From a virus (taxonomy: Duplodnaviria; Heunggongvirae; Uroviricota; Caudoviricetes), in the IMG/VR virus record IMGVR_UViG_2778261214_000006: a DNA stretch of 5,968 nucleotides. The stretch is one strand, 5' to 3'. Below the pieces are notes generated by a model. It saw only the letters and a program-made list of their open reading frames with translations, was not told the DNA's origin and did not search any database. Made by a program: the position numbers and the translations under genes. Shown piece after piece: positions 1 to 5,968 of the stretch. Positions within the stretch are counted from its first letter, which is position 1; each line of letters opens with the position of its first letter.

Positions 1-78
1 CTTGTTGTATGTCTGCTCGTATTGATCATTATTGCTGAGTGTTTGTTGTACGTAACAGAGTCTGTTTGTACTGCGTAG
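1..78 (+). CDS. Possible 3' end of an upstream gene running off the left edge of the window
   Basis: Frame 1 is the only frame open from the window edge and runs to TAG at 76-78 (LVVCLLVLIIIAECLLYVTESVCTA*). No start is visible and the family is not recognised. Confidence 0.25.
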   Translation, partial: LVVCLLVLIIIAECLLYVTESVCTA

Positions 79-168
79 TGCACGAACCTAATTTTTAAGG
101 AGTGTCGCCAGAGTGCCGCGATGAAACGGGTATTGGCGGTATATGCAGTATATGGAGTTAAAAGATGA
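79..168 (+). pseudogene. ren: ren-like 3' remnant (C-terminal fragment only)
   Basis: In-frame translation CTNLIFKECRQSAAMKRVLAVYAVYGVKR* matches my recollection of the C-terminus of lambda Ren (...STNLVFKECRQSAAMKRVLAVYGVKR), with a 3-residue AVY duplication. The frame is closed immediately upstream by TAG 76-78 and upstream residues do not resemble Ren. The only ATG (121) would give a 15-aa peptide. Confidence 0.4.
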
Positions 169-193
169 CCATCTACATCACTGAGCTAATAAC

Positions 194-226
194 AGGCCTG
201 CTGGTAATCGCAGGCCTTTTTATTTG
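194..226 (+). terminator. Rho-independent terminator (tR2-like position between ren and the nin genes)
   Basis: Perfect 8-bp GC-rich inverted repeat AGGCCTGC (194-201) / GCAGGCCT (210-217) with an 8-nt loop, followed directly by TTTTTATTT (218-226). Seen directly in the sequence. Confidence 0.6.
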
Positions 227-464
227 GGGGAGAGTAAATCGTGGCTGAGTTTATGCTCGTCGCACTCAAATGCGTTGGCGTTTGATGGATTCTTCTGACG
301 TTATTTATTGTTCTGCATAGCTACATTCGTCTTGTGAATGACGGTAAAGACCCATGGTATACGTTGTTTGGCGCTGCATTTGTCTGGGTGATTATCGGTG
401 TTGCGCCTGTCGCTGTAGCAAAAATGGCGTGGCGTTTTGTGAGTTGAACTGAGGGTAAGTATCG

Positions 465-821
465 ATGGACGAATCAAGAAAGCAGTTTGAGGAATACGTT
501 GCCAAAAAATTGAGATTACCATTCGAGATGATAACCGAGGCAAGAAATGGTGATAGGTACTTCGCATTTTCAAGCATGGATATTCGTCACTCCTTAAATG
601 AGTGGTGGACTTTATGGCAGGCATCGCGAGCAGCTATTGAACTGGATATCGACTGGCCAGAATCGAATGACGACTTTTGGAAAGATGGTGAAGAAGGTGC
701 TTATGCGATGGGTTATGAGGATGGGCGTGACAAAACGGTAATTGCAGTAATGAAAGCTATCAGAGCCGCTGGAATTAAAGAGAAGAATTTCGATGAAGCA
801 AACAATATTCCTCCGAACTAA
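465..821 (+). CDS. Hypothetical acidic phage protein (118 aa), family not recognised
   Basis: ATG at 465 is preceded by GAGGG (451-455) at 9-nt spacing. The ORF has a 29-nt overlap with the ninB start. The protein is net acidic, rich in D/E and W, with no transmembrane segment. Confidence 0.6.
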   Translation: MDESRKQFEEYVAKKLRLPFEMITEARNGDRYFAFSSMDIRHSLNEWWTLWQASRAAIELDIDWPESNDDFWKDGEEGAYAMGYEDGRDKTVIAVMKAIRAAGIKEKNFDEANNIPPN

Positions 822-1203
822 GCAACAACAGCAAGCCGCAATCAACGCCATCCTCGCAACACCACTCGATAAAGACAAGCCAGTCACCATCCGCATTACT
901 GACTACAAGCGCAACCTTGACCAGAACGCAAAATTTCACGCGATGCTGGCGGATATCGCACGTCAGGTTCAATGGTGCGATAAGTGGTTAAAACCAGAAC
1001 AATGGAAGGTTTTGTTGATTAGCGGTCATGCAGTGGCAACAAAGCAGGAAGCTGATGTTTTGCCCGGCCTTGAAGGCGAATACGTCAACATTCGCGAAAG
1101 TAGCGCGCAGATGAGTGTGAAGCGTATGGCAAGTCTGATTGAGTACACGACAGCATGGGCTATTGGTCAGGGCGTCAGATTTACCGACAGGAGGTACGAA
1201 TGA
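793..1203 (+). CDS. ninB: NinB/Orf-family recombination protein
   Basis: 136-aa ORF with the N-terminal pattern [20 protein letters not shown] and the ...[20 protein letters not shown]... region resembling lambda NinB (Orf) as I recall it. It sits directly upstream of ninE, as in lambda. Confidence 0.8.
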
Positions 1204-1376
1204 GACGACAGCGACGAAGTATCACCGACATAATCTGTGAAAACTGCAAATACCTTCCAACGAAACGCTCCAGAAATAAACGCAAGCCAATCCCAAAAGA
1301 ATCTGACGTAAAAACCTTCAACTACACGGCTCACCTGTGGGATATCCGGTGGCTAAGACATCGTGCGAGGAAATGA
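1200..1376 (+). CDS. ninE: NinE protein
   Basis: ATG at 1200 overlaps the ninB stop (ATGA) and is preceded by AGGAGG (1189-1194) at 5-nt spacing. The product [58 protein letters not shown] is basic, 58 aa, and matches my recollection of lambda NinE. The ORF-track start at 1155 lies inside ninB and is rejected. Confidence 0.8.
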
Positions 1377-1780
1377 CAATGCTTTTAATTCAACCTGGAT
1401 TTGGACTTAGCATCAAAAAAGGCCACATGTTTGGCGAGAAAGAGTCACAACGAAAAATGGTGTCTATCCGGTTGCCATTTATCAGTATTTATTGGCTAAA
1501 CAGGGAGGCAACAAATTATTGGTATACATGCGCCAGAGCAGCATTTAACGACCCTGACTGGTTTGTGAAAAACCACCACGCAGTTCGTCAGGCAAAGAGA
1601 AAGGCCAATATGACATACATGAAGGCGTATCAAAAAGCATGGAAAGAACACCGCGATCGATACCAACAAGACATGGAAAAGCTTGAATCAGAAAACATGG
1701 AATTAAGACGAAAGCTCGGTGAAGCAAAACGAGACATTGATGCTTACAAGCGACTTTTTAATGGTGAAAGCCATGCTTAG
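1373..1780 (+). CDS. nin-region protein of unknown function (NinX-like by position between ninE and ninF)
   Basis: ATG 1373 overlaps the ninE stop (ATGA). The 135-aa product has a C-terminal predicted coiled coil (...[45 protein letters not shown]...). The start is uncertain, with internal Met alternatives; the GTG at 1337 lies inside ninE. Family assignment is by gene order only (P22 has ninX between ninE and ninF). Confidence 0.45.
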
Positions 1781-1949
1781 CCCATCCCAATCCCTTCAAT
1801 ACCAGAAAGAAAGCGTCGAGCGAGCTTTAACGTGCGCTAACTGCGGTCAGAAGCTGCATGTGCTGGAAGTTCACGTGTGTGAGTACTGCTGCGCAGAACT
1901 GATGAGCGATCCGAATAGCTCAATGTACGAGGAAGAAGACGATGAATGA
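1773..1949 (+). CDS. ninF: NinF protein (small Cys-rich, likely zinc-binding)
   Basis: ATG 1773 with GGTGA 5 nt upstream; 8-nt overlap with the preceding ORF's stop. The product [58 protein letters not shown] (58 aa) has a CxxC...CxxCC motif and an acidic tail, and matches my recollection of lambda NinF almost residue for residue. Confidence 0.7.
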   Translation: MLSPSQSLQYQKESVERALTCANCGQKLHVLEVHVCEYCCAELMSDPNSSMYEEEDDE

Positions 1950-2664
1950 GTTAATAAATGGCAATGCCATCAAAATGACAAGCATTGAAATAGCTGAGTT
2001 GGTGGGTAAGCGTCATGACAATGTGAAACGTACCATCGAAACGCTGGCTAAAAATGGTGTTATCCGGCTTCCTCAAATTGAGGTTTCCGAAAGAATCAAT
2101 AACTTAGGGTTCAATGTTCAGTACGAGCATTACGTCTTCGAGGGCGAACAAGGTAAGCGAGACAGTATTGTCGTTGTTGCCCAGTTGTCGCCAGAGTTCA
2201 CCGCTCGTCTTGTTGACCGTTGGCGAGAGCTTGAAGAAACTGCGGTTAATATCCCCAAAACGTTACCGGAAGCGTTGCGCCTTGCTGCTGATCTTGCTGA
2301 GCAGAAAATGCAACTGGAAAACCAGCTCGCAATTGCCGCACCTAAAGTTGAGTTTGCCGATCGCGTTGGCGAGGCCAGCGGAATTTTGATTGGAAACTTT
2401 GCAAAGGTTGTTGGTATTGGTCCAAACAAACTGTTTGCGTGGATGCGCGATCACAAAATCCTTATTGCTTCAGGTTCCCGGCGCAATGTGCCAATGCAGG
2501 AATATATGGATCGCGGCTATTTCACAGTGAAAGAAACAGCGGTCAACACAAATCACGGAATACAGATATCGTTCACCACAAAAATCACCGGGCGTGGTCA
2601 ACAGTGGCTGACCAGAAAGCTGCTCGATAACGGAATGCTGAAAGTAACAGGGGAGGCTGCTTAA
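1942..2664 (+). CDS. Phage antirepressor / regulatory protein, Rha-like N-terminal domain plus ANT (KilA-C) C-terminal domain
   Basis: 240-aa ORF; ATG 1942 with GAGGA at 8-nt spacing. The N-terminus (...MTSIEIAELVGKRHDNVKRTIETL...) is typical of Rha-family phage regulators. The C-terminal half (APKVEFADRV...LFAWMRDHKIL...MQEYMDRGYF) is typical of the antirepressor ANT/KilA-C domain. Confidence 0.75.
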   Translation: MNELINGNAIKMTSIEIAELVGKRHDNVKRTIETLAKNGVIRLPQIEVSERINNLGFNVQYEHYVFEGEQGKRDSIVVVAQLSPEFTARLVDRWRELEETAVNIPKTLPEALRLAADLAEQKMQLENQLAIAAPKVEFADRVGEASGILIGNFAKVVGIGPNKLFAWMRDHKILIASGSRRNVPMQEYMDRGYFTVKETAVNTNHGIQISFTTKITGRGQQWLTRKLLDNGMLKVTGEAA

Positions 2665-2954
2665 TGGCTAACCTACGCAAAGAATCTCGCGGCAGAGAAT
2701 GCCAGGTACGTATTTACGGCATATGCAATGGCAATCCTGAAACTACAGTTCTGGCACATTACCGGATGGCTGGAATTTGCGGAACGGGAATGAAGCCTGA
2801 CGACCTGATCGGCGCATGGGCTTGTAGCGCGTGTCACGATGAAATCGACCGACGCACCCATAACCTCGACAACAAAGACGCCAGACTTTACCACCTCGAA
2901 GGCGTGATCAGGACGCAGGCGATACTGCTGAAGGAGGGGAAGATTAAGTCATGA
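2664..2954 (+). CDS. ybcO: YbcO-like (DUF1364-type) putative metal-binding nuclease
   Basis: 96-aa ORF; TAATG overlap with the upstream stop and GGGAGG at 7-nt spacing. The product MANLRKESRGRECQVRIYGICNGNPETTVLAH...CSACHDEIDRR... has the conserved Cys/His pattern of DLP12 YbcO as I recall it, and lies immediately upstream of rusA as in DLP12/82-type nin regions. Confidence 0.75.
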   Translation: MANLRKESRGRECQVRIYGICNGNPETTVLAHYRMAGICGTGMKPDDLIGAWACSACHDEIDRRTHNLDNKDARLYHLEGVIRTQAILLKEGKIKS

Positions 2955-3313
2955 ACGAATATCAGTTTGTGCTTCCATACCCGCCGTCGGTGAATACCTA
3001 CTGGCGAAGACGGGGAAGCCAATACTACATCAGCGATAAAGGCCAGAAATACCGAAAAGACGTTCAGCAAATCATCCACCAACTCAAGTTAGATATTTTC
3101 ACCAAATCACGACTCCGCATCAAAGTAATCGCAGACGTTCCAGACTCCCGCCGCCGCGACCTAGATAACATCCTGAAGGGTTTACTCGACTCCCTTATCC
3201 ATGCCGGATTTGCGGAAGACGACGAGCAATTCGATGACATTCGCGTAATTCGTGGTGTGAAAGTACCAGGCGGACGGCTTGGAATAAAAATCACCGAACT
3301 GGAGAACGCATGA
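2951..3313 (+). CDS. rusA: Holliday junction resolvase RusA (crossover junction endodeoxyribonuclease)
   Basis: 120-aa ORF; ATGA overlap with the ybcO-like stop. The N-terminal LPYPPSVNTYWRRRG, the central DVPDSRRRDLDNILKGLLDSL (catalytic Asp cluster region) and the C-terminal GGRLGIKITELENA are characteristic of RusA. Confidence 0.9.
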   Translation: MNEYQFVLPYPPSVNTYWRRRGSQYYISDKGQKYRKDVQQIIHQLKLDIFTKSRLRIKVIADVPDSRRRDLDNILKGLLDSLIHAGFAEDDEQFDDIRVIRGVKVPGGRLGIKITELENA

Positions 3314-3498
3314 ACGCCACAATTCAAACGATACCAGAGCTTCTTATCCAGACACGAGGCAATCAGACCGAAGTGGCGAGGATGCTTTCCTGCGCAAGAG
3401 GAACAGTGCTCAAGTACAACCGAGACAGCAAAGGCGAGCGTCATGTAATAGTTAACGGCGTCCTGATGGTCAAACAGGGCAAGAGGGGAAGACGATGA
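3310..3498 (+). CDS. ninH: NinH-like small DNA-binding protein
   Basis: 62-aa ORF; ATGA overlap with the rusA stop and GGAG at 5-nt spacing. The core ...GNQTEVARMLSCARGTVLKY...VIVNGVLMV resembles lambda NinH (...GNQTEVARRLKCSRGTVRKY...AIVNDVLMV) as I recall it. Confidence 0.7.
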   Translation: MNATIQTIPELLIQTRGNQTEVARMLSCARGTVLKYNRDSKGERHVIVNGVLMVKQGKRGRR

Positions 3499-3584
3499 GA
3501 CTCGAAAGCGTAGCTAAATTTCATTCGCCAAAAAGCCCGATGATGAGCGACTCACTACTGGCCACAGTTTATTGGTTTTCGTAA
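3495..3584 (+). pseudogene. Q: Truncated N-terminal remnant of a lambda-type Q antiterminator gene
   Basis: ATG 3495 overlaps the ninH stop (ATGA). The first ~20 codons (MRLESVAKFHSPKSPMMSDS) match my recollection of the lambda Q N-terminus. The frame then diverges (LLATVYWFS) and stops at 3582-3584, so about 90% of the gene, including the zinc finger, is absent. Confidence 0.5.
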
Positions 3585-3626
3585 CTGAGTCATTTTATTA
3601 TTTTATTGCAACTTTTAATCTTTTAT

Positions 3627-3676
3627 AGTGCGAAATAAATGGAGCTGGCATTCATTTCGCACTTTATGTTTTTGTT
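3627..3676 (+). terminator. Inverted repeat with downstream T-rich tract; candidate terminator at the early-operon/accessory-gene junction
   Basis: 10-bp inverted repeat AGTGCGAAAT (3627-3636) / ATTTCGCACT (3654-3663) with a 17-nt loop, followed on the + strand by TTATGTTTTTGTT. The loop is long for a canonical intrinsic terminator, so this is a weaker call than the other two. Confidence 0.35.
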
Positions 3677-3709
3677 GGACTTATGTTATTTTGATTGAAT
3701 TCAATTCAG

Positions 3710-4669
3710 TTAAAAAAAGAAGGTGATTGCTCCATTTATAAATGAATAGTCATCCCCTGTCTTGAATTCTGATGTTACTTTATTAAATGCTAGTGTGAAG
3801 GCTACAGGTGCATACCCAATTGTTGCGCCAACTTGATATTCATCAACAGTTTTGTTTAGCGATACTGTTGTTTGTTTCGTCTGTATTGTTTTTCCTTCGA
3901 GAGTATAGTTGCGATTGACATCTCGTCTTTCCATACCTGCAAAAATCTTGTATTTGAATCCGCTTGTATCGGACATATGCATTAAACCACGGGGAGCCAG
4001 CAGACCAAAGCCATTATCCGAATTGAAGGTTTTATCATTACCAATGGCAATGGTTGCGCCATATGCTACATATTGAAATAAGTTTCCAGTAACAGCAGAA
4101 ACTTCAGGGTATAATCCAACATTAGCACCTAAAATATCCATACTTGGTGTCATGGATAGCATCCCTTTTACAGTATAACCGTAGCGATTCTCTATTTGAT
4201 CATCCCATGCATGATATTTTTCTGCCCCAATAATCTCATGAGCTTTATTTTGTACTTTCTGACCGCCTGCGTCGGGGCCAACAACACCTATGTCAGTACC
4301 TAATCGATAGCGAATCCAGTCATTCGCAAGGGAGTTCCATTCAATACCAGTGTGAGTGTATGCACTAAAAGCTCTGTCTCCAGTTACAGCTGTGTTGTGT
4401 CTTTTATTACTGCCTGATGGAGAGTAAATATCTTGCGCAATATGGAGAGATAATTGGCTCGAGTCTGAGATATCGTGGCTATATCCCAGAAATAAGCCTT
4501 GTGAGTAATCATCTCTGTTTTCATGTTTATTGCCATAAATATCATTAAGTATTGGTTGAAACTTCCCTGCATCATCATTTGCTAATGATAATGCAAGGCT
4601 GTTCGCGATAGCTGAACACGTGGTAAATGACAGAGCAATAAAGACGCCAGCGATGACACTTTTTTTCAT
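3710..4669 (-). CDS. lpxR: Outer-membrane beta-barrel protein, LpxR-like lipid A 3'-O-deacylase (accessory/moron gene)
   Basis: 319-aa ORF on the minus strand. The N-terminal Sec signal MKKSVIAGVFIALSFTTCSAIA ends in an AxA cleavage motif, and the C-terminus ...NGAITFFF is the aromatic terminal signature of outer-membrane beta-barrels. The predicted mature N-terminus NSLALSLANDD places Asn-Asp at positions 9-10, matching my recollection of the LpxR catalytic N-terminus. SD AGGAAG lies 10 nt upstream of the ATG. The gene and flanks are visibly more AT-rich than the nin genes. Confidence 0.7.
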   Translation of the reverse strand: MKKSVIAGVFIALSFTTCSAIANSLALSLANDDAGKFQPILNDIYGNKHENRDDYSQGLFLGYSHDISDSSQLSLHIAQDIYSPSGSNKRHNTAVTGDRAFSAYTHTGIEWNSLANDWIRYRLGTDIGVVGPDAGGQKVQNKAHEIIGAEKYHAWDDQIENRYGYTVKGMLSMTPSMDILGANVGLYPEVSAVTGNLFQYVAYGATIAIGNDKTFNSDNGFGLLAPRGLMHMSDTSGFKYKIFAGMERRDVNRNYTLEGKTIQTKQTTVSLNKTVDEYQVGATIGYAPVAFTLAFNKVTSEFKTGDDYSFINGAITFFF

Positions 4670-5144
4670 ATGTTATTGTCTTCCTTTTTTTTGAATGGTG
4701 CGCGTATTTTACATACATGAGTTTGTAATACAAGGTGCGTAATCAATATGATGTTTTATAATTGCGTGAGACAATTGATTTATTCGTTTTTTATTGCGGT
4801 TTTTATTATCTTTTAATGTAACGGTGTTTTTATTAAGTGTGTTTGTGTGGTGTTTTATGTTTTTTATAATTTTTATTTTATTAAATTTAAAAGCATTAGT
4901 AATGGCTATTCTATATAGCAATATAAGAACTGTTACAAAAAAAGGGGGGGCAATTACAGGTAGTTATGGATGATGAGTGAAACAGATATTGGAGAACCGG
5001 GGAATGAATGATGTCTGAGTCTTATATATCAGAACTCCTTCGCTGTCGCTGGGGGCTCCTGTGCTTATGTCGTTTCCCCGATTCGGTTTTGAACGATTAC
5101 CGAATGTTGAAGAATTATGCCAAAATATAGAAAGGATTTACTGC
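4670..5144. promoter_or_regulatory. AT-rich divergent intergenic region: expected lpxR promoter/5' leader and upstream region of the replacement Q
   Basis: Roughly 475 bp without a convincing ORF; 4690-4930 is extremely AT-rich with many T-runs. It must contain the promoter for the minus-strand gene that starts at 4669. No individual -35/-10 pair could be assigned confidently by eye. Confidence 0.4.
4937..4950. repeat. Abutting homopolymer tracts A7 then G7
   Basis: AAAAAAAGGGGGGG read directly at 4937-4950 in the intergenic region. A T8 tract also lies at 4685-4692, just upstream of the lpxR-like SD on the minus strand. Confidence 0.5.
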
Positions 5145-5834
5145 ATGAATACCCAATATTTACAGTATGTTCGTGAGCAACTTATGGCAGCTACTGCTGA
5201 CTTGAACGGAGCAACGAAAGGCCAGCTCGAAGCCTGGCAGGAGCATGCACAATTTGATACTGGTACATACAAACGAAAGAAGCCGCGCATTCTGGATGTG
5301 GTAACTGGCAAGATGATTACGCTGGATAATACGCCGACTTCCGGTAAGCAGTCGTACGCAAAAGGTTCATCCATTGCTTTGGTCAGCCCGGTTGAATTCT
5401 CAACCTCTTCATGGCGCCGCGCGGTTTTGTCTCTCGATGAACATCAGAAAGCATGGTTGCTTTGGTGTTACAGCGAAAGCGTTCGATGGGGGCATCAGGT
5501 CACCATAACGCAATGGGCATGGAGCGAGTTTAAAGATTTGTTAAGTAACAGAAAAATTGCAGGTAAGACACTGGATCGCCTGAAGACGTTAATCTGGCTG
5601 GCTGCACAGGATGTGAAGAGCGAACTTGCAGGGCGTGAGGCCTATGAATACCAGACACTGGCATCATTGGTGGGAGTGACAACAAAAAACTGGTCCGAGA
5701 CATTTACTGAACGCTGGGTTGCAATGAAGCACATTTTTCTACAGCTTGATAGTGATGCTTTATTGCTTGTGACGAGAACACGTTCAAAACAAAAGGCAGC
5801 ATTTTTACAGCAAAATATTGCAAAACTGGATTAA
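5145..5834 (+). CDS. Late-gene antitermination protein Q of the non-lambda (QuuQ/82-like) family
   Basis: 229-aa ORF from ATG 5145, with AAAGGA 8 nt upstream. The ORF track extends to GTG 5061, but that start lacks an SD. The product (MNTQYLQYVREQL...EFSTSSWRRAVLSL...WLLWCY...TQWAWSEF...LQQNIAKLD) resembles Qin-prophage QuuQ-type Q proteins as I recall them and lacks the Cys4 zinc finger of lambda Q. A strong promoter and terminator lie immediately downstream, as expected for Q. Confidence 0.65.
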   Translation: MNTQYLQYVREQLMAATADLNGATKGQLEAWQEHAQFDTGTYKRKKPRILDVVTGKMITLDNTPTSGKQSYAKGSSIALVSPVEFSTSSWRRAVLSLDEHQKAWLLWCYSESVRWGHQVTITQWAWSEFKDLLSNRKIAGKTLDRLKTLIWLAAQDVKSELAGREAYEYQTLASLVGVTTKNWSETFTERWVAMKHIFLQLDSDALLLVTRTRSKQKAAFLQQNIAKLD

Positions 5835-5846
5835 AAGCCATATACT
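5818..5846 (+). promoter_or_regulatory. pR'-like late promoter (sigma70)
   Basis: TTGCAA (5818-5823), a 17-nt spacer, then TATACT (5841-5846): a near-consensus -35/-10 pair overlapping the last codons of Q. The predicted start site is near 5853. Confidence 0.55.
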
Positions 5847-5857
5847 TCATGCAAATT

Positions 5858-5866
5858 TGGTATGTT
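5858..5866 (+). promoter_or_regulatory. Extended -10-like element in the initially transcribed region (candidate sigma-dependent pause / Q-engagement site)
   Basis: TGgTATGTT at 5858-5866, i.e. TGn followed by a -10-like hexamer at about +9 to +14 of the predicted pR' transcript. In lambdoid late promoters such elements hold sigma70 to create the pause at which Q loads. Confidence 0.35.
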
Positions 5867-5882
5867 GTAAAAAATGTATAAA

Positions 5883-5906
5883 CCCGCTGCCGAGTGGGTT
5901 TTTTTT
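5883..5906 (+). terminator. Rho-independent terminator (tR'-like), about 30-50 nt downstream of the predicted pR' start
   Basis: Stem CCCGCT (5883-5888) / AGTGGG (5893-5898, with one G-U pair) around a GCCG tetraloop, followed by T8 (5899-5906). Confidence 0.6.
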
Positions 5907-5968
5907 ATGCCCTGAGTTGTACTTGTACGGTAAACATGCTGGCTGCTATGTAATAGAGTTTTTTTAGC

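Follow-up and report, generated by a model that had tools for sequence, protein, structure and literature searches.

The described systems that are closest to the locus analyzed here are the late switches of phages 82, lambda and 434. In phage 82 (X92588), rus lies directly upstream of orf45, a homologue of ylcG, and orf45 is followed by Q; neither an lpxR cassette nor a remnant of a lambda-type Q gene is found in this arrangement. The Q-binding element (QBE) of such switches is situated between the −35 and −10 elements of the late promoter, pR′ (PMC4914094). In the published geometry of 82 pR′, an extended −10-like pause element ends at +14 and a U occupies +25; a GCC at +15–17 is reported to be needed for efficient pausing. 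A swap of Q, the late promoter and the lysis genes as one block has been documented for phage 434B (PMC9119081), with the crossover between 434B and DLP12 mapped to codons 34–39 of ylcG.

The window examined in this study is the whole 5,968-nt stretch of viral DNA recorded in IMG/VR as IMGVR_UViG_2778261214_000006. It represents the nin-to-late-switch region of an O26-type EHEC lambdoid prophage and has a close relative in the right arm of phage 434 (GenBank OL657226), to which it is 99.4% identical over positions 3484–5968. Both have a short, lambda-type Q fragment (the “stub”), the junction that ends it, lpxR, ylcG, Q, the promoter and the terminator. They differ in what precedes the stub: ninI (a Ser/Thr phosphatase gene) in the lambda-like nin region of 434, but YbcO-rusA-ninH in the window. 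In addition, an 8-bp repeat at window positions 3594–3609 has one copy fewer in 434. It is very likely, in our estimation, that the stub is the scar of a single, old rearrangement, that the 82-type late switch to its right is a working one, and that the block has spread since. The features that enter into this account are as follows.

3310..3498, plus strand: ninH, the last intact nin gene (PF06322, 2e-24)
3495..3584, plus strand: the stub, a 29-codon pseudogene of lambda-type Q (derived from Q over 3495–3565)
3556..3572, no strand: left junction zone, where lambda Q homology fades into low-GC foreign DNA (alignment with lambda Q)
3566..4998, no strand: low-GC lpxR moron cassette of 1.43 kb between both homology breakpoints
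3627..3663, no strand: strong hairpin, with the stub to its left and the lpxR stop to its right (fold z = −4.1; 15-bp stem on the minus-strand RNA)
3710..4669, minus strand: lpxR, an intact gene for an outer-membrane lipid A 3′-O-deacylase (PF09982, 3FID)
4670..4998, minus strand: AT-rich region upstream of lpxR with a predicted promoter (−35 at 4936–4931, −10 at 4913–4908; consensus scan)
4999..5011, plus strand: right junction, formed by the final ~12 nt of a rus of the 82 type, in which the ylcG ribosome-binding site lies (alignment with X92588)
5008..5130, plus strand: ylcG-like small ORF, homologue of phage 82 orf45 (NF033498, 7e-13)
5145..5834, plus strand: intact Q82-type antiterminator gene, 229 aa (PF06323, 1e-91)
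5818..5846, plus strand: late promoter pR′ (−35 TTGCAA at 5818–5823, −10 TATACT at 5841–5846; 9/12 matches, 17-bp spacer)
5853..5877, plus strand: initial transcribed region (inferred +1 at ~5853)
5880..5908, plus strand: intrinsic terminator, the tR′ equivalent (9-bp stem, then T8; fold z = −2.6)

The ORF of the stub translates as MRLESVAKFHSPKSPMMSDSLLATVYWFS; the N-terminus of lambda Q, with which it was compared, reads MRLESVAKFHSPKSPMMSDSPRATASDS. Twenty of 20 amino acids are identical, and A23 and T24 match as well. At the DNA level, the 61 bases of 3495–3555 match the start of lambda Q without exception, eight of the next ten (3556–3565) agree, and the likeness is gone by ~3572. Everything past codon ~24 of lambda Q is missing, including lambda pR′ and the core domain that defines PF03589 (lambda Q residues ~113–199, with the zinc-binding CxxC motifs), and the ORF itself matched no Pfam or NCBIfam family. 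Its start codon shares an ATGA with the stop of ninH. The same coupled start and the same 61 nt (20 codons) are found in lambda Q and at the ninH–Q boundary of HK620/HK97-type phages, and the ninH–stub junction (3300–3565) is 98% identical to the ninH–Q junctions of HK620-type phages. Because these 61 consecutive identical bases occur at a syntenic position directly after a nin gene, chance cannot account for the arrangement. The first-pass annotation had recognized the N-terminus of lambda Q in an ORF coupled to ninH, with a breakpoint guessed near 3555; the identification and the coupling both hold, and the alignment with lambda Q places the breakpoint at 3556–3572. Judged by its sequence, the stub is a pseudogene fragment of a lambda-type Q and not a member of PF03589. 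The scar is already known from annotated sequences, namely phage 434 and hundreds of genomes of pathogenic E. coli: OL657226 labels it a lambda Q N-terminal fragment, and RefSeq/PGAP marks it as a pseudogene.

The intact Q gene begins 1,560 bp beyond the stop codon of the stub. Its product scored 306.8 bits against PF06323 (cut-off 25), spanning model positions 1–216 of 220, and is identical to phage 82 Q at 203 of 229 positions (89%); both proteins have 229 residues, and no gaps were needed. It is collinear with Q82, which has been studied experimentally, and is neither truncated nor frameshifted. No similarity between it and lambda Q (PF03589) was detected, and the PDB holds no sequence match for it. 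Indeed, a complete, unrelated, 229-residue Q of the 82 type had been proposed to lie ~1.6 kb downstream of the stub, and all parts of that proposal agree with these data. QuuQ of the Qin prophage presumably belongs to the same family as phage 82 Q (PF06323).

Does the late promoter belong to this Q? The −35 element of pR′ lies within the Q ORF, and the Q-binding spacer (5824–5840) crosses the Q stop codon. The initial transcribed region contains an extended −10-like pause element, TGgTATGTT, at 5858–5866 (+6 to +14), and a pause is predicted at T5877 (+25), as in the published geometry for 82. At +15–17, however, the window and phage 434 have GTA, whereas three 82-like relatives (L014, L048 and L057) have the pause element TGaTATTTT followed by GCC. 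The GC-rich GCC element of the 82 pause is thus absent from the window, which retains the G at +15 alone, and pausing may differ from that in 82 for this reason. The comparison with 82 pR′ was made with its published geometry and with the 82-like relatives. The terminator also differs from that of 82-type sequences; the same element is annotated as a terminator in phage 434. Diverged 82-type modules can be aligned with the window from ylcG through +14 of pR′ and no further. The Q-linked block therefore ends at +14/+15, such that inheritance with Q extends to promoter, Q-binding site and pause element but not to the terminator or the context of the pause site. The position of the −35 element inside Q, the spacer over the Q stop and the limit of alignment at +14 all accord with the earlier contention that Q and its promoter/qut site move together.

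On the left side of this unit, homology to phage 82 resumes at ~4999–5000 (X92588 alignment; megablast). Apart from the ~12 nt of rus at 4999–5011, neither lambda pR′, phage 82 rus nor the 3′ end of lambda Q has left recognizable sequence in the flanks of the cassette. It is probable that ylcG serves as the right-hand recombination handle. A boundary similar to that of the 434B/DLP12 crossover, in which a Q and promoter block was likewise exchanged with its left crossover in ylcG, occurs in two other loci (L034 and L037), where homology to the window is lost at 5135. The diverged Q82 alleles likewise point to exchange on the right-hand side. The 434B/DLP12 event was homologous, recent and scarless; by contrast, the stub junction is an old one, formed without homology or by microhomology.

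Between the two junctions is DNA of a different character. Morons, as Juhala and Hendrix are said to have described them in 2000, are cargo genes of deviant GC content that are expressed by the lysogen in lambdoid phages. The GC content of the cassette is 0.28 in its flanks (including the AT-rich region upstream of lpxR, 4670–4998) and 0.39 in lpxR, vs. 0.46–0.48 in the backbone; it falls from 0.48 to 0.28 across the left junction. The steps in composition at 3566 and 4999 coincide with the homology breakpoints, as they would for a moron. The “lpxR-like cargo” of the first-pass annotation can now be named with more assurance: the protein matched PF09982 at full length (7e-40, residues 10–318) and the solved Salmonella LpxR structure 3FID (4e-153, residues 24–319), and it is intact. 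Like morons, lpxR is a low-GC gene that is flanked by phage functions on both sides and read from the opposite strand, and it is a virulence-associated gene that is expressed in EHEC, where it is reported to be activated by Pch and Ler (PMC6393859). A candidate promoter precedes it, and a hairpin follows its 3′ end. Unlike typical morons, it sits in the early-to-late regulatory path, where phage transcription towards Q would cross it antisense. Among 50,697 phage records, only 434 and 434B contain the cassette, even when distant blastn matches are included.

The putative control elements of lpxR were further scrutinized. The predicted promoter is a single, consensus-level site on the minus strand; promoter-like sites in this region did not exceed those in shuffled sequences. 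An A7G7 tract at 4937–4950 lies upstream of the gene, and the length of the homopolymer differs among copies. The hairpin at 3627–3663 has its better stem on the lpxR strand. On the plus-strand RNA the stem is broken, but a U-rich tail comes after it; the strand on which the hairpin acts is therefore ambiguous, and no canonical U-tailed terminator was found at the 3′ hairpin on the lpxR strand. The SNPs that occur in it among copies are confined to the loop. The hairpin probably marks where the lpxR transcript ends and also hinders rightward transcription. We also considered whether the stub–lpxR or lpxR–ylcG spacers encode the small RNA PasD, as a 2026 preprint linked PasD1 and PasD2 to LpxR and Q neighborhoods. 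This candidate was rejected: neither the window nor the sequence downstream of it gave a match to Rfam STnc100. According to the preprint, PasD adjoins a sialate esterase gene, and that neighborhood falls outside the window.

The junction between stub and lpxR is by no means specific to the window. It was present in 53 of 53 viral contigs (IMG/VR) and in 620 of 5,426 complete E. coli genomes (11%), and its sequence was identical in every copy examined. The lpxR cassette, at ≥99% identity, was found in the same number of E. coli genomes (620). Given these equal counts, the junction looks like one old scar that is tied to the lpxR cassette. Two nin contexts precede the stub in the IMG/VR contigs, the ninI type in 29 and the ninH type in 22, and each is also found before an intact lambda-type Q (in lambda and in HK620-type phages, respectively). 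Most of the diversity of the cassette occurs in the ninI context, and the ninH copies form approximately one haplotype group. Because the ninI–stub arrangement (in a context as in lambda and 434) holds nearly all of the diversity, it is probably ancestral, and the ninH–stub coupling in the window probably arose by a secondary exchange. A SNP of the ninH type is also found in a few ninI copies, and thus more than one exchange, or an exchange in the opposite direction, is possible.

Such a distribution provokes the question of whether the stub is a genuine, conserved small gene, encoding a micropeptide or acting in translational coupling so that ribosomes come off before the hairpin. It is nearly invariant in the 620 genomes and 53 viral contigs, and the ATGA coupling to the upstream gene is kept in both the ninI and the ninH contexts. 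However, the stub is no more conserved than the noncoding DNA adjacent to it, as the whole cassette is at least 99% identical among copies. The few SNPs in it (two synonymous, two non-synonymous) are too few for a test of selection, it matches no protein family, and both the PGAP pipeline and the annotators of 434 call it a fragment. Its first 61 nt are those of lambda Q, and its tail is what results when the reading frame runs on into AT-rich foreign DNA until it meets a stop codon. We regard a functional small gene as very improbable. Still less credence can be given to the notion that misassembly or chimerism of this contig produced the stub–lpxR junction: the abrupt change in composition is all that would suggest it, and it is refuted by phage 434 DNA sequenced from purified virions and by hundreds of closed genomes, all of which have the junction.

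A more serious alternative concerns the order of events. In a stepwise origin, lpxR would have entered into or beside a lambda-type Q, a deletion would then have removed the 3′ part of Q and pR′, and the 82-type Q unit would have been joined separately. The two separate junctions (3556–3572 and ~4998), a cassette composition unlike that of either flank and a right-hand Q unit that can be exchanged alone through ylcG all comport with this scheme. Yet the flanks hold no trace of the lambda Q 3′ end or lambda pR′, and no intermediate was encountered: lpxR of this type was never found without the stub or next to an intact Q in any of the 5,426 E. coli genomes and 50,697 phage records, in IMG/VR (55 loci) or among the GTDB representatives. 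The GTDB representatives yielded one Citrobacter locus at 73%, and relatives of LpxR at 71–73% occur in unrelated contexts with no Q nearby, such as the tail-fiber region of L059. We view a stepwise origin as possible but rather unlikely. As no intermediate or parental form was found, the order and number of events are what we infer from the present-day arrangements. The first-pass annotation had posited that a lambda-type Q and its promoter were replaced in a single recombination by an 82-type Q and the lpxR cargo; the replacement is upheld, and the 82-type Q and lpxR may have arrived in one step.

Under the preferred reading, a single rearrangement, the events and workings of the locus may be reconstructed as follows. 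A rearrangement at 3556–3572, occurring once and long ago in a ninI–Q context like that of lambda and 434, would have taken away the rest of a lambda-type Q and its promoter and left in their place the lpxR moron and an 82-type ylcG-Q-pR′ unit. What remained of the old gene, roughly its first 24 codons fused to foreign low-GC DNA, is presumably non-functional as a protein. The block would later have spread among prophages by homologous recombination, in which the ~71-bp stub supplied homology on the left and ylcG, or sequence beyond it, supplied it on the right. N-antiterminated rightward transcription would proceed from the nin genes through the stub, the hairpin and 1.4 kb antisense to lpxR before reaching ylcG and Q. 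The Q82-type protein would then bind between the −35 and −10 elements of the adjacent pR′, load onto RNA polymerase at a sigma70-dependent pause near +25, and allow readthrough of the terminator at 5880–5908 into the late genes. The lysogen would express lpxR independently, by transcription of the opposite strand.

By itself, the finding carries little weight, as it constitutes ordinary lambdoid mosaicism: Q is exchanged together with its promoter/qut site, and a pseudogene scar lies at the old boundary. Nonetheless, the prophage-borne lpxR cassette of EHEC/EPEC lineages (O157, O55, O26, O111 and O145) can be located precisely, and with a simple search, by means of the scar. The path that transcription is predicted to take towards Q, across a hairpin and a 1.4-kb antisense virulence gene, could couple lpxR expression and prophage induction. 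More tentatively, and with only modest expectation that it is correct, we suggest that the 71-bp stub may be a portable left homology arm that, with ylcG as the right arm, moves the lpxR moron and the Q unit attached to it. If so, any prophage with a lambda-type Q start would be a target, whatever its nin region, and carriage of the stub would be favored via the mobility of the cassette. Such a role could explain how one junction came to follow nin regions of two unrelated kinds and to be present in 11% of the complete genomes of E. coli.

Finally, the region around pR′ was inspected for additional elements. A CII box/paQ is present at 5810–5823, but this one match compares with 0.52 expected by chance and was not taken as evidence. 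From its sequence, pR′ is predicted to yield a constitutive RNA of ~55 nt that is ended by the terminator. The sole match in an Rfam scan of the window fell on this pR′–terminator RNA; it was to STnc240, at 28 bits vs. a gathering score of 55, and may be taken as a hint.

The window is the nin region plus late-switch region of a lambdoid prophage. An ORF list and a Pfam scan of the window gave the following layout:

793-1203, ninB
nin region, ninE, ninF and small ORFs
1942-2664, KilAC/Rha antirepressor-like gene (Pfam scan), inside the nin region with ninF on one side and YbcO on the other
2664-2954, YbcO/DUF1364
2951-3313, rusA
3310-3498, ninH
3495-3584, plus strand, the stub, a 29-codon ORF
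3710-4669, minus strand, LpxR, 319 aa
5008-5130, YlcG-family ORF (NF033498), 40 aa
5145-5834, Q, 229 aa

The nin region also holds an unassigned 147-aa ORF (1337-1780) and a 118-aa ORF without a Pfam match (465-821). Prophages in O26:H11-type EHEC chromosomes are 99.8% identical to the whole window.

The first-pass annotation had described a truncated lambda-type Q followed by an intact Q of another family. Indeed, the translated stub, MRLESVAKFHSPKSPMMSDSLLATVYWFS, can be compared with the N-terminus of lambda Q, MRLESVAKFHSPKSPMMSDSPRATASDS, and alignment to the 5' end of the lambda gene showed 61 of 61 nucleotides to be identical at 3495-3555. Point differences follow at 3556 and 3559, then a matching GGCCAC; no similarity is left by ~3572. 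Approximately 24 of the stub's codons are therefore Q-derived, and past them the frame enters foreign DNA and ends at the first stop. The 8/10 match beyond 3555 could represent either Q sequence carrying two mutations or a microhomology through which the join was made; as judged from the alignment, the breakpoint would fall somewhere in 3556-3572. The downstream Q belongs to PF06323 (1e-91), as opposed to the PF03589 of lambda Q, which it failed to match in BLASTP; it is 89% identical, with zero gaps, to the Q of phage 82. The earlier observation is thus confirmed in all details, and its interpretation is supported. The stub is a dead lambda-Q fragment without predicted function: an ordinary recombination scar in a familiar type of mosaic, already annotated in both the GenBank record of phage 434 (OL657226) and RefSeq PGAP, the latter labeling it an incomplete antitermination-protein pseudogene.

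Beyond the scar, 3566-4998 is compositionally foreign: GC content is 28% in the two non-coding flanks and 39% in lpxR, compared with 46-48% in the phage backbone. The lpxR gene, on the opposite strand, is intact, and the Salmonella enzyme of solved structure (3FID) is a close match (4e-153). According to a review (PMC6393859), Pch and Ler regulate EHEC lpxR together with the LEE, and the gene modifies lipid A. Homology to phage 82 (X92588) starts again at ~4999, where ~12 nt represent the end of the 82 rus and contain the orf45/ylcG ribosome-binding site. The cassette flanks were searched for the lambda Q 3' end, lambda pR' and rus, and no remnant of these was found.

How widespread is this arrangement? 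Phage 434, sequenced from virions (PMC9119081), is 99.4% identical to the window from 3484 to the window end. In IMG/VR, all 53 contigs with LpxR at least 95% identical carry the stub at 99–100% with an identical junction sequence. Among 5,426 complete E. coli genomes, the junction occurs in 620, and the cassette at ≥99% identity likewise in 620; the lineages include O157:H7, O55:H7, O26, O111 and O145. Among 50,697 phage records, the cassette is present only in 434 and 434B. Because stub and junction are shared in IMG/VR, E. coli and 434, we conclude that they go back to a single ancestral scar that is fixed to the lpxR cassette. The lpxR gene and the Q82 unit could have arrived jointly via one illegitimate crossover or stepwise; no intermediate arrangements were found among IMG/VR, the 5,426 E. 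coli genomes, GTDB representatives and the 50,697 phage records.

There are signs of secondary exchange on both sides. In 29 viral contigs the stub follows a ninI-type gene, like that of lambda and 434; in 22 it follows a ninH-type gene, like that of the window. Both types also precede intact lambda-type Q, with ninI-Q in lambda and ninH-Q in HK620-type phages. Similarity between the window and 434 begins just 11 nt ahead of the stub start, and nearly all cassette diversity resides in ninI copies, the ninH copies forming approximately a single haplotype group. Most simply, the truncation would first have happened in a ninI-Q phage, and the block would then have moved into a ninH-Q phage by homologous recombination in the ~71-82 bp of common Q 5' sequence. 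On the right, ylcG is a documented crossover site (434B/DLP12; PMC9119081), the 434B/DLP12 Q belonging to a third family, PF06530. A right boundary at ylcG also occurs in two related loci (L034 and L037), and further contigs carry Q82 alleles 89-96% identical.

The intact Q82-type gene is accompanied by a matching promoter, pause element and terminator:

5818-5846, predicted sigma70-type pR', TTGCAA-17-TATACT, its -35 hexamer within the Q reading frame
5880-5908, terminator, 9-bp stem and T8 tail, also marked as a terminator by the 434 annotators

The pR' spacer, where the Q-binding elements of lambdoid phages are situated (PMC4914094), crosses the Q stop codon. Given an inferred +1 at 5853, TGgTATGTT lies at +6 to +14 and T5877 falls at +25. 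In the 82 pR' as published (PMC5001585), an extended -10-like pause element reaches to +14; GCC at +15-17 and an AT-rich stretch come next, and pausing is at U+25. Three diverged relatives (L014, L048 and L057) look like true 82-type sites, because they have TGaTATTTT and then GCC. Alignment of the window and phage 434 to these relatives extends from ylcG as far as +14, and all similarity is gone at +15 (5867). Late modules of the window/434 type and those of the true 82 type cease to be homologous exactly past the sigma-dependent pause element. In the window, GTA stands in place of the pause-supporting GCC of 82-type sites, a real difference. The Q 3' end is physically interleaved with the promoter, the Q-binding site and the pause element, which are inherited with Q; this supports the proposal that Q and its site move as a unit.

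By established lambda biology, N would make rightward early transcription termination-resistant, and Q expression would need passage over the stub, a hairpin and antisense lpxR; Q would then load at the pR' pause and allow readthrough of 5880-5908 to the late genes. Constitutive synthesis of a ~55-nt RNA from pR' is expected in the lysogen, where lpxR would be expressed from the AT-rich DNA upstream of it. The hairpin (3627-3663, 15-bp stem) lies between the stub and the lpxR stop. Its stem is perfect, with one G-U pair, in the lpxR-strand RNA (z = -4.1) and interrupted in the other; its U-rich tail (3664-3677) is on the plus strand, opposite to lpxR. SNPs between copies are confined to the loop. 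It could terminate lpxR transcripts, halt rightward phage transcription, or do both.

Rfam gave a sub-threshold match to STnc240, an enterobacterial sRNA (5841-5910; 28 bits vs. a gathering score of 55), which coincides with the predicted pR'-to-terminator RNA; short pR' RNAs of Stx phages are described as known regulators in PMC7547250. The terminator's T-run (5901-5908) ranges from 7 to 9 T across copies. On the minus strand, a CII-box, TTGCAATATTTTGC (5810-5823), shares bases with the pR' -35 where Q ends and is paQ according to the 434 annotators; the single match is within chance expectation (0.52). A 2026 preprint places the Hfq-bound sRNAs PasD1 and PasD2 around a sialate esterase gene, in >98% of cases no more than 10 kb from LpxR and Q; an Rfam search downstream of the window (L005, ~15900-18500) returned no family at gathering score.

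An 8-bp tandem repeat (TTTTATTA/TTTTATTG, 3594-3609) is present in the window and all IMG/VR copies, with one copy only in phage 434. The best predicted lpxR promoter (minus strand; -35 4936-4931, -10 4913-4908) has an A7G7 homopolymer (4937-4950) immediately upstream. The length of this tract varies between IMG/VR copies, which could reflect either assembly noise or phase variation in a virulence gene. Divergent LpxR homologues (71–73% identical) occur elsewhere, in L059 (835-1794), L060 and L061 (4001-4957). One site adjoins IS fragments and tail-fibre genes in a prophage of another type, and one lies in a Citrobacter chromosome without Q nearby; phages have thus captured lpxR more than once.

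Follow-up and report, generated by a model that had tools for sequence, protein, structure and literature searches.

The antiterminator gene Q in the window, by which we mean the whole stretch of 5,968 nt of phage DNA analysed here, is separated from the early operon by a foreign cassette that carries lpxR in the opposite direction. We think it probable that this is a lysogenic-conversion cassette lying at a recombination joint, that Q is served both by N-dependent readthrough and by a weak promoter in the spacer beside lpxR, and that the layout is a relic in the decayed closest relatives. The roughly 1.43 kb of ~3571-4998 would then be a "moron" composed of lpxR, an AT-rich control region responding to Ler and Pch, and a 3' hairpin. 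The old joint would have on its left a lambda-type nin region ending in the first ~25 codons of a lambda-type Q, and on its right the last four phage-82-type rusA codons, ylcG, a Q82-type Q and pR'/tR'. In a repressed prophage, leftward transcription of lpxR from its own promoter would mostly end at the hairpin. For intact phages, e.g., phage 434, we infer that N-modified polymerase from pR ignores the hairpin with its T-tract as well as Rho, and runs antisense through lpxR into ylcG and Q.

The gap of ~1.56 kb that runs from the stop codon of the lambda-type Q stub (29 codons) to the full Q contains, in this order, the hairpin with its T-tract (3627-3676), lpxR on the minus strand (4669-3710), a spacer of 28% GC and ylcG. 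The earlier note had described Q as cut off from the early operon by antisense cargo, and Pfam, folding and alignments found all these elements where it had placed them; the start that it gave to the interval, 3585, is the first base after the stop codon of the stub. Its premise also holds, namely that rightward transcription has to pass a terminator-like hairpin and then 960 bp of lpxR in antisense before it reaches Q. Because no plus-strand frame longer than 64 codons crosses 3567-5007, rightward RNA over lpxR would be untranslated antisense RNA.

The last intact lambda-type nin gene is ninH (3310-3498, plus strand; Pfam PF06322, 2e-24), so named in its relatives. It is followed by the stub (3495-3584, plus strand; MRLESVAKFHSPKSPMM...), which was recognized by alignment with ninH-Q of HK620 and with phage 434, and in these alignments the similarity to intact Q stops at ~3570. 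In the PGAP annotation the stub is an antitermination protein marked as incomplete; in the phage 434 record it is an N-terminal fragment of lambda Q. Homology between the cassette region and cassette-free phages breaks at ~3570 and at ~4999, and the cassette between these mapped junctions (~3571-4998; 1,428 bp) has a GC content of 35.7%, versus 47.1% in the nin region and 45.6% in ylcG-Q; its non-coding flanks on both sides of lpxR have only 28%. HK620-type phages proceed from ninH to Q, and phage 82 from rus through orf45 to Q, in both cases without the cassette. The cassette is therefore a genuine insertion rather than something that arose by chance, with two properties by which morons or lysogenic-conversion genes are recognized, namely absence from the same site in otherwise homologous phages and a base composition unlike that of the flanking phage genes. 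The alignments place it at a recombination joint between the lambda-type nin region and a phage-82-type ylcG-Q-pR' module.

Two IMG/VR contigs carry lpxR homologues with ~72% identity close to tail-fibre genes, and a Citrobacter chromosome has such a homologue next to a phoPQ-like two-component pair; these loci were rejected as the source of the cassette flanks because neither of them shares the flanks. An Rfam scan of the window gave no family at the gathering score, the match to STnc240 at 5841-5910 being weak (28 bits versus 55). The PasD sRNA, which a 2026 preprint ties to the Q and LpxR genes, was likewise rejected as a resident of the interval; according to EPEC coordinates, PasD2 is located ~1.2 kb past the end of the window, after a DUF3927 gene.

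The cargo gene lpxR (3710-4669, minus strand) encodes a predicted outer-membrane lipid A 3'-O-deacylase. Its product belongs to the LpxR family on the basis of a full-length profile match (Pfam LpxR PF09982, 6.8e-40, residues 10-318) and a full-length alignment with the structurally solved Salmonella LpxR (PDB 3FID; E 3.6e-153, residues 24-319). Among N9, D10, T34 and H122, which we take to be the residues with assigned roles in LpxR, the product keeps N9, D10 and H122, and T34 is changed to S. In EHEC and EPEC, LpxR makes lipid A less well recognized by the immune system, and its gene travels on a phage module that the textbook phage 434 shares. For EHEC lpxR, PMC6393859 cites Ogawa et al. 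(2018) for 3'-O-deacylase activity. Published work has assigned the gene to the LEE modulon, activated by Ler and Pch, with activation by Ler of 21- to 35-fold in EPEC and 5-fold in EHEC, and in EPEC RNA-seq its value was 89 under the non-activating and 2,936 under the activating condition, against ~1 for the adjoining nin genes. Thus, lpxR is an autonomous, host-controlled gene whose own promoter is active in the repressed prophage. A consensus scan of the spacer gave promoter-like sites on the minus strand at 4981-4953 and 4936-4908.

On the right side of the cassette, 4999-5130 (plus strand) consists of the last four phage-82-type rusA codons and then ylcG (5008-5130), the orf45 homologue; the name ylcG is taken from PGAP and the phage 434 record, and the rusA remnant was recognized by alignment with rus-orf45-Q of phage 82 (X92588). 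This alignment shows that homology begins within the last four rusA codons and extends through ylcG/orf45 and Q, the start-codon context being the same. The genes of phage 82 overlap or abut, whereas the window has the 1.43-kb foreign cassette in place of the upstream rusA. Q itself (5145-5834, plus strand) is a late-gene antiterminator of the phage 82 type, matching PF06323 (1.1e-91) over profile positions 1-216 of 220 and sharing 203 of 229 residues (89%) with phage 82 Q without gaps. At the end of Q and beyond it, 5818-5909 (plus strand) contains a pR'-like promoter (5818-5846; TTGCAA, 17-nt spacer, TATACT) closely followed by a hairpin (5880-5901) with a run of eight T, both recognized at the consensus level, and the phage 434 record has an annotated terminator at the corresponding position. 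This pR'/tR' pair is likely the target of Q.

Published data support the view that Q is transcribed independently of pR at a low level; they come from three studies on two strains, in which rightward RNA was found while the upstream genes were silent. Prophage PP2 of EPEC E2348/69 differs from the window at 2 positions in the 1,701 nt of 3490-5190. With the understanding that the values belong to other strains, that one data set is without length normalisation and that multi-mapped reads from similar Q genes may be included, the baseMean of Q in uninduced EPEC was 43 and 69 under two growth conditions versus 0.2-7 for the genes from cro to nin, with 10-50 times as much mRNA as for the upstream genes, and in O157 EDL933 Q of CP-933K (Z0956) had values of 4-74 in all 11 conditions, with 0-3 for Z0953 and Z0954, the two genes upstream of lpxR. 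The cassette-free lambda-type Q of PP4, which resides in the same EPEC strain, reads 6.0, and PP2 Q is ~11-fold higher in the same cell; Ler raised Q mRNA 2-fold. In O157 DNA related to CP-933K, the stretch from bet to the nin genes is devoid of N, repressor, cro and replication genes. The holin genes in lysogens were near zero despite the Q mRNA, and the lysis genes were silent. For strains that carry the block, our search of the literature found no transcriptome after induction.

These data bear on the explanation that Q is made wholly from N-antiterminated pR RNA and that the rightward spacer RNA is noise from AT-rich foreign DNA. It follows the canonical lambdoid logic and suits phage 434, with its N, nutL and nutR, and phage 82, where rus, orf45 and Q follow each other too closely to accommodate a promoter; because the phage 82 genes have no spacer, Q there is reachable only from upstream. 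The weakness of the promoter matches in the spacer and the near-zero holin level in lysogens are also consistent with it. However, it does not readily account for the excess of EPEC Q mRNA over both the upstream genes and the cassette-free Q, its response to Ler, or the presence of CP-933K Q mRNA in all conditions when O157 relatives are devoid of the aforementioned regulatory and replication genes. We therefore consider it unlikely that readthrough is the sole source of Q mRNA.

The second route in the explanation that we prefer would be a weak rightward promoter in the spacer, giving low Q mRNA without pR. The spacer between lpxR and ylcG (4670-5007) is AT-rich (28.3% GC in its cassette part, 4670-4998) and combines the lpxR control region with candidate rightward promoters. 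RIL-seq of uninduced EPEC captured a plus-strand RNA fragment at 738923-738945 in chimeras with MgrR (PMC8550237 supplement), which maps to 4813-4835 of the window; because plus-strand RNA was captured there, we place the rightward start upstream of 4813. The top-scoring plus-strand promoter-like site in 3480-5200 (4723-4752; TTGTAA, 18-nt spacer, TATGAT) is situated upstream of this RNA and is a candidate for a pR-independent promoter of ylcG-Q, and a second plus-strand site in the spacer is at 4843-4870. The site at 4723-4752 has to be read as no more than a consensus match in AT-rich DNA, and the whole window has 7 promoter-like sites, below the 12.1 of shuffled sequence. Of two divergent spacer variants (L057 and L058), one retains the 4723-4752 site unaltered and the other has a weakened form of it. 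The feature names in the RIL-seq data include no antisense, 5'UTR or 3'UTR entries for lpxR, E2348C_0683 or Q. Taken together, these data suggest a weak promoter for Q in the spacer, most likely the candidate at 4723-4752. The earlier note had offered two alternatives, antisense RNA with convergent transcription or a promoter acquired by Q, and they are supported in part. The second is supported as to existence, by the Q mRNA in EPEC and EDL933 with silent upstream genes and by the RNA at 4813-4835, but not as to place, because the note had put the promoter within 4950-5140 and the RNA evidence puts the start upstream of 4813, with the best site at 4723-4752.

Polymerase from pR would meet the element at 3627-3676, composed of a hairpin (3627-3663) and a T-tract on the plus strand (3664-3676; TTATGTTTTTGTT, 10 T in 13 bases). 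The predicted fold energy of the hairpin is -16.4 kcal/mol on the plus strand (z -2.9), with a stem of 14 pairs and one mismatch followed by UUAUGUUUUUGUU, and -19.1 kcal/mol on the minus strand (z -7.1), with 15 continuous pairs. On the plus strand a stable hairpin is accordingly followed by a U-rich tract, and the element looks like an intrinsic terminator against rightward transcription, although a stricter terminator scan does not list it. On the lpxR strand it is a strong hairpin 3' of lpxR but without a U-tract, a putative 3' hairpin of the lpxR mRNA; in published EPEC data the signal of E2348C_0683, which is downstream of lpxR, is ~5% of that of lpxR and tracks it in both conditions. 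Across the aligned loci the stems are unchanged and all three variable sites are in the loop, a distribution that is not significant among copies that are near-identical.

If the hairpin with its T-tract and Rho halted all rightward RNA, Q would depend solely on the cassette promoter, as a natural bypass of N. The T-rich tract after the plus-strand hairpin, the 1.4 kb of untranslated RNA that would follow it and the presence of Q mRNA without pR fit such autonomy. N-modified polymerase, however, passes both intrinsic and Rho-dependent terminators in lambda, and phage 434 retains the full N/nut system. Furthermore, the Q mRNA derived from the spacer is low and the lysis genes are silent in lysogens, and a lysogen would not survive a promoter capable of driving lysis. 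We thus regard full autonomy of Q as highly improbable and retain the combination of readthrough and a weak spacer promoter. In intact phages such as 434, antisense transcription or collision over lpxR can reasonably be expected on induction.

The earlier note had called the arrangement notable, but this was overstated: the layout is ordinary and already known, being annotated in phage 434 and common in E. coli, with the block present in 620 of 5,426 complete E. coli genomes and linked in 53 of 55 IMG/VR loci. Phage 434 (GenBank OL657226) has the same Q stub, hairpin, reverse lpxR, spacer, ylcG, Q82-type Q and tR', with 99.4% identity to the window over 3485-5968. Its left neighbour is ninI (serine/threonine phosphatase) in place of the ninH of the window, and it has one copy fewer of an 8-bp repeat at 3591-3606. 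It is complete and viable, with N, nutL, boxA/nutR, repressor and cro, whereas the window begins in a cut ren. The layout is thus compatible with lytic growth, given that the block is almost identical in this viable phage and so widespread in E. coli. The mutant 434B (OL657227) keeps the stub, lpxR and ylcG, after which a different Q follows.

The state of the relatives raises the question of whether the layout has any regulatory meaning here, and an alternative holds that the prophage is defective, that Q is irrelevant and that selection acts on lpxR only. The closest relatives of the window are defective prophages, in which N, cI and cro are gone or IS elements and an inversion are present. 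Those in O26 and O157 are without pR, nutR and N genes, and O157 copies miss everything from bet to ninE, Q being split by IS1203 in one strain. The ren gene of the window is truncated at base 80, and searches of complete E. coli genomes, phage records and IMG/VR gave no match for positions 1-79. On the other hand, Q, pR' and tR' are intact in the window, and Q differs at a few positions at most across most IMG/VR loci. EPEC PP2 still has a repressor gene, a cro-like gene and cII, and PP2 and phage 434 both have complete regulatory regions with the same block. This alternative is possible but on balance rather unlikely. In our preferred explanation, the layout would be mainly a relic only in the decayed closest relatives, kept there because lpxR is useful to the host.

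Precedents for reverse-oriented morons are a bor/iss-like gene that follows the lysis genes in 434 and sieB, which lies opposite kil and cIII in the pL operon. Both are expressed from their own promoter in a repressed prophage and benefit the host. Like lpxR, they are oriented against the antiterminated phage transcription that passes over them, but neither separates the early operon from the late-switch gene, whereas the antisense stretch of lpxR is directly upstream of Q; moreover, the cassette control region seems to feed Q too. In lambda, nin5 and byp mutations permit some N-independent Q through a promoter, or through loss of terminators, upstream of Q. Those are laboratory mutations selected for N-independent growth, whereas the candidate promoter in the window would have come with natural cargo DNA.

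If the cassette control region drives Q, the late functions and nearby cargo of such prophages would be partly wired to the virulence regulator Ler, and cargo DNA would have rewired a phage decision circuit. A stronger form, in which the cassette brought a rightward promoter sensitive to H-NS and Ler, Q is made at a low level under host regulation in the lysogen and readthrough from pR silences lpxR on induction, appears doubtful to us at present. If it were true, Q would tune readthrough of tR' into the downstream cargo (membrane proteins, PasD sRNA and a NanS-type esterase), the lysis threshold could drop under virulence-inducing conditions, and on induction lpxR would be silenced by collision and antisense RNA.

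The window is the nin-to-Q portion of a lambdoid prophage, in which ninB, ninE, a KilAC/Rha-type antirepressor gene, ybcO, rusA and ninH lie on the + strand. The antirepressor gene (1942-2664), named roi in HK620, is common to HK620-type phages and absent from phage 434. After the nin genes comes a 29-codon + strand ORF (3495-3584) starting MRLESVAKFHSPKSPMM, which the phage 434 record names as the N-terminal fragment of lambda Q and which the NCBI pipeline labels, in relatives, as an antitermination protein without its C-terminus. Beyond this Q stub lie a hairpin (3627-3663) with a + strand T-tract (3664-3676), lpxR on the - strand (4669-3710; Pfam 6.8e-40; Salmonella LpxR 3FID, E 3.6e-153), a 338-bp lpxR-ylcG spacer, ylcG (5008-5130, +) and a + strand Q gene (5145-5834) encoding 229 residues, which belongs to the phage 82 family (PF06323, 1.1e-91) and is 89% identical to Q82. 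A pR'-like promoter is predicted at the 3' end of Q (5818-5846) and a terminator (tR') at 5880-5909; a weak STnc240 Rfam match (5841-5910; 28 bits vs the gathering score of 55) overlaps the short transcript predicted from pR' to tR'. The earlier note had described Q as separated from the early operon by antisense-oriented cargo at 3585-5144, and its coordinates and description are right, 3585 being the first base past the stub stop codon.

This cargo is a foreign cassette seated at the joint of two phage modules. Its left limit (~3570) is the end of identity to HK620 and about 90 other phages in which ninH leads directly to an unbroken lambda-type Q, and its right limit (~4999), where identity to rus-orf45-Q of phage 82 starts, falls within the last four rusA codons, just before the ylcG/orf45 start. 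The cassette of 1,428 bp has 35.7% GC, vs 47.1% (nin region) and 45.6% (ylcG-Q) on its two sides, with 28% in its spacer portion (4670-4998), and no + strand frame across it exceeds 64 codons. The same event replaced the lambda-type Q by a Q82-type Q, the old gene surviving as the stub, and the structure is typical of a moron located where two modules meet. Homologues of lpxR with ~72% identity were found in two other settings, neither of which shares the cassette flanks: a Citrobacter chromosome, where the gene has a phosphatase-like gene on one side and a phoPQ-like two-component pair on the other, and two IMG/VR contigs, where its neighbours are tail-fibre genes and an IS (coordinates in comparison loci: L006, 5995-6960; L060, 835-1794). 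Phages have therefore acquired lpxR at more than one site. The sequence ATTTTATT is a tandem duplicate at 3591-3606 in the window and most relatives and a single copy in phage 434.

The layout is already annotated in phage 434, isolated from Paris sewer in the late 1950s according to its record, and is widespread in pathogenic E. coli. From the stub to past tR' (3485-5968) the window is 99.4% identical to this phage, whose record lists the stub, LpxR, YlcG and an activator described as 'Q82-like'; its laboratory derivative 434B retains the stub, lpxR and ylcG but has a different Q after them. When carriers were defined by the presence of at least 80% of window 3300-5300, the block was found in 620 of 5,426 complete E. 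coli genomes, and the stub, its 3' flank, lpxR, the spacer and ylcG were kept linked in 53 of the 55 IMG/VR loci encoding this LpxR. The left-hand context is ninH in the window, O26 and EPEC PP2 (a prophage of strain E2348/69) and ninI in 434, O157 and O55, both joining at the stub start, a pattern consistent with one origin and later spread via flanking homology. Since a fully viable phage has the block, the arrangement is no bar to late gene activation.

The earlier note had proposed that Q is reached either by readthrough, with antisense RNA shutting off lpxR on induction, or from its own promoter within 4950-5140, and this interpretation is partly supported overall. On the + strand the hairpin stem has 14 pairs and one mismatch (-16.4 kcal/mol, z -2.9); UUAUGUUUUUGUU follows, and the element therefore resembles an intrinsic terminator for rightward transcription. 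In lambda, N-modified polymerase passes intrinsic and Rho-dependent terminators, so that polymerase should need N to get past the hairpin and the 1.4-kb untranslated antisense stretch. Phage 434 carries lambda-type N, nutL and boxA/nutR, and N-dependent pR readthrough across the hairpin and antisense lpxR remains the default expectation in intact phages. Backward conversion genes in an antiterminated transcription path are not unusual: a bor/iss-like gene is annotated in reverse orientation after the lysis genes of phage 434, and sieB, in relatives, is reversed relative to kil and cIII. The predicted antisense shut-off of lpxR upon induction is plausible, and no transcriptome of an induced block carrier was found in the literature.

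On the - strand the stem has 15 pairs without a mismatch (-19.1 kcal/mol, z -7.1), and no U-tract follows it. In EPEC, E2348C_0683, the ORF downstream of lpxR, gives ~5% of the lpxR signal under both growth conditions and is activated by Ler 3- to 4-fold together with lpxR; most 3' ends of lpxR mRNA therefore probably lie at the hairpin. A 126-codon - strand ORF (3064-3444), antisense to rusA-ninH, probably corresponds to E2348C_0683, which the EPEC annotation lists as a hypothetical protein; it is unlikely to be a genuine gene, because its Ler response and RNA level resemble lpxR readthrough. Three variable sites in the hairpin all lie in the loop, which is not significant, and the copies are too similar for covariation analysis.

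Published RNA data point to a second route to Q. EPEC PP2 differs from window 3490-5190 by 2 mismatches and no gaps, and retains repressor, cro-like and cII genes. According to the baseMean values of Pearl Mizrahi et al. (2021), its cro-to-nin genes give 0.2-7 under non-activating conditions and the nin genes E2348C_0679-0682 0.4-1.8 under activating conditions, while lpxR gives 89 and 2,936 and the holin 1.1 and 3.5, respectively. Q gives 43 and 69, and the lambda-type Q of prophage PP4, directly after nin genes without the cassette, 6.0 in the same cells. In strand-specific data for O157:H7 EDL933, Q of prophage CP-933K (Z0956) gives 4-74 in 11 of 11 conditions, Z0953 and Z0954, the pair of genes annotated from bet to lpxR, 0-3, and lpxR 0-24; O157 copies of this prophage lack N, repressor, cro and replication genes from bet to the nin genes. 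One of these data sets is not length-normalised, and the Q counts may include reads from similar Q genes. Ler activates lpxR 21- to 35-fold and E2348C_0685, a 'predicted late gene regulator', 2-fold (Bingle et al., 2014). An EPEC RIL-seq fragment of + strand RNA (738923-738945) joined to MgrR maps to window 4813-4835. Q RNA with silent upstream genes, together with this fragment, argues for a rightward start between the nin genes and 4813, and a pR-independent source of Q mRNA likely exists. The proposal of a separate promoter is supported as to Q mRNA without upstream gene expression, but the start would lie upstream of 4950-5140, where no promoter-like site is comparable to the two + strand candidates at 4723-4752 (TTGTAA, 18-nt spacer, TATGAT; the best, though AT-rich DNA readily yields matches) and 4843-4870 (TTGTGT, 16-nt spacer, TATAAT). 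Base 4849, T in the window vs C in every related locus examined, falls inside the MgrR pairing motif (GUGUUUGCGUGGUGU) reported for the EPEC + strand spacer RNA.

The lpxR mRNA itself forms RIL-seq chimeras in EPEC, at 3888-4007 and 4267-4630, with the core sRNA MgrR and the prophage sRNA PasD2, which suggests that lpxR is under post-transcriptional control by its neighbour PasD2. The PasD2 gene (an EcOnc13 homologue) lies ~2.4 kb from lpxR in the same prophage, after a DUF3927 gene downstream of Q and ~1.2 kb past the window end (13158-13329 of L063, the EPEC comparison locus; NC_011601 741157-741328). PasD2 reaches very high levels in lysogens (baseMean 1,476 and 11,017); the genes lying between Q and the holin gene are expressed too, the holin gene itself being silent.

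Over positions 80-5968 the window shares 99.8% identity with O26 and O103-type prophages, which occupy the lambda attachment site next to ybhC and have N, cI and cro deleted or IS-interrupted. In some relatives the nin region is split by an IS3-mediated inversion, as in O26 RM10386, where two IS3-family copies (15007-16220 and 27010-28223 of comparison locus L003) flank the inversion at ~window 1575, and in O157 strain 180-PT54 Q is split by IS1203 (22149-23362 of locus L005). The ren gene of the window is truncated at base 80, an in-frame TAG stop occupying 76-78, and 1-79 has no match in complete E. coli genomes, phage records or IMG/VR contigs; near base 27 a - strand ORF may begin that extends beyond the window edge. 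The Ler/H-NS-sensitive control region of the cassette may supply functional amounts of Q in lysogens; the arrangement in this genome may be a relic with lpxR as its selected part.

Follow-up and report, generated by a model that had tools for sequence, protein, structure and literature searches.

An AT-rich lpxR island beside the Q gene of a lambdoid prophage: anatomy of a gene that very probably serves lysogenic conversion in attaching-effacing Escherichia coli

The viral DNA analysed here (IMGVR_UViG_2778261214_000006; 5,968 nucleotides, the whole stretch being called the window) carries nin-region genes and an antiterminator gene of lambdoid type that are read from the plus strand, and a single gene, lpxR, that is read from the minus strand within an AT-rich island. 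The genes and remnants that define the locus are the following:

793-1203, plus strand: NinB, Pfam-supported
1200-1376, plus strand: NinE, Pfam-supported
NinF, plus strand, Pfam-supported
1942-2664, plus strand: Rha/KilAC antirepressor, Pfam-supported
2664-2954, plus strand: YbcO, Pfam-supported
2951-3313, plus strand: RusA, Pfam-supported
3310-3498, plus strand: NinH, Pfam-supported
3495-3584, plus strand: Q' remnant of 29 codons, its ATG overlapping the ninH stop; the island's left junction lies here
3570-4998, no strand assigned: lpxR-specific AT-rich island of 1429 bp with GC 0.357, comprising the gene with its 3' region and 329 bp of upstream DNA
3710-4669, minus strand: lpxR, ATG start, 319-aa precursor with predicted signal peptide (1-22) and mature barrel (23-319)
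5011-5130, plus strand: small ORF of the ylcG family, 39 aa, the first gene right of the island
5145-5834, plus strand: antiterminator Q of the phage 82 type, 229 aa, Pfam Phage_antiter_Q at 1.1e-91

The ORF list places lpxR at exactly the coordinates, strand and length (319 aa) that an earlier sequence-only reading had given, and two further statements of that reading, namely that the gene breaks a uniformly plus-strand, coupled operon and that it is more AT-rich than the flanking nin genes, hold as well. All Pfam-supported neighbours lie on the plus strand and their starts and stops overlap (by 1-8 nt, wherever the starts are well defined), so that a tightly coupled operon with one antisense gene is the correct picture. 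The lpxR gene has a GC content of 0.394 and a GC3 of 0.303, compared with 0.46-0.52 and 0.46-0.57 in the flanking genes, its intergenic flanks have GC contents of 0.35 and 0.32, and the sliding-window GC drops to approximately 0.27 just upstream of the gene. Two small ORFs in the 329-bp upstream region, at 4709-4921 on the minus strand and at 4794-4973 on the plus strand, were rejected as genes: they reflect AT-driven composition and are unannotated in RefSeq and in phage 434. To the right of the island, the small ORF at 5011-5130 is a 'YlcG family protein' in RefSeq, matches phrog_2705 (2e-12) and is homologous to orf45 of phage 82 and to ylcG of DLP12. The Q gene that follows shows 89% DNA identity to phage 82 Q, and its start codon at 5145 agrees with the RefSeq and phage 434 annotations.

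The island differs from its surroundings in composition, with a GC of 0.357 vs. 0.469 on its left and 0.444 on its right, and both of its ends can be placed by homology. On the left, homology to the ninH-Q region of HK620 decays over 3556-3570, and on the right, homology to phage 82 and DLP12 begins where the ribosome-binding site of ylcG lies, at about 4999. Where the island is absent, the flanking gene order is ninH and then Q in HK620, rus-orf45-Q in phage 82 and rusA-ylcG-quuD in DLP12 of K-12; the island is the junction between two different Q modules and not a clean insertion into one. The Q' remnant at the left junction translates as MRLESVAKFHSPKSPMMSDS plus nine further residues. Its first 20 codons match the start of HK620 Q, a protein that is described in the HK620 record as similar to lambda Q, and at the DNA level the two are near-identical up to about 3555, with homology gone by about 3570. 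The remnant is annotated in RefSeq as an incomplete antitermination protein and in phage 434 as a Q N-terminal fragment. Because of the positions of the junctions and the presence of this remnant, we infer that lpxR and a phage-82-type ylcG-Q module came in together and that this module replaced a lambda-type Q, Q' being what was left over.

In a comparison with 5426 complete E. coli genomes, the island was found in 622, in 620 of them with at least 99% identity, and nearly always in one copy per genome; among the matches listed, the carriers are mostly O157, O26, O111, O145 and O103 strains. In the window, O26, O157 and phage 434 the constant module consists of Q', lpxR, ylcG and a Q82-type Q. 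The left flank is variable, with rusA-ninH in the window and in O26 and ninG together with a phosphatase gene in O157 and in phage 434, and it was probably reshuffled later by recombination within the nin region. These data bear out the proposal of the sequence-only reading that lpxR is a cargo gene: the island is missing from related phages in which its flanks are adjacent, its composition is foreign, and the viable phage 434 carries it. The placing of the gene in the classic cargo slot next to Q needs a nuance: lpxR does adjoin Q, but it lies upstream of it, between a dead Q remnant and the ylcG-Q82 pair. Downstream of Q lies the better-known cargo slot, the one that holds stx.

The assignment of the product to the LpxR family, for which the earlier reading had pointed to a resemblance of the mature N-terminus and of later sequence blocks, rests on a profile match and on a PDB sequence match that are both very strong. 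The protein scores 137.4 bits with Pfam PF09982 (LpxR), for which the cut-off is 26 (E 6.8e-40), its residues 10-318 covering profile positions 2-320 of 323, and the PDB sequence search returned a single match, Salmonella LpxR (3FID; E 3.6e-153, residues 24-319), to which the lpxR product is 74% identical over the mature protein. In PHROGs, the protein falls into phrog_2309 (3e-230), a group labelled 'unknown function', and the NCBIfam profile search gave no match for it. The residues published for the active site and the Ca2+ site of LpxR are, in mature/precursor numbering, Asn 9/31, Asp 10/32, Thr or Ser 34/56, Gln 118/140, His 122/144 and Glu 128/150 (PMC6863877), and the window protein has all six, as N31, D32, S56, Q140, H144 and E150. 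Seventeen homologues reaching down to 50% identity were aligned, among them variants from E. coli and sequences from E. albertii, Cronobacter, Salmonella, Yersinia enterocolitica and metagenomes. In this alignment no sequence departs from N31, D32, Q140 or H144, every sequence has Ser or Thr at position 56 and Glu or Asp at position 150, and the catalytic Asn, Asp and His residues whose conservation had been named as a point to check (N31, D32, H144) are thus both present and invariant.

A template-free AlphaFold2 model built on the same 17-homologue alignment shows 12 main strands, its confidence being moderate (mean pLDDT 71, pTM 0.69; the other four models 34-53). Foldseek returns 3FID as the best PDB match of this model (E 1.4e-40, rmsd 2.7 Å over 296 columns), and the next match follows at E 3.6e-07 and TM 0.47. 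The 12-strand barrel superposing on Salmonella LpxR that had been expected is accordingly what the model gives, with TM 0.84/0.91 against 3FID and a mean pLDDT of only 71. By inspection, the precursor starts with MKK and a hydrophobic core that lead to A20-I21-A22, so that the Sec signal peptide with an AxA site proposed earlier is recognised and would be cut before N23. This putative cleavage after A22 agrees with the literature, in which precursor and mature numbering differ by 22 residues (N9 = N31), and the alignment with 3FID, which begins at residue 24, is consistent with it. The C-terminal ...ITFFF signature of outer-membrane beta-barrels, likewise noted before, is present, and both A22 and the terminal F319 are invariant in the 17-sequence alignment. 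Against an 85% identical E. coli variant, lpxR shows a dN/dS of 0.18 at a dS of 0.48, which indicates purifying selection on the gene.

The non-coding DNA around the gene was compared among three E. coli lpxR copies, namely the window, the 85% variant located beside cdtABC and an IS element (L008), and an 80% variant on an IncFIB plasmid (L011). Approximately 85 nt before the ATG are common to the three copies, and the DNA further upstream is unrelated. The elements in and beyond the gene's flanks are:

4706-4733, minus strand: putative lpxR promoter, TTGTAT (4733-4728), 16-nt spacer, TAAAAT (4711-4706)
4680-4686, minus strand: AAGGAAG, the Shine-Dalgarno sequence of lpxR, whose end lies 10 nt from the ATG
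3628-3662, minus strand: 3' hairpin, 46 nt past the lpxR stop, with 15 bp on the lpxR strand

The TTG...TA(A/G)AAT block is kept in all three contexts. Its -35 element is weak and a generic promoter scan has no match there; that scan, run over 3300-5300, returned five promoter-like sites where 6.8 were expected and one terminator-like site where 1.5 were expected. The Shine-Dalgarno sequence reads AAGGAG in the two variants, and phage 434 carries an annotated ribosome-binding site at the corresponding position. The block would provide lpxR with a promoter of its own, independent of phage transcription. The stem of the 3' hairpin is likewise common to the three contexts and its loop is different in each. 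In the window, it folds with -19.1 kcal/mol on the minus strand (z -7.5 vs. shuffled sequences) and with -16.0 kcal/mol on the plus strand; in the other two contexts, the values for the lpxR strand vs. the opposite strand are -16.7 vs. -10.8 and -14.1 vs. -14.1 kcal/mol. As two of these three comparisons show a more stable fold on the lpxR strand, a role in the lpxR mRNA is favoured, and the hairpin may mark the 3' end of this transcript. Alternatively, it may stop convergent transcription, which in the phage would come from pR. A function purely as a rightward pR terminator was considered but not adopted: it would fit the U-run, which lies on the plus-strand side only in all three contexts, the lpxR strand having no U-tract, but against it stand the energies just given and the fact that the hairpin travels with lpxR outside phages.

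Regulatory RNAs were considered as well. The lpxR mRNA of Salmonella is a published target of MicF (PMC4651636), and the opening 33 nt of K-12 MicF were used to scan the lpxR mRNA of the window (4800 down to 3600). The most stable duplex reached -17.1 kcal/mol, a value which 39 of 100 dinucleotide shuffles equalled or surpassed, and pairing at the ribosome-binding-site region of lpxR amounted to only -7.6 kcal/mol, so the duplex scan lends no support to a MicF site in the window gene. In an Rfam search of the whole window, no family reached threshold, and of two weak sub-threshold matches neither lies in the island. In prophages, the PasD sRNAs show synteny with Q and LpxR; Rfam found none of them within the window, and they probably lie beyond it.

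The window protein is 100% identical to WP_000750155.1, annotated as 'lipid A deacylase LpxR family protein' and present in O157:H7 strain FRIK944 and in O26:H11 strain 11368. The gene of enterohaemorrhagic E. coli (EHEC), known as Z0955 in EDL933 and as 'MC001' and found in O157, O26, O111, O145 and O103, shares with the window the island at 99.4-99.9% DNA identity and the module of Q' remnant, lpxR, ylcG and Q82-type Q. The differences lie outside this module: O157:H7 FRIK944 has ninG and a Ser/Thr phosphatase gene before Q', where the window and O26 have rusA-ninH, and in O26 11368 the nin region is interrupted by an IS3 which the window does not have. Phage 434 (OL657226) encodes a 100% identical protein, CPT_434_65, annotated as 'outer membrane beta-barrel lipid A deacylase', and is 99.1% identical to the window at the DNA level across Q'-lpxR-ylcG-Q with like junctions. 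Unlike the window, it is a complete and viable phage with ninG and the phosphatase gene upstream, and small indels separate the two, with one ATTTTATT copy in 434 vs. two in the window and a G6 run in 434 vs. G7 in the window.

More distant relatives share the enzyme and differ in their surroundings. LpxR of Salmonella Typhimurium (3FID), the founding member of the family, with defined biochemistry and structure, has the same length, the 12-strand barrel and the active-site residues, with Thr at the position of Ser56 of the window protein. Its gene is chromosomal and lies outside any prophage, in a region with thrS and genes for an endonuclease and a DUF481 protein, and it has neither the upstream block nor the hairpin of the window, its upstream region and terminator being unrelated. 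The E. coli variants on mobile elements, 85% identical beside cdtABC and an IS element and 79-81% identical on IncF plasmids, agree with the window gene in family, length, promoter-proximal block and hairpin stem, but they diverge by 15-20% in amino-acid sequence and have other neighbours; several of the IncF plasmid copies match residues 1-269 only and are unannotated. The cdt-linked 85% variant retains part of the Q' stub, which implies that the lpxR-Q' junction predates the divergence of this variant (dS 0.48). Lambda bor and lom are accessory outer-membrane protein genes that are expressed from the prophage, and PagL and PagP are outer-membrane beta-barrel enzymes acting on lipid A acyl chains, PagL by removing the 3-O chain and PagP by adding palmitate. 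All four differ from lpxR in protein family, chemistry and position in phage genomes.

The gene is already known and characterised, the finding is ordinary and the first reading of the sequence was right. Of the three outcomes that this reading had named as counting against it, missing similarity and a deviating fold were looked for here and a lack of effect on lipid A is addressed by the published EHEC work, and none of them refutes the assignment. We consider it very probable, indeed close to settled, that the ORF is lpxR, a lysogenic-conversion gene of the moron type on a lambdoid prophage of attaching-effacing E. coli. The 319-aa precursor would be exported by the Sec system and cleaved after Ala22, and the BAM machinery would presumably insert it into the outer membrane as a 12-stranded barrel through the C-terminal ...ITFFF, the fold being predicted from homology and from the model. 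The site formed by N31, D32, S56, Q140, H144 and E150 with Ca2+ should then hydrolyse the 3'-acyloxyacyl ester of lipid A, with the loss of two acyl chains; activity of LpxR is generally Ca2+-dependent (PMC4651636). The chemistry of the window enzyme is taken from Salmonella LpxR and from reports on EHEC, and the residues are those shown here. Under-acylated lipid A, according to the literature, would be a poor agonist of TLR4/MD-2 and lead to less inflammation and phagocytosis.

PMC6393859, which cites Ogawa et al., 2018, reports 3'-O-deacylase activity and reduced phagocytosis for EHEC lpxR, and further states that its activation requires Pch and Ler and that it is transcribed together with the type III secretion genes of the LEE. 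The lipid A phenotype is reported for lpxR of O157:H7 Sakai (Ogawa et al., 2018, as cited in PMC6393859, PMC6863877 and PMC7649339). The phenotype data come from Sakai, and the protein identity given above is with another O157:H7 strain, FRIK944. Several studies connect the gene with the LEE: an independent-component analysis of transcriptomes from EHEC, non-induced, places it in the LEE modulon (PMC9263587), it is co-regulated with the LEE in yhaO and yhaJ mutants, as Z0955 (PMC4699771), and also according to PMC7649339, and among bovine and human isolates it shows a strong association with the LEE (PMC6724679). Neither of the activators, Pch and Ler, is encoded within the window. The position of lpxR antisense to the pR operon, its AT-rich DNA and the apparent promoter of its own point to expression in the repressed prophage, outside the lytic programme; such expression would be under host control, through Pch and Ler and together with the LEE as in the literature. 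During lytic growth, N-antiterminated transcription from pR would probably interfere with lpxR.

In the membrane of Salmonella grown under standard conditions, LpxR is for the most part latent, and carriage of the gene alone is therefore no proof of deacylation. This latency belongs to the case for an intact but silent cargo gene, which H-NS-type silencing or latency in the membrane would leave with no practical effect on lipid A. The same reading could draw on the low GC of the island (0.357, and about 0.27 upstream of lpxR), on the need of EHEC expression for Pch and Ler, neither of which the window supplies, and on lpxR levels that in adhered STEC cells lie 9- to 36-fold below those of planktonic ones, which amounts to conditional expression (PMC7649339). 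It could apply to a host that lacks Ler and Pch, but is nevertheless very unlikely. The dN/dS of 0.18 and the identity of at least 99% in 620 genomes are arguments that the function is maintained, most of the listed carriers are O157, O26, O111, O145 and O103, which together with the LEE association means backgrounds that possess Ler and Pch, and a phenotype of an lpxR mutant of EHEC Sakai is described in PMC6863877, where loss of the gene results in higher TLR4-dependent signalling through NF-kB and p38.

The other explanation to be weighed, which shares the gene and the enzyme, is that remodelling of the outer membrane mainly benefits the phage, by vesiculation, phage exclusion or an aid to lysis, and not the virulence of the host. 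PagL deacylation alters vesicle production in Salmonella, and by analogy this would speak for such a role, as would the presence of lpxR on phage 434, which is viable, derived from sewage and not associated with a pathogen. The gene, however, runs antisense to the early operon and is no part of the late one, which means that it is not timed with lysis, the PADLOC search gave no defence-model match, to our knowledge lipid A acyl chains are not a phage receptor, and the published phenotypes concern innate immunity. We regard this explanation as most improbable, and less credible still than a silent cargo gene; lysogenic conversion of the host by lpxR is the reading with which we proceed.

Since phage 434 carries the exact lpxR island of EHEC, it could be a lipid A-converting phage. 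We put forward, as a tentative and on balance doubtful joint proposition, that 434 is an unrecognised transmissible phage of this kind and that the island is perhaps an old, self-contained unit. Lysogens of K-12 with 434 would then make 3'-O-deacylated, tetra-acylated lipid A once silencing of the AT-rich promoter is relieved. Promoter block, lpxR and hairpin occur together in three contexts, in two of which part of the Q' stub is attached, and they could form a unit that moves among lambdoid phages, cdt-carrying elements and IncF plasmids. Phage 434 was isolated from Paris sewage in the late 1950s. In the literature that was searched, no paper links it with a lipid A deacylase.

LpxR is one route by which attaching-effacing E. 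coli blunt recognition by TLR4 during type III secretion, and the protein has been proposed as a conserved vaccine antigen of EHEC, the gene being found in 218 of 224 EHEC genomes and the antigen being protective (PMC6863877). As all this is established already for exactly this protein, the window adds no new biology; its added value is anatomical, in the boundaries of the island and in a dead lambda-type Q stub that reveals the acquisition of the lpxR-Q82 module. What is newly described here are the island boundaries, the Q stub and the promoter-proximal and 3' hairpin elements travelling with lpxR, which accompany the gene across prophage, cdt-linked and plasmid contexts. Phage 434, with its identical cassette, offers a simple system in which transfer and regulation of lpxR may be studied outside a pathogen.

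The AT-rich island that carries lpxR, the minus-strand gene for the lipid A 3'-O-deacylase, is bordered on its left by a remnant of a lambda-type Q gene (Q'), and both this junction and the sequence 3' of lpxR can be compared with diverged copies of the gene on other mobile elements. The features considered here are as follows.

Features of the window and of two further lpxR-bearing sequences
1337-1780, +: conserved phage ORF (phrog_1511, 2e-86)
3495-3584, +: Q' stub of 29 codons, of which codons 1-20 match the start of a lambda-type Q gene
3592-3607: 8-bp tandem duplication (ATTTTATT x2) within the island's 3' region
3628-3662: hairpin accompanying lpxR in the prophage, cdt-linked and IncFIB plasmid contexts
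4937-4950: A7G7 homopolymer pair, ~270 nt 5' of the lpxR start codon and close to the right edge of the island
5818-5846, +: promoter-like site (TTGCAA-17-TATACT) right after the Q stop codon
5880-5901, +: strong intrinsic terminator followed by a T-run, just after the Q stop codon
L008 259-2401 and 4228-5187; L011 4001-4960: diverged lpxR variants on mobile elements

The start codon of Q' and the stop codon of ninH overlap as ATGA, which suggests that the two are translationally coupled. A shorter, frameshifted piece of the stub is also found 3' of an lpxR variant of 85% identity (L008, about 5320-5370), so that the lpxR-Q' junction is older than the divergence of the window and cdt-linked variants. 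This cdt-linked variant adjoins a DDE transposase and lies 1.8 kb from cdtABC, encoding the cytolethal distending toxin, and conjugative or mobilizable E. coli plasmids carry further variants of 79-81%; in several of the plasmid variants the match is confined to residues 1-269 and carries no annotation. Across the three contexts compared, the hairpin near lpxR retains a constant stem while its loop differs. In two of them the lpxR strand gives the more stable hairpin, yet in each of the three its U-run is on the other strand; the structure may serve either as the end of the lpxR mRNA or as a block to convergent transcription coming from pR, ahead of Q.

Within the island, phage 434 contains a single copy of ATTTTATT where the window has two, and G6 instead of G7 in the A7G7 tract; the latter difference could reflect sequencing noise or a slippage-prone tract. 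In the nin region, the phrog_1511 ORF likely starts near residue 15 and has a coiled-coil-like C-terminus, and at its location, between ninE and ninF, an IS3 element splits the nin region of E. coli O26:H11 11368.

The segment 5818-5910 probably represents the late promoter pR' and its short terminated leader, the substrate for Q82-type antitermination. A sub-threshold Rfam match to STnc240 (5841-5910; 28 bits, gathering score 55) overlaps both promoter-like site and terminator. According to a 2026 preprint (10.64898/2026.05.13.724894), more than 98% of PasD1/PasD2 sRNA genes have both an LpxR gene and a gene for Q antitermination within 10 kb; no PasD1/PasD2 sRNA was detected in the window itself, and a copy, if present, is therefore probably located past its right end, downstream of Q as in related prophages.

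In PHROGs the LpxR family corresponds to phrog_2309 (3e-230, full length), which is labelled 'unknown function', and NCBIfam release 20 holds no model matching the window LpxR (3710-4669). Annotation pipelines built on phage-specific libraries would overlook LpxR, a well-characterised virulence enzyme.

Follow-up and report, generated by a model that had tools for sequence, protein, structure and literature searches.

A predicted late-operon control unit of the phage 82 family, with a compact leader, at the end of the Q gene of a lambdoid prophage

At the 3' end of a predicted Q antiterminator gene, within a 5,968-nucleotide stretch of DNA from a virus of the class Caudoviricetes (this entire stretch is referred to as the window), a promoter-like sequence, an extended -10-like motif and a hairpin followed by a run of T residues are packed into about 90 bp. 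This arrangement raises the question of whether the three motifs together form a Q-dependent late-operon switch and, if so, to which of the known types of switch they belong. The explanation that best accounts for the results is that the locus is the late-operon control unit (late promoter pR', Q-utilisation site and terminator tR') of a lambdoid prophage with a phage 82-family Q, a reading that is assigned a probability of roughly 85%.

The genomic context of the motifs is that of the nin-Q region of a lambdoid prophage, with gene order ninB, a KilAC/Rha-type antirepressor gene, ybcO, rusA, ninH, an lpxR-family gene on the minus strand, a ylcG-like ORF and the 229-aa Q, and the window matches prophages of E. 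coli O26:H11 and relatives at 99.8%. The sequence of phage 434 (GenBank OL657226) is 100% identical to window positions 5100-5968, whereas the upstream parts differ, the window carrying ybcO-rusA-ninH where phage 434 has ninG-ninI and a lambda-Q fragment. Phage 434 is a viable phage. In phage 434 and in E. coli EDL933 the late operon continues 3' of the terminator with a membrane-protein gene, a DUF3927 gene, holin, endolysin and spanin genes, and then terminase.

The identity of the Q protein bears directly on the type of switch. The Q gene, identified from the list of open reading frames and a Pfam match, occupies positions 5145-5834 on the plus strand (229 aa and a stop codon), and its product matches PF06323 (Phage_antiter_Q), i.e. 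the Q82 family, over its full length with E = 1.1e-91, being identical to phage 82 Q at 203 of 229 residues (89%). Q82 (PF06323) is one of three Q families that are unrelated in sequence, the others being Q lambda (PF03589) and Q21 (PF06530), and the Q82 family is structurally uncharacterised (PMC9388147). A sequence search of the PDB with the window Q likewise found no solved relative.

All of the motifs proposed by an earlier reading of the sequence alone (hereafter the sequence-only reading) were present at the positions given for them, and a consensus scan recovered the same promoter and the same terminator. The -35 hexamer of the late promoter, TTGCAA (5818-5823, plus strand), lies inside the last Q codons, and it is followed by a 17-nt spacer, AACTGGATTAAAAGCCA (5824-5840, plus strand), into which the Q stop codon TAA (5832-5834) falls and which, from sequence comparison, is the probable Q-binding element (QBE). 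The -10 hexamer is TATACT (5841-5846, plus strand). This promoter had been described as near-consensus, which holds as to its presence but overstates its strength of match, as it agrees with the consensus at 9 of 12 positions overall and at 4 of 6 in the -35. Transcription is predicted to start on the plus strand at A5853, in the AAA at 5853-5855, which is 7 nt past the -10 and is the position expected from homology. With this residue as +1, the putative sigma-70-dependent pause element, the extended -10-like TGgTATGTT (that is, TGGTATGTT; 5858-5866, plus strand), which is assigned by homology, spans +6 to +14, with the TG at +6/+7 and the hexamer TATGTT at +9 to +14, about where the sequence-only reading had placed the pause element.

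Downstream, scanning and folding both delineate an intrinsic terminator, the presumptive tR' (5880-5906, plus strand), composed of a hairpin at 5880-5901 and eight U residues encoded at 5899-5906. The hairpin has 9 bp, a G/C core at 5883-5898 and a GCCG loop, and corresponds to +28 to +49, with the T tract at +47 to +54, such that transcript release is predicted near +53 to +55. The predicted leader RNA terminated in the absence of Q would consequently extend from 5853 to 5906 on the plus strand, as given by the start and the terminator, and would be about 54 nt long; the idea of a very short unmodified transcript is thereby upheld, with its length of about 50 nt revised to approximately 53-55 nt. 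Folding of the transcript segment +1 to +56 gives -15.3 kcal/mol (z = -3.6 relative to shuffled sequences), and folding of the hairpin alone -12.0 kcal/mol. A second, tandem terminator was sought in the remaining stretch, 5905-5968, and none was found, this stretch folding worse than its shuffles.

Motifs of these kinds are common in DNA, and taken singly each of them is unremarkable in frequency: the window contains 7 promoter-like sites (12.1 expected), 5 terminator-like sites (5.8 expected) and 14 occurrences of TGNTANNNT (13.9 expected). Such frequencies would allow the hairpin merely to end the early operon that includes Q, with the promoter-like and pause-like motifs arising by chance, and the phage 434 record, in which Q is annotated as 'Q82-like', is in keeping with this, as it places a terminator at what corresponds to window positions 5883-5908 but annotates neither a promoter nor a pause element. 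The joint arrangement is nevertheless rare. Among 3000 simulated first-order Markov windows, only 5 had the complete unit on either strand in the required order and spacing, the search having called for a promoter together with a -10-like element extended by TG (at +2 to +10) and a terminator (within +15 to +80). The real unit additionally sits exactly at the Q stop codon. Further, the -35, the -10, the pause element and their exact spacing are conserved among relatives in which Q identity falls to as low as 33% and the terminators differ, and there is homology between this leader and one whose features agree with 82 pR' as characterised by experiment. A chance origin of the motifs therefore appears very improbable.

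To establish the corresponding leader of phage 82 itself, an indirect route was taken, as the phage 82 record (X92588) ends at the Q stop codon and the 82-type leader was identified from relatives. A sample of 80 viral contigs with 87-100% Q identity yielded 34 distinct leaders, and two loci encoding a Q that agrees with phage 82 Q at 229 of 229 residues carry TTGCAA-AACTGGATTAAAAAGCA-TATATT-TCATAT-AAATCTGATATTTTGCCAATGTTGTA. The 82 pR' characterised by Bird et al. begins with AAA, which causes initiation stuttering; has a -10-like pause element nearer to consensus than that of lambda and with an extended -10; carries GCC at +15 to +17, G at +24, U at +25 and a G at -11 from the pause, with no G at +26; and pauses polymerase at +25/+26 in a sigma-70-dependent manner (PMC5001585). 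The leader behind the 82-identical Q fits all of the sequence features in this published description (PMC5001585).

Compared with this 82-type leader, the window is identical at 6/6 positions of the -35, 15/17 of the spacer, 5/6 of the -10, 12/15 from +1 to +15, 6/11 from +16 to +26 (with TGTA at +23 to +26 the same) and 8/28 from +27 to +54. Overall, 42 of the 50 positions between the -35 and +15 are identical, and the homology stops after +26. The two share the same -35, the AAA start, the TG-extended element at +6 to +14, G at +15 and U at +25, and differ in the -10-like hexamer, which is TATGTT in the window and TATTTT in the 82-type. This homology across the promoter, spacer and pause element, together with the family membership of Q, argues that assignment to the 82-type rather than the lambda-type was correct. 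The predicted pause positions in the window, inferred from 82 pR', are accordingly +25 (U) and +26 (5877-5878, plus strand).

Conservation among the relatives follows the same elements. The -35 TTGCAA is unchanged in 34/34 distinct Q82-type leaders and in 28/28 aligned leaders of a second, compact kind (see below), whereas the -10 varies, being TATATT in 82-type alleles and TATGCT in a few variants. AAAT at the start is conserved in 82-type and 434-type alleles, and the TG, the TA and the final T of the pause-like element are kept in nearly all distinct leaders. The -10 and -10-like hexamers are 14 nt apart in the window as in all relatives, and this spacing is conserved along with the TG-extended element in Enterobacter and Klebsiella phages. 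Among the sampled leaders there are a few natural variants in which the hairpin is weakened (L047 and L128) or the -10 is weakened to TATGCT (L010).

The sequence TGgTATGTT could in principle be a separate extended -10 promoter producing a second, shorter transcript from about 5873, as a TGn followed by TATGTT fits the extended -10 class. Extended -10 promoters can function without a -35. This possibility is nonetheless extremely improbable, given that the homologous element of 82 pR' has been shown experimentally to be a sigma-70-dependent pause signal (PMC5001585) and that its conserved, invariant separation of 14 nt from the real -10 is as expected of a pause element recognised by the initiating sigma factor.

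With TGgTATGTT taken as a pause element of the 82 type, the principal departure from 82 pR' lies immediately beyond it, where positions +15 to +17 are GTA in the window and GCC in 82 pR', only the G at +15 being kept. In 82 pR' the pause half-life falls by a factor of about two with an A substituted at either +16 or +17, and by a factor of about five with the triple substitution (PMC5001585). The pause in the window allele may thus be weaker, shorter-lived or shifted, with GCC at +15 to +17 being a quantitative modifier that does not decide Q82-type membership.

The position of the terminator is a second departure, and here the sequence-only reading did not stand, as it had taken a terminator beginning near +30 to be the geometry of phage 82. 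In the 82-type leader the hairpin spans +50 to +76 and the U tract extends to about +78, compared with a hairpin at +28 to +49 and U residues to +54 in the window, making the window leader approximately 25 nt shorter, and the window terminator arm begins three nucleotides beyond the predicted pause site. A blastn match to phage Flotzy led to a second clade of the Q82 family in which a terminator at this position is usual. The Q of this clade belongs to PF06323 and is 33% identical to that of the window, and 55 contigs provided 28 distinct compact leaders that align with the window almost without gaps. These leaders share with the window the -35, the 14-nt separation of the -10-like hexamer from the -10, and the element TGaTAnnTT. 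The pause element occupies the same position at the same spacing throughout, as TGaTATTTT in the 82-type, TGaTATGTT in the Flotzy-type and TGgTATGTT in the window. Further, 27 of the 28 have T at +25, and 26 of the 28 have a hairpin whose first position lies within +28 to +30; the U tract ends at +50 to +55, and 16 different hairpins are represented. Judged from these alignments, the compact leader is the layout of the Flotzy-like clade and not that of phage 82. A search of the literature found no experimental study of Flotzy-like compact leaders.

The similarity to Flotzy is confined to part of the unit. The window and Flotzy are identical at 29 of 35 positions from +1 to +35 and at 23 of 28 from +27 to +54, and at only 6 of 17 in the promoter spacer, the presumed QBE. 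Wells et al. placed the QBE between the -35 and the -10, and the 82 QBE within -31 to +30 (PMC4914094). That the spacer co-varies with Q and the pause element does not is as expected of a QBE and of a signal recognised by sigma-70, respectively. The unit as a whole looks like a mosaic, in which an 82-type Q and QBE are combined with a compact leader of the Flotzy type. In SfV and 2B8, Q genes of the lambda family are also followed by the terminator cassette and the sequence beyond it (5881-5968). SfV shares the terminator cassette only, and has a lambda-family Q and the lambda-like element AACGATGGG in its leader. The occurrence of the cassette behind another Q family indicates a module boundary directly after the pause site.

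The conserved -35 could have an additional layer of function, as a CII-activated antisense promoter analogous to paQ, for which a CII-type activator would bind TTGC-N6-TTGC on the minus strand at 5810-5823, giving rise to an anti-Q RNA and occluding the pR' -35. The minus strand contains a perfect TTGCAATATTTTGC, which is annotated in phage 434 as a CII site with a paQ -35. In 82-type and 434-type alleles the two TTGC repeats are preserved, and the N6 between them varies non-synonymously. However, one of the repeats is the -35 and the other is coding sequence, which suffices to explain their conservation, and 0.52 such sites are expected per window, with at least one present in 80 of 200 shuffles. 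Many sites of this kind are annotated in the phage 434 record, solely on the basis of their pattern. ENT1, KO-TP1 and the Flotzy clade lack the site, and, by comparison with the pRE geometry, the minus strand has no suitably spaced -10. Such a second role for the -35 is decidedly improbable.

For the late-operon control unit itself, the start site, the pause position, the binding of Q to the spacer and the readthrough are inferred by homology, and on this basis its operation would be as follows. From the promoter TTGCAA-17-TATACT, which overlaps the 3' end of Q, sigma-70 holoenzyme would initiate at A5853, and sigma-70 retained on the early elongation complex would rebind TGgTATGTT at +6 to +14. 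The polymerase would then scrunch forward and pause at approximately +25/+26 (5877-5878). Without Q, the complex would be expected to escape and then terminate at the hairpin and U8 (5880-5906), releasing the RNA of about 54 nt. With Q present, Q bound to the spacer (5824-5840) and assisted by NusA would engage the paused polymerase, and the modified, termination-resistant polymerase would read into the lysis and morphogenesis genes.

If this cycle operates as predicted, lysogens should constantly make the RNA of about 54 nt, including the carriers of such prophages among O157, O26, O111 and O103 strains. The 103-nt unit was found at a coverage of at least 80% in 623 of 5426 complete E. coli genomes, in 611 of them at an identity of at least 99%, and its carriers include O157:H7 EDL933, O26:H11, O111:H8 and O103:H2. 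The RNA belongs to a class of transcripts that is regulatory in Stx phages, in which the pR'-tR' RNA binds Hfq and regulates host genes, and antiterminated phage promoters have been proposed as a general source of sRNAs (PMC7547250). A possible extension of the control-unit reading, compatible with it, is that the leader also acts in trans as a constitutive prophage sRNA in the manner of StxS, in which case an RNA with this role would be present in approximately 11% of complete E. coli genomes, including major EHEC serotypes. Features of the predicted RNA that speak for such a function are a single-stranded, A/U-rich 5' part, the terminator hairpin and a tail of eight U residues, and the unit is widespread in the E. 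coli genomes as counted above. On the other hand, the RNA matches no Rfam family at threshold, and +16 to +27 varies freely in related compact leaders, with no conserved seed apparent, such that a role in trans is considered unlikely. The sole overlapping match in a permissive Rfam scan was STnc240, at 28.2 bits (E = 0.46) compared with a gathering threshold of 55 bits; STnc240 is a core-genome sRNA located between yeeY and yoeI, and its differing context marks this as a chance match.

The short layout might also be selected in its own right, whether as a constitutive prophage sRNA or as a consequence of Q82 modification having to be complete within approximately 25-30 nt of the loading site, although on the present comparisons this is doubtful. 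Were the limit on modification to be the correct explanation, the leader would serve as a natural probe of how the Q82 family shields nascent RNA. The hairpins themselves differ mainly by one-sided changes (G.U to G-C) when compared by eye, with no strong covariation among the compact leaders. An RNAalifold consensus of the 16 compact-leader hairpins had only 3 pairs and was uninformative, the MAFFT alignment having put out of phase hairpins whose register differs by 1-2 nt.

For the most part these results confirm textbook biology, and the late promoter, the Q-utilisation site and tR', none of which is annotated in RefSeq E. coli genomes, can safely be annotated at this locus. While the kind of element is well established, the window allele itself appears never to have been studied, and full-text literature searches for leader sequences found no paper that prints the window leader. 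Its interest, besides that of a possible source of a constitutive prophage RNA, lies in being a natural allele of the best-studied sigma-70-dependent pause, with GTA in place of GCC and a terminator that abuts the pause site, and hence a ready-made test both of the published rules for pause strength and of the speed at which Q82-type modification takes effect.

Set beside the known systems, the unit follows the same logic as lambda pR'/qut/tR', phage 21 pR' and StxS, i.e. a constitutive late promoter, a sigma-70 pause that loads Q, and Q-dependent readthrough of a terminator. A lambda-type qut was considered and rejected, as the window Q belongs to PF06323 and not to PF03589 and the leader does not contain AACGATGGG, a lambda-type qut having an AACGAT-GGG pause element at +1 to +9. 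Lambda carries AACGAT at +1 to +6 and pauses at +16/+17, as opposed to the +25/+26 predicted for the window, and the leader is 194 nt long (6S RNA) in lambda and 258 nt in Stx phages, compared with about 54 nt here. Short late-promoter RNAs have been cited for phages 21, phi80, 82 and P22 (PMC7547250), and the RNA predicted from the window would be analogous to these and to lambda 6S RNA.

The leader downstream of Q, the gene for the late antiterminator, and the Q gene itself evidently do not always travel as one unit. The compact 434-type leader is paired with Q proteins that match that of phage 82 at as many as 221/229 residues; in this leader the terminator hairpin starts at +28 (L049-L051, among others), whereas genes encoding a Q identical to that of phage 82 are followed by the long 82-type leader, with its hairpin at +50 to +76 (L061/L063). 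The two leader types have evidently been swapped between closely related Q genes. The terminator cassette and the sequence that follows it (window 5881-5968) are also common to phages with an unrelated lambda-family Q (PF03589), recurring at 1501-1560 in the SfV locus (L086) and at 1501-1584 in the 2B8 locus (L085), and the mosaic joint of this cassette lies directly 3' of the pause site. The SfV leader carries a lambda-like AACGATGGG pause element and is as short as that of the window.

Within the 434-type loci, the U tract of the terminator tR' (window 5899-5906) was found as T7 in 12 cases, T8 in 32 and T9 in two, a variation that could tune basal readthrough. In some 82-type leaders downstream of Q (L052, L053, L073-L075 and L080), the 82-type sequence is lost after +26 and there is no terminator-like site up to +100, so their tR' must be located beyond that stretch or belong to a different type. 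A minus-strand TTGC-N6-TTGC site (TTGCAATATTTTGC, 5810-5823) overlaps the final Q codons and the -35 element of the late promoter pR'. This site is a perfect match to the lambda CII-site consensus, and the phage 434 record labels it as both a CII site and the paQ -35, but the motif alone is at chance level (0.52 expected). Both TTGC repeats are retained across 82-type and 434-type alleles, with a variable N6; the motif is missing from more distant relatives.

Upstream of the nin genes, a strong terminator-like hairpin on the plus strand (AGGCCTGC...GCAGGCCT, then TTTTATTT; 194-217; 8 bp with six G-C pairs) is a possible tR-type terminator for the early right operon. An A7G7 homopolymer pair at 4937-4950 lies in the intergenic DNA that separates minus-strand lpxR from plus-strand ylcG/Q. 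Its length differs even between loci that are almost the same elsewhere (22 have A7G7, 15 A7G6, five A7G8, two A6G6 and one A8G6), which could reflect either slippage-prone regulation or sequencing error. The lpxR-family gene (3710-4669, minus strand), encoding an outer-membrane lipid A deacylase, has been inserted as a moron immediately before ylcG/Q and is flanked by AT-rich sequence at 4670-4960. In the window the lpxR cassette is placed after ybcO-rusA-ninH, whereas in phage 434 and EDL933 it follows a truncated lambda-type Q fragment, and these differing neighbours suggest that the cassette and the Q82-type module travelled together, replacing a lambda-type Q.
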